From Thermodesulfobacteriota bacterium (GTDB lineage: Bacteria > Desulfobacterota_D > UBA1144 > Nemesobacterales > UBA2774): a stretch of DNA of 64,000 bases. Shown here piece by piece: positions 1-64,000 of the stretch. The notes under the pieces are model-generated. The model was given only the letters and a program-made list of their open reading frames with translations. It did no database searches and was not told the origin of the DNA. The translations under genes were made by a program, and so were the position numbers. The stretch lies in NCBI GenBank assembly GCA_963422265.1, contig OY729416.1, positions 1,536,001 to 1,600,000 on the forward strand, written 5' to 3'. Within the stretch, counting starts at the first letter, position 1; each line of letters starts with the position of its first letter.

Positions 1-23
1 CAATCGTTGACGAGACTGATAAA

Positions 24-422
24 ATGCCGGGGGAGGAGAAGCTCAGGTTGAGGAAAATCGCTGTAGAGATTCTCAAACTTTTGAGCGTCCCACGCAAGTG
101 TGAGCTTTGCGTCTCCTTTATAGATGACGGCGAAATGAGGGAGTTAAATAAGCGCTATCGTAATATCAACAGGACAACCGACGTACTATCATTCCCGCAG
201 GGGGAAGGTCCCGATTACACCTTGCTGGGCGACGTCGCTATATCCCTTGAGACTGCCGGGCGGCGTAGCAAAGCATATGGAATAACAATCCACGAGGAGA
301 TAAATAAGCTCATAGTTCATGGCATCCTACACTTGTTAGGATACAACCATAAGAAAAAGAAAGAAACGGACGTTATGAGACAAAAGGAGGAAGAGTTACT
401 AATGGCGGTGAAGGACCTTTGA
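24..422 (+). CDS. ybeY: rRNA maturation endoribonuclease YbeY; frame is open back to the window edge, so the true start may be upstream
   Basis: LNKRYR..TDVLSFP, LGDVAIS and the HGILHLLGYNH metal-binding motif. Confidence 0.93.
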   Translation: MPGEEKLRLRKIAVEILKLLSVPRKCELCVSFIDDGEMRELNKRYRNINRTTDVLSFPQGEGPDYTLLGDVAISLETAGRRSKAYGITIHEEINKLIVHGILHLLGYNHKKKKETDVMRQKEEELLMAVKDL

Positions 423-436
423 TACTTTGCAATAAT

Positions 437-1666
437 CTATGCCTTCTTGCTTGCAAGTTTCACTTCCTCGATAGAACGCGTAGTCGCTTTAGTTATCGTA
501 AAGGTGTAGCCTGTATGCTTTATTTTATCTCCTTCTTTAGGAATTGAACCTAACTTACAAAGGAGAAAGCCACTTAGAGTCTCGTAGTCATCGCTTTCCG
601 GTATCTCAAGCCCCAAATCATCGTTAATCATCTCAATCTCTATTTTGGGGTTTATAAGATACTCCGCCACCCCTAACTTTCTCCAGAGTTTTATGCCCTT
701 GTCATACTCGTCCTCTATCTCGCCCACGACTTCCTCAAGTATATCTTCAAGCGTAATAACCCCCACTGCCCCTCCATATTCATCTACGACAACTGCCATC
801 CCCGCGCGTCCCTCTTTCATTTCATCCAAAAGCTCATCTACGAGCTTGGCTTCGGGCACGTAAAAAGGTTGATCGGCATAGTCCCTCACCGCTTGACTAG
901 GATCAGAGTCTAAAAGATAAAAGGCGTGCAGAATACCGGTTATATTATCAACCCTTTCAGAGTATATGGGGATTCTGGAATGACCTGTTTCCCTAATTAG
1001 CTTTATAGCTTCAACTACTTTCTTATCCTCACTGAGGGCGCTTACTTGAATAAGAGGAATCATTATCTCATCTACCGTAGTCTCAGAAAATCTGAAGATT
1101 CTCTTTATTATTCTGTCCTTGTAATCTATCGTAGGTTTAGAAGTATCTCCCTCTATCACGTCTATTAGTTCTTCCCTAGTTATGTAAGTGCTTCCCGTGC
1201 TACCTATGAGATTTAACAGCTTTCTAGTGAATATGCTTACGAAAATAAGGATCGGATAAAAGATTTTTGATGCTACCCACAGTGGATAAATCGCCCACAA
1301 GACTATTGTATTTCTCTTTCTCTGAAAAACCGCTTTGGGCACGACCTGCCCAAATATAATTATAAGGGGAGAAAGAATTAAGACCGTATATAGTTCTCCT
1401 CCCCTGCCCACCTGGTCCTGGATATAGAAAGTTAGAACTATGGTGCTTGTAATAAGAGCAAGATTGATTCCAACAAGCGTAGCGCTTATAAAGCGTTCTA
1501 TCTCACCGAAGGCGCTCATTACCAACTTTGCCCTCTTAGATCCAGCGTCGGCGAGGGACTTCATTTTCACTTTATCGCACGAGACAAGTGCAATCTCAGA
1601 ACCTGCGAAAAATCCCTGCACCAGTAGCGATACGGCAATGATCAAAACCACGATTTCAAGCGACAT
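437..1666 (-). CDS. CNNM/HlyC-CorC family membrane protein (DUF21 + CBS pair + CorC_HlyC)
   Basis: GFFAGSEIAL, HSRIPIY, VVDEYGG, TLEDILEEVVGEIEDEYD; ATG at 1666 overlaps the end of the upstream paralogue. Confidence 0.9.
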   Translation of the reverse strand: MSLEIVVLIIAVSLLVQGFFAGSEIALVSCDKVKMKSLADAGSKRAKLVMSAFGEIERFISATLVGINLALITSTIVLTFYIQDQVGRGGELYTVLILSPLIIIFGQVVPKAVFQRKRNTIVLWAIYPLWVASKIFYPILIFVSIFTRKLLNLIGSTGSTYITREELIDVIEGDTSKPTIDYKDRIIKRIFRFSETTVDEIMIPLIQVSALSEDKKVVEAIKLIRETGHSRIPIYSERVDNITGILHAFYLLDSDPSQAVRDYADQPFYVPEAKLVDELLDEMKEGRAGMAVVVDEYGGAVGVITLEDILEEVVGEIEDEYDKGIKLWRKLGVAEYLINPKIEIEMINDDLGLEIPESDDYETLSGFLLCKLGSIPKEGDKIKHTGYTFTITKATTRSIEEVKLASKKA

Positions 1667-3002
1667 CCGCCACCTCTTTCTCAATCCTTTTGATTTTAAT
1701 TTCAGTTATACGTTTTCCCGATACCTTGCTAATCCAAAAATACAAGCTCCCGAAGGAGATGCTTTCTCCCTCTCTTGGAAATCTTCCGAACAAATCAAAT
1801 ACGAAACCCGCAACAGTTTCGTGGTCCTCCTCCGCTGGGAGAATAGACCTTTCAAGCTCCTCCCCTAAATTATAAAGGCCACCCGTCCTTAGAAGCATAA
1901 ATAGGAAAGTATCGTTAAACTCATCTATTTTCATGCTGCCGGGAATCACCAGAGAATTACCCTCCTGCCTAACTTCGGACTTTTTGACGATTCTTCTCTC
2001 GTCTTCAATCTCACCGAAAAGTTCCTCAAGAATATCTTCCATCGTCAGTATTCCATCCAGTCGTCCATATTCATCTACGACTATGGCTATTTGCACCCTG
2101 TTCTGCTGAAACTCCTTTAAGAGGTCAAATGCCATTTTTGTTCTTGGAATAAAATAAGGTGGCCTTAAGTAATTCTCAATCGCCAGTTTCTCAGATAGAT
2201 CAGACGATAGGAGATCCTTAGCGTAAAGAACGCCGATCACGTTATCTTTGTCGCCCTTATAAACCGGCGTTCTTGAGAATCCCCTCTTCTTAACTTCATA
2301 TAAAGCGTCTTTACAAGAAAGGTTTGCAGGAAGTAAAAAGCACTCAACGCCCGGAGTCATAATTTTGTGAGCAGGCACCTCTTCAAGCTTAAACAGGCTC
2401 CCAACAAGCTCCTTTTCAATATCTGTTATAACCCCCTCTTCGCTTCCCATGCCCACGAGTGTCTTAACCTCGTCAGGTGTGAACTCCTTTTTCTGCTCGT
2501 ATTCTATTTTTCCACCTAATGGTCTTGTAAAACCAATTGAAAGAACCACTAAAATCCACCTGATAGGGGTGATCAACACGTGGAACGCGTGCAAGGGGTA
2601 AGAGACGACCGTAGCAATTGCCCTTGGATATTTAACCCCAAGAATCTTAGGTGCGATTTCCCCCAGGATAAGAAGGCTAGGAGACGCAATACTAACTGAC
2701 AAAAGCATTAAGGCTTGTTCAGATAAGCCATCATCTAATACCTTTTTGACAGTCAACCCTATTACGCTCGAATAGGCTACGTTGACGACTTCATCCGCAA
2801 ATAAGATTGTAACTATGAGCTTATATGGCTCTTTTAAGAGCTTTTCTATGATTGCTGAGCTCTTTTTCCCTTCCTTCTTAAGCCTGTCTCTCTGGTGTCT
2901 GCCTAATGAAAATAGAGAGCCTTCCGATAGGCAGAAGAAACTTGATAGAAAGAGAAGTAAGATTATTAATACGAGATTATTAGTTAAAGATATATCGTTC
3001 AT
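1656..3002 (-). CDS. CNNM/HlyC-CorC family membrane protein, tandem paralogue
   Basis: SSFFCLSEGSLFSL, FSRTPVY, VVDEYG, TMEDILEELFGEIEDE. Confidence 0.9.
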   Translation of the reverse strand: MNDISLTNNLVLIILLLFLSSFFCLSEGSLFSLGRHQRDRLKKEGKKSSAIIEKLLKEPYKLIVTILFADEVVNVAYSSVIGLTVKKVLDDGLSEQALMLLSVSIASPSLLILGEIAPKILGVKYPRAIATVVSYPLHAFHVLITPIRWILVVLSIGFTRPLGGKIEYEQKKEFTPDEVKTLVGMGSEEGVITDIEKELVGSLFKLEEVPAHKIMTPGVECFLLPANLSCKDALYEVKKRGFSRTPVYKGDKDNVIGVLYAKDLLSSDLSEKLAIENYLRPPYFIPRTKMAFDLLKEFQQNRVQIAIVVDEYGRLDGILTMEDILEELFGEIEDERRIVKKSEVRQEGNSLVIPGSMKIDEFNDTFLFMLLRTGGLYNLGEELERSILPAEEDHETVAGFVFDLFGRFPREGESISFGSLYFWISKVSGKRITEIKIKRIEKEVADVA

Positions 3003-4022
3003 TTACGTCCCGAAGTGAACAAACCCCCTTTTATCAGGTCTAATTTCCTCGTCGTTTGAATCTATTAGTATCAAAGCGTTCTCGGGCACAACGCGTCCTA
3101 TTTCCGTAACCCTGACGTCTAGGCGCCGACATATTTCATAGACCAAGTCAGTGTTCTCCCTAGGAGAGGCAAAGAGCAGCTCATAATCCTCGCCTCCGCT
3201 CAAAGCTAAACTGTAATAATCCTCGCTATAGTCAGATACGCGCTCTCTATATTCAGGGGACGTAGGTATTTCGTCAACGAATAAACGCGCCCCTAAGCCC
3301 TGTCTTGTCGTTATTCTTTCCATATCTATAATAAGCCCGTCGCTTACATCTATCATTGCAGTAACAAGTCCTGATACGGCAAGCTCTCTTCCTAGCGTGA
3401 GTCTAGGCTGAGGCATTATATGCCTTCTTATTAGATCAGGATTCCCTGTTATCATATTGGGCTGCGGTTCTTCTGAGAAGTTAGGTAGTTTAACTGAATG
3501 CTGAATTAGCGTGCGCCCAAGCGCCGAATCCCCTAGAGTGCCGCTTACGTATATATAATCCCCCGTCTTAGCACCGCTCCTCATAACCATAGATTCAGGC
3601 TCGACCTCTCCAAGGACTGTAATATCCAAGAAGAGGTTTTTGGAAGAGCTTAAATTCCCACCTACAAGCTCAACGCAAAATTCCTCCTGCGCAGATTGAA
3701 ATCCCTTTATAAGATCGTCAAGGTAATCCTCATCCTCTTCAGCAGAAAACCCCGCTGAAGCCAATATGAATTTAGGAATGCCCCCCATGGCTCCAATGTC
3801 GCTTAAAGAGGCGGCAACGGCTTTTCTAGCCAGGTCTCTAGGTTTAATAGAGGACTTTAGAAAATGGACGCCCTCTACCTGCGAGTCGGTTGTGGATAGG
3901 ACAAGATTGCCCGGCTGAAACCTTACCGCCGCGCAATCATCGCCAATTCCGAGATCCACACAGGCAGACGCCCTACGAAATTGTTCCTCAATACGCTTAA
4001 GGGCGCTAAGCTCATCTATCAC
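3003..4022 (-). CDS. thiL: thiamine-monophosphate kinase
   Basis: GIGDDCA, EGVHF, SDIGAMGG, IDVSDGL, GGEDYELLF. Confidence 0.95.
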   Translation of the reverse strand: MIDELSALKRIEEQFRRASACVDLGIGDDCAAVRFQPGNLVLSTTDSQVEGVHFLKSSIKPRDLARKAVAASLSDIGAMGGIPKFILASAGFSAEEDEDYLDDLIKGFQSAQEEFCVELVGGNLSSSKNLFLDITVLGEVEPESMVMRSGAKTGDYIYVSGTLGDSALGRTLIQHSVKLPNFSEEPQPNMITGNPDLIRRHIMPQPRLTLGRELAVSGLVTAMIDVSDGLIIDMERITTRQGLGARLFVDEIPTSPEYRERVSDYSEDYYSLALSGGEDYELLFASPRENTDLVYEICRRLDVRVTEIGRVVPENALILIDSNDEEIRPDKRGFVHFGT

Positions 4023-4032
4023 AATTCAATAC

Positions 4033-4422
4033 CTACGGTCTTTTTATGAACTTAGATTTTCTCGCTAATTGCATTGCAAGTAGCTTATTGTGCTCTTTAT
4101 CCTCGTCGTCGCTTTTCCATCCAATTATGTTTGAATGTCTAGGAGGAGGTTCAGCGGGTTCAACCCTTAAATTGTTTTCCTCAACATCTGAGGAACGTAT
4201 ATCAGCTCTGCCCTTGCTACGCTTCTCCCTTTTAGGAAAAAGATATTCATCCTCAATTTTCCAAACTTCCTTATTAGTCAGTCCCTCAATGCTGAAAACG
4301 GAAGTTTCACCGTTACAGGGTATGAATGCTGCGTATTTAATTGTATTGTCAGAAGACCTTATATGATTGGAACTGTAAATATATCTTGTTAGCACTTTAG
4401 AAGAGTTTTTCAGTTGTGACAT
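4033..4422 (-). CDS. small hypothetical protein with ADP-ribosyltransferase/RES-like motif order; putative toxin
   Basis: LTRY..., AAFIP..ETSVF, PPPRHSNIIGW; ATG at 4422 is 5 nt past the upstream stop; fold is inferred. Confidence 0.5.
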   Translation of the reverse strand: MSQLKNSSKVLTRYIYSSNHIRSSDNTIKYAAFIPCNGETSVFSIEGLTNKEVWKIEDEYLFPKREKRSKGRADIRSSDVEENNLRVEPAEPPPRHSNIIGWKSDDEDKEHNKLLAMQLARKSKFIKRP

Positions 4423-4427
4423 AAATA

Positions 4428-5141
4428 TCAATCTGAGTACAATCTTTCGATGTAACAAACTATACTCTGGGGAATGAAATCATTGAAACTCTCTTTTCCA
4501 TAAGCGGTATTGCTAGAGTCGAATATACCGGCGTAAGTTAGTTTTTCATTATCATCCATACTAAAAGCAAACGTTCCCTTACTCTCACGATGCCATTCAA
4601 GTGCTATATCGCCATTGGGTTCCGGCGTTATATCGGGCATAGGAAGATTTACAAATGATTCAGCAAACATAATAATCAACTTTCTAGCTCTCTCATAACT
4701 CCCCTCAGTTATAGCATGGGCACCGTATCCATCCCAGCCACCCTCAGAACATTCCTTATATACCTCACCCAAAGCCGATAATACCTCACCTAACCTATTG
4801 GGTTGACTCCCTTTTTGTATTCCAGAGACAATGTCTCGTAATCGGAAAGAGTTTTTTAATATAAGGTCTCGTCTTGTGGGAAAATACGCAGATTCGCGCT
4901 TATATATACATGCATTCCGTGTTTGAGATAGACTCTCTGAATCGGCTTCAGCAAATGTGTGGGCATTTGATAGCATGCTATCTGGTAGAACCTCTGCTTC
5001 TGAATTAGGTAGGGCTTTGCTAACATCAGAGCCAGAAAGGGCGTTCCTTATGATTTCAGGAGGATAATTATGCCTTTTTGTTAATAGAGACTTAGGTAGG
5101 GAAGGTATAGAATTCTCTGTATAGTCCTGACCCAAACTCAC
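4428..5141 (-). CDS. hypothetical protein with low-complexity N-half and conserved-looking C-domain
   Basis: 237-aa ORF coupled to the upstream gene by a GTGA overlap; GWDGYGA..I and PDITPEPNGDIALEW motifs. Confidence 0.65.
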   Translation of the reverse strand: MSLGQDYTENSIPSLPKSLLTKRHNYPPEIIRNALSGSDVSKALPNSEAEVLPDSMLSNAHTFAEADSESLSQTRNACIYKRESAYFPTRRDLILKNSFRLRDIVSGIQKGSQPNRLGEVLSALGEVYKECSEGGWDGYGAHAITEGSYERARKLIIMFAESFVNLPMPDITPEPNGDIALEWHRESKGTFAFSMDDNEKLTYAGIFDSSNTAYGKESFNDFIPQSIVCYIERLYSD

Positions 5142-5800
5142 GACAGCTTTTCCTCAAAGTATTTTTTCAGAGTCTGTTTTAAGTCCTCTTGAAAGCTACT
5201 AAATTTGTTAAGTGCTAACCGTATTCTTTCTAATTCTCTATATTCATGACCTATTTCGGTATGATGATTACAATCTAACCCAATACTTCGTTCGTTTCCC
5301 CTTCCTCTCACGTTCAGAGTTAGTGTCCAAGATGGTGGTATCTTGAATCCAATGCTTAACGGCTCTATGGAGCTCTGCCATTCGCCTTCCCTGAGAAAGC
5401 GGTTCTTCACCCAATTTAATGGTTCTTCTGCACCAATAGAAAGATGCCAGTTCATACCGAGAGCTGTGTAGGGCACATATCTAAGCACTTCAACGTATTT
5501 TTCCGCACACTTGTGAACAAGATATGATTCTTTGAAATCACCATTCACTTCTTCCTGAATTGTAAGATTATTCGGATCGACGTGCCATTGAATACCGTTC
5601 CTGAAAGATACTATTGCAAGTCCCGGTGATGAAAGCAAAGGAGGGTTATCCGCTGTTTCCCAATCACTACCGACTATTCCGTTTCCCTTAAGGAAGTCGG
5701 GATTAACTATAGTGGGGTTGTGCTCCCGTGCTAGTATTATGACTGAGACGCTGTCTAAAGTAAAGTTAGTTAGACCGTCCTGCATAGAACCTTTCATCAT
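5138..5800 (-). CDS. hypothetical protein, possibly TIGR04255-like
   Basis: 220-aa ORF; VIIL..HNPTIVNPDFL..NGIV, PYTALGMNW, IGLDCNHH. Confidence 0.6.
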   Translation of the reverse strand: MMKGSMQDGLTNFTLDSVSVIILAREHNPTIVNPDFLKGNGIVGSDWETADNPPLLSSPGLAIVSFRNGIQWHVDPNNLTIQEEVNGDFKESYLVHKCAEKYVEVLRYVPYTALGMNWHLSIGAEEPLNWVKNRFLREGEWQSSIEPLSIGFKIPPSWTLTLNVRGRGNERSIGLDCNHHTEIGHEYRELERIRLALNKFSSFQEDLKQTLKKYFEEKLS

Positions 5801-6001
5801 GGTTGAAACCTGTCACGTTAAAATAACACTTACAGCATAATAACTATTTATACGCAATCCAATATAATAAAGAAATAAATGTATTGCAAGAATTTACCCT
5901 ACTGATATGTAAGGGTTTTACCTTTTATGGAGAAAGTTTACTCCTTTGTCTCATATCCCGCCCGAGCTTTTACGTAAAGTTAAGGTATAATCCCATATAG
6001 T

Positions 6002-6358
6002 ATGAAAGATGAGAAAATAAGAATATACGTAAAACCTACGTGCACGACTTGTAGAAAGGCTCTCAAAATTCTAAAAGAGAGCGAGGTGGAATTTGAAAAC
6101 ATCAACTACTTCGAAAAGCCTTTCAATGAAAAAACACTCACCCAACTGATAAAAAACTTAGGTATTCCCCCTAAGGAGTTACTAAGGAAACGTGCGAAAA
6201 TCTATAAAGACATGGAGCTATCGGAAAAAGAGCTAACGTATTCTGAGATTATAGGTTTAATGGTCAAGTATCCCGAGCTACTGCAACGCCCCATCATTGT
6301 AAGAGGAGATAAAGCTATATTGGCTAGACCGGTGGAGGAGATTAATGGGTTACTATGA
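6002..6358 (+). CDS. ArsC/Spx family thioredoxin-fold protein
   Basis: KPTCTTCRKA and PELLQRPII. Confidence 0.88.
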   Translation: MKDEKIRIYVKPTCTTCRKALKILKESEVEFENINYFEKPFNEKTLTQLIKNLGIPPKELLRKRAKIYKDMELSEKELTYSEIIGLMVKYPELLQRPIIVRGDKAILARPVEEINGLL

Positions 6359-7884
6359 TTTCTAAAGTGCTAAGCAGCGCAGTTTTGGGAGTGGATGCCT
6401 ACTTAGTAGAGGTGGAGGTGGATATCTCGTTTGGACTACCACAATTTTCAACAGTTGGGCTGCCCGAAGGAGCTGTAAAAGAGAGCAAGGAGCGCGTAAG
6501 AGCAGCTATAAAGAATTGCGGTTATGAATTTCCTCCAAGAAGAATTACCGTTAACCTTGCCCCTGCAGACATAAGGAAAGAGGGTTCAGCACTAGACCTG
6601 CCGATGTCGGTAGGCATTTTAGCGGCTACGGGTCTTATAGATCACGAAAAGCTCAATGATTATATAATCATGGGGGAGCTGTCCTTAAACGGTGATATTA
6701 AAGGCATAAAAGGAGTGCTCCCTTCCTCAATTTGCGCTAGAGACTCAAGACTAAAGGGTATTATTATCCCCAAACAAAATGCCCAAGAGGCAGCGGTAGT
6801 AAATGGTATTGAAGTCTTGGCGGTGGAGTCGCTCCAGGACGTTGTAGAATTCTTCGCAGGAAAAAGAGATATAGCCCCTACCCAAACGGACGTAAAGTCT
6901 ATATTCAATCAGGCAAAAAAATATCAAATAGATTTCCACGAGGTAAAGGGACAGGAACACGTCAAGCGTGCTTTAGAGGTTGCTGCAAGCGGGGGGCACA
7001 ACGTTTTAATGATAGGATCGCCCGGCACTGGCAAGACTATGCTTGCGAGGAGGCTTCCTTCGATCCTTCCGGATATGAGTTTTGAGGAATCCTTGGAAAC
7101 CACGAAGATTTACTCTGTTTCTGGGCTTCTACCCAGTAATTCTGCTCTATTCGCCACACGCCCCTTTAGATCTCCCCATCATACTATCAGCGACGCTGGT
7201 CTCATAGGTGGAGGAGCCATACCTAAACCGGGAGAGGTGAGTCTTGCTCATAATGGTGTACTATTCTTGGACGAGCTTCCTGAATTTAGAAAGAACGTGC
7301 TGGAAGTAATGAGGCAACCACTCGAGGATGGCATGGTAACGATATCGAGAGCCGTCACCTCGATCACTTATCCCTCAAATCTTATGCTAATAACGGCTAT
7401 GAACCCATGTCCTTGCGGATATCACGGCGATCCCAAAAAGGAGTGCTCGTGCACAATAAATCAGATACACAAATATAGAGCTAAGGTCTCTGGCCCTCTA
7501 CTAGACAGAATTGACATTCACGTTGAGGTGCCCCCCGTAAAATATAAAGAGCTTTCAGAAGACTCAGGGGGAGAGACCTCTTCCCAGATAAAAGAGCGTG
7601 TTAATAGGGCACGAGAAATTCAGATAGACAGGTTCAAAGGAACAAGCATCCATTCTAACTCTCAGATGCCCCCTTCTTATGTCAGAAAGCTCGCCAAGCC
7701 TGACGATGCTGGAGTAAAACTTCTGGAAACAGCGATAGACAAGCTTGGACTCAGCGCAAGGGCATACGACCGCATACTCAAAGTGGCGCGAACTATAGCT
7801 GACCTTGAAGGATCCAGCAACGTCCTTTCACATCATATATCGGAATCTATACAGTATCGCTCGCTTGACAGAAGCCTAGCTTAG
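6355..7884 (+). CDS. comM: YifB/ComM family AAA+ ATPase
   Basis: VGLPEGAVKES, NLAPADIRKEG, GSPGTGKT, PFRSPHH, LFLDELPEF, AMNPCPCG. Confidence 0.93.
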   Translation: MISKVLSSAVLGVDAYLVEVEVDISFGLPQFSTVGLPEGAVKESKERVRAAIKNCGYEFPPRRITVNLAPADIRKEGSALDLPMSVGILAATGLIDHEKLNDYIIMGELSLNGDIKGIKGVLPSSICARDSRLKGIIIPKQNAQEAAVVNGIEVLAVESLQDVVEFFAGKRDIAPTQTDVKSIFNQAKKYQIDFHEVKGQEHVKRALEVAASGGHNVLMIGSPGTGKTMLARRLPSILPDMSFEESLETTKIYSVSGLLPSNSALFATRPFRSPHHTISDAGLIGGGAIPKPGEVSLAHNGVLFLDELPEFRKNVLEVMRQPLEDGMVTISRAVTSITYPSNLMLITAMNPCPCGYHGDPKKECSCTINQIHKYRAKVSGPLLDRIDIHVEVPPVKYKELSEDSGGETSSQIKERVNRAREIQIDRFKGTSIHSNSQMPPSYVRKLAKPDDAGVKLLETAIDKLGLSARAYDRILKVARTIADLEGSSNVLSHHISESIQYRSLDRSLA

Positions 7885-7914
7885 CTAGTCCTTCAGGACG
7901 GTATTTTTACTTGC

Positions 7915-8265
7915 TTATTGGTTTAGAAAAGGCATACTCTCAACAATCCAGTCCCTTAACCGCGACCCGGCTACGTGCATTATAATAATGTTACCCTCTT
8001 CATCCTTTTCTCTCATAAGTATTTGTCCCATCAATCTATTAACTATTTGTTCTATATCCTGATTGCTAAAACCTTCTGTATCTATGAGTTCAGAAAGCCT
8101 AATAGTAATAATACCTCTTTTAGGCGAACCGAATTCCGCGTCTTCTGAGTGCTCAATGTTAAAGGTAACGTCCAGAGAGTCCGGGTCATCGGTTGATATT
8201 TCTGAAATTCCTACGATTTTAATATAATCCAGCGTGGGCATATTGTTTTCAGCTTTCCAGTCCAA
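7915..8265 (-). CDS. acidic hypothetical protein (start may be ATG at 8241)
   Basis: 116-aa ORF filling the gap after mlaD; no motif recognised. Confidence 0.6.
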   Translation of the reverse strand: MDWKAENNMPTLDYIKIVGISEISTDDPDSLDVTFNIEHSEDAEFGSPKRGIITIRLSELIDTEGFSNQDIEQIVNRLMGQILMREKDEEGNIIIMHVAGSRLRDWIVESMPFLNQ

Positions 8266-8340
8266 ATATCTTTGTACATACTATATGCTTCTGTCTCCGG
8301 ACAGGAAGTAGAGGTCACTCTTTGTGAGCTATTTACCCAA

Positions 8341-9378
8341 TTATTTCAGGTCGTCCTGTCTAGCCTTTTCCTTCTCAACAAGGAGCTTCACGGTAGCCCT
8401 GACAAACCTGCTTCTTTCCGCTTCTCCCAATACGCCTTTTAAGCTATCGTAAACGCTGGGGTCTATTAAAAGCGCCCCGAGCGTGCCCTCTCCACCCCTT
8501 AACATCTCAGAGATTTCCCTGAAATTGGTAAGAGTTTCGCGAAGTTCTCCCGACGCCTCATTTATATTGGAGATAGTATTGTTTACTTCGTCCTTAAGCT
8601 CCTTATCGTATATTAGGGTATGTAAGGCGCCGTCTCCATTGTTGACGTTATTAAGCAGGTTGTCCAGCTTGGTTGTGGCTTTATTGAGCTTTACTAGAAC
8701 GTTCTCGTCAGTCTTTTCGCCAGATTCGTCCTTAGGAGTGTAAATCATGGTGTGAAGCAAGCCGTCGCCGTCCTCTATTGCCTCTAAGGTTCTCTGCAAC
8801 GTTTCTGAGCTACTTCTAACTGATGCAATCGTTTTATTAATGTTTTCTAAATTCTCACCTGCTCCTATAGCCTTAACTATTTTGTCAAGACTCTCGGATA
8901 TACTGATAACATTTGTTAGTAAGTCTCCTGACCTACCTATAATGCTTGTGAACTCCATCGGGTTTTGGGCTTCTATTCTTAGCGTATCGGGAAGCGCGGT
9001 TAGCGGCTGTTTCTTCCCCTGTAGCACGTCAATATACTTGTCCCCCAATAAGCCTTCTGTTCTTATGGTTGCCTTCGCATCTGGACTAAGCCTCTGCATC
9101 CCTTCCCTATTTACCTTCATCGTAACGTTAATAGCGTTACCTTCAACTGGTTTCTCAGCAAAATTGATGTCCGTGACGGTGCCTATGCGCACTCCCGACA
9201 GTCTAACGGAGGCTCCTTTTAGAAGCCCAGCGGTGTTTGCGAACGACGTTTCAAGCCTATAGCTCTTCTCAAAATAGCTTTGCTCTCCGCTTAGAAAAAA
9301 AATGAACGTCGCAAGAGTTATCACTGTGATCAGAACGAATAGACCAACCCTGAAATTCATAGTATTTTTGCTTTTCAT
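8341..9378 (-). CDS. mlaD: MlaD/MCE family lipid transport protein
   Basis: N-terminal TM helix, AGLLKGASVRLSGVRIGTV, TEGLLGDKYI, GEGTLGALL. Confidence 0.88.
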   Translation of the reverse strand: MKSKNTMNFRVGLFVLITVITLATFIFFLSGEQSYFEKSYRLETSFANTAGLLKGASVRLSGVRIGTVTDINFAEKPVEGNAINVTMKVNREGMQRLSPDAKATIRTEGLLGDKYIDVLQGKKQPLTALPDTLRIEAQNPMEFTSIIGRSGDLLTNVISISESLDKIVKAIGAGENLENINKTIASVRSSSETLQRTLEAIEDGDGLLHTMIYTPKDESGEKTDENVLVKLNKATTKLDNLLNNVNNGDGALHTLIYDKELKDEVNNTISNINEASGELRETLTNFREISEMLRGGEGTLGALLIDPSVYDSLKGVLGEAERSRFVRATVKLLVEKEKARQDDLK

Positions 9379-9609
9379 GCTTCTCTCCTCTAAAGGAATT
9401 ATACTTGATAATTAATAATTCCCTAAAAGGCATAAAACAAAGTAACGCGCCCGTCATTTCTAGCGAATAGGTAGGTATGATCTGTCTGCTCACCTCTTCC
9501 TTTATCCTGTCTCGCATGTATTCTATAAATCTTAAAAGCAGCTAGGAAGCCAAAAAATTACCTATTAATTCCAAACTATCTTTCTTTAGCGGTGAAGGAG
9601 CACAGAATT

Positions 9610-11235
9610 ATGAATAAAATAAAAAGGGTTTTAATAAGCGTCTCCGATAAGGAGGGTATATGCGATTTCTCAAAGGCGCTTAAGGGGTTAGATATTGAGA
9701 TACTGTCCACCGGTGGCACTGCGAAACAGCTTAGAAACGCTGGAATAATGGTAACCGACGTTTCCGAATACACGGGCTCGCCTGAGATTCTTGGGGGGAG
9801 GGTTAAAACCCTGCACCCTAAAATACACGGTGGCATATTAGCGATTCGTAATGACGAGGTTCATGTTTCACAGATGAAAAATAACGGCATTGAGCCTATT
9901 GATATGGTAGTAGTCAACCTATATCCCTTTGAGGAGGTTATCAAAAAAGAAAACGTAGATTTATCCGAAGCGATTGAAAACATTGATATTGGTGGTCCTA
10001 CTATGCTAAGGGCGGCGGCAAAAAATTATCGCTACGTAACAATAATAACGCACCCTGAAGATTACAAAAACCTACTCAAGGAGCTGAAAAGAAACAAAGG
10101 CTCCGTGTCGTCCCAAACAAACCTCAGACTAGCTATAAAAGCTTTCTCACACGTGGCGCGTTACGATGCGGCAATATCAAACTACTTAGGGGCAATTGAA
10201 GAAAGCGGGAAGAGAATCAAATTCCCACAGAGCCTAACTATTCACCTGAGTAAAAAGACTTCTCTGAGATACGGAGAGAACCCTCATCAGGATGCGTCCT
10301 TTTACGTTCAAGCCGATCCCTCGGCTCGGCTCGGCTCAGGTGCCGGTGAGCCTTGTATATCAAACTCCATTCAACTTCAGGGAAAAGAGCTATCGTTAAA
10401 TAACGTTTATGATACGGATGCCGCCTTAGAGTGCGTAAAGGATTACTCGGAACCCACCTGCGTTATAGTAAAGCACAACAACCCTTGCGGAGTCGCAACG
10501 GAAGAGAACGTAGCCGCGGCGTTTCTTAAAGCAAAGGCTTGCGATCCAGTAAGTTCATTCGGTGGTATAGTGGCATTCAACAGAGAGGTTGACGAGGCTG
10601 CTGCCCTAGAGATGGCAGGTATGTTCTTAGAAGTAGTAATCGCTCCGAGTTTTACGGACAAGGCGCTCGAAGCGTTATCTACCAAAGGAAATCTACGCGT
10701 AATGAAAACGCCTGCCTTCGACAAGCCGTTTGCTGAGGGAATCATCAGTTCTGCCCTGCTCCCTGTCGGAGTAGGCGGCATGGATTTCAAGAACGTCGTA
10801 GGAGGCGCTCTCATTCAGGACAGGGATTTGGTAATAGGCAATGATTTCAACAACATCAAAATTCAAACGAAGCGAAAGCCTAACGAGGAGGAGCTTGAAG
10901 ATCTTAAATTCGCATGGAAAGTATGTAAGCACGTAAAATCAAATGCAATTGTATTTGCCAGAGGAAATCAGACAATAGGAATAGGTGCTGGTCAGATGAG
11001 TCGCGTTGACTCGGTTAAAATTGCCTATATGAAAGCTGTGCTTCCGAGCGCTGGGTCAGTACTTGCGTCCGATGCTTTCTTTCCATTCAGGGATGGAATA
11101 GATGAAGCCGCAAAAGCGGGTGTAACCGCTGTTGTCCAGCCGGGGGGTTCAATAAGGGATCAGGATATAATTACGGCCTGCGATGAGCACGGGATCGCTA
11201 TGGTATTCACCGGATTTAGACATTTTAAACATTAA
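9610..11235 (+). CDS. purH: bifunctional AICAR transformylase/IMP cyclohydrolase
   Basis: LISVSDK, GRVKTLHP, IDIGGPTM, LRYGENPHQ, GAGQMSRVDS, ASDAFFPF, RHFKH. Confidence 0.97.
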   Translation: MNKIKRVLISVSDKEGICDFSKALKGLDIEILSTGGTAKQLRNAGIMVTDVSEYTGSPEILGGRVKTLHPKIHGGILAIRNDEVHVSQMKNNGIEPIDMVVVNLYPFEEVIKKENVDLSEAIENIDIGGPTMLRAAAKNYRYVTIITHPEDYKNLLKELKRNKGSVSSQTNLRLAIKAFSHVARYDAAISNYLGAIEESGKRIKFPQSLTIHLSKKTSLRYGENPHQDASFYVQADPSARLGSGAGEPCISNSIQLQGKELSLNNVYDTDAALECVKDYSEPTCVIVKHNNPCGVATEENVAAAFLKAKACDPVSSFGGIVAFNREVDEAAALEMAGMFLEVVIAPSFTDKALEALSTKGNLRVMKTPAFDKPFAEGIISSALLPVGVGGMDFKNVVGGALIQDRDLVIGNDFNNIKIQTKRKPNEEELEDLKFAWKVCKHVKSNAIVFARGNQTIGIGAGQMSRVDSVKIAYMKAVLPSAGSVLASDAFFPFRDGIDEAAKAGVTAVVQPGGSIRDQDIITACDEHGIAMVFTGFRHFKH

Positions 11236-11236
11236 G

Positions 11237-11863
11237 ATGAAAGTCACCGTATTCTACGATTATATATGCCCTTACTGCTACCTGGGAGCAAAGCGCCTTG
11301 AAAAACTAGAGAAGGAATTTGAATTGGATATTGAGTGGAAAGGGATTGAAATACATCCTGAATTTCCCTCGCAGGGCGTTAGACGCTCAAAGTCCGCCAG
11401 CTCAAAGATATTCAAAGAGAATATCAGTCAAATGGCTAAAGATGAAGGGGTTGAGATCAGACTACCAGGATTTGTCACCAACACTAGATTAAGCCTTGAG
11501 GCGTCGGAGTTCTCAAAAACGAAGGGACGCTTTAAGGATTTTCATACAAAAGCCTACGAGGCTTATTTTCAAAATGGAGAAAACATTGGAGATAGCGAGG
11601 TGATTCTTAACGTAGCGAAAAACTCCGGTCTCGATAAAAGAGAATTAAAAGAGTGTTTAGACCAGAGGAAGATGTCTAGTAAGATTGAAGAAAACAAAAA
11701 CGATGCTGAAAATAATCTCATACTAGGAACGCCCACGTTCATATTTGGCGGTTTTCCAGTCTATGGAGTCCAGGACCTGGAGACTATGAGGCAAATAATA
11801 AAGGGGCGTATTGAGAGAGAAGGGAGATCTGACCCTGAAGGAACAAGTTCTAAACATAGTTAG
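11237..11863 (+). CDS. DsbA/FrnE family oxidoreductase
   Basis: FYDYICPYCYLG and GTPTF; ATG immediately after the purH stop. Confidence 0.88.
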   Translation: MKVTVFYDYICPYCYLGAKRLEKLEKEFELDIEWKGIEIHPEFPSQGVRRSKSASSKIFKENISQMAKDEGVEIRLPGFVTNTRLSLEASEFSKTKGRFKDFHTKAYEAYFQNGENIGDSEVILNVAKNSGLDKRELKECLDQRKMSSKIEENKNDAENNLILGTPTFIFGGFPVYGVQDLETMRQIIKGRIEREGRSDPEGTSSKHS

Positions 11864-11875
11864 ACGACTTTTCTA

Positions 11876-13426
11876 TCAAAGTCTGACCGGCAACACGCCT
11901 TGCGCTCTAGCGTTGCCAAGAAGCACGTTAACCACCTCATGCTGACACTCATCTATGGAATCAAAAGCGCATATTACCGTGTCAAAAGAATGAAGCCCCC
12001 TAACTACATAAGGAGATCCAAAAGAAATCAAAGCCGTCTCAGTTGGCAATTCACCCAGTCTCGTTAGGGTATTCCTAAAAAACTCAGGCAGAAACCATTG
12101 CTTCTTCCATGCCCCAACTGAGGTGTAAACTAGGCATATTAAGGCTTTACCATGATATGAATTATCAAGTATGGAAGGGACATCAGCTACGGGCGTTACA
12201 GAAACCGTTTCACAGCTAACCCCGCAGTCCGTTAGGCGTTCAGCAAACCTTACATGCCTATCCTCACCTGATTGGGTTACGTCGAAAACGTATATTCTCA
12301 CTTCTTTAGAGCTGATTTCCCCGCCCCTTAAAGTGCAGACTGAACGTCTTGCAATCTCGGCAATCAGTTTCTGACCATCCCTTTCGCGTGAGCTTTCCAT
12401 GCTGTTATTAGAAAGCCATTCGTTCTTATGTAGTATAATTCTTTTCACCACTTTGTTCACAAGGCTCTCGCCAAGACCCCCTGTCTCCACTAACTTGACC
12501 AGCCTTTCTATTAACTTAAACGGCAATACGGGGTCAAGGACAACGTCACAACCCGCCTCAATAGCCAGACGGGATATATCTGTCTCGTCTCCAATCTTGT
12601 TAATTCCCGCCATGCGAAGCGAATCAGTAATAATCAAACCCTGAAACCTCATTCTCTTGCGCAGCGTCTCCGATACGATTTTCTTGGAAACCGTTGCAGG
12701 AATTTTTCCACTCCCAATAGTTGGGAGCGCTAAGTGGGCGGTCATTATAGAAGCCACGCCTACTTCAATAGCATTTCTGAACGGTATTAAGTCACACTGC
12801 TCAAGTTCGTCCAGGGTCCGGCCCAGCGTGGGTAAATCTTCATGTGAATCGACGTCAGTCCCTCCGTGCCCAGGAAAGTGCTTGGCGCAAGCCGCTACTC
12901 CATTTGCTTGGCACCCCTTTATGAACGCCAAGCTTAGACGCGACACCAGCCCCGCGTCGTCACCATAGGAGCGTATGTTGATTATAGGATTGTCAGGGTT
13001 CGTATTAATGTCCACAACGGGAGCAAAGAGCAAATTAAGCCCAATGCTTTTCATATCCTGTGCTATATGCCAAGCCTGTTTATAGACAAGTCTCTCGTCT
13101 CCTATCGCCCCAAGGGACATTGTAAATGGGAAAAGCGTCATACGCGTCCCCGCCTCCGGTTGGGATTCGCACACTATCTGTCCTACCCCTCGCTCGGCGT
13201 CGCAGGCAAAGAGCAGTGGAATCTGTGAAATGGATTGAAGCTCTTCAGTCGCTTTTTTTACAGATGATATATTGCCTCCAAAAATGATAAATCCCCCGAC
13301 CCCGTATTCCTTAACTAGTTTTCTTGCGGAAGTGAGGGAATTCGGATCATTAAAATCAATCCTTGGCATAAGGAGCTGCGCAACTTTCTGACCCAAGTTT
13401 AACTTTCTAACGTTTAATCTACGCAT
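11876..13426 (-). CDS. nagZ: GH3 beta-N-acetylhexosaminidase
   Basis: FAPVVD, KHFPGHGGTDVDSH, ITDSLRM; adjacent to anmK and murQ. Confidence 0.88.
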   Translation of the reverse strand: MRRLNVRKLNLGQKVAQLLMPRIDFNDPNSLTSARKLVKEYGVGGFIIFGGNISSVKKATEELQSISQIPLLFACDAERGVGQIVCESQPEAGTRMTLFPFTMSLGAIGDERLVYKQAWHIAQDMKSIGLNLLFAPVVDINTNPDNPIINIRSYGDDAGLVSRLSLAFIKGCQANGVAACAKHFPGHGGTDVDSHEDLPTLGRTLDELEQCDLIPFRNAIEVGVASIMTAHLALPTIGSGKIPATVSKKIVSETLRKRMRFQGLIITDSLRMAGINKIGDETDISRLAIEAGCDVVLDPVLPFKLIERLVKLVETGGLGESLVNKVVKRIILHKNEWLSNNSMESSRERDGQKLIAEIARRSVCTLRGGEISSKEVRIYVFDVTQSGEDRHVRFAERLTDCGVSCETVSVTPVADVPSILDNSYHGKALICLVYTSVGAWKKQWFLPEFFRNTLTRLGELPTETALISFGSPYVVRGLHSFDTVICAFDSIDECQHEVVNVLLGNARAQGVLPVRL

Positions 13427-13440
13427 TATAGTTATCCTAG

Positions 13441-14628
13441 TTATCTACCAAAAGCTATCTTACCCAAAGGCACTCTGTGAGACGCTCCCGTTACCCTTGG
13501 AAGGCTGCTCTTATTTCCCGAGACAAGCTCATTTGCCAAAATCGCAAACGCTATAGCCTCTTTAGCATCCGTTGGAAGCCCGTACTTATCCGATTTGACG
13601 CATTTCAAAGTATGGAGTCTGTCTTCAAGTCTTTTCATCAAGAAGGGGTTGTCACAACCGCCCCCACTAAAAATAACCTCGCTTATCTCCGGAAACATGG
13701 GGAAAATAAACTTCTCATAAGAAAGTGCTATAGATTCTACCGTAAACTCAACAAGGGTCGCCAGCAAGTCGTTTAACGTTATACCTGTCCCGCCCCTATC
13801 AACCAAAAAAAATAGCTTTTGCGCACGCTCTTTGCCAAACAATTCCTCCCCTGCGGATTTTGGAGGCTGCTTTTGAAGGTATGGATCCGACAACAGTTTT
13901 TTAAGTAGTTGTTTATCATACATTCCTGAAGAAGCCCTAGCCCCATCCTTATCAAACCGCTCCGTTCCGTCCGTCGCTAGATTAACGACCCAGTCCATCA
14001 GAGCGTTCCCAGGACCGGTATCAAACGCTATAACCCCGTCAATATTTTCAGTAATTACGGTAGCATTACCAATACCACCGACGTTCTGCGCAATAACGGT
14101 CTCTCCCTTTTCCCTCAAGAGAATGTAATCAACATAAGGCACTAACGGCGCCCCTTCACCCCCTGCGGCTATATCTCTGGTCCTGAAGTCCCCTACGGTT
14201 GTGAGTCCAGTTTTCTCGGCAATTACATCAATCTCTCCAATCTGCAAGGTAGATGGAACGCTATTGTTATAAGAAGGTGGATTATGAAAAATGGTCTGTC
14301 CGTGAGAGGCAATTAAATCAACGTCGGTAGTTTTTAAGCCAGCTTCTTCAATAACCAGCAACGCAGCTTTGGCGAACAGGTTTCCTATAATAAAATTCAA
14401 CCCTGAAACCTCTTCTAGAGAGAGCTCTGCGCTCAGGTTTTCTAATCTGTTGCGGATATCTGATTTGTAGGGGCTACAAATGAAATGTAGCAACTCTATA
14501 TCGGTTTCAATTCCACTCCCATTGATTCTAACTAAGGCGGCATCTACGCCGTCCTTAGATGTTCCTGACATTAACCCCACCACCAACCTTTCCTCTTTAT
14601 TTAGTAGAGACCTTAGTTTCGTAAGCAT
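13441..14628 (-). CDS. anmK: anhydro-N-acetylmuramic acid kinase
   Basis: GLMSGTSKDGVD, SHGQT, GGEGAPL, FDTGPGN, KEAIAFA. Confidence 0.95.
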   Translation of the reverse strand: MLTKLRSLLNKEERLVVGLMSGTSKDGVDAALVRINGSGIETDIELLHFICSPYKSDIRNRLENLSAELSLEEVSGLNFIIGNLFAKAALLVIEEAGLKTTDVDLIASHGQTIFHNPPSYNNSVPSTLQIGEIDVIAEKTGLTTVGDFRTRDIAAGGEGAPLVPYVDYILLREKGETVIAQNVGGIGNATVITENIDGVIAFDTGPGNALMDWVVNLATDGTERFDKDGARASSGMYDKQLLKKLLSDPYLQKQPPKSAGEELFGKERAQKLFFLVDRGGTGITLNDLLATLVEFTVESIALSYEKFIFPMFPEISEVIFSGGGCDNPFLMKRLEDRLHTLKCVKSDKYGLPTDAKEAIAFAILANELVSGNKSSLPRVTGASHRVPLGKIAFGR

Positions 14629-14689
14629 CTTAGGAAAGTTCCCCTTTGGTTAGTTCCTCGCGGTAGTTTGTGAAAGAGTTTGTTCTATA

Positions 14690-15610
14690 CTACTCAAGCG
14701 CCTTGCGTAATACCCCATCATGTTTAACAAGAAGCCACTTAGCCTCTTTGCAACTCATACCCTTTATCGCCATCAGAACGGCCGCCTTGACGTTCCAGTC
14801 CGACTGTAAGAGTAGCTCCTCTGCCTTCTCCATATCTACTTTGGATATGAATGTTACGATCCGCTTAGCTCTATCCCTAAGCTTTGCCGATTTAGGCTGG
14901 ACGTCCACCATCAGGTTGCCATAAGTTTTACCGAGTTTAACCATAGAAGCGGTTGTGAGCATATTCAAGACCGTCTTAGTCGCGGTACCCGCCTTCATCC
15001 TGGTCGAGCCTACGATTACCTCGGGACCAACTAAGAGCGATATTGTTACATCAGCTATATTCACTTTGACAGGATTGCAGGTTATGAAAATTCTTGCACT
15101 TCCTATCTCGCCAGCGTAGTATAGCGCGCTTTGTACGAACGGTGTTGTAGAGCTTGCGGCTATCCCAACCAAAATGTCTTTTTCATTCAGAGCAATTTCT
15201 ATGAGCCTTTCCTTAGCCTCGTCCCTTGAGTCCTCTGCACCCTCAACAGATTGATGGAGCGCCTCGCTGCCCCCGGCTATAAGCCCGAGAACTAAGCTGG
15301 GGTCCGTGCCAAAGGTAGGTGGACACTCAGCCGCCTCAATCACGCCCAGCCGCCCACTTGTTCCCGCTCCTATGAAGATCAGGCGTCCCCCTTTGCTAAA
15401 ACGTTGAACTATCAACTCAACGGCGTGGGAAATGCGCTTCTTCTCTTTTTCAATCGCCTCCGTTATGTAGCGATCTTCATCTAACATCAACCCTATTATT
15501 TCAAGTGGGGAACGTTGATCTATATGAATCGTGCGTGGATTGACGCTTTCCGTAAGCGTGTCGCTGAGCACCATCGGGTGAAGATGCCCGGTTTCTCTGC
15601 CTTCTTTCAC
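14690..15610 (-). CDS. murQ: N-acetylmuramic acid 6-phosphate etherase (start uncertain)
   Basis: GAGTSGRLG, ECPPTFG, GPEVIVGSTRMKAGTA, GNLMVDV. Confidence 0.95.
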   Translation of the reverse strand: MKEGRETGHLHPMVLSDTLTESVNPRTIHIDQRSPLEIIGLMLDEDRYITEAIEKEKKRISHAVELIVQRFSKGGRLIFIGAGTSGRLGVIEAAECPPTFGTDPSLVLGLIAGGSEALHQSVEGAEDSRDEAKERLIEIALNEKDILVGIAASSTTPFVQSALYYAGEIGSARIFITCNPVKVNIADVTISLLVGPEVIVGSTRMKAGTATKTVLNMLTTASMVKLGKTYGNLMVDVQPKSAKLRDRAKRIVTFISKVDMEKAEELLLQSDWNVKAAVLMAIKGMSCKEAKWLLVKHDGVLRKALE

Positions 15611-15673
15611 AAGGGTTATTATATACTATTAGGTTAGGCAAATTAACAGACGTCAATAAACTGCCGCTATTTT

Positions 15674-15952
15674 ATGTATAGGGGTAGGAGTAGGCTCTTC
15701 GCAAATCAGGTTGAGGAAATGCGTGGACACACACCCTTATTATTTGTCCTATGAAAAGATGCAACTACGCATATACGCATAGTATTGAACTGGGAACGAG
15801 ACTCTGAAGAACCGCATCTTTGTATATTGAGACAATCAGGTAAAATCCCGTTGGCTAGTAAGCCTGACCAAACTGAAGAGCTATGCAAGGAGCGGGGATG
15901 GACTATAACGGTTCCAGCACCTACGATCTCCCAAGTCATTCCTGACAGGTAG
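15674..15952 (+). pseudogene. possible decayed fragment resembling the C-terminus of HAD-IB hydrolases
   Basis: Frame from ATG 15674 has an internal TGA at 15752-15754 and continues ...DSEEPHLCILRQSGKIPLASKPDQTEELCKERGWTI. Confidence 0.25.
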
Positions 15953-15994
15953 GTTAATTGAGTCAAGTTAATTTAAGAATCAAGGAGAGCCGCG

Positions 15995-17071
15995 TTGCCT
16001 AAAATACTGGTGCTCGCTGGGGATGGAATTGGGGTTGAAGTAACTAGGGTGAGTCTAAATGTGCTGGACGTCGTTGCTAAAAAGCACGATGTAGAGTTTG
16101 AGTTTGAACACGAGTTGTTCGGTGGATGCTCTGTTGAAGAAAGGGGCGTGCCTGTGACTGATGAGGTGCTTAGGAAGGCGAAAGGCTCGGATGCAGTCCT
16201 GATGGGAGCCGTGGGTGGACCCGATTGGGAAAGCCTAGACCATCATATAAAGCCTGAGAGTGGGCTCTTGGCGCTTAGAAAAGAGCTAGATGCTTTCGCT
16301 AATTTAAGACCTGCCGCTGTCTATCCTGCTTTGGCTGGGGCTTCCACGTTAAAGAGAGAAATAGTAGAGGGTGTGGACATCATGGTAGTAAGGGAGCTGA
16401 CCAGTGGCATATATTTTGGCGAGCCTAGGGGGGTGCGAGAAATAGACGGGGGTCAGCAAAAGGGGTTCAACACCTTGTCTTACACAACGATGGAGATTGA
16501 GAGAATAGCAAGGGTGGCTTTTGATATAGCGAGGAAAAGGAGTAAGAAGCTTACTTCAATTGACAAGGCGAACGTCCTAGAGGTTATGCAGTTATGGAGA
16601 ACAACCGTGAGCAGGATTCACGAGTCTGAGTATCCTGACGTTGAGCTTGACCACCTTTACGTGGATAACGCCGCGATGCAGCTCATAAGAAGGCCCAAGA
16701 GCTTTGACGTCTTGCTAGCTGGCAATATGTTCGGTGATATAATAAGCGACGAGGCGGCGCAGCTTACCGGTTCCTTAGGGATGCTTCCATCCGCTAGCAT
16801 CGGAGAGGGAGCAATTTACGAACCCGTGCATGGCAGCGCCCCAGATATAGCGGGACGGGATATAGCTAACCCCATCGCCTCAGTTCTCACAACCGCAATG
16901 ATGCTCAGGTATTCATTCGATTTGGACTCCTCCGCCAATGAAATTGAAGAATCCGTAAGCAGCGTGCTTGAAGAAGGGTATAGAACGTCCGACATATATC
17001 ATGAAGGAACCACTAAAGTGGGATGCGAAAAAATGGGGGAGCTGATTTGCAGCCATCTTATTAAGCGATAA
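15995..17071 (+). CDS. leuB: 3-isopropylmalate dehydrogenase
   Basis: GDGIGVEV, ANLRPA, RELTSGIYFG, DKANVL, NMFGDIISD, YEPVHGSAPDIAG. Confidence 0.97.
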   Translation: MPKILVLAGDGIGVEVTRVSLNVLDVVAKKHDVEFEFEHELFGGCSVEERGVPVTDEVLRKAKGSDAVLMGAVGGPDWESLDHHIKPESGLLALRKELDAFANLRPAAVYPALAGASTLKREIVEGVDIMVVRELTSGIYFGEPRGVREIDGGQQKGFNTLSYTTMEIERIARVAFDIARKRSKKLTSIDKANVLEVMQLWRTTVSRIHESEYPDVELDHLYVDNAAMQLIRRPKSFDVLLAGNMFGDIISDEAAQLTGSLGMLPSASIGEGAIYEPVHGSAPDIAGRDIANPIASVLTTAMMLRYSFDLDSSANEIEESVSSVLEEGYRTSDIYHEGTTKVGCEKMGELICSHLIKR

Positions 17072-17126
17072 ACGGCGCCAAAGAAGTTAATAACAAACTA
17101 GATTTGTCTATATACTGTAATTAAGC

Positions 17127-20100
17127 GTGCTTAGAAAAATATCTAACGAGCTTCCCTCAAACCCAAGCCTAAGAGAGCTTATTAGAAAAGCGAACTCAGC
17201 CCACAGCGTTATATCGCTTTCAGGTTTAAGAGGAACTTCTAAATCCTATATCGCTTCCGAGGTGTCATCTTTAAGCAGGCGACCAATTTTATTTTTATCC
17301 TCAACGAGAAAAAAGGCTCTGGAGGCGTCAGAGGATTTATCTTTCTTTTTAGGCAAGATCCCTCCGGTGCTTACAAGAAAAGAACTTACAAATGGCAAAG
17401 CTCTCTTTTCCTCTGTCTCTCGATTTTCTACCGATAGGATCAACTGGCTCTACTCGGCACAAAGCGAGGATTTGATTGTAGCCGAAGTGGGGGTGCTGTT
17501 TGAGAAGTTTATACCGAGAGGCATCTTTGACTCTTCAATAATAGAAATTAAAAGAGGGGAACTTCTTTTAAGGGATGATTTCATTGCAAGTCTAATTGAG
17601 AACGGGTACCACCAGACGGATTTTGTAGAGAAGCAAGGCGAGGTCAGCGTTAGGGGATCAATAGTAGATGTATTGAGTCCGGGACAAAGAGACGCCGTGA
17701 GGTTTGAATTTCTCGGGGATGAAATCGGTTCTATAAGGCTTTTCAATACCGAAGATCAAAAATCAAGCCGCAAGATAAGCAGTGTGGCGATTTTACCCGC
17801 AAGTGAGGTAAAACTAAACGCCGCGACTATAGCCAGAGCTATAAACTTTCTCAAAGCAAAAGCTGGTGAGAGGCAGGTTTCTGCTAGAGATAGGCGTTCT
17901 CTCATAGAAGAAATAGAAAAGGGAAACAGGATACCAAACGTAGAATGGCTGCTACCCGCGTTTTATGATAGCTTGAGTTCAGCGTTCGATTATCTACGCG
18001 AAAGCACGATAATCATTTATGATGAACCCGAAGAGTTATCAGTCTCACTTGATGCAACTGCCCTATATTTGTCTGATAGGTGGGCTCTCCTAGAAAAATA
18101 CTTGAAAGTTACCCCTGACCAATCGGAACTATTTTTTACCCCTGGGGAAGTCCACAAGGAATTATTAGGATTTAAGATAATACGCCTTCAGGAACTTGAG
18201 CTTTCAGAAGATAAGGACAGCACCGTTCATTTTCGTGCTGAGCCAGCGTCGGTGCGGCGAGGTGTGGGAGAGTCTCCTATAGACGCTCTTTTGACTAAGA
18301 TAGCCGAGTGCAAAGAAAACGGATACGACCTCCACCTTGTGTTTAGATCTCAAACTGAGAGGGACAAGCTTGTAAGCCTATTGTTGGAACGCGGAATACA
18401 TGAGATCAGTACTCACTTGGGAAATCTTTCCGAGGGGTTTAGGCTTGAAGAGCAGAAGCTAGAGGTACTCACGGAAAAGGAAATCATTGGGGAAAAGAGA
18501 AAAAGGGTTATCAATAAAAAGCCAAGCGGCGGACTCTCGGCTTTTATTACCTCTTTCAGCGAGCTTAAACCGGGTGACTATATAGTCCACGTAAACTTCG
18601 GAATAGGGATTTTCAGAAGTCTCAAAAGGCTTAAAATCGGGAGTGGCGAAGGGGATTTTCTTCAGTGCGAGTATGCAGGTGGGGATATAATTTACGTCCC
18701 TTTTGACAAGTTAAAGCTGGTTCAAAGATACATAGGCGACGGCAAGAAGCCTAGAATTGATAGGCTGGGCAGTAAGGCGTGGGGCGCAAGGGTTGATAGG
18801 ATCAGAAAGGCTGTTGAAGTTGTAGCTAGGGAGCTGCTTGAGCTTTATGCTAAGAGAAGGGCTATGAAGGGTTTTAGCTTTTCTCCTGCTGACGAACTGT
18901 TCAGCGAATTTGAGCTAGCTTTCCCATACGAGGAAACGCCTGACCAAGAAGCTGCAATTACGGACGTGCTTGCCGATATGGAATCGCCAAGGCCAATGGA
19001 TAGGCTAATCTGCGGCGACGTGGGCTTTGGTAAGACGGAGGTTGCGCTGAGGGCGGCTTTTAAGGCGGTTGTGGACGGGAAGCAGGTGGCATTTTTAGTT
19101 CCTACAACGCTACTTGCGCATCAGCACTACGAGACTTTTCTTCAAAGGCTAAAGGGCTATCCGGTGGTAATCGGCGCCTTATCAAGATTCACGGCTAGAA
19201 AGGAAGAGAAAGAGACGCTCTCAAAACTCCAGCAAGGGAAAATTGATATAGTTATAGGCACGCATAAGATCTTAAGCGAGAAGGTTAAATTCCGCGATCT
19301 GGGTCTTGTAATAAATGACGAGGAGCACAGGTTCGGGGTATCACAGAAGGAAAAGCTCAAGAAGATCAAACAAGGGGTTGATGCAGTTTCATTAAGCGCG
19401 ACCCCGATTCCTAGAACCCTTCAGCTCTCGCTTGCTAAAATTAGGGATATAAGCCTTATAAACACCCCGCCTCAGGGGAGGCAGACGATAGAGACTTACT
19501 TATATAGATATGATTCAACTATTATAAAGCAGGCAATAAAGAGGGAAATTGACAGGAGAGGGGCAGTGTTTTTTATTCATAATCGCATAGCGGATATTTA
19601 TCGGGTGGCGGAGAAGATAAGTGCGCTTGTGCCAGAAGCGAATATTGCCGTTACACATGGAAGATTGAGGGAGAAAGAGCTTGAAGATGCGATAGCTGAG
19701 TTTATAGAAGGTGATGTAGATGTCCTGGTCACGACGGCTATCGTAGAGTCGGGGCTGGATATACCTAGAGCGAATACAATTATAATTAACGACGCCCATA
19801 CGTTCGGTCTTGCCGATCTATATCAGCTAAGGGGAAGAGTAGGTAGGTCGCGGGAGAAGGCTTATGCGTATTTCTTAATACCAAGTTCAGGCTTGATCAC
19901 GTCTGACTCAAGGAGACGGCTTAGGGCAATATCCGAATTCAAAGATTTGGGGTCTGGTTTTAAGCTCGCCCTTTCCGATCTTGAAATCAGGGGCGCAGGT
20001 CATCTTTTCGGCAACGAGCAGTCCGGTCACGTTGCGGACGTGGGACTTGAATTTTATCTTGACATGCTAGATGGCTCCATCAAAAGGCTTGAAGGGAACG

Positions 20101-20597
20101 TCCGCCCAAAAGCAATGGAGCCTGAAATCTCAATCAATATGCCTGCGTTCATTCCTGATGATTATATCTCAAGCGACACTGAGAGACTGCTTTTTTATAA
20201 AAGGCTGTCAACGATTACTGGAAACGCCGCTCTTCAAAAGATAAGAGGAGAGTTAGACGATAGGTTCGGCAAAATCCCAGTTGCAGTCAATAATCTCTTG
20301 GAGCTTATTAAGCTAAAGCTGGTGATGAAAAAGCTAGGTGTTGAAAAGGTGGAGGTGAGAACCAAAAAAGCCATTATAATAATCTCACCAAATTCAAAGT
20401 TATATGAAAAATGTCTTCCCTCAGGTAAAATGGAAATCTTGTTTGAGCAGGGGGAGGATAGTCCTCTCAGGGAAATAAGAAGCGCACTGAGAAATTTGAA
20501 CAAAGCTTGCGCTGGTCTTGATTCAGCATGCACTTCCCCAATGGACTCGACGAGATTGGGGATTGATTGGGAAACAAAACTGGAAAAGGGGCAATAG
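17127..20597 (+). CDS. mfd: transcription-repair coupling factor
   Basis: CarD-like VHVNFGIG, FPYEETPDQ, CGDVGFGKT, DEEHRFG, SATPIPRTL, QLRGRVGR, DLEIRGAG. Confidence 0.97.
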   Translation: MLRKISNELPSNPSLRELIRKANSAHSVISLSGLRGTSKSYIASEVSSLSRRPILFLSSTRKKALEASEDLSFFLGKIPPVLTRKELTNGKALFSSVSRFSTDRINWLYSAQSEDLIVAEVGVLFEKFIPRGIFDSSIIEIKRGELLLRDDFIASLIENGYHQTDFVEKQGEVSVRGSIVDVLSPGQRDAVRFEFLGDEIGSIRLFNTEDQKSSRKISSVAILPASEVKLNAATIARAINFLKAKAGERQVSARDRRSLIEEIEKGNRIPNVEWLLPAFYDSLSSAFDYLRESTIIIYDEPEELSVSLDATALYLSDRWALLEKYLKVTPDQSELFFTPGEVHKELLGFKIIRLQELELSEDKDSTVHFRAEPASVRRGVGESPIDALLTKIAECKENGYDLHLVFRSQTERDKLVSLLLERGIHEISTHLGNLSEGFRLEEQKLEVLTEKEIIGEKRKRVINKKPSGGLSAFITSFSELKPGDYIVHVNFGIGIFRSLKRLKIGSGEGDFLQCEYAGGDIIYVPFDKLKLVQRYIGDGKKPRIDRLGSKAWGARVDRIRKAVEVVARELLELYAKRRAMKGFSFSPADELFSEFELAFPYEETPDQEAAITDVLADMESPRPMDRLICGDVGFGKTEVALRAAFKAVVDGKQVAFLVPTTLLAHQHYETFLQRLKGYPVVIGALSRFTARKEEKETLSKLQQGKIDIVIGTHKILSEKVKFRDLGLVINDEEHRFGVSQKEKLKKIKQGVDAVSLSATPIPRTLQLSLAKIRDISLINTPPQGRQTIETYLYRYDSTIIKQAIKREIDRRGAVFFIHNRIADIYRVAEKISALVPEANIAVTHGRLREKELEDAIAEFIEGDVDVLVTTAIVESGLDIPRANTIIINDAHTFGLADLYQLRGRVGRSREKAYAYFLIPSSGLITSDSRRRLRAISEFKDLGSGFKLALSDLEIRGAGHLFGNEQSGHVADVGLEFYLDMLDGSIKRLEGNVRPKAMEPEISINMPAFIPDDYISSDTERLLFYKRLSTITGNAALQKIRGELDDRFGKIPVAVNNLLELIKLKLVMKKLGVEKVEVRTKKAIIIISPNSKLYEKCLPSGKMEILFEQGEDSPLREIRSALRNLNKACAGLDSACTSPMDSTRLGIDWETKLEKGQ

Positions 20598-20611
20598 GGA
20601 GAATTATAACG

Positions 20612-21586
20612 ATGATGAAACAAATGTTTAATCTTGTGGCTTCAGTTTTCATTTTTGTCGTATGCCTGGTTTCACCTTATCAGGTCAGGGCCGCGGAGGT
20701 GATTGACAGAGTGGTCGCCGTGGTAAACGATGACTTAATAACCCAATCTGAGCTAAGGGAAATGGCTTTAAGCCTCGATCCAACTTCCACGGAGCAAATT
20801 GATGAAGCAACGATTCTACAAAAGATGGCTGAACAAAGATTGTTTGAGCAGGAAGCCGAAAAACTGGGAATTAAAATTACGCAAGAGGAGCTAGACGCGA
20901 GTATCAAGGGGGTTCAGCAAAGGTTTAGCTTAAACGATGAACAGATGGTTGACGCGCTAAAGAAGCAGGGCTTGACGCCAGAGGATTTTAGGGAGCAGTG
21001 GAGATCGCAGACTCTTGTCAATAAGCTCATTGAATCTCAGCTAAAGGTAGTAATTACTGACGAAGAAATAAAAGAGTATTACGAGGACAACTACGGTGGT
21101 TTCACTACGGAAACTCCACCCTCAGGGTCCCATGAGACGTTTCAAATAGCCCACGTGCTTATATCTACTGAGACACCGAACGCTCTGGACAAAGCAGAGG
21201 AAGTTGCAAACCTTGCAAGATCGGGGAATAACTTTGCGGATTTGGCAAGAGAGCGCTCCGAGGACATTGTTACCGCTAATAAAGGAGGGATTTTAGGGTT
21301 TTTTAGGAAGGGGGATCTAATGGGGGAACTTGAAGCGGCGGTTGCAACCACGCCTGAGGGGGGTATTGCCGGACCTGTTAAATCTTCCTCTGGGTATCAT
21401 GTGATAAAAGTTCTTCAAAGGTCGAAGGGTGGAAAAGATAAAGATTCGGATATTGGTGGAGTTCTCATTGATGAGGCAATAAAACAAGAAATAAAGCAAA
21501 CGCTCTATAGACAGAAAGCCGAGAAACAGTTGAAAGAATGGCTTGATAGAATTAAAGAGAACGCCTATGTAGAAATAAAGCTGTAG
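20612..21586 (+). CDS. SurA-like periplasmic chaperone/parvulin PPIase
   Basis: Signal peptide, DRVVAVVNDDLIT, HVLI..FADLARERSED..GGILGF..GYHVIKV. Confidence 0.88.
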   Translation: MMKQMFNLVASVFIFVVCLVSPYQVRAAEVIDRVVAVVNDDLITQSELREMALSLDPTSTEQIDEATILQKMAEQRLFEQEAEKLGIKITQEELDASIKGVQQRFSLNDEQMVDALKKQGLTPEDFREQWRSQTLVNKLIESQLKVVITDEEIKEYYEDNYGGFTTETPPSGSHETFQIAHVLISTETPNALDKAEEVANLARSGNNFADLARERSEDIVTANKGGILGFFRKGDLMGELEAAVATTPEGGIAGPVKSSSGYHVIKVLQRSKGGKDKDSDIGGVLIDEAIKQEIKQTLYRQKAEKQLKEWLDRIKENAYVEIKL

Positions 21587-21588
21587 TA

Positions 21589-22092
21589 TCAGGACGTTAG
21601 CTTTACAATTAGGTCTTTATGCTGAGGATACTGTTCTATTAGTTTATCCTGTTCTCCTGCTTTGTAGTCGGTAAAGTCAAAACCTGGAGCAGCTGTCACG
21701 CCCATAAATGCAAAGCTGCTTCCCTCAAGTAAGTAAGCGCCTTGCCATACTCCGGCTGGTGCCGTTACTTGAACGAATTGACCAGCTTTAAGATCGTTTC
21801 CTAAAAAGAGCATTTTGGTTGTTGAATCTGGGCGCAGTTGCACCATCATTACAGGCCCTCCCATGTAAAAATGATACACCTCGTCAGTTTTGAGGCGGTG
21901 TAGATTAGACTTAGTATCTGGAGTAAGGAGGTAATAGATCGCCGTAGCAAAGGGTTTGTCTCCATCATAGCGCGAGGGAAGGGCGTCTTTTTCAATTATT
22001 TCATTAGAGCGATACGTTTCACAATAGTAACCCCCCTCTCCCGGTAGTAGCTTCATGTTGTAAAGCTTTATTATTCTATCCGCCGTAATCAT
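21589..22092 (-). CDS. cupin_5 (DUF985) family protein
   Basis: EGGYYCETYRS, TAIYYLL, HRLKTDEVYHFY, APGFDF. Confidence 0.9.
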   Translation of the reverse strand: MITADRIIKLYNMKLLPGEGGYYCETYRSNEIIEKDALPSRYDGDKPFATAIYYLLTPDTKSNLHRLKTDEVYHFYMGGPVMMVQLRPDSTTKMLFLGNDLKAGQFVQVTAPAGVWQGAYLLEGSSFAFMGVTAAPGFDFTDYKAGEQDKLIEQYPQHKDLIVKLTS

Positions 22093-22183
22093 GGTTTTCT
22101 CCTTGAGGATGTAGTGTCTATTATTTTAGCTTTATTTTAGCGCTTTCAAAGCTCCTTCCCGTGGAAATGGGTGAAATGTCCCC

Positions 22184-22208
22184 CTTGAAATAGGTAAAGC
22201 GATGATTA
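22184..22208 (+). promoter_or_regulatory. putative heat-shock promoter CTTGA-N13-ATGATTA upstream of Hsp20
   Basis: Same motif and spacing occurs upstream of groES (39309-39333, minus). Confidence 0.5.
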
Positions 22209-22253
22209 GATTTTAAGTGTAGAGATAAAATAAAACATAAGGAGGTAACTAAA

Positions 22254-22682
22254 ATGAGGCTAAAAGTTTTAGAACCATTTAGAGGTTTTAAGCCGTTCTA
22301 CGCGGACTTTAATTGTTGCTTTAACGGCGTTGAAGAGTCATCGCGTAATAGTCCATGGCAACCGAGCGTGGACGTTTGTGAGACCGATACGGGCTTTGTG
22401 CTAAAAGCCGATCTCCCAGGCCTTAATAAAGAAGATATAACGATAGATATCAACAATGATGTTCTTACGTTGAAAGGGGAAAAGAGGTTTGAAGATCAGG
22501 CTAAAGAGGACGGCTACGTGAGGGTGGAGCGTAGATATGGCAGTTTCTCAAGGACATTCTCGCTTTCCGACAACGTGGATACCGACAACGTCACCGCTAA
22601 CTATAAAGACGGCGTGCTGGAGATTACCCTTCCGAAGCAGGAAGAGGTAAAGCCCAAAGAGATTCAAATTCAGGTGAATTAA
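22254..22682 (+). CDS. Hsp20/alpha-crystallin small heat-shock protein
   Basis: WQPSVDV, ADLPGL, ERRYGSFSRTF, ANYKDGVLEITLPK; AGGAGGT RBS. Confidence 0.95.
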   Translation: MRLKVLEPFRGFKPFYADFNCCFNGVEESSRNSPWQPSVDVCETDTGFVLKADLPGLNKEDITIDINNDVLTLKGEKRFEDQAKEDGYVRVERRYGSFSRTFSLSDNVDTDNVTANYKDGVLEITLPKQEEVKPKEIQIQVN

Positions 22683-22691
22683 GCTGAAGTG

Positions 22692-22733
22692 AAGGCAGAG
22701 CCTTAAAACAAAGGCTCTGCCTTTCTTATTTTT
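22692..22733 (+). terminator. intrinsic terminator after Hsp20
   Basis: AAGGCAGAGCCTT-AAAACA-AAGGCTCTGCCTT stem followed by a T-rich tract. Confidence 0.85.
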
Positions 22734-22799
22734 CTAAAGGCGCGTAAAAATGTAAAGTCATGTCCCTGTCTGTGAACAGGGAATAAGTTCTACACTTTA

Positions 22800-23714
22800 C
22801 TACAGACCCAGTTCTTCTCTCAACGCTTTATGCAAGCGCTTATTCTTATTCCAATAGTCTGTTATTACTGACTTATTCTTAGTGGCTTTAGTGGTGAGTT
22901 TTCTAGCATTTTTACCAAAACTGCTTAGATAGGCTTCCTCCCAAGATACTATTTCATAGGGGAAGTGTTTGTTAAAGGTTATTTTAATTGACCGTCCCAA
23001 ATTGTCGTAGGCAATCTTATAATCCATCAGGTGGACATCATCCTGGTTTTGCTCAAGCAATGCCACGGCGCGTTCAACCTTAAGCTCCTTATGCGTAAGC
23101 CTAGACGCCATAGCCCCCGGTATTATGTTTATCTTTCCAACGGGCAGGCTCTTTGGGTCAAGCCTTATCCTAGTCCACGCCTCATCCTCAAGAAATTCTC
23201 TTTTCAGGTTAAACCTCTTATCCCCTTCGGATTCAAAATACGAAAGGCTCGTAAGCTCATACCTATCATCACCCAAATTCAATTGCTTAAAAGTGTTGCC
23301 GCACCACTCCTGAGAAGAAGAGGAAACCTTGAGCGTGTTTGGGAATTCTGCAAGGTTCACTGGGGTAAACACGGAGTCCATAATGGAATAACGGTAGATG
23401 CCCGTATTAAATTTCTTGATCCTATTAAGTTTTAGTATCTTAACAGCATCTCCTTTCGCTTGGGTGGGATTATCTAGCTTTACCTGCTTCTTTTTTGAAA
23501 AATCCTCCGTAACAAATACAAGAACGGCGTGTCCTTCATGGATCTCACCGTATCTAGCTTGCTCGATCTTATAGCTTGTTATCTCAGCAGTGCCTGAATA
23601 CCAGTAATCCTTAAATTTTTTGGAATCCGTGATACTTGACGAGCCGCTATACGCCAGAGGTACGGCTAGAAACAACAGTAAAATTAGTTTCAATAGGAGT
23701 GTCATTGATTTCAT
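22800..23714 (-). CDS. exported conserved hypothetical protein
   Basis: Signal peptide from ATG 23714; YWYSGTAEITSY..ARYGE, QEWCG, YFESEGD. Confidence 0.75.
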   Translation of the reverse strand: MKSMTLLLKLILLLFLAVPLAYSGSSSITDSKKFKDYWYSGTAEITSYKIEQARYGEIHEGHAVLVFVTEDFSKKKQVKLDNPTQAKGDAVKILKLNRIKKFNTGIYRYSIMDSVFTPVNLAEFPNTLKVSSSSQEWCGNTFKQLNLGDDRYELTSLSYFESEGDKRFNLKREFLEDEAWTRIRLDPKSLPVGKINIIPGAMASRLTHKELKVERAVALLEQNQDDVHLMDYKIAYDNLGRSIKITFNKHFPYEIVSWEEAYLSSFGKNARKLTTKATKNKSVITDYWNKNKRLHKALREELGL

Positions 23715-23833
23715 ATATGTGTCCTTCTCTAAAGAAAGCGATAATCTAACATTAAAATTGGCTATTGTCTTATATGAATTAAACGCCACTGTATAGGGGA
23801 ATAAAAATAAAGAATAGTATAGAGTCTGAAACT

Positions 23834-24038
23834 ATTCCCGATAAAGGCGTTCGGGAAAGTGGTTTGTAATAACGACAAAGAAAAGGTCTGGATTCCTGCT
23901 CAGAGGCAGGAATGACGATCTCCACGTGTCTCTCATGCCTCATCTTCTTCATTCCAAGCCACGTCCCGAGCGGACGCGAGGGAGAAGCTGAGCAGTCTAT
24001 CCTATCCCCCTTTAGAAAAGGGGGATAGAGGGGGATTT
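23834..24038. repeat. cluster of short palindromic REP-like elements at the left edge of the defence island
   Basis: TTCCCGA..TCGGGAA (~23834-23856), TTCCTGCTCAGAGGCAGGAATGAC (23893-23916), perfect 12-bp IR CTATCCCCCTTT-AGA-AAAGGGGGATAG (24002-24028). Confidence 0.65.
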
Positions 24039-24094
24039 GACAAGGGATTAGAAACGGATTAGAGCGGTGTCCTGGGTAGGGACGAAGAATCTTT

Positions 24095-24379
24095 TCATGG
24101 TCTAATCTTTTCCCATTCGGGTATATATGTGCTCATCATACTTTTGAACAGCTTGCCGTGGTTAGGGATTTTCAGGTGTAAAAGCTCATGGGCTATGACG
24201 AACTGCCTAAAGGATTTGGGTTTCTCAAGAAGCTCCAAGTTGAAGCTGACCCATCCTTTTGTTGAGCAAGAACCCCACTTACGGGTCATTTTTCTGATGG
24301 TTATACGGGTTGGAGTAACGTTGAGTTTCGCGCTCCAGTATGTGATTTCATCTCTAAACTTTTTTTTTGAAACGCTCAT
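24095..24379 (-). CDS. short YgjP/DUF45-like M48 metallopeptidase domain protein
   Basis: MTRKWGSCS, IAHELLHL..PNHGKLF (HExxH); overlaps the hsdR end. Confidence 0.85.
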   Translation of the reverse strand: MSVSKKKFRDEITYWSAKLNVTPTRITIRKMTRKWGSCSTKGWVSFNLELLEKPKSFRQFVIAHELLHLKIPNHGKLFKSMMSTYIPEWEKIRP

Positions 24380-27281
24380 CCAACTCTATAATCTCCTTTA
24401 TTACAGAAACGTCCGATCCCTCTCCGATGGCAGGCGTCAGAATTCTATAAAGAGTCGACTTTAGGGCTCTTCTTTGGTTAATATTTTCAAGGTAGTTAGA
24501 GAAAGAGTCGAAGGCTTCCTCCAATTCCGAGGTAAGAGACTCGGCGTTTGAAGCGTCAGCTTTTTCCAAAACGTCGGCAAAGGCTAGCCGTCGAGCGGTT
24601 ATTCTCCCCTTTTGATACTTTCTTTTTAATTCAACAGTTTCCTTCGCCAGTTTCATCAACTCTTCTAACGTTTGTTGGGCAGTCTCCTGACGATCATCGT
24701 ATATTTCTTTTACTTTCTGCGCTCGCTCTCCTATTGAAGTTAATATAATCTCTTGCTCAGGATTCTCCTTAACGGCTGTCATTATCAGCTTTGTCAGGTT
24801 GAATATTTTTCCCGATTCGCTCTTTCTGTCTTCTGTTATTTGGGCAAGGGTTTTCTCATCAATCACCGCCTCTTTAACTTTCTTGTTTGCTTCATACGAA
24901 TTTATCTCTTCCCTCACAAGGCTTTCCGTTTTTGTCGCAAGCTCCTTGTATTCAAGGGGAAGTTTCTCTTTCTCGAACTCTTCCATCACGATATTGTAGA
25001 GAACGCAAAGTTTCTTGTAGTCTTCCAGAAATGTCCTTAACTTAGGGTCAGGCGATAGGATTTCATAAAGGGTCTGAATCTCCCTAAGCAATTTAAGGAA
25101 TTTTCCCCTCTTTTCCCTGTGCGCAAAATAATCAATCACGTTTTCAACCGCTTTATCATTTTCCTCGCTGCACGTCAGAGTCGGATACTTTTGTGACTCC
25201 TTCATCTTATTTTCAAAGCTGTCAAACAAAACTTCTATGTCTTCTATAACCCCGCTGACGTCCTGAGAGTCAAAGGCGAGAGCTTTTTCCAGATTATTTA
25301 GAAGCCCTATAAAGTCAACTATTAGACCACACGGCTTTTCTTTTCCGTTTAGTGATAAGGGACGGTTGACGCGCGCAATTGACTGAAGCAAAACGTGATC
25401 ACGCATAGGTTTATCAAGATACATGCAATACAGAATTGGGGCGTCAAACCCCGTAAGTAGCTTGTCCGTTACTATAAAAATTCTAGGCTTTCTATCTGGC
25501 TTTACGAACTCTTTGCGAAGGGATTTCTCCTCATCTTCACTCAACTGATACTTTGCGACAAGCGGAAACCTTTGGGTGTCGTGTTGGGATTTTGTATAAA
25601 CAGCTTTGACGGATTCAGGTGGAAGCCTTTCGTCCAGTGCCCTTTTATAAAGCGCGCAGGCTTCTCGGTCAACTCCTACGAGAAACGCCTTGTAACCAAG
25701 GGGTTCAATGTTTTTCTTAAAATGCGCTGCGACGAAATCCGAAACCTTCCCGACTCTCTCGTCTGACTTCAGGAAGTTCTTTAGATTAACGGCTTTCTCG
25801 AGAACCTTGTTCAGTTGCTCTATGTCACTCAGCCCTTCCGCATCTGCCATTTCAAGAAACTCCTTGTTCAAAGTTTCTTTTGGAACTTTCATCTCCATAG
25901 GTGCAAGTTTATATTTAAGGCTGACGGTCGTCCCATCCTTTATTGATTCCCTGATTGAATACTTGTCCAGATACCCTTGTTCATCCTCAATGCCGAAGGT
26001 TTTGAACGTGCCTTTTCCATAAGCGGTTTTGTCTATCGGGGTGCCGGTAAATCCTATAAGCGTTGCATTCGGAAGCGCCCCGGTCAGGTAATTCCCAAGC
26101 TCTCCCCCAACGCTTCGGTGCGCCTCGTCTATGAAGACAAACACGTCGTCTCGGTCAGACACGTTTGCAGGCATGTTGTCAAACTTGTGGATCATTGACA
26201 CGACAAGCCCCCTAAAGTCTGCTCGTAGTATTTTTCTCAGCTCTTTTTTGCTATTAGCTCGCCTGATATCGATTCCAAAGCTCTGATTACTTTCAATAAG
26301 GGCGCTAATCCATGACGAGAGCTGACCTTCAAGCTCAGTCCTATCTATCATCGTTATCACCGTGGGATTCAGGAATCTCTCCCTGTCTTTAAGCAGAAGC
26401 TCAGCCGCTTTTATCATGGTAAAGGTCTTGCCAGAACCTTGTGTATGCCATATCAGTCCGCGTTTCTTTCTAACGTCTATACACCTTTCAATTATCCGCT
26501 CCGCCGCCTGCCTTTGGTGTTGTCTCAGGACGGTTTTTTTCAGTTCATCGTCCTTTTGATAAAAGAGAACCCATTCCTTGATTAGTTTCAGAAACCGCTC
26601 GCGGTCAAAGAATTTTTTCACCTTTCTTTCAAAATCCCCTCGCTCCTCGTCCTTCCAATTAAAAATATTCTTAGCTTCCGTGTTCCAAGTTGCACCGTAG
26701 TGGAGTTCCAACAGGTTAGTTACGTCAAATACCTGAGGCAAGGCAAGCATTCCGGGCGTGTCCCTGTGATACTGTCTTATCTGCGTAACGCCTTCTTCAA
26801 TGGCGTCTTTTTTCGTAGCGCTTTTTGTCTCGACAATGGCGACTGGAATGCCGTTAATCAGAAATACCACGTCCGCACGGCGGTTGTGTCGCGCTCCAAC
26901 GGTAGTCCATTCATCCGTAACCTGAAAGACGTTGTTATCAGGATTTGCGTAGTCAATTACCGAGATGTTAAGCTCTCGTTTTTCCCCTTCACTGTAAATG
27001 CTCTTCTCTCTCCTCATCCATCCGAGAGCGTCTCTATTTCCCCTGATGTCGTAACGGACGGACTCTATTTTGTGAATGACTTCCCCTACTTTTTTAGAGG
27101 TAATAAGTTCTGGATTAAGCGCAATCAGCCCTTCTTTTAGAATGGATGAGAACAAAAGCCCTTGCGTTCCACCTCTAAGCCGTTCCGCTTTCTTGCAAGG
27201 AACAAACTCCCATCCAATTTCGGATGCGTATTTGATTAGTGGGTCTTGAACGGTTTCTCTTTCGCTTGCGAGGGAAGGCAT
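24354..27281 (-). CDS. hsdR: type I restriction enzyme R subunit
   Basis: RADVVFLINGIPVAIVETK nuclease motif, HTQGSGKT, IDEAHRS, GFTGTP, LLTGFDAP, QSIARVNR. Confidence 0.96.
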   Translation of the reverse strand: MPSLASERETVQDPLIKYASEIGWEFVPCKKAERLRGGTQGLLFSSILKEGLIALNPELITSKKVGEVIHKIESVRYDIRGNRDALGWMRREKSIYSEGEKRELNISVIDYANPDNNVFQVTDEWTTVGARHNRRADVVFLINGIPVAIVETKSATKKDAIEEGVTQIRQYHRDTPGMLALPQVFDVTNLLELHYGATWNTEAKNIFNWKDEERGDFERKVKKFFDRERFLKLIKEWVLFYQKDDELKKTVLRQHQRQAAERIIERCIDVRKKRGLIWHTQGSGKTFTMIKAAELLLKDRERFLNPTVITMIDRTELEGQLSSWISALIESNQSFGIDIRRANSKKELRKILRADFRGLVVSMIHKFDNMPANVSDRDDVFVFIDEAHRSVGGELGNYLTGALPNATLIGFTGTPIDKTAYGKGTFKTFGIEDEQGYLDKYSIRESIKDGTTVSLKYKLAPMEMKVPKETLNKEFLEMADAEGLSDIEQLNKVLEKAVNLKNFLKSDERVGKVSDFVAAHFKKNIEPLGYKAFLVGVDREACALYKRALDERLPPESVKAVYTKSQHDTQRFPLVAKYQLSEDEEKSLRKEFVKPDRKPRIFIVTDKLLTGFDAPILYCMYLDKPMRDHVLLQSIARVNRPLSLNGKEKPCGLIVDFIGLLNNLEKALAFDSQDVSGVIEDIEVLFDSFENKMKESQKYPTLTCSEENDKAVENVIDYFAHREKRGKFLKLLREIQTLYEILSPDPKLRTFLEDYKKLCVLYNIVMEEFEKEKLPLEYKELATKTESLVREEINSYEANKKVKEAVIDEKTLAQITEDRKSESGKIFNLTKLIMTAVKENPEQEIILTSIGERAQKVKEIYDDRQETAQQTLEELMKLAKETVELKRKYQKGRITARRLAFADVLEKADASNAESLTSELEEAFDSFSNYLENINQRRALKSTLYRILTPAIGEGSDVSVIKEIIELDERFKKKV

Positions 27282-27289
27282 GGTTTAGA

Positions 27290-28180
27290 TTAGACGTGTC
27301 CCGTGTGCTCCGACACGGGACACGTCTGCTTATCTTGTGGGTATTCATCCCAAGTGCGACTTTCAAGGGTGCGCCCCGCCTTCTTTTTGTTGGTCCCTCC
27401 CCACTGTTTGAAAAAGAAAGGAACCTTTGCGCGCCTACACTGATTGCGGATTTTAATCACCCATTCTTTCTTCATAGGACGGGAACGAGGTCCGCTTTCT
27501 CCACCAACTATTACCCAGTTAATTCCATGCTTATCTCTCCCTCTCCCTGTGGGAGAGGGCAGGGGTGAGGGCGCTTTTCCCTGCTCGCCTGCCCCTGCCT
27601 CCGAGCAGGGGGAGACAGGGACAGGTTTTTCTTCCAGCATCTTGGAAATATCAAGGGGTCCTAAAAGCGGCTCGCAAGACAGAAATCTAACAGAAGAAGG
27701 TAGTCTTGAAACAATTTGCGCCCGCTCTATGTATCTCTCGTTCTCAATACTGCTTCCGAGCCATATATGTGGGTATTTCTCCGCAAACTCTTCCCCCCAC
27801 GCTTCCAGATATTCAGACATTCTTTCAGGGCGTTTTGTCAAAACTTGAAATTGATGATGGGATGCTTTGCGCATTGTTTCAAAGACCTTATCTATAAATT
27901 CATTCGGCACTTCGGGATGGAAGAGGTCGCTCATGGAGTTAACAAATATGCGACGTGACTTCTTCCATCTAAGTGGCAACTCAAGGCGTTCAGGCCACAA
28001 GCGCAGGTCAAAGCCTTGTTCGTAAGGGTGATCCTTTACTCCTCTCCACCTCTCCGCAAGCGTTTCTGCATAGCAATACTTGCATCCCGGGCTTATCTTT
28101 GTGCAACCTGTTACGGGATTCCAAGTTGAGTCAGTCCATTCAATTTTTGAAATTTCCGCCATTTTAGCCTTTCTCGGCAA
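27290..28180 (-). CDS. DUF5131 (phage Gp37/Gp68) three-Cys-motif, radical-SAM-like protein
   Basis: IEWTDSTWNPVTGCTKISPGCKYCYA (Cx6Cx2C), FVNSMSDLFH, LTKRP, SCEPLLG, WVIVGGESG, FFFKQWGG. Confidence 0.93.
   Translation of the reverse strand: MPRKAKMAEISKIEWTDSTWNPVTGCTKISPGCKYCYAETLAERWRGVKDHPYEQGFDLRLWPERLELPLRWKKSRRIFVNSMSDLFHPEVPNEFIDKVFETMRKASHHQFQVLTKRPERMSEYLEAWGEEFAEKYPHIWLGSSIENERYIERAQIVSRLPSSVRFLSCEPLLGPLDISKMLEEKPVPVSPCSEAGAGEQGKAPSPLPSPTGRGRDKHGINWVIVGGESGPRSRPMKKEWVIKIRNQCRRAKVPFFFKQWGGTNKKKAGRTLESRTWDEYPQDKQTCPVSEHTGHV
27292..27327. repeat. perfect 15-bp inverted repeat in the 3' end of the DUF5131 gene
   Basis: AGACGTGTCCCGTGT-GCTCCG-ACACGGGACACGTCT. Confidence 0.85.
27539..27625. 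repeat. composite palindromic insertion, in-frame within DUF5131
   Basis: CCCTCTCCC-TGT-GGGAGAGGG-CAGGGGTGAGGG plus CCCCTGCCTCCGAGCAGGGG; translated as PVPVSPCSEAGAGEQGKAPSPLPSPTGRG. Confidence 0.75.
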
Positions 28181-29264
28181 ATTTTATGATTGTCCCTTTA
28201 GTAAACTTACCTCTCCTTCTCTTTTTTCCATCTATCTTTTTGGGTTCTACTTTAATTTTATGACTATTATAACCGTTTTCAGATTCCAAAAGTTTCAGCA
28301 CTTTGCGAGCATGTTGTTCAAGGAATGCAGTTTCATCGTTTGTATATTCAAGCACTTCTGAACAGTCTATGTTTTCTCTTCCCTGAAATTTTCCCCAAAT
28401 GATTGGTTCCAAGTCTCTTTCCGGAGTTGGAGAAAAAAGAACTCTTTGGCCGGGGTTTACTCCATCTGAAAAACTAAACAGTCCTAATCTATCCACCGTC
28501 CACATCGCTTCTTTCATTCTCTTATGCCCAAGGGGGTGTTTTGTGGCGAAGAAAAGGTCGTATATAGGTCTGTTGTGTCTATTTCTCATTTCAAAAGAGC
28601 GGACAAACTTTGCCGCTTTCCTCAAAGACTGCTCGTATAGCTCTCTTGCTTTAGCAATCCTATTGTTGGATGATGTGATGATCTCGGATGCCGATGTGTT
28701 ACCAATCAGTTTATTGGTTTGATCAGGGAGTTCCGTTACAAAGCGTTCCATCGTTGAGTGCATAAAGGTAATCATTGCTTCACACTTATCATTTTGAAGA
28801 AATCGTTTTATAAGACCAAAAGGTAACCCATTAATTCCAAAAGGGTCTATGAAAGCGAAGGTCGGAGCGATTTGCGAACCTTCTTCATCAAGAGAATCAA
28901 GAGTGCTTACAAGGGCGGATTCAAAATTGTTATTTATAACTTCAACCTTAAAAGTGCTCGGTTGTTGTTCAACTGTGCCTTTCAAGTGGTCTGCTCTGTC
29001 TTTGTCTTCTTCCACGAAAATGAAAACCAGTTCGTTGTTCCGCAGGTGTTTAAGTTGTCCTTTTGCAACGTTCAACGCTATTAAAGGAGATCCTTGTTCT
29101 CCTCCAGAATACTCACCCGGTCCAGCAAAGCCGTCGTAGTAAATTATCCGCCCGTTCCATTTTGCAAGAATTGGAAACCAAGCCTTTAGGTATTGCTTCA
29201 GTATTAAATGCTTCGCTTTAGTATGAGGCTCTATCGTCCAGACTTTTTCTTTAGGTGGAGTCAC
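28164..29264 (-). CDS. tcmP: three-Cys-motif partner protein TcmP (methyltransferase-like)
   Basis: HTKAKHLILKQYLKAWF, YDGFAGPG SAM-binding-like motif, FAFIDPFG; overlaps DUF5131. Confidence 0.85.
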   Translation of the reverse strand: MTPPKEKVWTIEPHTKAKHLILKQYLKAWFPILAKWNGRIIYYDGFAGPGEYSGGEQGSPLIALNVAKGQLKHLRNNELVFIFVEEDKDRADHLKGTVEQQPSTFKVEVINNNFESALVSTLDSLDEEGSQIAPTFAFIDPFGINGLPFGLIKRFLQNDKCEAMITFMHSTMERFVTELPDQTNKLIGNTSASEIITSSNNRIAKARELYEQSLRKAAKFVRSFEMRNRHNRPIYDLFFATKHPLGHKRMKEAMWTVDRLGLFSFSDGVNPGQRVLFSPTPERDLEPIIWGKFQGRENIDCSEVLEYTNDETAFLEQHARKVLKLLESENGYNSHKIKVEPKKIDGKKRRRGKFTKGTIIKFAEKG

Positions 29265-29898
29265 TTGCGTTTCTCCCTCTCATCAACTCACCCATCGCAG
29301 TCTTAAAAAAATCCTGCAATGCAGATTTTTTAGCTTAGTGATGTTCAATCTTTCTGTCAATTGTTGATAATTTAGTATCTATATTGTTTTGTTCGGACTT
29401 TTTTGGTTTTGGTAGTTGAAAGAGTGAAAGAGTTTTGCCAGATAAGTTGGGAATAGTTGTGCGGTTACCGAAAGTTCCGTAAGTATTTCTTAATCCGATT
29501 GCCAATTGTAGCCAATACATATAAAAAATTGAGATAATATCATCAGTTTTGGCACGGAGGCGGTGTATATGATTCTGAAAGTAGCATTCGGCTATTTCAC
29601 TTTGCCATATTGCCGTTCGGCCTATATCGCCCCCCTCACATACAAGCAGGTCGTCTTGTCTTAGTAAAAGCTTCTCTCTTTCGTCAGGAAGAACGTCCAT
29701 CTCATCAACTTTTGACAAATCTATCTTTCCCCAAAGAACGTTTGAAGTGCGCAAAAAAGGCTTTAGGTGTTTGCCCGTCTGTTTCCTCGAAGATAGAGAC
29801 TTGCCCTGCTTCATTTCAAACAATTCTTCTACGGTTACAACCTCCCACCCCTCTGGTATCTCTCCAATCTCCGTTTGCTTTATTCCTTCGCTAATCAT
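29251..29898 (-). pseudogene. hsdS: single-TRD (half) type I specificity subunit with an in-frame TAA at 29337-29335
   Basis: KQTEIGEIPEGWEV start; after the stop the frame continues AKKSALQDFFKTAMGELMRGRNASDST* to 29251, resembling the conserved HsdS terminal helix. Confidence 0.8.
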
Positions 29899-29919
29899 TT
29901 CTAATAATTGATTTCACAA

Positions 29920-31449
29920 TCAAGTTTCTTTCTGCCATCTTGATTCTTTAAGAACTTTAACAAAATTTTCCTTTCCTTCTACCAAGAAATCATTCATCTC
30001 TCTTTCTGACCAGATGTGGTTGTAGGTTTTTATTTTTTTATCTGTGGTTTTGTTTATATCTCCATTAACTCCGCCTACACTTGAAACTTTTATTGAAGTT
30101 TTATAATGAAATTCTCCTGCATCTATTGAGAGAGTAGAAGTCATGTCAAACGACTTTTTGCATTCTCCTCTGAATCGTCTGCAATTCAAAACTAAACGGA
30201 TTATTTTACTGTCGCCCGCATACTGGCTCCCTTCAATTATCAATGCCTTGAGATTTTCTTTCCAGTTTATTGATTCTTCACTGTGAGTATAGATACGAAA
30301 ACCGTAAGACGTAGGAAAAAACAATAAAGGGATATTCTTTTTTTCTAATTTCTCTCTTTCATCCATAGAATAAAGACTCCCTTTTACAAGAATCTCTTTT
30401 TCCAAAAAAGGTACATTAAATTGTCTAAAACCTTCTTCAAACTTTTCAAACAATAGCATGAAGAGTTCATCACATATTTTTTCTGCTGTTTCCTGCGATA
30501 AAGGAACCATAAAACCTTTGTTTTTTTCTTCATTCAAAAAACTAGTCCATTCCTTATCAATATCCTCAGGCTCGCTAATATTTTTTCCCTTCGCTGCCTT
30601 AATCCCAATCTCCAACCACGCAATCAGGCTTTTGCCAAGATAAACTGCTAGAGTGTCTATATCTCCTTTATCTCCTTTGTCCGCTCTTTGCAGAGCGGCG
30701 AAGTAATTTCTTTTATCTTCGCTTTTTATAACCATTGGGGGGTAACCGAGTCGTAGTAAAACATAGTTCATCCACAGTCGGGCGATTCGCCCGTTTCCAT
30801 CGTCGAACGGGTGAATGAGGATGAAGAGGTGGTGTAGCTCCGCAAGGAAGAAAGCAATTGAATTTCTGAATTCCCGATCAGGTCGGGCATGATGGGAGAG
30901 TAGGTCAGAATTGGAAAAGAGAGGGTGTGCATTAAACCACTTCATTAACTCTTCCATCTTTGCGGGGACTTCCGCAGGTTCGGCAAACTTGAAAATCTCT
31001 CCTGTTTCCGTTCTCACGTGGTTAGGCAGTTTTTTATATTGTCCAGGAATGATTTCCTTTTGGGTTTTTTGACCGTCAGTGGTTAAGGCTTCCTTCCAGA
31101 AAGGCTCTTTCAGGATGATTTTGTTCAAGTCTCTTACGTCAGCTTCGGTGAGATTTCTCTCTTTATCCTCTGCAAACTCCTTTACCGTATTTATTGCCAC
31201 ATCGTGGGCTTTCATTTCCATATAGTCTCGCTGTGGATGAATTCCTGTCTCTTTTCCTTCTATAAGCAGAAGTTCCGTCTCGCCGTAGGTCAGGGTGTTT
31301 CCCTCAATGTGGTTTGAGTTCCAGTTCCAATCAAGCCGCATTTTCTTCCACAGCCGTTCATAGTCCTCCTGCTTGAGTGGTTGTAGTGAACGCCATTCTT
31401 CATATAGTTCTTCAATGCTCTTGTTCACGTCTTCAAGGGACATTTGCAT
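29920..31449 (-). CDS. Fic-domain protein with N-terminal autoinhibitory motif (class II) and C-terminal extension
   Basis: HPFDDGNGRIAR catalytic motif; SNHIEGN inhibitory motif. Confidence 0.92.
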   Translation of the reverse strand: MQMSLEDVNKSIEELYEEWRSLQPLKQEDYERLWKKMRLDWNWNSNHIEGNTLTYGETELLLIEGKETGIHPQRDYMEMKAHDVAINTVKEFAEDKERNLTEADVRDLNKIILKEPFWKEALTTDGQKTQKEIIPGQYKKLPNHVRTETGEIFKFAEPAEVPAKMEELMKWFNAHPLFSNSDLLSHHARPDREFRNSIAFFLAELHHLFILIHPFDDGNGRIARLWMNYVLLRLGYPPMVIKSEDKRNYFAALQRADKGDKGDIDTLAVYLGKSLIAWLEIGIKAAKGKNISEPEDIDKEWTSFLNEEKNKGFMVPLSQETAEKICDELFMLLFEKFEEGFRQFNVPFLEKEILVKGSLYSMDEREKLEKKNIPLLFFPTSYGFRIYTHSEESINWKENLKALIIEGSQYAGDSKIIRLVLNCRRFRGECKKSFDMTSTLSIDAGEFHYKTSIKVSSVGGVNGDINKTTDKKIKTYNHIWSEREMNDFLVEGKENFVKVLKESRWQKET

Positions 31450-31574
31450 TTCTCCAGTTTACTTCAAGATGTAAGTGAGAAGATTGGTTGACAGCTTTAA
31501 TTGGGAGTTGGTTTGGGGTAAAAGTTTTCGTAATCTGTTCCTCCCTGAATACAGCTTTATAATTAACCTTATTC

Positions 31575-32261
31575 TTAATTCTTCAGTCTTCGGATCTCCT
31601 CAATCTCCGTTTTCTTTGTCTTGTGTCTGTAATCTCTGGGGTCTATGCACTCGTCATACATTTTTCTTTCAATCTTTATCCAGTCAGTGTTGTTGATTCC
31701 CCGATTGTTGTCGTATGTCTTACTTACGGGGAAGGCACTTGCAATTTTGATCCAGCGGTTTTCCCGTCTTGCGATGTATCTCACCTCTTTTGCTACTTCT
31801 GACAAGTCCTGATCCTGACTTAGGATGACGGCGACGTTGCACTTATCTTCAAACACCGCCCTTGTAACGTCAAGCGCAAGCCGAACGTCAATACCCTTTT
31901 CCCGTCCGACGAGGACAGGTTTTGATGTTTTTCCAGAGTTGACCTTAGTCTTTGAGTAAAAGAGAGAGCGGGAAAACGTGTATATGCCTTTCTCTTTCAT
32001 TCTATCCATTTTACGACGCCAAAACTCATGCCATTCTGGTGATATGCTTTTTCTAGGCACGCCCGTATAAAAATGAATAGAAACTGGAATGCCCCATCCT
32101 TGTTTTTCAGATATGGAGTGAGCTAGCTTCTGAATATCGTAGTTGGGGTATCGGTAGTTGAAAGCTTCTTTGATACTGTGAAAGAAGTTTTGATCATCAA
32201 CGAAAAAAGAATCCCTTTCCCTGCTCGGAGGCAGGGACATGTTACTTTGAGGTTCGATCAT
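31575..32261 (-). CDS. NYN-domain (LabA/DUF88, PIN-fold) predicted ribonuclease
   Basis: FVDDQNFFH, REKGIDVRLALD, ILSQDQDL; GGGAGGT RBS before ATG 32261. Confidence 0.88.
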   Translation of the reverse strand: MIEPQSNMSLPPSRERDSFFVDDQNFFHSIKEAFNYRYPNYDIQKLAHSISEKQGWGIPVSIHFYTGVPRKSISPEWHEFWRRKMDRMKEKGIYTFSRSLFYSKTKVNSGKTSKPVLVGREKGIDVRLALDVTRAVFEDKCNVAVILSQDQDLSEVAKEVRYIARRENRWIKIASAFPVSKTYDNNRGINNTDWIKIERKMYDECIDPRDYRHKTKKTEIEEIRRLKN

Positions 32262-32280
32262 GACTGAACCTCCCAAGGGG

Positions 32281-32453
32281 CAAAAAATAACCCCGACGGG
32301 CCCTTCCAAAAAGGAAGAACGCGGCGGGGATGCAGATGTCTAACCGAAAACTCCTTAGAGCAAATAGTAATTGTCCGAGGAGGTATATTTGGCTTAGATG
32401 ATAACCCCAACGGGCTCTTACAAAAGGAAGAACGCGGCGGGGAGCAAATGTTG
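32281..32453 (-). ncRNA. candidate structured small RNA (hairpin repeat, 61-nt spacer, hairpin repeat, U-tract) upstream of the NYN gene
   Basis: Direct repeats at 32287-32339 and 32401-32451, each folding as CCCCG..CTTCC-T(4-5)-G(G/T)AAG..(C/T)GGGG; TTATTTTTT after the distal copy; promoter immediately 5'. Confidence 0.6.
32287..32451. repeat. two ~52-bp direct repeats with a 114-bp period
   Basis: ATAACCCCGACGGGCCCTTCCAAAAAGGAAGAACGCGGCGGGGATGCAGATGT versus ATAACCCCAACGGGCTCTTACAAAAGGAAGAACGCGGCGGGGAGCAAATGT. Confidence 0.95.
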
Positions 32454-32458
32454 CTATG

Positions 32459-32488
32459 ACTGTATATGATTTTATAAGTGCTTGTCAA
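32459..32488 (-). promoter_or_regulatory. sigma70-type promoter for the repeat RNA/NYN unit
   Basis: TTGACA (32488-32483)-N18-TACAGT (32464-32459); predicted TSS ~32453-32451, at the start of the first repeat. Confidence 0.65.
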
Positions 32489-32510
32489 ATAGTTTTTTTG
32501 TAACATAGTT

Positions 32511-34067
32511 TCATTTCTCACTCCCCATTTTCCTGAAAATACTTTCAATCTCACCATCAATTGTTTTAGACTCCTTCTCAAGTTCTTTTAGCTCTTTCCA
32601 TATCTCCGGTATAGGTCTAAGGATTTCTTTTTCCGTCGTGTCAACGTAGCGCGACGGTGAAAGGTTGTAGTCGTTTTTCGCTGCCTCACCCGTAGTTATA
32701 ACCTTTGAGAAACGCTCAATATTCTCTCCCTTGGCAAAGGCATCTGCTATCTTCTTTATGCCTTCATCGGTCAGGTAATTTTTAGGTCTGCCCTTCTTAA
32801 ACTCTCCACTTGCATTTATAAACGTTATCCTGCCCTTTTGCTCCTTAGGCTTATTTCTGCTTAACAGTATGATTATTCCCGCTGCGGTTGTGTTGTAGAA
32901 AAGGTTTTCAGGAAGAAGGATTACGCCGTCTATAAGGTCGTTTTCCACAAACCACTTGCGAATTCTCTTTTCTTTGTCCTCACCTGCCGCCCCGCTTCCG
33001 CGAGTTACAGCTCCGGTATCTATGACGACCGCAGCCCTTCCTTTAGGGTTAAGCGTCTTCGCCGTGTGCTGAAGCCATGCCCAGTCTGCCTTTCCAGTTG
33101 TTATGCCCCCCTGTGATTCAAATCTATCAAACGGGTCGTCCTCGTATGTAGAGACATTGAAGGGCTGGTTCCACATCGGATTGGCTACTACTATGTCAAA
33201 CTGCTTTAGACTACCGTCTTCGTTACGGAATTTTGGATTAGTCATTGAGTTTCCGCGTGAGATTTTGGATTCCATATCGTGAATAATTGTATTCATAAGT
33301 GCCATGGCGTAGTTGTCGCTCCCAAGCTCCTGCCCGAACAGCTTGAGGGGCTTTCCCTTTTTGGCATCAGGGTCGCGCTCTAGCAGGGCAAGCTCGCATT
33401 TGACAAGCAGGCCAGCTGATCCGCAGGCGTAGTCATGGACGGTTTCCCCCTGACGGGGTTTCATCATCCTCGCCATAAGCCAGCCCACTTCGGTAGGCGT
33501 AAAGAACTCCCCGGCGCTTTGGCCAGAGTCCTCGGCGAATTTTCTCAGTAGGTATTCATAGCAGCGTCCTAGAAAGTCCGGCTCAACGTTAAAAAGCCCA
33601 AGTCGGTATCGCGGGTCAGAAAGCGTCTCAATCACGACTTTAAGGGCAGAGTCGCTTACCTCACGCTCCCCGCCTTTTGTTTCGTTGTAATCAACAAGGT
33701 TTATCACCCCCTCTAGAGAGGGGTTTTCTCTTGCAACTGTCCGCATCGCGGTAGTTATTTGTTCTCCGAGGTTATTCGTGTTCGGGCCTTTACCCTGTGG
33801 CGAGTCAAGCTGCTCGCGTCCGCTAAGAACTGCCCAGTGGGTTTCAGGCGGTAGATAAAAGCGCGTCATTTCTCTATCTTCACTGGCGATTCTCAGTGCT
33901 TTTTCCACTCCTCCTTGCGACTCGGCAAGCCGTGAAATTTCATCTTCAAACACGTTGGAAAGACGCTTTAAGAAGATAAGAGGAAGAAGGTAGTCTTTGA
34001 ATTTAGGGGCATCCTTTTCACCTCTGATTGAGCAGGCGGCTTTCCACAGCATTTGTTCCATCATCAT
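32511..34067 (-). CDS. hsdM: type I R-M N6-adenine methyltransferase M subunit
   Basis: LWKAACSIRG, GEFFTP, DYACGSAGLL (motif I), VANPMW (motif IV variant), LPENLFYNT, YNLSPSRY. Confidence 0.95.
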   Translation of the reverse strand: MMMEQMLWKAACSIRGEKDAPKFKDYLLPLIFLKRLSNVFEDEISRLAESQGGVEKALRIASEDREMTRFYLPPETHWAVLSGREQLDSPQGKGPNTNNLGEQITTAMRTVARENPSLEGVINLVDYNETKGGEREVSDSALKVVIETLSDPRYRLGLFNVEPDFLGRCYEYLLRKFAEDSGQSAGEFFTPTEVGWLMARMMKPRQGETVHDYACGSAGLLVKCELALLERDPDAKKGKPLKLFGQELGSDNYAMALMNTIIHDMESKISRGNSMTNPKFRNEDGSLKQFDIVVANPMWNQPFNVSTYEDDPFDRFESQGGITTGKADWAWLQHTAKTLNPKGRAAVVIDTGAVTRGSGAAGEDKEKRIRKWFVENDLIDGVILLPENLFYNTTAAGIIILLSRNKPKEQKGRITFINASGEFKKGRPKNYLTDEGIKKIADAFAKGENIERFSKVITTGEAAKNDYNLSPSRYVDTTEKEILRPIPEIWKELKELEKESKTIDGEIESIFRKMGSEK

Positions 34068-34276
34068 GGATGCGGGTCCGATTTTGTCCCTTCGGTTTCC
34101 TCTGCCATTGCCATTATTGCTCTTGCGTGTTTAGCGCGGGGCGTCCGACGTCCATTTTCCCAACCGTTCAAGGTAGAAAAAGAAACCCCAAGTCTTGAAG
34201 CCATCTCTTCCTGAGACAGATTGAGTTTTTCCCTAATGCTTACTATGATAATGGTAAAGTCTTCTTTATCAGCCAA
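34064..34276 (-). CDS. XRE-family HTH regulator coupled to hsdM
   Basis: IREKLNLSQEEMASRLGVSFSTLNGWENGRRTP; GAGGAG RBS; ATGA overlap with hsdM. Confidence 0.85.
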   Translation of the reverse strand: MADKEDFTIIIVSIREKLNLSQEEMASRLGVSFSTLNGWENGRRTPRAKHARAIMAMAEETEGTKSDPHP

Positions 34277-34316
34277 AGCACACTCCTCTTGCTTACTATA
34301 ATTGCTATAGAATATA

Positions 34317-35759
34317 TTACATTTGATTTGTCAAGTCTGACGCAGGTTGCAACAAGGCTTCCCTAAATTTCTTACCTGTCAAAGATCTTCCTGCATCATA
34401 GCAGGCGATGCTTATGGGACTGAAGAGGACCGTTCCACTATCATATCTCCGGTAGCTACGTTTGGTAAGTGTAAAGCAGACGCAACCTGGTGAATAAGGT
34501 GCATTTCCGAGCTTCTGCTCCGTGGCAAAATCAAGTAGCCCCTTAATCTCAGACAAGTTTTCAAAGGGTCTGTCAGACCATTTAATTTCAATTGCTAGCT
34601 TTGCTTGTGTTCCCGTTTCATCCATAATTACTAAGTCAACCTCTCCGTTTCTCCAGCGAGCGTAACACAATCTTTCAAACTGCTTTGTAAGGTGAAATAG
34701 GTGGCTGAAGACGGCGGTTTCCGCGAGTTTTCCCAAAACGGTTTTGTTATCCTCACTCACCGGTCCAAACAGCGCTGCATACATTGAGGGGTTTGTAAGA
34801 TAGACTTTGAATTTATGCTCTCGTTTGAACCTTCTAGCGCTCTTGTCTATTCGGTTGAGGCGTTTTATCAGGAAGGCGGCTTCAAGATATTCTAGATACC
34901 TATATAGTGTACCCTTAGCTACATTTGATCCTTGAGAGAGTCCAGGAAGATCAATCTCCTGTCCCGTGTTGTGAGCGAGCGTCATAAATAGCCGATTGAG
35001 TTCTGGAATATCGCTGATTCCATAAAGGCTTGGCAGGTCGCGCAGAAGCACCTTGTCTATGATGTCGTTTCTGATAAAGCGGCTTGGATCCTTTCTAATC
35101 TCTTCTGAGAATACGGCTTCTGGATAACCTCCAAAGTTTATGTAGTTCACAAACTCTTTGTTGACTTCTTCAATCTCCGTTTTCACGGTGATGCTTACTT
35201 CTCTGAATTTCATGTATTCATAAAACGTCAAAGGGCGCAGGGTAAAGTCGGTGAATCTTCCTGCGCCGGACTCATCACTTTTCAGTTTTAGAGCGGCAGC
35301 CGCCGAACCTGTGGCTATGAAGCGGTGCTGTGGGTAGGAGTCAACCAATGATTTCAAGTGTTTCTCCCAGTCTTTCAGGTATTGGATTTCATCAAAAAAG
35401 AGATAGGCGGACCCATTGTGGGGAATTGTATTCAATTCGATGAACGTCAGAAGTATATTTTCAAGCGACAGTCCAGCATACAGCGGGTTGTCTAGAGGGA
35501 CGTAAAGAACGTTTTTCGGGTCAATTCCTTCCTTTATAAGTTGGGCTATTGCCTGATGAACCATAACGGTCTTGCCCACCCTGCGGGGTCCCATCAAGAC
35601 AACCGCACGGTTAATCTCCGTTTTAGCTATTAGTTCGTAAAATGGGGAGAGATAGCCTCGTTTCGGTTTATCTTTCCACCTAACGTCATTGCTGTCTTTC
35701 CACCAGGGACTGTCCATGCGAAGGCGCTGGAGGATTTCTTCTTTTGAAACACTTAACAT
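34317..35759 (-). CDS. AAA_14 ATPase with DUF4143 / C-terminal PD-(D/E)xK-like domain
   Basis: GPRRVGKT, FFDEIQ, ATGSA, GGYPE, EVDLV..AIEIKW; ATG at 35759. Confidence 0.9.
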   Translation of the reverse strand: MLSVSKEEILQRLRMDSPWWKDSNDVRWKDKPKRGYLSPFYELIAKTEINRAVVLMGPRRVGKTVMVHQAIAQLIKEGIDPKNVLYVPLDNPLYAGLSLENILLTFIELNTIPHNGSAYLFFDEIQYLKDWEKHLKSLVDSYPQHRFIATGSAAAALKLKSDESGAGRFTDFTLRPLTFYEYMKFREVSITVKTEIEEVNKEFVNYINFGGYPEAVFSEEIRKDPSRFIRNDIIDKVLLRDLPSLYGISDIPELNRLFMTLAHNTGQEIDLPGLSQGSNVAKGTLYRYLEYLEAAFLIKRLNRIDKSARRFKREHKFKVYLTNPSMYAALFGPVSEDNKTVLGKLAETAVFSHLFHLTKQFERLCYARWRNGEVDLVIMDETGTQAKLAIEIKWSDRPFENLSEIKGLLDFATEQKLGNAPYSPGCVCFTLTKRSYRRYDSGTVLFSPISIACYDAGRSLTGKKFREALLQPASDLTNQM

Positions 35760-35787
35760 AAAGTTCAATCTTACTAAAAAGAAGTTG

Positions 35788-35827
35788 ATTGTCAAATAAG
35801 ACTAATTGATTAGTCTTATTTGACAAT
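35788..35827. promoter_or_regulatory. perfect 19-bp inverted repeat overlapping the ATPase promoter
   Basis: ATTGTCAAATAAGACTAAT-TG-ATTAGTCTTATTTGACAAT; minus strand reads TTGACA-N16-TAAGAT. Confidence 0.75.
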
Positions 35828-36043
35828 AAGGCAAATAGTTTAATGAAAACGGTAAGTTAGAAGTGTCAAATAGTCATGCTCCGAGTCTCATCGGGGAAGC
35901 ATCAGAGAGAAAGTCCAATAATCATAATCAATTGTTCTTAATTTAACATTATCCTGAATTAGTTAATAAAACTAGTAGGTTAGCATATGCAAATAAGCGC
36001 ACGGCGTTGGTAGATTTCCAATTATGATGGTAATTTACTTTCT

Positions 36044-37045
36044 ATGAAAAAGACTATTCAAGATTGGGTTCACGTTCCCGGTATTCATTGTGGTTCCGTG
36101 ACGTTGCGCGACGTTATGACCTATTATGGCTACAACTGGTCTGAGCCTATGTGCTTTGGTATCGGTGGCGGGCTTGGCTTCTATTATACGAATAGGGATG
36201 ACATCAGTCCGACGCGCATGATATTCGTAAGGGGACCTAATATGGAAACCTCTTTTTTCGATAACCTGGGAATACCAACCGAATGGAAGCATGCTGATCA
36301 GAACGTCATAGATATTATTAGGGCATGTATAGACAGGGACATCCCCGTCATCATACAAACGGATATTTACTATCTAGCGTATTATAATTCTCTTACGCAC
36401 TTTCCGGGACACGTTGTATCCGTATGGGGCTATGATGATGAGAAAGAGACCGTGCTCTTAGCTGACACGCAGTTCGCTGGATTGAAGGCAGTCGATTATA
36501 CGAGTTTGAAGAGCAGTATGGCGTCTAAAGATCCTTCCAACCCTTTGGATAATAACTTCATTGAGGTGAAAGTAGGAACTCATCCGATAGGACAGCTATC
36601 AGAAATCATTCCACAAGCCATCAGACGTAACGCTCGTAGAATGATTGAGGGTGCGGTAGGAAAGAGGGGTGAGTCAGGCGTAAGGATGATTAAGGTCATG
36701 TCTGAGGACATAACTAGCTGGATAGATCTGCCCGATTGGAAATGGTCGGCAAGATTCGGCTATCAGGTTATAAAAAAGAGAGGGGTTGGCGGGGCTGGAT
36801 TCAGATGGATATACAGAGACTTTCTCAGGGAAGCAGAGAACATAGTTCCCTTGTTAAAGCAATTGAGGCTCTCAGAAAAGATGGACGCCATAGGGAGTAA
36901 ATGGAGTAGCTTAGCTCTGCTTCTCAAGAGAATTAGCGAAGGGGACGCCCCCGATGGTAGTCTTCTGTGCAAAGCCTCTAAGGATGCATACGAGCTGTGG
37001 GAGCTTGAGAGTGAATTTTACGCAACCGTGATTGAGAAGGTGTAG
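36044..37045 (+). CDS. BtrH_N/DUF4872 papain-like domain protein
   Basis: HCGS..SEPMCFGIGGGLGFYY, DIYYLAYY..HFPGH..WGYD. Confidence 0.82.
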   Translation: MKKTIQDWVHVPGIHCGSVTLRDVMTYYGYNWSEPMCFGIGGGLGFYYTNRDDISPTRMIFVRGPNMETSFFDNLGIPTEWKHADQNVIDIIRACIDRDIPVIIQTDIYYLAYYNSLTHFPGHVVSVWGYDDEKETVLLADTQFAGLKAVDYTSLKSSMASKDPSNPLDNNFIEVKVGTHPIGQLSEIIPQAIRRNARRMIEGAVGKRGESGVRMIKVMSEDITSWIDLPDWKWSARFGYQVIKKRGVGGAGFRWIYRDFLREAENIVPLLKQLRLSEKMDAIGSKWSSLALLLKRISEGDAPDGSLLCKASKDAYELWELESEFYATVIEKV

Positions 37046-37125
37046 GCGGGGAAATTGGGAGCACCTGCACTTCGACAAGTTTAGGATGTAGTTTCAGTAG
37101 TAGGCTATTAATAACTGAAGAGATG

Positions 37126-37163
37126 AAAAAAAGCGGGTAATTCTCCGAGAGAAAACCCGCTTT
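37126..37163 (-). terminator. intrinsic terminator of groESL, possibly bidirectional
   Basis: Minus strand AAAGCGGGT..TTCTC-loop-GAGAA..ACCCGCTTTTTTT. Confidence 0.85.
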
Positions 37164-37203
37164 CTAATTGCCTTAGTTTTTACGTTTGTGTTTTATCTGA
37201 AGG

Positions 37204-38883
<1,680 letters not shown>

Positions 38884-38926
38884 CTAAATGTCTTTTGCTT
38901 GATGTATCCCCATCCCCACTAACCCC

Positions 38927-39214
38927 CTACTCAATTACCGCTAATATCTCCTCTTCCCTTATTATCAAATACTCCTCCCCCTCTATGCTTATCTCCGTCC
39001 CACCATACTTGCTAAACAAAATCCTGTCGCCCTCCTTAACGTCAAGAGCCCTTACTCCACCCTCAGACGTTATCGCTCCTTTCCCCACTGCTACTACTGC
39101 ACCCTCCTGCGGCTTCTCAGATGCCGTGTCAGGAACTATTATACCACCCTTCGTCTTCTCAGGCGCATCTATACGCTTTACCAATACCTTGTCCTGTAGA
39201 GGCCTTACCTTCAT
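38927..39214 (-). CDS. groES: co-chaperonin GroES
   Basis: [33 protein letters not shown]. Confidence 0.97.
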
Positions 39215-39308
39215 TGCTAACTTCCTCCTTGAATATATAAATTTAGGTGAATTACTATTGGATTGTAGAGTGAGCTTTTCACTTCATGCTCTACTCAATA
39301 TACTAAAA

Positions 39309-39333
39309 TAATCATAAACTAAGCTTTGTCAAG
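39309..39333 (-). promoter_or_regulatory. putative groESL promoter CTTGA-N13-ATGATTA (also reads TTGACA-N16-TATTTT)
   Basis: Motif shared with the Hsp20 upstream region. Confidence 0.55.
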
Positions 39334-39595
39334 CATAGCTACTTTGCGCTATAATCATGAGTATTTGAAGAAGAAACTACCTGCAGGTTATATTATGTCC
39401 AGAGATGATCATTTAATCAACGATAAGCTAAGCAGGTCTAATTATGTTCCCAAGCGCTTGTTTATTAAAACGCTTGGAAGTGGATCCTATTGGAGGTTGC
39501 TTAATATCCCTAATGATGAAATAATTAAAAGGGAGGTATTAAGGTATTAAGGCCTTAACTCAGTTCACTTCTCCTAAGGAAAACGAATACCAACT

Positions 39596-40222
39596 TTGAC
39601 TGAAGTAATAAAGCCCAACGATCCGGAGTCTTGTAAATACGCGGCGTCAATCCTCAAGAGTGGAGGAGTAATTATATATCCAACCGAAACGCTCTACGGT
39701 ATAGGGGCGCTCGCTACTAATGAACGTAGTGTGAAGAGCATATTTGAGATAAAGGGACGTCCGTATGGAAAGCCTTTCCCATTGTTAGTCAAAGATAAAA
39801 ATATGCTCGCGGATACAGCGGAACTCAACCAAACAGCCTCTTTGCTTGTGGATGCCTTTTTACCCGGTGCACTCACGCTCATTCTTAAAGACAAAAGCAA
39901 CTTGCCTAAGTTAACTGCATCTGACGCGGGAAAGATAGCGGTCAGAATATCAAATCACTTGTTTGTAAGGGGCTTATTTGAACACATCTCAGACCCTATA
40001 GTCTCGACCAGCGCAAACGCGAGCGGTGGTGATAACTTGCTCGACTTTGAAGAAATCTATCGGTTGTTTAATGGTAAAGTTGACCTTATAGTAAATTCTG
40101 ATAAGATTTCGCCCTCTAAAGGTTCCACTATCGTTGACGTGACGGTGATTCCCCCGGTTATCATAAGAAAAGGGGACATAAGCAGAGAGAAAATAGAAAA
40201 AAAGATAAAGGGGTTCATTTGA
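39596..40222 (+). CDS. tsaC: L-threonylcarbamoyladenylate synthase (YrdC/Sua5)
   Basis: YPTETLYGIG, KGRP, PGALT, STSANASG. Confidence 0.93.
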   Translation: MTEVIKPNDPESCKYAASILKSGGVIIYPTETLYGIGALATNERSVKSIFEIKGRPYGKPFPLLVKDKNMLADTAELNQTASLLVDAFLPGALTLILKDKSNLPKLTASDAGKIAVRISNHLFVRGLFEHISDPIVSTSANASGGDNLLDFEEIYRLFNGKVDLIVNSDKISPSKGSTIVDVTVIPPVIIRKGDISREKIEKKIKGFI

Positions 40223-41451
40223 TGGCTACCGTAAGGGGCTTTAAGAGCGTTAGATACAATCCAGAAAAGATTGAAGATTTTGGTAACGTGCTCGCTCCGC
40301 CTTACGACGTAATTAATTCAAAAGAACAAGATGAGCTCTATGCAAAGGATCCCAATAACGTCATCCGTCTTATCCTTTCAAAAGGGGAAGGTGACGTGAA
40401 ATATGAAGGAGCGTCCGCAACTTTCCAGCATTGGCTAAGTGAGGGCATACTTTTGCAAGATAAGGAACCAAGCATATATCCCTATTACCAAGAATTTGAA
40501 TGGGAAGGCAAAAAGCTCACGAGAAGAGGATTCATAGCAGCGGTTAAGCTTGAGGACTTTTCCACAAAAGTAATACTCCCACACGAAAGGACATTTCAAG
40601 AGCATAAACGAGACAGGCTAAAACTCATCACTGCTTGCAATGCTAATATGAGCCCGATCTTCTGCGTATATTCCGATCCTGAAGGAGCAATCGAGCAGGC
40701 AATCTCCGAAAAAACTAAAGAAGCCCCAATTTTCAATGTTTCGATCCAAGATGGGGTAAGAAATAAGCTCTGGAAAATTTCTGATCCAGAAATTCTTTCA
40801 CTAATTAGCGCGCGCATGCCTGACAAAAGCCTTTTAATAGCTGATGGCCACCATAGATACGAGACGGCGCTTGAATATAGGGACATGCAGATGAAAAACA
40901 ACGGGGCAGGATCGTGTGAGAACAAGCCATACGAATACGTTATGACGTTTCTCTCGCGCGGCGAGGACGAAGGGCTGATTATTAATCCTACGCACAGAGC
41001 TGTTAAGTCTTTAGCCTCGCTAGACAGAGAGTCTTTTCTGGAGCATTTAGGTAAGGACTTTGAGCTAGCGAAACTGCCACTAAACGAAGGAATATCAAAT
41101 ATTGGATACGGACAATTTACTATTGTTACAAAAGATAGGGAATTTGCTTACAGGGCCTCCCTAAAGAATGCCACTCACGATTCATCAGATAATCTTGGGG
41201 TTACGCTGCTTCATAATAAGGTTCTAAGTGAAATAATTGAAGAGGAAGAAGCTGGAATTTTATATACCAAATCTATTAGCGAGGCGTTAGAACTTGTTCA
41301 GTACGGGAAATATGAACTTGGCTTTATCCTTCCAGAACTGAGGGCAAGCGATATCTTCAAAGTCGTTGCGTCAGGTAGAAGGATGCCTCACAAAACCACC
41401 TACTTCTATCCCAAAATACTTTCAGGTCTCGTCTTTAACCCACTATGGTAG
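40219..41451 (+). CDS. DUF1015 family protein
   Basis: APPYDVI, ILPHERT, IADGHHRYETA, MPHKTTYFYPK. Confidence 0.9.
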   Translation: MMATVRGFKSVRYNPEKIEDFGNVLAPPYDVINSKEQDELYAKDPNNVIRLILSKGEGDVKYEGASATFQHWLSEGILLQDKEPSIYPYYQEFEWEGKKLTRRGFIAAVKLEDFSTKVILPHERTFQEHKRDRLKLITACNANMSPIFCVYSDPEGAIEQAISEKTKEAPIFNVSIQDGVRNKLWKISDPEILSLISARMPDKSLLIADGHHRYETALEYRDMQMKNNGAGSCENKPYEYVMTFLSRGEDEGLIINPTHRAVKSLASLDRESFLEHLGKDFELAKLPLNEGISNIGYGQFTIVTKDREFAYRASLKNATHDSSDNLGVTLLHNKVLSEIIEEEEAGILYTKSISEALELVQYGKYELGFILPELRASDIFKVVASGRRMPHKTTYFYPKILSGLVFNPLW

Positions 41452-41458
41452 GGTGGTA

Positions 41459-42100
41459 TTATCCATTTGTTATACGCCGTATCTCGCTTGTCTTTCCTGG
41501 TCTCGGTACCCGATAGATAGACGGGGTATAATTTGTTATTATAGCTTCCACCATAGGATTACGGTTTTTTTCACTTGCACCAACGTGATAATGATGCTCA
41601 TAGGTTAAGATATTAAACTCACTCCAAAGTGATCTGACGTATTTGTTCTCTCTAAATTGTTATGATGCCAAGTAGATAGAATGAATTTCGTAGATAGAAT
41701 GAATTTCCCCGATACTTTTGATAGTCCCTGCCCGATACTTTTGATAGTCCCTGCCCGATACTTTTGATAGTCCCTGATAGAGAGCTTTCTCACTATCTCC
41801 ATCCCAACCGTTATAATAATCTACGTGCCTATCAATGTAAGGTGGGTTACAATAAATAATCTCCTTCAATTCACCTTCAGCTATTGTTTTTTAAACACCT
41901 GATACTTAAAAGTAAAGTCTTTAACCTTAAATAAGTAACTTACGTATGACACATGATTCACAATTTTAGTCACATACGCTTGCACAAACCTTCGTGGTTT
42001 GCGGCAAAAAGGCGTATTAAACTGCCCTTTGCCGTTAAACCTAATCATCCCGTTGAAACCAGCTCTGTTAAGAAATAAGAAATCTATAGTAGTTTTATTA
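41459..42100 (-). pseudogene. fragmented Dam-family N6-adenine methyltransferase, M.EcoRV-like
   Basis: Across frameshifts and stops: [98 protein letters not shown]-terminus missing. Confidence 0.85.
41672..41776. repeat. tandem duplications in the MTase pseudogene
   Basis: 2 x GTAGATAGAATGAATTTC (41672-41707) then 3 x CCCGATACTTTTGATAGTCCCTG (41708-41776). Confidence 0.95.
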
Positions 42101-42500
42101 TAATTCATCCAGTAACCATCGAACCAAGATTGGAAAACATGCCGTTTCCATTGAGGGTGTGCTGTATATTATTGATACTACCGATATTAGCTGTATTCCT
42201 GCTGCCGCTCTTATCACTAGCTATCCGCCACTTTTCCGTGACAAAGAACAGAAAATCTCTTACGACGGAGACAATAGACTGAAGCTTCTTAACATTATAG
42301 CTTTTTGTTTCGTCGTTTTTTGGTACGTCTGTTCAGTTATAGATAGTACCCAAGCAAAGGTGCCCAGAGTAAGAACCGTATGGAAACTGCATATTTTTTG
42401 TACTTGCCCGATCTTCAAAATATTTGCCGTGTGAGCCTAGCGTAAAGCCATTACAAAGATGTGGTTTTGATTTGTTTCTATCGAAATCTTTGAGTTGCGC
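42100..42500 (-). pseudogene. remnant of an EcoRV-family type II restriction endonuclease
   Basis: Minus strand gives GFTLGSHGKYF..STKNMQFPY..LGTIYN*..EKWRIASDKSGSRNTANIGSI..GMF, then a frameshift to FDGYWMNY; similar to the EcoRV C-terminal half. Confidence 0.8.
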
Positions 42501-42533
42501 TTCAAATTCTTCTTTTGCTGTTATTTACCTATC

Positions 42534-44807
42534 TTAGTTTAAATACCCAGCGATGATCTTCTTAATACCATAACCTGGGAAAAAGACCGAAACTTTGGTC
42601 ATGTATCCCGTTCCTTCCACTTTCTCCACAATCCCTTGACCAAATTTTGCATGGCTCGCCTTTTGTCCTACCTTATACTTGACGTTCTTATCAGCGTTTG
42701 CGCCGCCATGTGGTTTCTTCGGTCTATTAAGTTCTCCTTTGTCTACATCCCTAAGTTCCATCGGGGATTGGGGGCTATCTTCACGTTTGCTGCCCCTATT
42801 AAGCACCTCCCATTTAAGAGCTTGCGCCGGAAGCTCGCTTATAAACCTCGAAGGCTTAGCCCTTTGCTCAGTCCCAAACACGCTCCTGCGCGATGAAGAA
42901 CTTAGATATAACTTGTCCATGGCGCGAGTGAGTCCGACGTATAACAATCTTCTTTCTTCCTCTACGTTACCGTCTTTAGTTGAATTAATATGGGGTAAAA
43001 GTTTTTCTTCAAGTCCAACGATAAAAACGACTGGGAATTCAAGTCCCTTCGCTTTGTGAAGAGTCATAAGAGCGACTCGGTCAGTCTCTTCGTCGTCAGC
43101 AGCCTCAAAGTCGCTTGCAAGGGATATCCATGCAAGAAAATCGTGAATATTTGTCCCTTCCCCGCTCAGAGTTGGGGACATGCCTTCTTCTTTCTCAAAT
43201 TCCGCGATGATATTTAACATCTCCCCTACGTTTTGCCTTCTATCTTCCTCTTTCTCAAGAATCTCGTCGTATCCCGTTTCCCGCAAAAGGTAATTGACAA
43301 ACTCACCTATTCCTTGCTTCTTTGAGAAACTGATGAGCGCGTTTATTAGATCATAAAAGCCTTTGACCCTCTTTAGTGGCAGTCCCGGTAAAAGCCCTTC
43401 ATTAATCGCCACCCTTATCGCATCAAAGAGAGACGTGTCATTTTTCTTGGCGATCTCGCCCAACATATAAGTAGTAGCTTTCCCAATTCCACGAGGAGGC
43501 ATGTTGATAATCCGTTTAAGGCTAATGTCATCTAACGGGTTTGCTATTATCTTGAGATAAGCCATTAAGTCTTTTATTTCGGATCGTTGATAAAACCCTA
43601 CTCCGCCCACCATTACGTATGGAATTCCGCTACGTGAAAGCTCTGCCTCAATCAATCTCGATTGGTTGTTTGTTCTAAAAAGCACCGCCACTTCGTTGTA
43701 TGAGTATTTCGAACGTGTCCCCAACTCTGATCGGGACTCGGTCTGCGGAGAGAGCAGCCGATCTGGCTCCTCGGTAGGGCTCGAGAACGCGCTTATCAGC
43801 CGAATCTGAGACGACACGTATTCGGCTTCATCTTTCTCGTCACGCGCCACATAATAACTTATTAAATCTCCCCCGACCCTTTCCGTCCAGAGCTCCTTTT
43901 CACTCCTGTTCCTATTCTTACATATCAGCTCATTCGCAGCGTTTAGTATGGTTTCCGTTGACCTGTAATTCTTCTCGAGCTTGACCGTTTTGGCGTCTGA
44001 AAAGTCTTTCTCAAAGTTGAGTATGTTTTGCAAGTCCGCCCCCCTCCAACCATATATTGACTGATTGTCGTCTCCTACGATAAACAGGTTCCTATGCTTT
44101 CTTGAAAGAATCTCAATTATTTTATACTGCACGTGATTCGTATCCTGATACTCATCAACTAAAATATGATGAAACTGCTCTTGATAGCTCTCAAGTATCT
44201 CTGGCTTTTCTAAAAAGAGCTTAACCGTGAGGCTAAGCAGGTCTCCAAAGTCTAGGGCGTTTGATTTTCTCATCTCTTTTTCATAGAGATCATATATTCT
44301 TGAAACCCTTTCATAATAGATATCTGATACGAACTCTTCCAGATCAAGCCCTCTGCTTTTAGCGCCATTTATATAGGACCTTGCAGACTTTGGCTCAAGA
44401 GAATTTTCTCCTATATTGAGGTCCGTCATGCACTGCTTAATTAACCTAATTTGATCGCTTTCATCGTAGATCACGAAATCTCGTCTGAATCCCTCCAGAT
44501 TACTTATGTCTTTTTTTAAGATTCTGAGGCATATAGCATGAAAAGTTCCTATCCACAGATGTTTGGATTGGTTTGATAAAAGTTGGTCGATACGCCCCTT
44601 CATTTCATTAGCGGCTTTATTTGTGAACGTAACGGCTAGGATGTTACGCGTCTTTACCTTTCGCTCACCTATAAGTAGCGCTATGCGCTCGGTGATAATT
44701 CTTGTTTTGCCTGATCCTGCCCCTGCCAGAACGAGAAGGGGTCCACCAGTGTGGTTAACGGCTTCCGACTGAGAGCTATTTAGATTGCTTTGAGGTTTAG
44801 ACAACAT
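42534..44807 (-). CDS. pcrA: UvrD/PcrA superfamily I helicase
   Basis: AGAGSGKT, VDEYQD, GDDNQSIYGWRGA, NYRST, TLHKAKGLEF, EERRLLYVGLTRA. Confidence 0.93.
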   Translation of the reverse strand: MLSKPQSNLNSSQSEAVNHTGGPLLVLAGAGSGKTRIITERIALLIGERKVKTRNILAVTFTNKAANEMKGRIDQLLSNQSKHLWIGTFHAICLRILKKDISNLEGFRRDFVIYDESDQIRLIKQCMTDLNIGENSLEPKSARSYINGAKSRGLDLEEFVSDIYYERVSRIYDLYEKEMRKSNALDFGDLLSLTVKLFLEKPEILESYQEQFHHILVDEYQDTNHVQYKIIEILSRKHRNLFIVGDDNQSIYGWRGADLQNILNFEKDFSDAKTVKLEKNYRSTETILNAANELICKNRNRSEKELWTERVGGDLISYYVARDEKDEAEYVSSQIRLISAFSSPTEEPDRLLSPQTESRSELGTRSKYSYNEVAVLFRTNNQSRLIEAELSRSGIPYVMVGGVGFYQRSEIKDLMAYLKIIANPLDDISLKRIINMPPRGIGKATTYMLGEIAKKNDTSLFDAIRVAINEGLLPGLPLKRVKGFYDLINALISFSKKQGIGEFVNYLLRETGYDEILEKEEDRRQNVGEMLNIIAEFEKEEGMSPTLSGEGTNIHDFLAWISLASDFEAADDEETDRVALMTLHKAKGLEFPVVFIVGLEEKLLPHINSTKDGNVEEERRLLYVGLTRAMDKLYLSSSSRRSVFGTEQRAKPSRFISELPAQALKWEVLNRGSKREDSPQSPMELRDVDKGELNRPKKPHGGANADKNVKYKVGQKASHAKFGQGIVEKVEGTGYMTKVSVFFPGYGIKKIIAGYLN

Positions 44808-44959
44808 CTGAGCAGCTTTAAGTTAATTCCTCTAATCTCTTAAGAAGGGAACAAGAAACGCAATAAGTTGTGAAAAACCTATACGCGCTACTGCAAAAAA
44901 CAAGATTTAGCCTAAAGCTAATAATTGATTTTAAGCAGGATTTAGTTTATTACTTGTCT

Positions 44960-45736
44960 ATGGCTACGAGTACTCTTATTTCTTACGAGCCTTTAGATAA
45001 TCTTAGGGGAAAAGCCTATTATTGGAAGGAATACGTGAACTTTTACGAAATGTATTGGGGCGGGCCTACCTCGCCTTTCGGCGTGTGGTTCGGTAATGAG
45101 TACAAAGCCTTTAGAGAGTCTTTAGCCTCAAACTTAGAAATGGATGAGCGGGAGATAGAAGACTGTTTCTTTATGAAAGATGAAGATGGAAAGCATTACG
45201 TCGCTCCAATCAATTCTAGGGCTAATCTGCTATTTTCTAAAAATACAATTCCACTTCACTGGTTCGTCTTGTTCAACAAGGAAGATAGGAAGATTTTATA
45301 TACGCATTGGGGTTTTAACGCTATTCACTACGACGCGAGGATTGGAACTGCCATTGATAGGGTTAAAGAAGCGATGGGCATACTGCAAAAGCTTAATGAA
45401 AATAACTATAAAGATTCTACCTTATCTAAGCATGGCGGGAGTATAAATGAAATTTTAAAAGGGTTGAATACGCTCAAAGACTGGCTTTGGGGTTTTGATC
45501 GTTCTGGATTTATAGTATTAAACTATGGAGAAGTCTGCTCGCTCATTCATCCTTCCACTCTTAAAAACGAGCGATCTGTAGAAGAGATTTGGAACGTTAT
45601 CCGATTCATTGAAAGAGGATATTTTAATGAGGCTAGCTCCTCTCTCATAGTCTTAATGCAAAAATGGGAAGAAATTAAGAGTAAGGCGGCGAGGGGGGGC
45701 GTAATGGAAGAAGACACCTCTCTACTGCTTAGTTAA
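44960..45736 (+). CDS. hypothetical protein, apparently cotranscribed with nth
   Basis: 258 aa from ATG 44960; IPLHWFVLF, LNYGEV; stop 2 nt before nth. Confidence 0.7.
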   Translation: MATSTLISYEPLDNLRGKAYYWKEYVNFYEMYWGGPTSPFGVWFGNEYKAFRESLASNLEMDEREIEDCFFMKDEDGKHYVAPINSRANLLFSKNTIPLHWFVLFNKEDRKILYTHWGFNAIHYDARIGTAIDRVKEAMGILQKLNENNYKDSTLSKHGGSINEILKGLNTLKDWLWGFDRSGFIVLNYGEVCSLIHPSTLKNERSVEEIWNVIRFIERGYFNEASSSLIVLMQKWEEIKSKAARGGVMEEDTSLLLS

Positions 45737-45738
45737 AC

Positions 45739-46395
45739 ATGGAAACGAATGATATTCGCCTAGCGTTAAAAACTCTTAAAAAAGAGGGCCGCAATTGGGA
45801 CGTGCCAATTGTTACACTAGAAGCTGAGACTTCACGAGATCCTTTCAGGGTTCTTATTTCAACTGTTCTGAGTCTTCGCACTAAGGACGAGACTACGGCT
45901 GTAGCTTCTAGATCGTTGTTTAAGCTCGCCGATAGTCCCTCAGACATGGTCAAGCTAAGTGAGAAGGAGATTATTAAAGTGATTTATCCAGTCGGTTTTT
46001 ACAGAACCAAGGCGAAGAGGATCCGCGAGATTTGCCGCGACTTAATAGATAAGCACGCCTCTAAGGTTCCCGATGACCTAGATGAGCTTCTAAAACTAAA
46101 AGGGGTCGGTAGAAAAACTGCGAACCTTGTTATCACGCTAGGTTACAACAAACTCGGGATTTGCGTTGATACACACGTTCACAGAATCTCAAACCGTTTC
46201 GGTTATATAAAAACCAAAACCCCAGAGGAAACGGAAATTACTCTTAGAAGCAAGCTCCCAGAAGAATACTGGATTGATTACAACAGTCTTCTCGTAGCGT
46301 TAGGACAAAGTCTGTGCCGACCGCTTTCTCCTAAATGCTCAGTGTGCCCAGTTGAAAAATACTGTGGAAGGATCGGAGTGCTTAAGAGCAGATAA
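45739..46395 (+). CDS. nth: endonuclease III
   Basis: LKGVGRKTANLV HhH, VDTHVHR, C-x6-C-x2-C-x5-C cluster motif. Confidence 0.95.
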   Translation: METNDIRLALKTLKKEGRNWDVPIVTLEAETSRDPFRVLISTVLSLRTKDETTAVASRSLFKLADSPSDMVKLSEKEIIKVIYPVGFYRTKAKRIREICRDLIDKHASKVPDDLDELLKLKGVGRKTANLVITLGYNKLGICVDTHVHRISNRFGYIKTKTPEETEITLRSKLPEEYWIDYNSLLVALGQSLCRPLSPKCSVCPVEKYCGRIGVLKSR

Positions 46396-46559
46396 TGAAA
46401 CAGCCATATTCAACAAACCCTCACATTATCAAAACCCGCTTCAACGCAAGTTATTGACTATCTTTCCACAGCAAATATACTTCAACTATCTTATTCTATA
46501 AATACAATTCCAAATTAAACTGAAATAATTAAGCATAAACCCTTAGGGGGTAAAGAACT

Positions 46560-47078
46560 TTGGAAACGGTTATGTTCTATATCTTCGCAATTCTAGCCGT
46601 AGCAGGCGCGCTTTTGGTCATATCGCATGGAAACCCTGTTACAAGCGCCGTTTCACTAGTTCTTACACTATTCGCGACTGCAGTTCTGTTTGTTCTCCTG
46701 TCAGCTCATTTCGTCGCTGCCGTGCAGATACTAGTATATGCTGGCGCTATAATGATACTGTTCTTGTTTACCGTGATGTTCTTGAACCTGAGACCCGAAG
46801 CCCTTAAGTTTGACTCAAAGAATATGCCTTTTAAGGTAAGCATCTTGCTCATAGCGCTTTTATTCATAGGTTATTTAGCCAGTCTCGGATTCAGCAAGGG
46901 TCTTGCCGAACCCGCTCTACGAGGAGACGATGGAACGAAAATCGGAGACTTTGGCACAGTTCAGTCCGTAGGCACGTCTCTGTTTACACAACACCTACTA
47001 CCTTTCGAGCTTACGTCGGTATTGATCGCCGTTGCCATTGTAGGTGTAATTGCTATAGCCAAGAGGAGTGAGGGCTAA
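46560..47078 (+). CDS. nuoJ: NADH-quinone oxidoreductase subunit J
   Basis: QILVYAGAIMILFLF, LPFELTSVLI. Confidence 0.93.
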   Translation: METVMFYIFAILAVAGALLVISHGNPVTSAVSLVLTLFATAVLFVLLSAHFVAAVQILVYAGAIMILFLFTVMFLNLRPEALKFDSKNMPFKVSILLIALLFIGYLASLGFSKGLAEPALRGDDGTKIGDFGTVQSVGTSLFTQHLLPFELTSVLIAVAIVGVIAIAKRSEG

Positions 47079-47388
47079 AGAGTTGGGCGTCTCTATAGAA
47101 CATTACCTAGTGCTGAGCTCTATCCTTTTCGTAATCGGGGCTTACGGAGTCATAGCAAGAAAGAATTTGCTCATCGTGCTTATGTCCCTTGAAATTATGC
47201 TTAACTCCGCAAACCTGGCTTTCGTTGCGTTCTCAAGGGCTCTCGATGACGTTACTGGCCACGTATTTATGATTATGTCTCTTACCGTCGCGGCGGCAGA
47301 AGTCGCCGTGGGGCTTGCTCTAATAGTATCCATCTATTCTCATAGGGAAAGTTTGAATATAGACCTGCTAAAACTGCTTAAAGGCTAA
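47068..47388 (+). CDS. nuoK: NADH-quinone oxidoreductase subunit K
   Basis: LMSLEIMLN, AAAEVAVGLAL. Confidence 0.94.
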   Translation: MRAKELGVSIEHYLVLSSILFVIGAYGVIARKNLLIVLMSLEIMLNSANLAFVAFSRALDDVTGHVFMIMSLTVAAAEVAVGLALIVSIYSHRESLNIDLLKLLKG

Positions 47389-47394
47389 TTAAAA

Positions 47395-49398
47395 ATGATT
47401 GCTTGGATCATATTAACGCCTCTCATTGGCGCAATAGTAAATGGGCTAGTATTCGCGTCCGGGTTTTGGAGAAAGGCGCTCAATGGAGACGATCACAACG
47501 AAAAGAGCGCAGTAAATGTAATTGGTTCAGGCGCGGTGTTAATATCAGCCATACTCACGTCGTTGCTTTTCATAAAGTTGTTATCACTCGACCCCTCTCA
47601 GCGGCAGATTATAGAATCCTTGTTTATTTGGATACCTTCTGGAGCGCTCTCAGTGAGTTTTGAATTCATGTTCGACTCCCTATCGTGCATAATGGCTCTT
47701 GTCATCACGTGGATTGGTTTTTTAATTCACGTTTATTCAATAGGCTACATGCAGCACGATAAAGCATACGCAAAATATTTTACTTATCTCAATATATTCA
47801 TATTCTTTATGCTAATCCTTGTGCTTGGAAACAACTTCCTGCTTATGTTCGTCGGCTGGGAGGGGGTAGGGCTAGCTTCTTATTTGCTCATAGGTTTCTG
47901 GTATGATGACAGTGAGAAGGCTTACGCCGGAAGAAAAGCGTTTATTGTAAATAGGATAGGCGATTTTGGATTCATTTTAGCCATACTGCTCATATTTCTA
48001 GCGTTTGGTTCCGTGAATTACCAAGACGTATTTGGTAAGGCGATGGACCCTTCATTCCTAAGAGATATTTCCGCCGTCGAATTAATGGGCTTGGGGGCAG
48101 GAGCCACCATTACTTTAATTGGGATTTTACTATTTATAGGCGCCGCGGGAAAGTCAGCTCAATTTCCGCTCTACGTATGGCTTCCCGATGCCATGGCGGG
48201 ACCTACTCCCGTAAGTGCACTTATACATGCTGCTACAATGGTTACGGCAGGGGTTTATATGATGGCGCGGTGTAACGTCTTTTATTCTCAATCCCCTACC
48301 GCTCAGATTATTGTCGTATCCATAGCAGCTTTCACCGCCATATTGGCGGCAGCTATCGCAATTACGCAAAACGATATAAAGAAAGTCCTCGCTTATTCAA
48401 CGGTGAGTCAGCTCGGATATATGGTTATGGCTATAGGAGTGGGCGCCTACGCCGCTGGGTTGTATCACCTAGTAACCCATGCGTTTTTCAAGGCGCTTTT
48501 GTTCTTAGGTTCAGGAAGCGTCATACACGCTATGGGAGGCGAGCAAGACATAAGAAAGATGGGTGAACTTAGAAAATCTATTCCCATCACTGCTATAACC
48601 TTCTTGGTAGGCGTTTTAGCAATATCCGGTGCGCCATTCTTATCTGGCTTTTTTAGCAAAGATGAGATTTTAGCCGCGCTTTACGACAGGGGCTATACTT
48701 TGCATTGGGTGATAGCGCTCATCACTGCCGTCCTAACTGCCCTATACATGTTCAGGCTTTATTTGCTCACCTTCGAGGGTAAATCTAGGGTTGTTTATAG
48801 CCTAAAGCCATACGTTAACGAATCCCCTTATTCAATGACCATACCCCTTATGATTTTAGCCGCGCTTTCTATCCTGGGTGGTTACATGGGTGTCCCCGAT
48901 TTCATGTCTAAAGCGGTTGGGCTTCACGACGCTAATATATTTGAGAGATTCGTCTCAAGTTCTATCCTTAGTTATGATTCTAAGGAAACAATCCACCATT
49001 TTTTTGGCCATTGGACTCTAGTAGCATTCTCGGTTTCGGCAGCTATTCTAGGTTCTGCTGCGGCATTCTTCCTTTACTCCTTCAAGCCGGGCAGCGCAAG
49101 TAAAATTGCTGAGAGTAAAGCCGTCAAGCCCCTTTACAAAGCCTCTAGCAATAAATGGTATTTAGATGAACTCTATGATCACATATTTGTAAAGCCGTTC
49201 TTTTTCGTATCCAGTTGGGTCGCTAAACTTGACCTTGATTATATAGACGGGGCGGTAAATAGTATTGCGGTTATGTTAAAAAAGGCCGCTCAAACCTTAA
49301 AAACCGTTCAGAGCGGGGCTTTACGAAGCTACGTTACTCTTATGGCAATAGGAACCTTGGCAATTTTGGCGTTTATCTTCTTGCGGCGAGAATTCTAA
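47395..49398 (+). CDS. nuoL: NADH-quinone oxidoreductase subunit L
   Basis: GWEGVGLASYLLIGF, NRIGD, WLPDAMAGPTPVSALIHAATMV, HAFFKALLF. Confidence 0.96.
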   Translation: MIAWIILTPLIGAIVNGLVFASGFWRKALNGDDHNEKSAVNVIGSGAVLISAILTSLLFIKLLSLDPSQRQIIESLFIWIPSGALSVSFEFMFDSLSCIMALVITWIGFLIHVYSIGYMQHDKAYAKYFTYLNIFIFFMLILVLGNNFLLMFVGWEGVGLASYLLIGFWYDDSEKAYAGRKAFIVNRIGDFGFILAILLIFLAFGSVNYQDVFGKAMDPSFLRDISAVELMGLGAGATITLIGILLFIGAAGKSAQFPLYVWLPDAMAGPTPVSALIHAATMVTAGVYMMARCNVFYSQSPTAQIIVVSIAAFTAILAAAIAITQNDIKKVLAYSTVSQLGYMVMAIGVGAYAAGLYHLVTHAFFKALLFLGSGSVIHAMGGEQDIRKMGELRKSIPITAITFLVGVLAISGAPFLSGFFSKDEILAALYDRGYTLHWVIALITAVLTALYMFRLYLLTFEGKSRVVYSLKPYVNESPYSMTIPLMILAALSILGGYMGVPDFMSKAVGLHDANIFERFVSSSILSYDSKETIHHFFGHWTLVAFSVSAAILGSAAAFFLYSFKPGSASKIAESKAVKPLYKASSNKWYLDELYDHIFVKPFFFVSSWVAKLDLDYIDGAVNSIAVMLKKAAQTLKTVQSGALRSYVTLMAIGTLAILAFIFLRREF

Positions 49399-49406
49399 CT
49401 ATAAAG

Positions 49407-49447
49407 ATTGCGAGCGCGGGCTGCTGTCTCGCAACCCACTCGCAATT
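49407..49447. terminator. hairpin between convergent nuoL and glnA
   Basis: ATTGCGAG...CTCGCAAT arms with partial inner pairing; weak U-tracts. Confidence 0.5.
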
Positions 49448-49463
49448 ATTAACTCAATCGTTC

Positions 49464-50900
49464 TTACACGTCGTAATACAGCGTAAATTCATAAGGGACG
49501 GGTCTTAGTTTGATTGGGTTGACCTCGTTTTCCATTTTATACTCAATCCAGGTTTCAATCACGTCCTCGGTGAAGACGTCGCCTTTAAGAAGGAATTCAT
49601 GGTCATTCTCAAGCGCTTTAAGGGCGTCTTCAAGGGATCCCGGCACGGAAGGAATACCCTCGAGTTCCTCAGGACCCAATGCGTAAATATCTTTGTCTAG
49701 TGGATCACCAGCGTTTAGCTTTCTCTCTATTCCGTCAAGACCAGCCATCAGCATAGCTGAGAAGGCTAAGTAGCCGTTACACGACGGGTCGGGGAATCTA
49801 CACTCTATTCTCTTTGCTTTTGGACTCGGAGAATACATTGGAATTCTAACCGCGGCGCTGCGGTTTCTTGCTGAGTAAGCAAGATTAACGGGTGCTTCAA
49901 ACCCGGGCACAAGCCTTCTATAAGAATTGGTGGTAGGATTAGAGAAAGCACATATAGTAGGGGCGTGTTTTAGAATCCCCCCGATATAGCTCATAGCCAA
50001 CTCGCTCAACCCCGCATAGCTATTGCCGGCAAAGAGTGGTTTGTTTCTCTTCCAGATGGATTGGTGCACGTGCATACCAGAGCCGTTGTCTTCAAAAATG
50101 GGCTTAGGCATGAACGTAACGGTTTTACCATATTTTCTCGCAACATTCCTACACACGTATTTATACCACATCATTTGGTCGCCCATCGTGACCAACGGAG
50201 CGAACCTCATGTCAATCTCAGCCTGCCCCGCAGTTGCCACCTCGTGATGGTGAGCTTCTACTGCTATACCTAAGGACTGTAGGGTAAGAACCATCTCGGA
50301 TCTTAACTCCTGACAGGTGTCAGTTGGAGGAACCGGAAAATATCCCTCTTTATGCCTTGGTTTGTATCCCAAGTTAGGGTCTTCTTCGGCTCCTGAGTTC
50401 CATATTCCCTCTACAGAATCTACAAAGTAATATCCCGAGTTAGGAGTCTGGTCATATTTGACGTCGTCTAGTATAAAGAACTCTAACTCTGGCCCAAAAT
50501 AAACAGTATCTCCTACCCCGAGGCTCCTCATGTAAGTCTCTGCTTTTGTCGCTATGTTTCTGGGGTCTCTTGAGTATGGCTCGCGCGTTATAGGATCAAC
50601 TATATCGCATATTATAGCGAGGGTGGGAATATTCATAAAAGGATCCACTCTAGCGGTCGTCGCGTCTGGAACGACGAGCATATCGCTTGCGTGAATTGAC
50701 TGCCACCCTCTTATGCTAGACCCATCAAAACCCATCCCATCATCAAAACAGCTTTTATCAAACTCCGCTGCAGGGATGCTAAAGTGCTGCCACATACCTA
50801 TAAAATCTAAAAACCTAAAATCCACTATCTTGATGTTCTCATCCTTGACAAGCTTTAGAACATCTAATGGCTTTTTTGGAAACGTTTCAGCTTTACCCAT
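49464..50900 (-). CDS. glnA: glutamine synthetase type I
   Basis: [48 protein letters not shown] before ATG 50900. Confidence 0.97.
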
Positions 50901-51031
50901 TTTTACCTCCTCTATTATTTCTGTCTCTATATTTCTGTTCAAGTATTTTTTATTCGCGTAACTTTCTAACCTGTGGGCATCTTTAGAGAGACCTCGTTAC
51001 AGTTATAATTTTACGTCTTCCGGAGACTGTC

Positions 51032-51415
<384 letters not shown>

Positions 51416-51635
51416 TTAGAAAACCACATTTCAATCAATAATAATAGTAATTCTTGATAAGTTAACTACTTTATATGCCTTTTTTTTAAGCACAGAATTG
51501 TAAAAATTGAACATAAAGCTGATGAAACTGCCCGATTGATCATACTCGGGTTTATCTATTGCGATATAATGGTTGAGGATGTATATCGGATTACTTATTG
51601 ACAACGCCAGATTCAATAATTAAACATTATGTACA

Positions 51636-52754
51636 ATGAGAAGAACTTCACTATTTCCTATACATAAAGAGCTAGATGCTAAGATCGTAGAGTTCGCAGG
51701 CTGGGAGATGCCCGTTCAGTATGAAGGAGTCCGAGCCGAGCACTGCGTGGTTAGACGGCAAGCAGGTTTATTCGACATTAGTCACATGGGAGAGATAGAG
51801 GTTACAGGTAAAGAAGCGGCGAGGTTTTGTCAACTAGTTACGACTAACGACCTAGGCAGACTAGATAATTTTCAAGCTCAATACACGCTTTTCTGTAACT
51901 TTAGAGGTGGAGTAGTTGACGACGTAATTCTGTATAGATTTTCAGATGAGAGGCTGCTTTTTTGTGTAAACGCTTCTAATAGGACACAGGTTCTCGAATG
52001 GCTTAAGGGTCTAAGCCATATGTGCGACGTGGAAATCACGGATAGAAGCCATGAATTTGCTCAAGTTGCCATTCAGGGACCTGCATCTGAGCCTATACTC
52101 TCAAAAACCGTTGGTGAAGATTTAGGCGTTCTGCAGAGTTTTAGTTTTCGTTCCCTGAACTGGAGTGGAAAGGATTTGACTATATCCAGAACCGGCTACA
52201 CGGGAGAGGATGGGTTTGAGATATTTTTGCCATGGCAAGATGGTCAAAACCTTTGGACCGAACTAACCACTGTTGGTAAGCAATATGGACTAAAACCTTG
52301 TGGACTCGGTGCACGAGATACGCTTAGGATAGAGATGGGTTACTCGCTTTATGGGCATGAGATTAACGAACGTGTTAGTCCATTCGATGCGGGGCTTGGT
52401 AAATACGTAAAGATGTATAAAGAGGACTTTATCGGCAAGGAAGCCCTTCAGGACGCTTTGAGCAAAGGGAGTAAAAACAAGGTGGTGGGTTTTGAAATGA
52501 TTGCACGAGGGATTCCAAGGCAAGGATACGATATACTTAAAAACGGCGTTTCCTTGGGCAAGGTTACAAGCGGCACTTTGTCACCGACTCTTGATAAATC
52601 TATAGGTATTGGATACTTAAATAAGGAAGTTGAACACGGGGGTAGAATTGAAATATGGATCCGCGGTACCGCGAGAGAAGCCCTCGTAGTTGATCTGCCT
52701 TTTTATAAGCGTCAGGGTAGGGCTAGCATAAAGACACAATCAATAAAAAACTGA
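51636..52754 (+). CDS. gcvT: glycine cleavage system T protein
   Basis: FAGWEMPVQY, FDISHMG, SRTGYTGEDGFE, GLGARDTLR. Confidence 0.96.
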   Translation: MRRTSLFPIHKELDAKIVEFAGWEMPVQYEGVRAEHCVVRRQAGLFDISHMGEIEVTGKEAARFCQLVTTNDLGRLDNFQAQYTLFCNFRGGVVDDVILYRFSDERLLFCVNASNRTQVLEWLKGLSHMCDVEITDRSHEFAQVAIQGPASEPILSKTVGEDLGVLQSFSFRSLNWSGKDLTISRTGYTGEDGFEIFLPWQDGQNLWTELTTVGKQYGLKPCGLGARDTLRIEMGYSLYGHEINERVSPFDAGLGKYVKMYKEDFIGKEALQDALSKGSKNKVVGFEMIARGIPRQGYDILKNGVSLGKVTSGTLSPTLDKSIGIGYLNKEVEHGGRIEIWIRGTAREALVVDLPFYKRQGRASIKTQSIKN

Positions 52755-52789
52755 AACAATATTGAGTTCTAAATGAAGGAGAATAAGCA

Positions 52790-53182
52790 ATGACGCAGAT
52801 ACCTGATGAGCCTAGATATACAGATGAGCATGAATGGGCTTTAGAGGGAAAGGGTCTATTGGTAATAGGTATTACTGATCATGCTCAGGAGGCCCTGGGT
52901 GAAATAGTTTATGTAGAGTTGCCAAGTGAGGGAGACGAAATTGCAAAGGGAGATTCTTTCGGCGCGGTGGAGTCAACCAAGGCGGTGTCGGATCTTTATG
53001 CTCCGGTAAAAGGTGAAATAATTGAGGTGAATGAAGCGCTTTTTAATTCCCCCGAGATTATTAACGAGGATCCTTATGGTGAGGGGTGGTTGATAAAGGT
53101 AAGACCTCATGATCCGACCGAGCTCGATGATCTAATGGACCATGAGGATTACGCTGAATTTCTTGAAAAAGATATAGGCTAA
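52790..53182 (+). CDS. gcvH: glycine cleavage system H protein
   Basis: GITDHAQEALG, VESTKAVSD lipoyl-Lys, DPYGEGW. Confidence 0.96.
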   Translation: MTQIPDEPRYTDEHEWALEGKGLLVIGITDHAQEALGEIVYVELPSEGDEIAKGDSFGAVESTKAVSDLYAPVKGEIIEVNEALFNSPEIINEDPYGEGWLIKVRPHDPTELDDLMDHEDYAEFLEKDIG

Positions 53183-53198
53183 CAATTGCTATTTACCA

Positions 53199-53864
53199 TC
53201 ACAAGCGACCTCGCACGCTGCTAAGCAGAGCCTTTACGTTATTCGAGACGCTTCCATGCTTGTTATAAACGCTTGAGCCAGCAACAAGAATGGTGGCTCC
53301 TGCATCAACTACATCAGGCGCCGTTTTTACGTCTATGCCACCGTCAAGTCCGATTGGCACGTCAAGTCCTTGCTCTTCAAGCATGGACTTTAGGTCGCGT
53401 ATCTTGACCAACTGACTTTTTATAAACCTTTGTCCAGCAAATCCAGGGTTCACGCCCATAACCTGAACGAAGTCAGATAATTCAAGCACGCGTTCTATAG
53501 CACAGGCCGGCGTAGCAGGATTAAGCGTAACTCCCGACTCTACGCCTAATTCTTTTATTGATTGAAGCGTTCGGTGTAAACCGATGCAAGCTTCCTGATG
53601 CACTATTATTCTATCAGCACCTGCTTTCGCAAAGACCTCTATATGCCTTTCAGGTTCCATAATCATAAGGTGAACGTCTAGCTTTAGGTCCGTGATCCGT
53701 CTAATAGATGCGACTAACCCGGGCCCAAAATTTATGTTAGGCACAAAACGCCCATCCATAACGTCTATCTGAATAGAGGACAACCCTGCAGATTCAACTT
53801 CTTTCACCGCCTCACCTAGTCTGGTAAAGTCGGCGGACAATATAGAAGGCTCTACAATGACCAT
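53199..53864 (-). CDS. rpe: ribulose-phosphate 3-epimerase
   Basis: PSILSADF, DVMDGRFVPN, DVHLM, VNPGFAGQ, DGGI. Confidence 0.96.
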   Translation of the reverse strand: MVIVEPSILSADFTRLGEAVKEVESAGLSSIQIDVMDGRFVPNINFGPGLVASIRRITDLKLDVHLMIMEPERHIEVFAKAGADRIIVHQEACIGLHRTLQSIKELGVESGVTLNPATPACAIERVLELSDFVQVMGVNPGFAGQRFIKSQLVKIRDLKSMLEEQGLDVPIGLDGGIDVKTAPDVVDAGATILVAGSSVYNKHGSVSNNVKALLSSVRGRL

Positions 53865-53867
53865 CTC

Positions 53868-54593
53868 TTACGAGTCCATCCTTTTTTTATATCTTATTCC
53901 CTTTGACGTTGCTATTACGACCTCATCCGTAGTATCCAAGAATAATCCAAACTCCACTATACCAGCTTTTTGTCCTAGCTTAGCAGCCAACTCGTTGATA
54001 TCAGATATTGGTCCGAAATCACTGTCCAGAATATAATTGCTCTGATTTGTAGTATAAGGCTCACCGTTATTCTTAAGACGCAGCACTGGCTTAGAACCTA
54101 GCAGCCTAAGAAAATTAGAGACGGGCTCCCATGCGAATGGGATTACCTCCATTGGCACAGGGCAACGGGTGCCTAGCCTTGGAGATAATTTAGTCTCATC
54201 AACTATGATTATGTTCCGCTTGCTTGACTGAGCTAGCACCTTTTCTCTAAGTAGCGCTCCACCTCCCCCCTTTATTAAGTTGAGCTTAGGGTCAACCTCG
54301 TCCGCGCCGTCTATTGTTAGATCAATTCCTTGTTTCTGGTTAAAAGCAATTATTGGTATGCCTAGATTCCTAGACTGCTTCTCAGTATCAACTGAGCTAC
54401 AAATGCCTACTATATCCTTTAATCTTCCCTCCCTTAGCCGCCGCCCGATTTCTTCTAGTGCATAACGGGCAGTGCTTCCCGTCCCAAGACCCAACACCAT
54501 TCCCGGCTCAACAAAATCGACAACGCTTGCTCCAGCTTCTTTTTTAAGCGTGTCCTGGAGCTTATTCCTTCCATTGTTAGATGAAACTATCAA
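53868..54593 (-). CDS. rpiA: ribose-5-phosphate isomerase A
   Basis: GLGTGST, DGADEVD, KGGGGALLREK. Confidence 0.96.
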   Translation of the reverse strand: MIVSSNNGRNKLQDTLKKEAGASVVDFVEPGMVLGLGTGSTARYALEEIGRRLREGRLKDIVGICSSVDTEKQSRNLGIPIIAFNQKQGIDLTIDGADEVDPKLNLIKGGGGALLREKVLAQSSKRNIIIVDETKLSPRLGTRCPVPMEVIPFAWEPVSNFLRLLGSKPVLRLKNNGEPYTTNQSNYILDSDFGPISDINELAAKLGQKAGIVEFGLFLDTTDEVVIATSKGIRYKKRMDS

Positions 54594-54683
54594 ACAGTCC
54601 CCTCCTCATCAGTAAAGGATTTACCCCTTAAAACTTCTTTAATCCAAGAGCTTCGTCCGGATTGCACCATTCTTTCCTTAAGC

Positions 54684-57518
54684 TTATAAATTGTCCGTTA
54701 GTCTGTCTATCTCTTTCACAAAGTCATTTCCAAGATGGAGAGCGATAATATTTCTATTATTATTCAGTAAAGCCTGCCAATCACCCAAAGCCTGGGCAGT
54801 TTTCAACGTGCCGAAGCTGATTGACGAACCTTCCTTTCCAGCTTGGTCGGGTATAGGAAGATCTTCGGGCGTTTCCGATGAAAATTGGATAAAAAATCCA
54901 TTTCCCGCATCGCCCTTATGTAGCTGTCCGGTAGAATGAAGAAACGCGGGACCAAATCCCAAAGTAGTTGCCAGTCCGTAACTCGATCTGATCTTCGTTC
55001 GAAATTTCCGCATGGCATCAGAAATCTCCTGAGAAGGTTTTACAAAGGCTTGAAGAGCCACGTAGCTTCTGCCCTCAGACCCATTTCCACCATGTTCTGC
55101 TTGAGAAAGAAACTTTCGTAAGGCTTCCTCAATGCTACCGACCTTGAAGCTCGCGTAAACTTTAATACCGTCTTTTTGTAAGGTAGGTTTTATCTCCGGA
55201 AGCCTTCCACTTTTTCTGTACTCAGCGATCATACCTCTGGTAAGAACTTTAGTATCCTCCACGTTAGGCTGATTAAATGGATGAACGCCAATAATCATTC
55301 CCGCTATAGTGACTGCCATCTCCCATCTGAAGAATTCACCGCCAAGGTCATAGACGTCTTTCAGATTAATGCGCATGACAGGATGACCTGCGTCTTCGAT
55401 AGCATTAACTTTATCATCGTAAGTCTCATCAAGCCCAAGGCGTAGGTAAATGAAAAGCCTGTCTTCATTATAACTCTCAGGGGGACCTATACTCTCTTTA
55501 TTTATAGGGAGGATTCCTTTACCACTCTTTCCTGTGCTTTCCGCTATTAGCTGCTCAGCCCACGCGTTAAAACTTTCTATTGGCGGTGAGGTTATAAGAG
55601 TTACTTTGTCACGTCCGGATTTAGCGAGCTCGCCTAGTATAGCTCCGAACCATGCGCCCGAACAGTCACCCTGAGCTTCACGGCCATGCCCTCTCCGATA
55701 TCTTCCATTGTCATGCATCATCCTATTAGCCCGCTTCAATAGAAGTGGAACGTTCACCCCTTGCAATGCCGCAGGAACAATTCCTACAAACGAGAGGGCA
55801 GAATATCTCCCACCAATATTAGGATCGTTCAGGAAGGTCTTTCTAAATTTGAGTGACTTGGCAAGCCTTTCGAGCCCGCTGCCGGGGTCCGTGATAGCAA
55901 TAAAGTGTGCTCCCGCCTCTTCCCCAACCCCTTCTAGTGCCTCGTTATAAAAATATTTCATGCAGGAAAGCGTTTCGGTTGTGGACCCTGATTTAGTCGA
56001 GATAATAAACAGGGTTTTGGTTAAGTCGAGCCGTCTCCTATGCTCAAGCACCGCATCCGGATCTATGCTGTCAAGAACAGCCACGTCTAGGTACCCATCT
56101 TTAACCCCATAGACGTCGCTTATAACTCTAGGCGCCAAGCTTGATCCTCCCATACCTAGCAAAAGGACATCGGTATAGCCATCTTTAATAACCTGATCAA
56201 CCACAGCGTTAATGTCTGTAAGAGCTTTTTGCATTACTTCAGTAATACGTAGCCAGCCCAACCTGTTGGTTATCTCGGCTGGCTCCTCTCCCCAAACAAG
56301 GTAGTCAAGATTCCAAATTCTCTGAATAACGTTGTTGTCTCGTATTTTTCCCAAAGCATTGTCAATCAACGGTTGAAACTTTCCGAGATTCGCGGAGTAA
56401 GTCTCTTTATCAACAAGTGCGCTCTCTCTTTTCTCTTGGATGGCTAACATAAGTGCTCTGAAAGAATCAGAGAATTTCTTAACGCCATCTTCAAGCAAGT
56501 AATCAGTTATAGATTCTAAATCAATCCCCAACTCCGCAAGCTCCGACAGATGCCCTTTCGCCTGCTCTATCCCCTTTGTAAGGGTGATTTCTGGCTTGCC
56601 GTGATCCCGAAAGTTTTTATAGGTGGACGGAGGAACGGTGTTGACCGTATTGGGTCCTATAAGTTCATCCACGTAGAGCGTATCGGGATAAGTGGGGTTC
56701 TTTGTGCTGGTGCTCGCCCATAGAAGCCTTTGCGGTCTCGCCCCTAAATCGGCTAGGCACTCCCATCTGGGACCGTCAAAAATCTTTCTATATTCGTCAT
56801 AGGCTAGCTTAGCGTTGGCTACGGCGATTTTACCTTGCAGCCCATGGTTACCTATCTTTTGCAGCTCGGCATCCACGGCGCTGTCTATTCTACTTACGAA
56901 GAATGATGCGACTGAAGCAATCTGATTTACTTTACCCCCCTTAACAACTGAGGGTCCCTCCGCAGCAAGTCTTTCAACTCCTTTCATATAAGCTACTGCT
57001 ACGTCTTTATACTGCTTGACGCTAAACATCAAAGTAGCGTTAACGTTTATTCCTGAGGCTATTAGCTCCGTGATAGCAGGTATGCCAGCGCGTGTTGCGG
57101 GTACTTTAATCATCACGTTAGGACGAGCCAGCGCAGTGAAGTATCTCTTTGCCTCTTTAATGGTGCCTTCAGTATCATTAGCCAGCGTCGGACTTACCTC
57201 AAGGCTGATAAATCCATCGGATCCATTCGTTTCTCTATACAGCGGTCCAAACTCGTCGGCGGCTAAAGCAATATCTTTAAGCACAAGGGCTTCATATATT
57301 TCCTCAACGGACTTATTACTTCTGATAAGAGTTTTAACCTCTTCGTCATAGTCCGAGATATCCGCAATGGCTCTTTCAAGGATAGAGGGATTAGAAGTCT
57401 CTCCCCTTAGCCCTTCGTCAATCAGCGCTTTTAGCTCCCCATTAATAATAAAAGAACGTCCTATGTAGTCATACCAGATTGATTGCCCCAGTTTGGTTAG
57501 CTCACTGATTTTAGACAT
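54684..57518 (-). CDS. bifunctional transaldolase/phosphoglucose isomerase
   Basis: TSNPSI, MIKVPAT, SFFVSRID, LWASTS; then GMGGSSL, SKSGST-like, GGRYSALS, EQLIAESTGK. Confidence 0.93.
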   Translation of the reverse strand: MSKISELTKLGQSIWYDYIGRSFIINGELKALIDEGLRGETSNPSILERAIADISDYDEEVKTLIRSNKSVEEIYEALVLKDIALAADEFGPLYRETNGSDGFISLEVSPTLANDTEGTIKEAKRYFTALARPNVMIKVPATRAGIPAITELIASGINVNATLMFSVKQYKDVAVAYMKGVERLAAEGPSVVKGGKVNQIASVASFFVSRIDSAVDAELQKIGNHGLQGKIAVANAKLAYDEYRKIFDGPRWECLADLGARPQRLLWASTSTKNPTYPDTLYVDELIGPNTVNTVPPSTYKNFRDHGKPEITLTKGIEQAKGHLSELAELGIDLESITDYLLEDGVKKFSDSFRALMLAIQEKRESALVDKETYSANLGKFQPLIDNALGKIRDNNVIQRIWNLDYLVWGEEPAEITNRLGWLRITEVMQKALTDINAVVDQVIKDGYTDVLLLGMGGSSLAPRVISDVYGVKDGYLDVAVLDSIDPDAVLEHRRRLDLTKTLFIISTKSGSTTETLSCMKYFYNEALEGVGEEAGAHFIAITDPGSGLERLAKSLKFRKTFLNDPNIGGRYSALSFVGIVPAALQGVNVPLLLKRANRMMHDNGRYRRGHGREAQGDCSGAWFGAILGELAKSGRDKVTLITSPPIESFNAWAEQLIAESTGKSGKGILPINKESIGPPESYNEDRLFIYLRLGLDETYDDKVNAIEDAGHPVMRINLKDVYDLGGEFFRWEMAVTIAGMIIGVHPFNQPNVEDTKVLTRGMIAEYRKSGRLPEIKPTLQKDGIKVYASFKVGSIEEALRKFLSQAEHGGNGSEGRSYVALQAFVKPSQEISDAMRKFRTKIRSSYGLATTLGFGPAFLHSTGQLHKGDAGNGFFIQFSSETPEDLPIPDQAGKEGSSISFGTLKTAQALGDWQALLNNNRNIIALHLGNDFVKEIDRLTDNL

Positions 57519-57519
57519 T

Positions 57520-59553
57520 TTATTTTTCCATATTCAATACGTCTTTCGCTTTGTCAACAACGTGCTTAACTGTAAATCCGAACTCGCGCCATATCTCCGC
57601 CACGGGCGCCGATTCTCCAAAAGTATCCACGCCTATTACTGCCCCTTTATCACCGATGTATTTACTCCAGCCCAAGGTTGAGCCTGCTTCAACGGATACC
57701 CTCGCTTTAACCGAAGAGGGCAAGACCTCTTCCCAATAATCTTGCCCCTGTTTTTCGTAAAGAGACCAGCATGGCATACTCACCACTCGGGCTTTAATCC
57801 CCTGATTTTTTAACTCCTCATAGGCTCCGAGGCATAATTGAACCTCAGAACCGGTCCCTATTAGTATAACGTCAGGCATTCCTTCGGCATCGGCTATTAC
57901 GTATGCACCCTTTAACGATGCGTCAGCCGGGGCGTATTCAGTTCGGTCAATCGTGGGCACGTTTTGACGAGTAAGAATAAGGGCTACGGGGTGGTCTTTT
58001 ACCTCCATAACGTGCTTCCACATGACTCTAAGCTCATTGGCGTCGGATGGTCTGATTACGTCTATATTAGGCATAGCTCTTAGCGAGGCGAGGTGCTCTA
58101 TAGGCTGGTGGGTTGGTCCGTCCTCGCCCAGACCTATGCTATCGTGCGTAAATATATAAATAACGGGAATCCGCATCAGGCAAGATAACCTTATAGTTGG
58201 TCTCATGTAATCGGAGAAAACAAAATAAGTAGAAGAGTAGGCTCTCAACTTACCTAAAACCATACCGTTAACAACGGTCGCCATAGCGTTTTCTCTGACG
58301 CCAAAGTGGAAGTTCCTCCCACTATACGCGTTCTTTGCGAAGCTGTCGGTTTCACTAAGATAAGTTTTCGTTGATGATCCGACGTCCGCCGCACCACCCA
58401 AAAGCCAGGGAATATTCTTGCCAATTGCGTTTAATATCTTGCCGTTTGAGCTCCTGGTAGCTGTTCCCCTAGGATCAGCCGAAAAAGATGGTAAACACTT
58501 CTCCCAGTCTTTCGGTATCTCTACGTTGTCAATCATCTTAAACTGCTTTGCCAAATCAGGGTATTCAAGCTCATACCTAGAAAACATCTTGTTCCACTCG
58601 TGCTCGGCGCACTTACCCCTCTCTAGTATCTCTTTTCTGTATTTACTTATCTCGTCAGGAACGTAGAAACTTTCTTCCACACCCCACCCGTAGTTAATTT
58701 TAGTCTTTTTGATTTCATCCTCTCCTAAGGGTTCTCCATGCGCGGATGAAGTATCTTGTTTATTGGGACTTCCATAACCGATGTGACTATCCACTATTAT
58801 AAGGGAGGGTTGTCCTTCCTTTCTCAATGCTCCGTCTAGTACTTCTTCAAGAAGTGCTAAGTTATTAGCATTTCCTACGTGCCTCACGCTCCAGTTATAC
58901 GCCATGAATCTGGCAGCTACGTCCTCACTAAATGCAAGCCCTATATTTCCCTCGATGGTTATACGGTTGCTATCGTAAATCCAGATTAGGTTGTCAAGTC
59001 CTAGGTGACCTGCTAGTGAAGCGGCTTCGCTAGAAATTCCCTCCATCATACAGCCGTCGCCACCTAGCGCGAAAACGCTGTAGTTGATTAGCTCGTGGTC
59101 GGGGCGGTTAAAATAAGCCGCAAGCCACTTCTCAGCAATTGCCATTCCTACAGAGGTGGCGTAGCCCTGCCCCAGGGGTCCGGTTGTGCTCTCAACTCCG
59201 GGTGCTAAACCATATTCGGGGTGACCTGCACACTTGCTATGCAGCTGCCGAAACGTTTTTAGATCATCCAGAGACACGTCAAAGCCGGTAATGTGAAGAA
59301 TACTATATAAAAGCATGGACGCATGACCTGCTGAAAGCACAAAGCGGTCTCGGTTGGGCCAATCAGGATTCTCAGGATTGAACCGCATAAACTTATCCCA
59401 GACGGAGTATGCTACCGGAGCCATCGACATGGGGGTTCCGGGGTGACCCGAGTTAGCCTTCTGCACGGCGTCCATAGAAAGGGTCCTTATCGTGTTGATA
59501 ATTAGCTGTTCAAGCTCACTTCGCTTCGTCGTCGGCTTAGCCTCCATTGCCAA
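57520..59553 (-). CDS. tkt: transketolase
   Basis: SGHPG, RDRFVLSAGH, GDGCMMEG, HDSIGLGEDGPTHQP. Confidence 0.97.
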   Translation of the reverse strand: MAMEAKPTTKRSELEQLIINTIRTLSMDAVQKANSGHPGTPMSMAPVAYSVWDKFMRFNPENPDWPNRDRFVLSAGHASMLLYSILHITGFDVSLDDLKTFRQLHSKCAGHPEYGLAPGVESTTGPLGQGYATSVGMAIAEKWLAAYFNRPDHELINYSVFALGGDGCMMEGISSEAASLAGHLGLDNLIWIYDSNRITIEGNIGLAFSEDVAARFMAYNWSVRHVGNANNLALLEEVLDGALRKEGQPSLIIVDSHIGYGSPNKQDTSSAHGEPLGEDEIKKTKINYGWGVEESFYVPDEISKYRKEILERGKCAEHEWNKMFSRYELEYPDLAKQFKMIDNVEIPKDWEKCLPSFSADPRGTATRSSNGKILNAIGKNIPWLLGGAADVGSSTKTYLSETDSFAKNAYSGRNFHFGVRENAMATVVNGMVLGKLRAYSSTYFVFSDYMRPTIRLSCLMRIPVIYIFTHDSIGLGEDGPTHQPIEHLASLRAMPNIDVIRPSDANELRVMWKHVMEVKDHPVALILTRQNVPTIDRTEYAPADASLKGAYVIADAEGMPDVILIGTGSEVQLCLGAYEELKNQGIKARVVSMPCWSLYEKQGQDYWEEVLPSSVKARVSVEAGSTLGWSKYIGDKGAVIGVDTFGESAPVAEIWREFGFTVKHVVDKAKDVLNMEK

Positions 59554-59839
59554 TCCCCTTGGAATGATTTTTATCCTTGAGATGAGTATTTATGAAACAT
59601 GTTAATTTATCGTTAAGAGTCAACAAATTAATAAGCTGTAGATGTTGTTTTCAATTATTTGGGGAGTATGCAAAATTACGATAATCAGCAGAACAACCCG
59701 CTAGTATCAAGAAAACGCCATATCCACAAACTTCATGGCTCATAAGTATTACCGTTCCTCAGTCCGTATTCGTTTATTCGGAGTACTAATAATGTTTATT
59801 GTAATTTACGTTTGAGCTTTTTCAAGAAAAGCCACGGAG

Positions 59840-60613
59840 CTAAAGTTCAACGGCGAGCGCTGCTCCTACAATACCAGCATTATTAAGCATTTCTGCAGGC
59901 GCTATATCAGCAGTTACGTCTAAATACTCAAAGAATTTATCTGAATGTTTGCTAACCCCTCCACCTATAATGAATAAATCTGGAGAAACGAGTTTTTCCA
60001 CAGCTTGCAAATACTTGTTAACCCTTTCACCCCATTTTTTCCAGCTCAGTCCTTCCCGCTTCCTTCGACTTGCCGCCGCTCGCCTCTCAGCATCCTTGCC
60101 ATCTATCTCAATATGACCTAATTCCGTGTTACTAACTAAATGTCCATCAACAAAAAGCGCGGTTCCTATTCCCGTTCCGAGAGTAATCATTAGCACAACC
60201 CCGCCGCCGTGACAGTTATGCTTCCTGCCTGCTCCAAACTTCATCTCGGCAAGCCCTGCCGAGTCAGCATCGTTTATTGCAACCACTTTGCGAGAAGACG
60301 TGCTCTCAATCGCTTTCTGAACGTTTATACCAATCCATTCCTGGGAAAGATTAGCGGTGAAATGAACATTGCCATCGCATTTGATTACTCCTGGAAAACC
60401 GCACCCTATACGCCCCTGCCACTTCCAGCGTTCAATAAGTTCTTCAAGCACAGAAAAGATAGCTGCTGGCTTTGGAGGCTGAGGAGTAGCGATACGAAAT
60501 CTCTCGTCAAGTAAAAACCCCTTCATTATATCAACGGGGGCGGCTTTAATTCCCGTTCCTCCGATATCTATTCCGAGGACGCCAGGTTCCACGTCAATAT
60601 TTTTCTTAACCAT
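59840..60613 (-). CDS. ppgK: polyphosphate glucokinase (ROK family)
   Basis: [49 protein letters not shown]. Confidence 0.9.
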
Positions 60614-60733
60614 AATAAAGTTCCTGTGTAAGCTGCGCTTTTTAATTCTACACTAATCATAATCCACGTTGAAAAATCACGTGGTAAAGCTTTACATATT
60701 AGCGGTCTATTTCATTCATGCTATACTCATGCC

Positions 60734-61447
60734 GTGGGTAAAGCTGCATTAGTAACCGGTGGAAGCAAACGGCTAGGAAGAGCTATATCTCTTTACCTCG
60801 CTCGTAGAGGGTACGATATAGCCATTCACTACAACCAATCAAGTGCCAATGCTAAAGAAACCGCTAGTATAATTAAAGAAAAAGGCGGAAAGTGCAAAAT
60901 TTTTCAGTCGGACTTAAACGATGTAAAACAAGCTCGCGTCCTTGCTCTGGAGGTGCTCGAAGCTTTTCCACGATGCGCTATCCTCGTGAACAGCGCGTCA
61001 GTATTTGAAAACATAGGTTTTCACGAAACTACGGAGGAGACGTTTGATAGAGATTTTAACGTTAACTTTAAGTCCCCCTTTTTTCTCTCACAAGATTTTA
61101 GTAAAGGATCGGGTGCAAAACTAATTATCAACATGCTGGATACGCGAGTTAACAAAACTGAGACAGCTTACTTTACCTATAACCTTAGTAAGAAGGTGTT
61201 TAGGGACTTTACCCTTGCGGCGGCTAGATCGCTCGGCCCAAAAATCAGGGTGAACGCCATATGTCCAGGAGCTATCCTTCCACCACCAGATAAAGGCGTT
61301 GAGTATATCGAGAAGATGACGAGGCGCATTCCACTTCAATCACCGGGTGATCCAAATCACGTAGTCACTGCGGTAAAATACATACTGGACAATCCCTTTG
61401 TTACTGGAGAATGTCTATTTGTCGATGGAGGTGAGCGTCTCACTTAA
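60734..61447 (+). CDS. pteridine reductase-like SDR (FolM/PTR1 type)
   Basis: TGGSKRLG (Arg variant), YNLSK; operon with folB and folK. Confidence 0.85.
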   Translation: MGKAALVTGGSKRLGRAISLYLARRGYDIAIHYNQSSANAKETASIIKEKGGKCKIFQSDLNDVKQARVLALEVLEAFPRCAILVNSASVFENIGFHETTEETFDRDFNVNFKSPFFLSQDFSKGSGAKLIINMLDTRVNKTETAYFTYNLSKKVFRDFTLAAARSLGPKIRVNAICPGAILPPPDKGVEYIEKMTRRIPLQSPGDPNHVVTAVKYILDNPFVTGECLFVDGGERLT

Positions 61448-61458
61448 CTCTTAAAACC

Positions 61459-61806
61459 ATGATAATAAAGATTGAAAACCTAAGGCTAAAGACCATTGTC
61501 GGCATTTACAAATGGGAAAAGAAAATCAAGCAAGACGTTATAATAAACGTTGAGATGGAATTTGATGGCTCAAAAGCAGTAGAAACGGATAACATCAAGG
61601 ATACGGTTGATTACAAGACTATAACAAAAAAAATAATAGCGATGGTAGAGGAAAGGGAATTTAATCTTATTGAAAGGATCACGGGCGAAGTTATGAATAT
61701 AGTCACGGAAAATGAAAGGGTAAGAAGAGCTATTGTAAAAATTGATAAGCCCGGGGCGATTCGATTCGCTGACTCCGTCTCCGCTACGCACATTATGAAA
61801 CGCTAG
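61459..61806 (+). CDS. folB: dihydroneopterin aldolase/epimerase family protein
   Basis: VGIYKWE..Q, TVDY, LIE, KPGA. Confidence 0.85.
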   Translation: MIIKIENLRLKTIVGIYKWEKKIKQDVIINVEMEFDGSKAVETDNIKDTVDYKTITKKIIAMVEEREFNLIERITGEVMNIVTENERVRRAIVKIDKPGAIRFADSVSATHIMKR

Positions 61807-61821
61807 TCTAAATTCAAGGCT

Positions 61822-62223
61822 ATGAAGCTGAACAAAGTAGTGATAGGGATAGGATCAAATATTAATCCTGATAAGAACGTCGAACGGGCTAAGTATGCAA
61901 TAGCGCAAACGCACAAGCTCGTAAAGACCTCAAGATTCGTCAAGACCAAACCCGTTGGTTATGAAGATCAAGACAGCTTTATCAATGGTGCCTTGCTTAT
62001 AGAAACTTATATGGACATTGCTACTATAAAGTCATGGCTAAAGGGCTTAGAAATACGGTTAGGAAGAATCAAAACTGACAATAAAAACGGACCCAGAACG
62101 ATTGATCTTGACGTGTTATTATGGAACGGCACAGTAATTGACAGGGACGTCTATGAGAGAGAATTTTTGCAAATATCTATAAAGGAGCTGCTTCCGGATG
62201 CTCCCCTCATGCATTCCGCATAA
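61822..62223 (+). CDS. folK: 6-hydroxymethyl-7,8-dihydropterin pyrophosphokinase
   Basis: IGIGSNI, FINGA, GPRTIDLDVL. Confidence 0.93.
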   Translation: MKLNKVVIGIGSNINPDKNVERAKYAIAQTHKLVKTSRFVKTKPVGYEDQDSFINGALLIETYMDIATIKSWLKGLEIRLGRIKTDNKNGPRTIDLDVLLWNGTVIDRDVYEREFLQISIKELLPDAPLMHSA

Positions 62224-62234
62224 TATGCCTGGAG

Positions 62235-63956
62235 CTATTCGTAACTCTGTATGTTATATAAGCCTGAATAAATTCCATCATTAGCCATAAGGCTCTCGTG
62301 CCTTCCCATCTCAACCAGAATTCCCTTTTCAAATACAGCGATCGAATCAAAACTGCTTATAGATGGGACGCGGCTAGATATGACTAAAAGTGTTCTACCC
62401 CTCATTTCTCTCCTTAGGTTTCTAAGAACTAGGCTCTCGGTCTTAAAATCCAGTGAAGAAAACACGTCATCTAGTATTAGCACTCTTGGCTTCATAAGAA
62501 TCGCCCTTGAGAGTGCTATCCTTTGCCTCTGCCCGCCCGAAAGGCTAAGCCCCCTCTCTCCGACAATGGTGTCAAACCCTCCTGGAAATGCGATTATCTC
62601 CTCATATATGCTCGCTACCTTCGCAGCGCCCTCAATATCCGAATCCTTAACACTGGGATTCATAAATGCGATATTATCTCTTATTGTTCCGCTAAATACC
62701 GTAGTCTCTTGGGGAACGTAAACTATCCCGTTTCGCAAAGCCACCTTTTTTATCTTTTTTACATCTATTCCATCAATGAATAAGGAGCCTTCCGGAGGTT
62801 CTTTGATCCTCGTAAGAAGATGAATAAGAGTGCTTTTTCCCGAACCAGTTCTCCCAGTAATACCTACCATTTCTCCCGCGGGAATCTTAAATGACACGTC
62901 CTCTAATATCCTTTTACCGTTATAAGAAAAGTTGAGATTCTTAATTTCGATACTGCCGCGAACGTTGTGGTCTATCAGCCCCGGCTCGAGAGGGAATTTT
63001 GGTTTTATCATAAACACGTCGTTTATTCTATTTAAGGAGGCATTCCCACGTTTCATTATATCAACTGCCCACCCCATCGCCATCATAGGCCAGGTAAGCA
63101 TCGTCAGATAAACGAGTATGGCAGCAAAATCACCTAACGTTACACCAAGAGTAATAGTGCTTATTCCACCAATCCACAGGAAGATAGCCGTCGTGCTAGC
63201 TGCGAAAAAAGTTATTATCGGCTGATAAACTCCCCATATCTTAATTAAATGTAGATTCCTACTAAGGTAGTCTTCACTTGACCTCTCAAAATCCCTTTCT
63301 TCATTCTTTTCCCTCACGAACGCTTTAACAACCTTGATTGCCGATACCGATTCTCTAGCGCTTTCGGTAAGCGTTGAGAATGAATCCTGCACGCTCTGGA
63401 ATCTTTTCTCAATCATCTTTCCGAACTTATATATGATAAAGCCCAGCAATGGGAATGGTATGAAGGCATATAGGGTAAGTTCTGGCGAGATATAAAACAT
63501 GGCACAGAAGATAAAAATCAAAAGGAATACCCCGTCATAGGCGATAAGCACGCCTAAACCGCAAGCGAACTTTAACGTCTCTATGTCATTTACGGTATGA
63601 GCCATTAGGTCGCCGACTTTCCTTTCTGAAAAGAAGTCGAAATTAAGGCTCTGAAGGTGCGCGAAGAAATCATTTCTGACAGACTGCTCTATTTTTCTGG
63701 CTGAACCCATTATAAAGTAACGCCACGCAAATCTGAAGATCGACATCACTATGGCAATACCTATAATAACAAGCCCAAGTTGGCTTATACTATCAGCATC
63801 CGCGTTTTCCAACGTGAGAATGTCAACGATCCACTTAATCACAAGTGGGATTGAAAGCTGGCAAATATCTACGACGGAAAGCGCAAGTAGTCCCGCTAGA
63901 AATGAATATCTATAATTTAGTAGTAATGATAAGAGGGTCCTTTTTTTACTCATCAC
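62235..63956 (-). CDS. ABC exporter, fused permease/ATPase (MdlA-like)
   Basis: TM domain, GRTGSGKST, LSGGQRQR, LILDD. Confidence 0.92.
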   Translation of the reverse strand: MMSKKRTLLSLLLNYRYSFLAGLLALSVVDICQLSIPLVIKWIVDILTLENADADSISQLGLVIIGIAIVMSIFRFAWRYFIMGSARKIEQSVRNDFFAHLQSLNFDFFSERKVGDLMAHTVNDIETLKFACGLGVLIAYDGVFLLIFIFCAMFYISPELTLYAFIPFPLLGFIIYKFGKMIEKRFQSVQDSFSTLTESARESVSAIKVVKAFVREKNEERDFERSSEDYLSRNLHLIKIWGVYQPIITFFAASTTAIFLWIGGISTITLGVTLGDFAAILVYLTMLTWPMMAMGWAVDIMKRGNASLNRINDVFMIKPKFPLEPGLIDHNVRGSIEIKNLNFSYNGKRILEDVSFKIPAGEMVGITGRTGSGKSTLIHLLTRIKEPPEGSLFIDGIDVKKIKKVALRNGIVYVPQETTVFSGTIRDNIAFMNPSVKDSDIEGAAKVASIYEEIIAFPGGFDTIVGERGLSLSGGQRQRIALSRAILMKPRVLILDDVFSSLDFKTESLVLRNLRREMRGRTLLVISSRVPSISSFDSIAVFEKGILVEMGRHESLMANDGIYSGLYNIQSYE

Positions 63957-64000
63957 AATAAATCCGTTGTAGTCTAGCAGCTTTGTTATAGACCTTAATG

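Follow-up and report, generated by a model that had tools for sequence, protein, structure and literature searches.

A conserved, covarying leader RNA tied to a clade of NYN ribonuclease genes, present in two copies within a type I restriction–modification operon

Introduction

A type I restriction–modification (R-M) operon in the DNA analysed here (the window, the whole stretch of 64,000 nucleotides) contains, directly after hsdM, a putative promoter, two hairpin-forming repeats and a gene for an NYN-domain protein, an arrangement that raises the question of what the repeats are and whether their RNA acts on the encoded RNase. Comparison of the locus with its relatives favours, at a probability of about 55%, a mobile, stand-alone module of two parts, with its own promoter, a leader RNA of ~55 nt and the NYN RNase, in which the terminator-type leader would throttle the RNase and would probably be its specific RNA partner as well. 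LabA-like NYN proteins, a large bacterial group whose function is given as unknown in the available text of a 2017 survey of the PIN superfamily (PMC5499597), gain with it a predicted small RNA of fixed sequence that is tied to one clade.

The Locus and Its Operon

The positions given in the initial annotation all hold on the minus strand (Table 1). The promoter that it proposed is recovered by a promoter scan, transcription is predicted to start near 32452–32450, and the distance from the −10 box to the basal stem (16 nt) is the commonest one across the family described below. Each repeat folds, as had been claimed, into one long hairpin (−18.7 kcal/mol, z −3.4 for copy A; −24.0 kcal/mol, z −3.2 for copy B). 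The hairpin of copy B is followed by the U-run UUAUUUUUU (TTATTTTTT) at 32290–32282, and a terminator scan matches it at 32302–32289 plus the T-run; with a GC-rich stem directly before a U-run, copy B looks like an intrinsic terminator, whereas the 3' tail of copy A is not a terminator U-run. The spacer between them holds a partial repeat of the leader (AUUUGCUC), and a convincing separate promoter for copy B is lacking. The source genome is bacterial, with a match of 1562 bits over the full length of the bacterial SSU model (RF00177), on which ground an archaeal reading of the promoter, prompted by a thermosome-like gene, was rejected. No RNA run is listed as covering the locus; three presumed ones gave two small pieces, neither of them over the leader, and have no bearing on expression.

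Table 1. Coordinates of the leader, the NYN gene and the surrounding operon in the window.
Feature	Position	Strand	Details
Sigma-70-type promoter (predicted)	32459..32488	-	TTGACA 32488-32483, N18, TACAGT 32464-32459; 10/12 matches
Motif copy A	32393..32456	-	5' tail CAUUUGCU, hairpin 32442-32405, 3' tail UUAUCAUCU
Inter-copy spacer, 61 nt	32340..32400	-	within the 113/114-nt tandem duplication unit
Motif copy B	32279..32344	-	5' tail CAUCUGCAU, hairpin 32329-32291
Shine-Dalgarno-like GGGAGG	32269..32274	-	7 nt 5' of ATG
NYN ribonuclease gene, 228 aa	31575..32261	-	ATG 32261, stop codon end 31575; Pfam PF01936
Host operon, whole	24354..34276	-	Pfam, PADLOC, NCBIfam
HTH_3	34276-34064	-	first gene of host operon
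hsdM	34067-32511	-	directly before leader and NYN
Fic	31449-29920	-	after leader and NYN
hsdS	29898-29335	-	after Fic
TcmP-like	29264-28164	-	after hsdS
DUF5131	28180-27290	-	after TcmP-like
hsdR	27281-24354	-	last gene of host operon

The setting inside an hsd operon is confirmed and recurs elsewhere: among 80 homologous loci whose neighbours were compared by all-against-all clustering, HTH–HsdM genes lie upstream in 10 and HsdS downstream in 9, while 70 have no hsdM neighbour. The largest neighbour cluster covers 10 of the 80 loci, and no conserved partner gene besides NYN was found among them. PrrC/EcoprrI is another case of an RNase housed in a type I R-M operon, as outlined in the available text of 10.1101/2024.01.29.577857, and the NYN gene is similarly nested among same-strand hsd genes in the window and in ~10/80 loci. 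However, PrrC is described there as an ABC-ATPase anticodon nuclease restrained by the R-M proteins, whereas the constant partner of the NYN module is an RNA. A PrrC-like protein would have an ABC-ATPase N-domain, a C-terminal anticodon nuclease and a dependence on the Hsd proteins; the window protein shows no ATPase domain in Pfam, and the hsdM neighbour is confined to the minority of loci given above.

The NYN Protein and Its Clade

By profile, residues and predicted fold, the window protein is an NYN-domain (LabA-like, PIN-like fold) ribonuclease. It matches Pfam NYN with 31.9 bits (cut-off 24.2, E 2.2e-7), and it contains the annotated acidic motifs FVD, EKGID and SQDQD. The conserved acidic residues are D22, D125, D150 and D152; in alignment A1, D22 is nearly invariant and E121, D125, Q149 and Q151 are invariant. 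The best match of the predicted structure (pLDDT 86.7) to a solved fold is LabA-like 2qip (E 2e-7), and the NYN domain of MARF1 (5yaa) was also matched. A weak match (E 1.1e-8, 33 bits) links the protein to HEC-09 of PADLOC, which shares the NYN-type fold and a context embedded in defence genes. HEC-09 differs by an extra N-terminal domain, and the available text on it mentions no RNA element; it is the only NYN candidate tested for defence and gave no protection against the phages tried (10.1101/2024.01.29.577857, as far as its available text goes).

The clade yielded 482 confirmed relatives in species-representative genomes, with 2716 proteins matched at E up to 0.001, and the hairpin described next is tied to it. 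The motif was not found at the weaker NYN-family matches examined (L002, L003 and matches of 28–56 bits). In one phylum sample it stands at 6/6 strong NYN matches and in 0/4 genomes holding only weak NYN-family matches, and the one weak match in a motif-bearing genome lies on a different contig from the motif. Five genomes have the locus on a contig labelled as an entire chromosome; each carries the motif once, at the NYN gene.

A Conserved RNA Motif Ahead of the NYN Genes

The motif of ~55 nt consists of a 5' tail (AUYUGCU), a 10-bp stem (CCCCG…CGGGG), above which stand a 3-nt/1-nt internal loop and a short capped stem, and finally the U-run UUAUUUUUU. The initial annotation had suggested that homologues be searched for such upstream hairpins and for covariation, and both were found: the motif follows a sigma-70-type promoter and precedes the start codon at each of 80 homologous NYN loci, which come from many phyla. 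Model R1, trained without the window copies, recovers it in all 80 and detects both window copies in spite of their absence from the training set (copy A 20.2 bits, E 0.02 in 64 kb; copy B 21.2 bits, E 0.011). The order of promoter, RNA, terminator and RNase that had been noted in the window is the layout of the whole family. Across the family, 97.2% of cells are paired and 10 of 13 pairs have changed on both sides, values matched by 0/500 shuffles, with only 34–55% pairing in slid controls; RNAalifold independently gives 11 pairs, nine of them with compensatory changes. Several unpaired positions are also near-invariant: A8, U11 and C13 of the 5' tail, the internal-loop C45 and, past the stem, UUAU. 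The CCCC/GGGG base of the stem is fixed across the family. By these comparisons, this NYN clade is accompanied by a hairpin that is a conserved and covarying RNA element of specific sequence. It is no plain or duplicated hsdM terminator, and the earlier preference for something other than a plain terminator is borne out.

Rfam 15 gave no relevant match for positions 31000–33000 of the window at E up to 10, nor any match for 15 motif-holding loci at E up to 1, and this widespread motif, backed by covariation and absent from that release, is an uncatalogued RNA motif. No description of it was found in the titles and abstract openings covered by the literature searches; searches for literature joining the NYN domain to type III toxin-antitoxin systems found none, and those joining NYN to an RNA antitoxin found nothing relevant. 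Two further candidates were discarded. The recurrent upstream pseudo-peptides are one DNA motif read in three different frames and not a case of coding conservation, and a leader peptide was rejected. Pairing of the 5' tail and stem, as antisense, with a segment of 16S rRNA was rejected since the 8-mer is absent from the genome's own 16S; genome-wide, that 8-mer is not enriched (48 found, 54 expected).

The conserved sequence might alternatively act as DNA, whether in recombination, as one end of a mobile element or simply as an hsdM terminator that has been duplicated. Direct copies 10.5 kb apart in one genome (G127) and a point of cargo replacement that lies just after the first NYN codons would agree with such an element. 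However, a promoter stands at a fixed upstream distance in 67/80 loci (at least 8/12 matches, against a mean of 3.0 and a maximum of 9 at random positions), the orientation of the motif is constant relative to the NYN gene, whose start codon it adjoins, and no recombinase gene is conserved near it in the 80 loci. Moreover, the upstream genes differ between loci, and the motif is therefore not their terminator. An element acting at the DNA level thus seems very improbable.

A Tandem Duplication in One Strain

Repeats A and B are divergent copies of the ~55-nt RNA motif, duplicated in tandem in this strain. A 21-nt core is found at two places in the window and in 0/100 shuffles. A contig of another strain (run X6, 95–99% alike) joins position 32302 to 32417, without the 114 nt in between (32303–32416), and that strain is therefore single-copy at this locus. 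A blastn search found no third copy of the repeat in the 1.78-Mb genome, in the rest of which the model gives one weak match of 19.9 bits; with two copies and this match, a dispersed repeat of the REP or MITE kind was rejected. Both window copies score ~21 bits, compared with 48–77 bits in typical short-stem copies, and lack the GA/UC closing pairs of the family; three other loci (L004, L005 and L030) score 30–37 bits. The copies are set apart by three stem differences, of which two preserve pairing, as had been stated, and the third (G to U) is a C-U mismatch in copy A. The internal mismatches regarded initially as retained are not conserved: the basal helix of the family is paired in 98.3% of cells, and the presence of the mismatches in both copies is due solely to the recent duplication.

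The initial annotation had likened the locus to type III toxin-antitoxin systems (ToxIN, CptIN, TenpIN), which would require here a repeat-array antitoxin processed by its toxin. The likeness is real in the order of elements, a single promoter, a small non-coding RNA, a Rho-independent terminator and an endoribonuclease gene (as defined in the available part of PMC5086642), although in the NYN module the RNA is itself the terminator hairpin. According to the same text, the terminator sets the excess of RNA over RNase, as is predicted for the NYN module, and the systems occur in defence contexts and on mobile DNA, as the module does. The two repeats of the window would also agree, since short nucleotide repeats in tandem make up the type III antitoxin (PMC5086642, same part). 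However, 76/80 loci and the sister strain have a single unit, so that tandem repeats are no family trait; the two-unit exceptions are L016, L034 and L058, in tandem, and L009, with units 1.9 kb apart. Furthermore, the type III array is cut into pseudoknotted units (PMC5086642, same part), processed by the toxin and able to bind and inhibit it, whereas the NYN leader is a single bulged hairpin between transcription start and terminator, for which no pseudoknot is predicted, and the toxins are of the ToxN/CptN/TenpN type, whereas the NYN protein has an NYN/PIN-like fold and matches Pfam NYN only. Two defining features, the repeat array and a ToxN-like toxin fold, therefore fail, and a true type III system can hardly be credited.

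How the Leader Might Act

In the favoured two-part module, most transcripts would end at the U-run and yield a small RNA of ~55–60 nt, and the NYN mRNA would arise from read-through only, leaving the RNase scarce and the RNA in excess. The near-invariant unpaired positions, together with the fixed CCCC/GGGG base of the stem, would form a specific protein-binding site. Since no partner other than NYN is constantly present, NYN would be what the RNA binds, the likeliest role of the RNA being that of an inhibitor or decoy (antitoxin-like) and otherwise that of an autoregulatory substrate. In the window, where the module is embedded in a type I R-M operon and its leader tandemly duplicated by a 114-nt unit, copy A (without U-run) and copy B (with U-run) would be co-transcribed from one promoter, providing two binding units per transcript.

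Taken alone, autoregulation would mean that NYN cuts its own leader hairpin and destabilizes its own mRNA, a negative feedback with no antitoxin role. The specific tie to one RNase clade, in all 80 loci and in the six strong matches of the phylum sample, would be expected from this, as would the conserved internal loop and tails of a recognition site. There are precedents in the leaders of rne, rnc and pnp of E. coli, which do not act as terminators and through whose cleavage or binding mRNA decay is adjusted. Like them, the NYN leader is a structured hairpin of the 5' UTR that goes specifically with an RNase gene and has been conserved alongside it, but it is terminator-like and also stands alone in phages and in genomes in which no NYN was found, where to our knowledge the rne, rnc and pnp leaders are not found. 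Such lone copies, and likewise the duplicated promoter+RNA units described below, are left unexplained by feedback, which appears improbable as the whole account.

A purely cis-acting leader is the other reading to be weighed. The hairpin would serve as an attenuator or insulator that also blocks translation, so that a harmful gene stays almost silent; recognition would fall to a host factor or to RNA polymerase and the ribosome, no NYN–RNA complex would form, and lone copies would be relics that have lost their cargo. In its favour, 77/80 loci have terminator features (at least 6 U among the 9 nt 3' of the stem), the median stem energy being −23.5 kcal/mol; the hairpin ends 9–67 nt (median 23 nt) from the start codon, and just 24/79 loci have a recognizable Shine-Dalgarno sequence. 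Lambda-type PR'-tR' units consist of a promoter and, at once, a terminator, giving a short constitutive RNA by default and the gene on read-through, and the NYN leader, also with its promoter directly before the terminator, is predicted to give a short default RNA. However, it shows no evident antiterminator or loading site, and its hairpin sequence is conserved across phyla. Against a purely cis-acting leader, transcription in the family is predicted to start ~6–12 nt before the stem, which leaves an upstream antiterminator no space, and the unpaired positions are conserved in sequence across phyla with different host factors.

Copies without an Intact NYN Gene

A new observation here is that the motif also stands without an intact NYN gene, in bacteria and in phages. 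Of the 31 motif copies in 453 sampled genomes, only 13 are followed by an intact NYN gene; 10 adjoin NYN stubs or cargo that has been replaced, another seven show no NYN trace in their surroundings and one lies at a contig end. Two genomes among the holders of NYN-less copies have no NYN match by the family profile. The cargo that has taken the place of NYN includes a YhcG/DUF1016 gene, to which the leader is fused in frame (L131), a DUF3644 gene (L125) and HicB/HicA (L009). The 10 copies at stubs or replaced cargo would suit a cis-acting leader, as would the leader kept ahead of these other genes, the latter being consistent with a portable cis-acting platform as well as with a partner specific to NYN. 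However, promoter+RNA units have been duplicated as wholes (L016 and L034), and phage copies without a nearby NYN preserve the fold through compensatory changes, both of which speak against a leader acting only in cis and hint at action in trans. That reading seems rather unlikely, though far from negligible.

Five distinct copies on phage contigs likewise lack a neighbouring NYN gene, yet pairing in their stems persists; tail genes flank one of them, and another is 7 nt from tRNA-Met in a tRNA cluster. In a set of 14 copies (12 lone or phage-borne and the two of L009), 93.2% of cells are paired, with AU-for-GC and GC-for-CG swaps. The orphan and phage-borne copies are consistent with an RNA that acts in trans. 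An extension of the two-part module, which seems rather unlikely, would be a new RNA–protein class of toxin-antitoxin or abortive-infection systems, in which a self-terminating single-hairpin RNA in excess would inhibit NYN, phage shut-off of host transcription would release the RNase, the phage copies, including that in the tRNA cluster, would be decoys, and bacteria that have lost the RNase would retain the RNA as a safeguard against incoming copies. Phages carry a look-alike of the RNA of type III systems, pseudo-ToxI (PMC3475682, in its available text), which the NYN-leader copies on phage contigs resemble. If this antitoxin-like reading were true, the range of RNA antitoxins, with its three ToxN-type families, would widen to include a PIN-like fold, and the NYN-less copies in phages and bacteria would point to an arms race with decoys of the pseudo-ToxI kind. 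Some of the lone copies are degenerate (35–40 bits) and may be relics.

Locus anatomy in the window

Re-reading of the coordinates bore out the minus-strand arrangement described in the initial annotation, in which a promoter is followed by repeat A, a spacer, repeat B, a ribosome-binding site and an NYN-domain gene (see table). In the source genome, the full length of the bacterial SSU model is matched at 1562 bits and, since the genome is thus bacterial, the sigma-70 reading of the promoter applies. Each repeat folds into one long hairpin (z about −3.3 for both). The window contains two occurrences of the repeat's 21-nt core, against none in 100 shuffles, and blastn-short found no third copy in the 1.78-Mb genome. 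Copy A lacks a U-run and no convincing promoter for copy B was found in the window, where the two copies are probably co-transcribed.

Features of the NYN locus and its surroundings in the window
Feature	Position	Strand	Remarks
TcmP-like gene and DUF5131 gene	27290-29264	minus	between hsdS and hsdR; TcmP-like is TIGR04474, E 3e-61
Fic-domain gene	29920-31449	minus	downstream of NYN; PADLOC PDC-S04/SoFic-like
NYN-domain gene	32261-31575	minus	228 aa; Pfam NYN E 2.2e-7
GGGAGG	between repeat B and NYN ATG	minus	
Repeat B hairpin	32329-32291	minus	fold −24.0 kcal/mol; runs into TTATTTTTT
Spacer between repeats A and B		minus	61 nt
Repeat A hairpin	32442-32405	minus	fold −18.7 kcal/mol
Sigma-70-type promoter	32488-32459	minus	TTGACA-N18-TACAGT; 10/12 matches
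hsdM end	32511	minus	followed by a 250-nt gap up to the NYN gene
AAA_14/DUF4143 ATPase gene	34317-35795	minus	upstream of HTH-hsdM; PDC-S01
Cpn60_TCP1 gene	37204-38868	minus	group II chaperonin-like; host SSU rRNA scores as bacterial

The confident structure model of the NYN protein (pLDDT 86.7) resembles LabA-like 2qip (E 2e-7) and also the NYN domain of MARF1. Among 2852 candidates, 2716 are relatives at E up to 0.001, mostly of about 208 aa, and the protein alignment A1 shows that FxDGQN, EKGID and SQDQD are kept. A scan of species-representative genomes yielded 482 confirmed relatives, of which the best 80 loci (L004–L083; 47–65% identity, many phyla) were retained.

A covarying RNA motif upstream of the NYN gene

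The expectation that NYN homologues carry conserved, covarying upstream hairpins was confirmed, as a GC-rich element lies upstream of the start codon in 80/80 of these best loci and its covariation holds. An arm-pairing script placed the motif in 78/80 loci, and L010 and L038 were located by sequence. The consensus comprises a 5′ tail (A-Y-Y-U-G-C-U), a basal stem P1 of 10 bp in which CCCCGYYNGA pairs with UCNRRCGGGG, an internal loop of 3 nt (5′ strand) and one C (3′ strand), a short stem P2 (GCC/GGC) capped by GNRA (45/75), UNCG-type loops or insertions, and a 3′ end of UUAUUUUUU after the P2/P1 hairpin.

The RNA alignment A2 holds 75/80 copies, omitting L004, L005, L030 and L083 for their long P2 insertions and L022 as a duplicate of L019. 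On it, unaided RNAalifold returned 11 pairs, 9 of them with compensatory changes, and the 13-pair structure has 97.2% of its cells paired, with both-sided changes in 10/13 pairs; these pairing values were reached by 0/500 shuffles, and sliding the partner by 1–3 columns lowered pairing to 34–55%. Several unpaired positions are nearly invariant, namely A8 (71/75), U11 (75/75), C13 (72/75) and C45 (74/75) and, at the 3′ end, U56 and U57 (both 75/75) and U59 (71/75). The motif is a new structured RNA supported by covariation: Rfam 15 gave no match in the window region or in 15 motif-holding loci, and no description of it was found in the titles and abstracts searched.

The covariance model R1, built from A2 with the window copies outside the training set, detects both of these (21.2 and 20.2 bits; E 0.011 and 0.02 in 64 kb) as well as the motif in all 80 loci, and gives no match in L002 and L003, two more distantly related NYN loci of genomes akin to the source genome. 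Weaker R1 matches at 13665-13714 of the window (minus strand, 15.1 bits, E 0.39) and at G000:C1:925765-925822 elsewhere in the source genome (minus strand, 19.9 bits) are probably ordinary terminators.

Copy number

Only 4/80 loci hold a second copy by R1, in tandem at L016, L034 and L058 (99–142 nt apart, with a separate promoter for each copy in L016 and L034) and, in L009, 1.9 kb upstream, ahead of HicB/HicA. The proposal of a repeat-array type III system fails on copy number and also on the NYN fold. A contig of the same species label from sequencing run X6, 95–99% alike, runs straight from 32302 to 32417 and so leaves out 114 nt, one period of the repeat; assembly collapse is unlikely, because the longest exact repeat (22 nt) is shorter than the 31-letter words of the run index. 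The X6 strain has the canonical single copy, and the duplication in the window is local. Therefore, the C-U and C-C mismatches common to copies A and B, previously taken as meaningful, are a by-product of recent duplication, P1 being 98.3% paired across the family.

A self-contained unit of leader and ribonuclease

The leader, that is, the motif ahead of the NYN gene, has its own promoter and a terminator-like build. A −35/−10 pair scoring at least 8/12 lies just upstream of the motif in 67/80 loci, against a mean of 3.0/80 and a maximum of 9 for positions drawn at random from these loci. The −10 box usually ends 12–19 nt ahead of P1, so the RNA would begin about 6–12 nt before the stem, leaving no room for an upstream antiterminator. 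The hairpin energy has a family median of −23.5 kcal/mol, and at least 6 U are found among the 9 nt after the stem in 77/80 loci. Moreover, stem and start codon are separated by a median of 23 nt (range 9–67) and a recognisable SD is present in only 24/79 loci, so that the hairpin would also crowd the ribosome-binding region.

None of the neighbouring genes is conserved across the 80 loci, so the leader and NYN form a self-contained unit; the largest neighbour clusters beyond the frames of NYN itself are HTH-HsdM upstream (10/80), HsdS downstream (9/80) and Fic downstream (4/80). As in the window, type I R-M operons are a recurrent setting of the unit. The initial annotation was partly right, in that its proposal of an RNA–RNase module holds.

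Exclusivity, decay and mobility

The motif is obligatory ahead of one NYN clade. In one phylum sample of 151 genomes it accompanies 6/6 strong NYN hits (317–328 bits) and is absent from four genomes with only weak NYN-family hits (28–56 bits), and one motif genome (G484) has a single weak hit, on a separate contig from the motif. It is also present at 11/13 NYN loci of viral contigs, the exceptions being a contig-end cut and a 29%-identity relative, and five genomes whose locus contig is labelled a whole chromosome have one R1 match each, at NYN.

In the reverse direction, 6, 7 and 9 motif-bearing genomes turned up in three phylum samples, each of 151 genomes, and their 31 hits were classed by tblastn against the 900 nt downstream and then by inspection. 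An intact NYN (at least 200 aa aligned) follows 13/31 hits and a remnant 10/31 (seven partial tblastn hits and three with only the first M..EP..KR codons; the remnant in L120 precedes a gene with an rve integrase domain), 7/31 have no NYN trace nearby (L090, L092, L093, L095, L115, L116, L121), and one (L127) is unclassifiable at a contig end. Hence, the link runs one way, from NYN to the motif and not back. Neither G127, with three lone copies, nor G186, with one, has a match to the NYN profile at E up to 0.001. Among viral sequences, an IMG/VR pattern scan found nine motif stretches, six of them distinct (47–66 bits with R1), none with an intact NYN gene: in L107 the NYN start breaks off after about 26 codons, and in L102 the motif lies between baseplate and tail-fibre genes. 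In L106:424-565, on a 153-kb viral contig with no NYN nearby, it lies 7 nt upstream of tRNA-Met in a tRNA cluster, with three further tRNAs downstream. Aligned together, 14 copies (both from L009 and 12 that are lone or phage-borne) are 93.2% paired, with AU-for-GC and GC-for-CG swaps; being model-fitted, this alignment leans towards structure. The module is mobile, including in prophages and R-M-embedded sites, and the RNase gene is often decayed or replaced while the RNA module persists.

Possible function of the RNA

Most transcripts would stop at the U-run, leaving the small RNA in excess and the RNase mRNA scarce. A putative protein-binding site would be made up of the unpaired invariant bases and the fixed base of the stem, and its predicted partner is NYN itself, the sole constant one. 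We consider that this terminator-type leader or small RNA is the specific RNA partner of NYN, with a probability of about 0.55. Action in trans, as an inhibitor or decoy, is suggested by the fold kept in lone and phage-borne copies, by the duplication of promoter and RNA units, and by cases in which the RNase is lost while the RNA is kept, the usual decay route of toxin–antitoxin pairs. A true antitoxin-like defence module, as part of this specific-partner reading, is putative and overall less likely than not.

The same leader ahead of other nuclease or toxin cargo points instead to a portable cis-acting platform and against an NYN-specific partnership. In L131 (349-1491, minus strand), a complete YhcG/DUF1016 PDDEXK nuclease gene (Pfam E 5e-58) stands behind the promoter and leader as an in-frame fusion to the opening ~12 codons of NYN. 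An intact leader–NYN module lies 1.4 kb downstream, and an exchange of cargo seems to have taken place just past the start codon. A leader with an NYN remnant also precedes a DUF3644 gene (L125). RNase autoregulatory leaders and promoter–terminator units making a short default RNA are known arrangements that resemble the NYN leader. A purely cis-acting leader is the less likely reading, and specific partnership with NYN is preferred.

As defined in PMC5086642, a type III toxin–antitoxin locus has one promoter, a repeat RNA, a Rho-independent terminator and an endoribonuclease, and the layout of leader and NYN works alike; however, the family lacks a repeat array and has an NYN fold in place of the ToxN fold. 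The window module is R-M-embedded, as is PrrC (10.1101/2024.01.29.577857); its NYN protein also weakly matches HEC-09, a PADLOC NYN candidate for which that study reports no defence against the phages tested.

Additional observations

The TcmP-like and DUF5131 genes match the PADLOC candidates PDC-M30A/B and PDC-M41A/B and constitute a second embedded passenger pair within the R-M operon that houses the NYN module. L090 and L095, lone copies on the same strand of G127 and 10.5 kb apart, have the upstream sequence CCGGCATACG in common and may be the borders of an inserted 10.5-kb island. The sequence just upstream of the motif in L106 resembles a truncated tRNA 5′ half. Between the motif copies of G394, two small opposite-strand genes resemble, in translation, a MazF/PemK-type toxin and its antitoxin. 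Finally, ‘mini-NYN’ frames of about 46 aa follow intact leaders in L091 (about 1570-1700) and in the merged L130/L132 region of G394, with the opening ~30 residues (as far as AFG[YH]) running straight into the C-terminal motif CLDRRDYR; these three cases from two phyla could stem from repeated deletion between short stretches of similarity or represent a small protein under selection.
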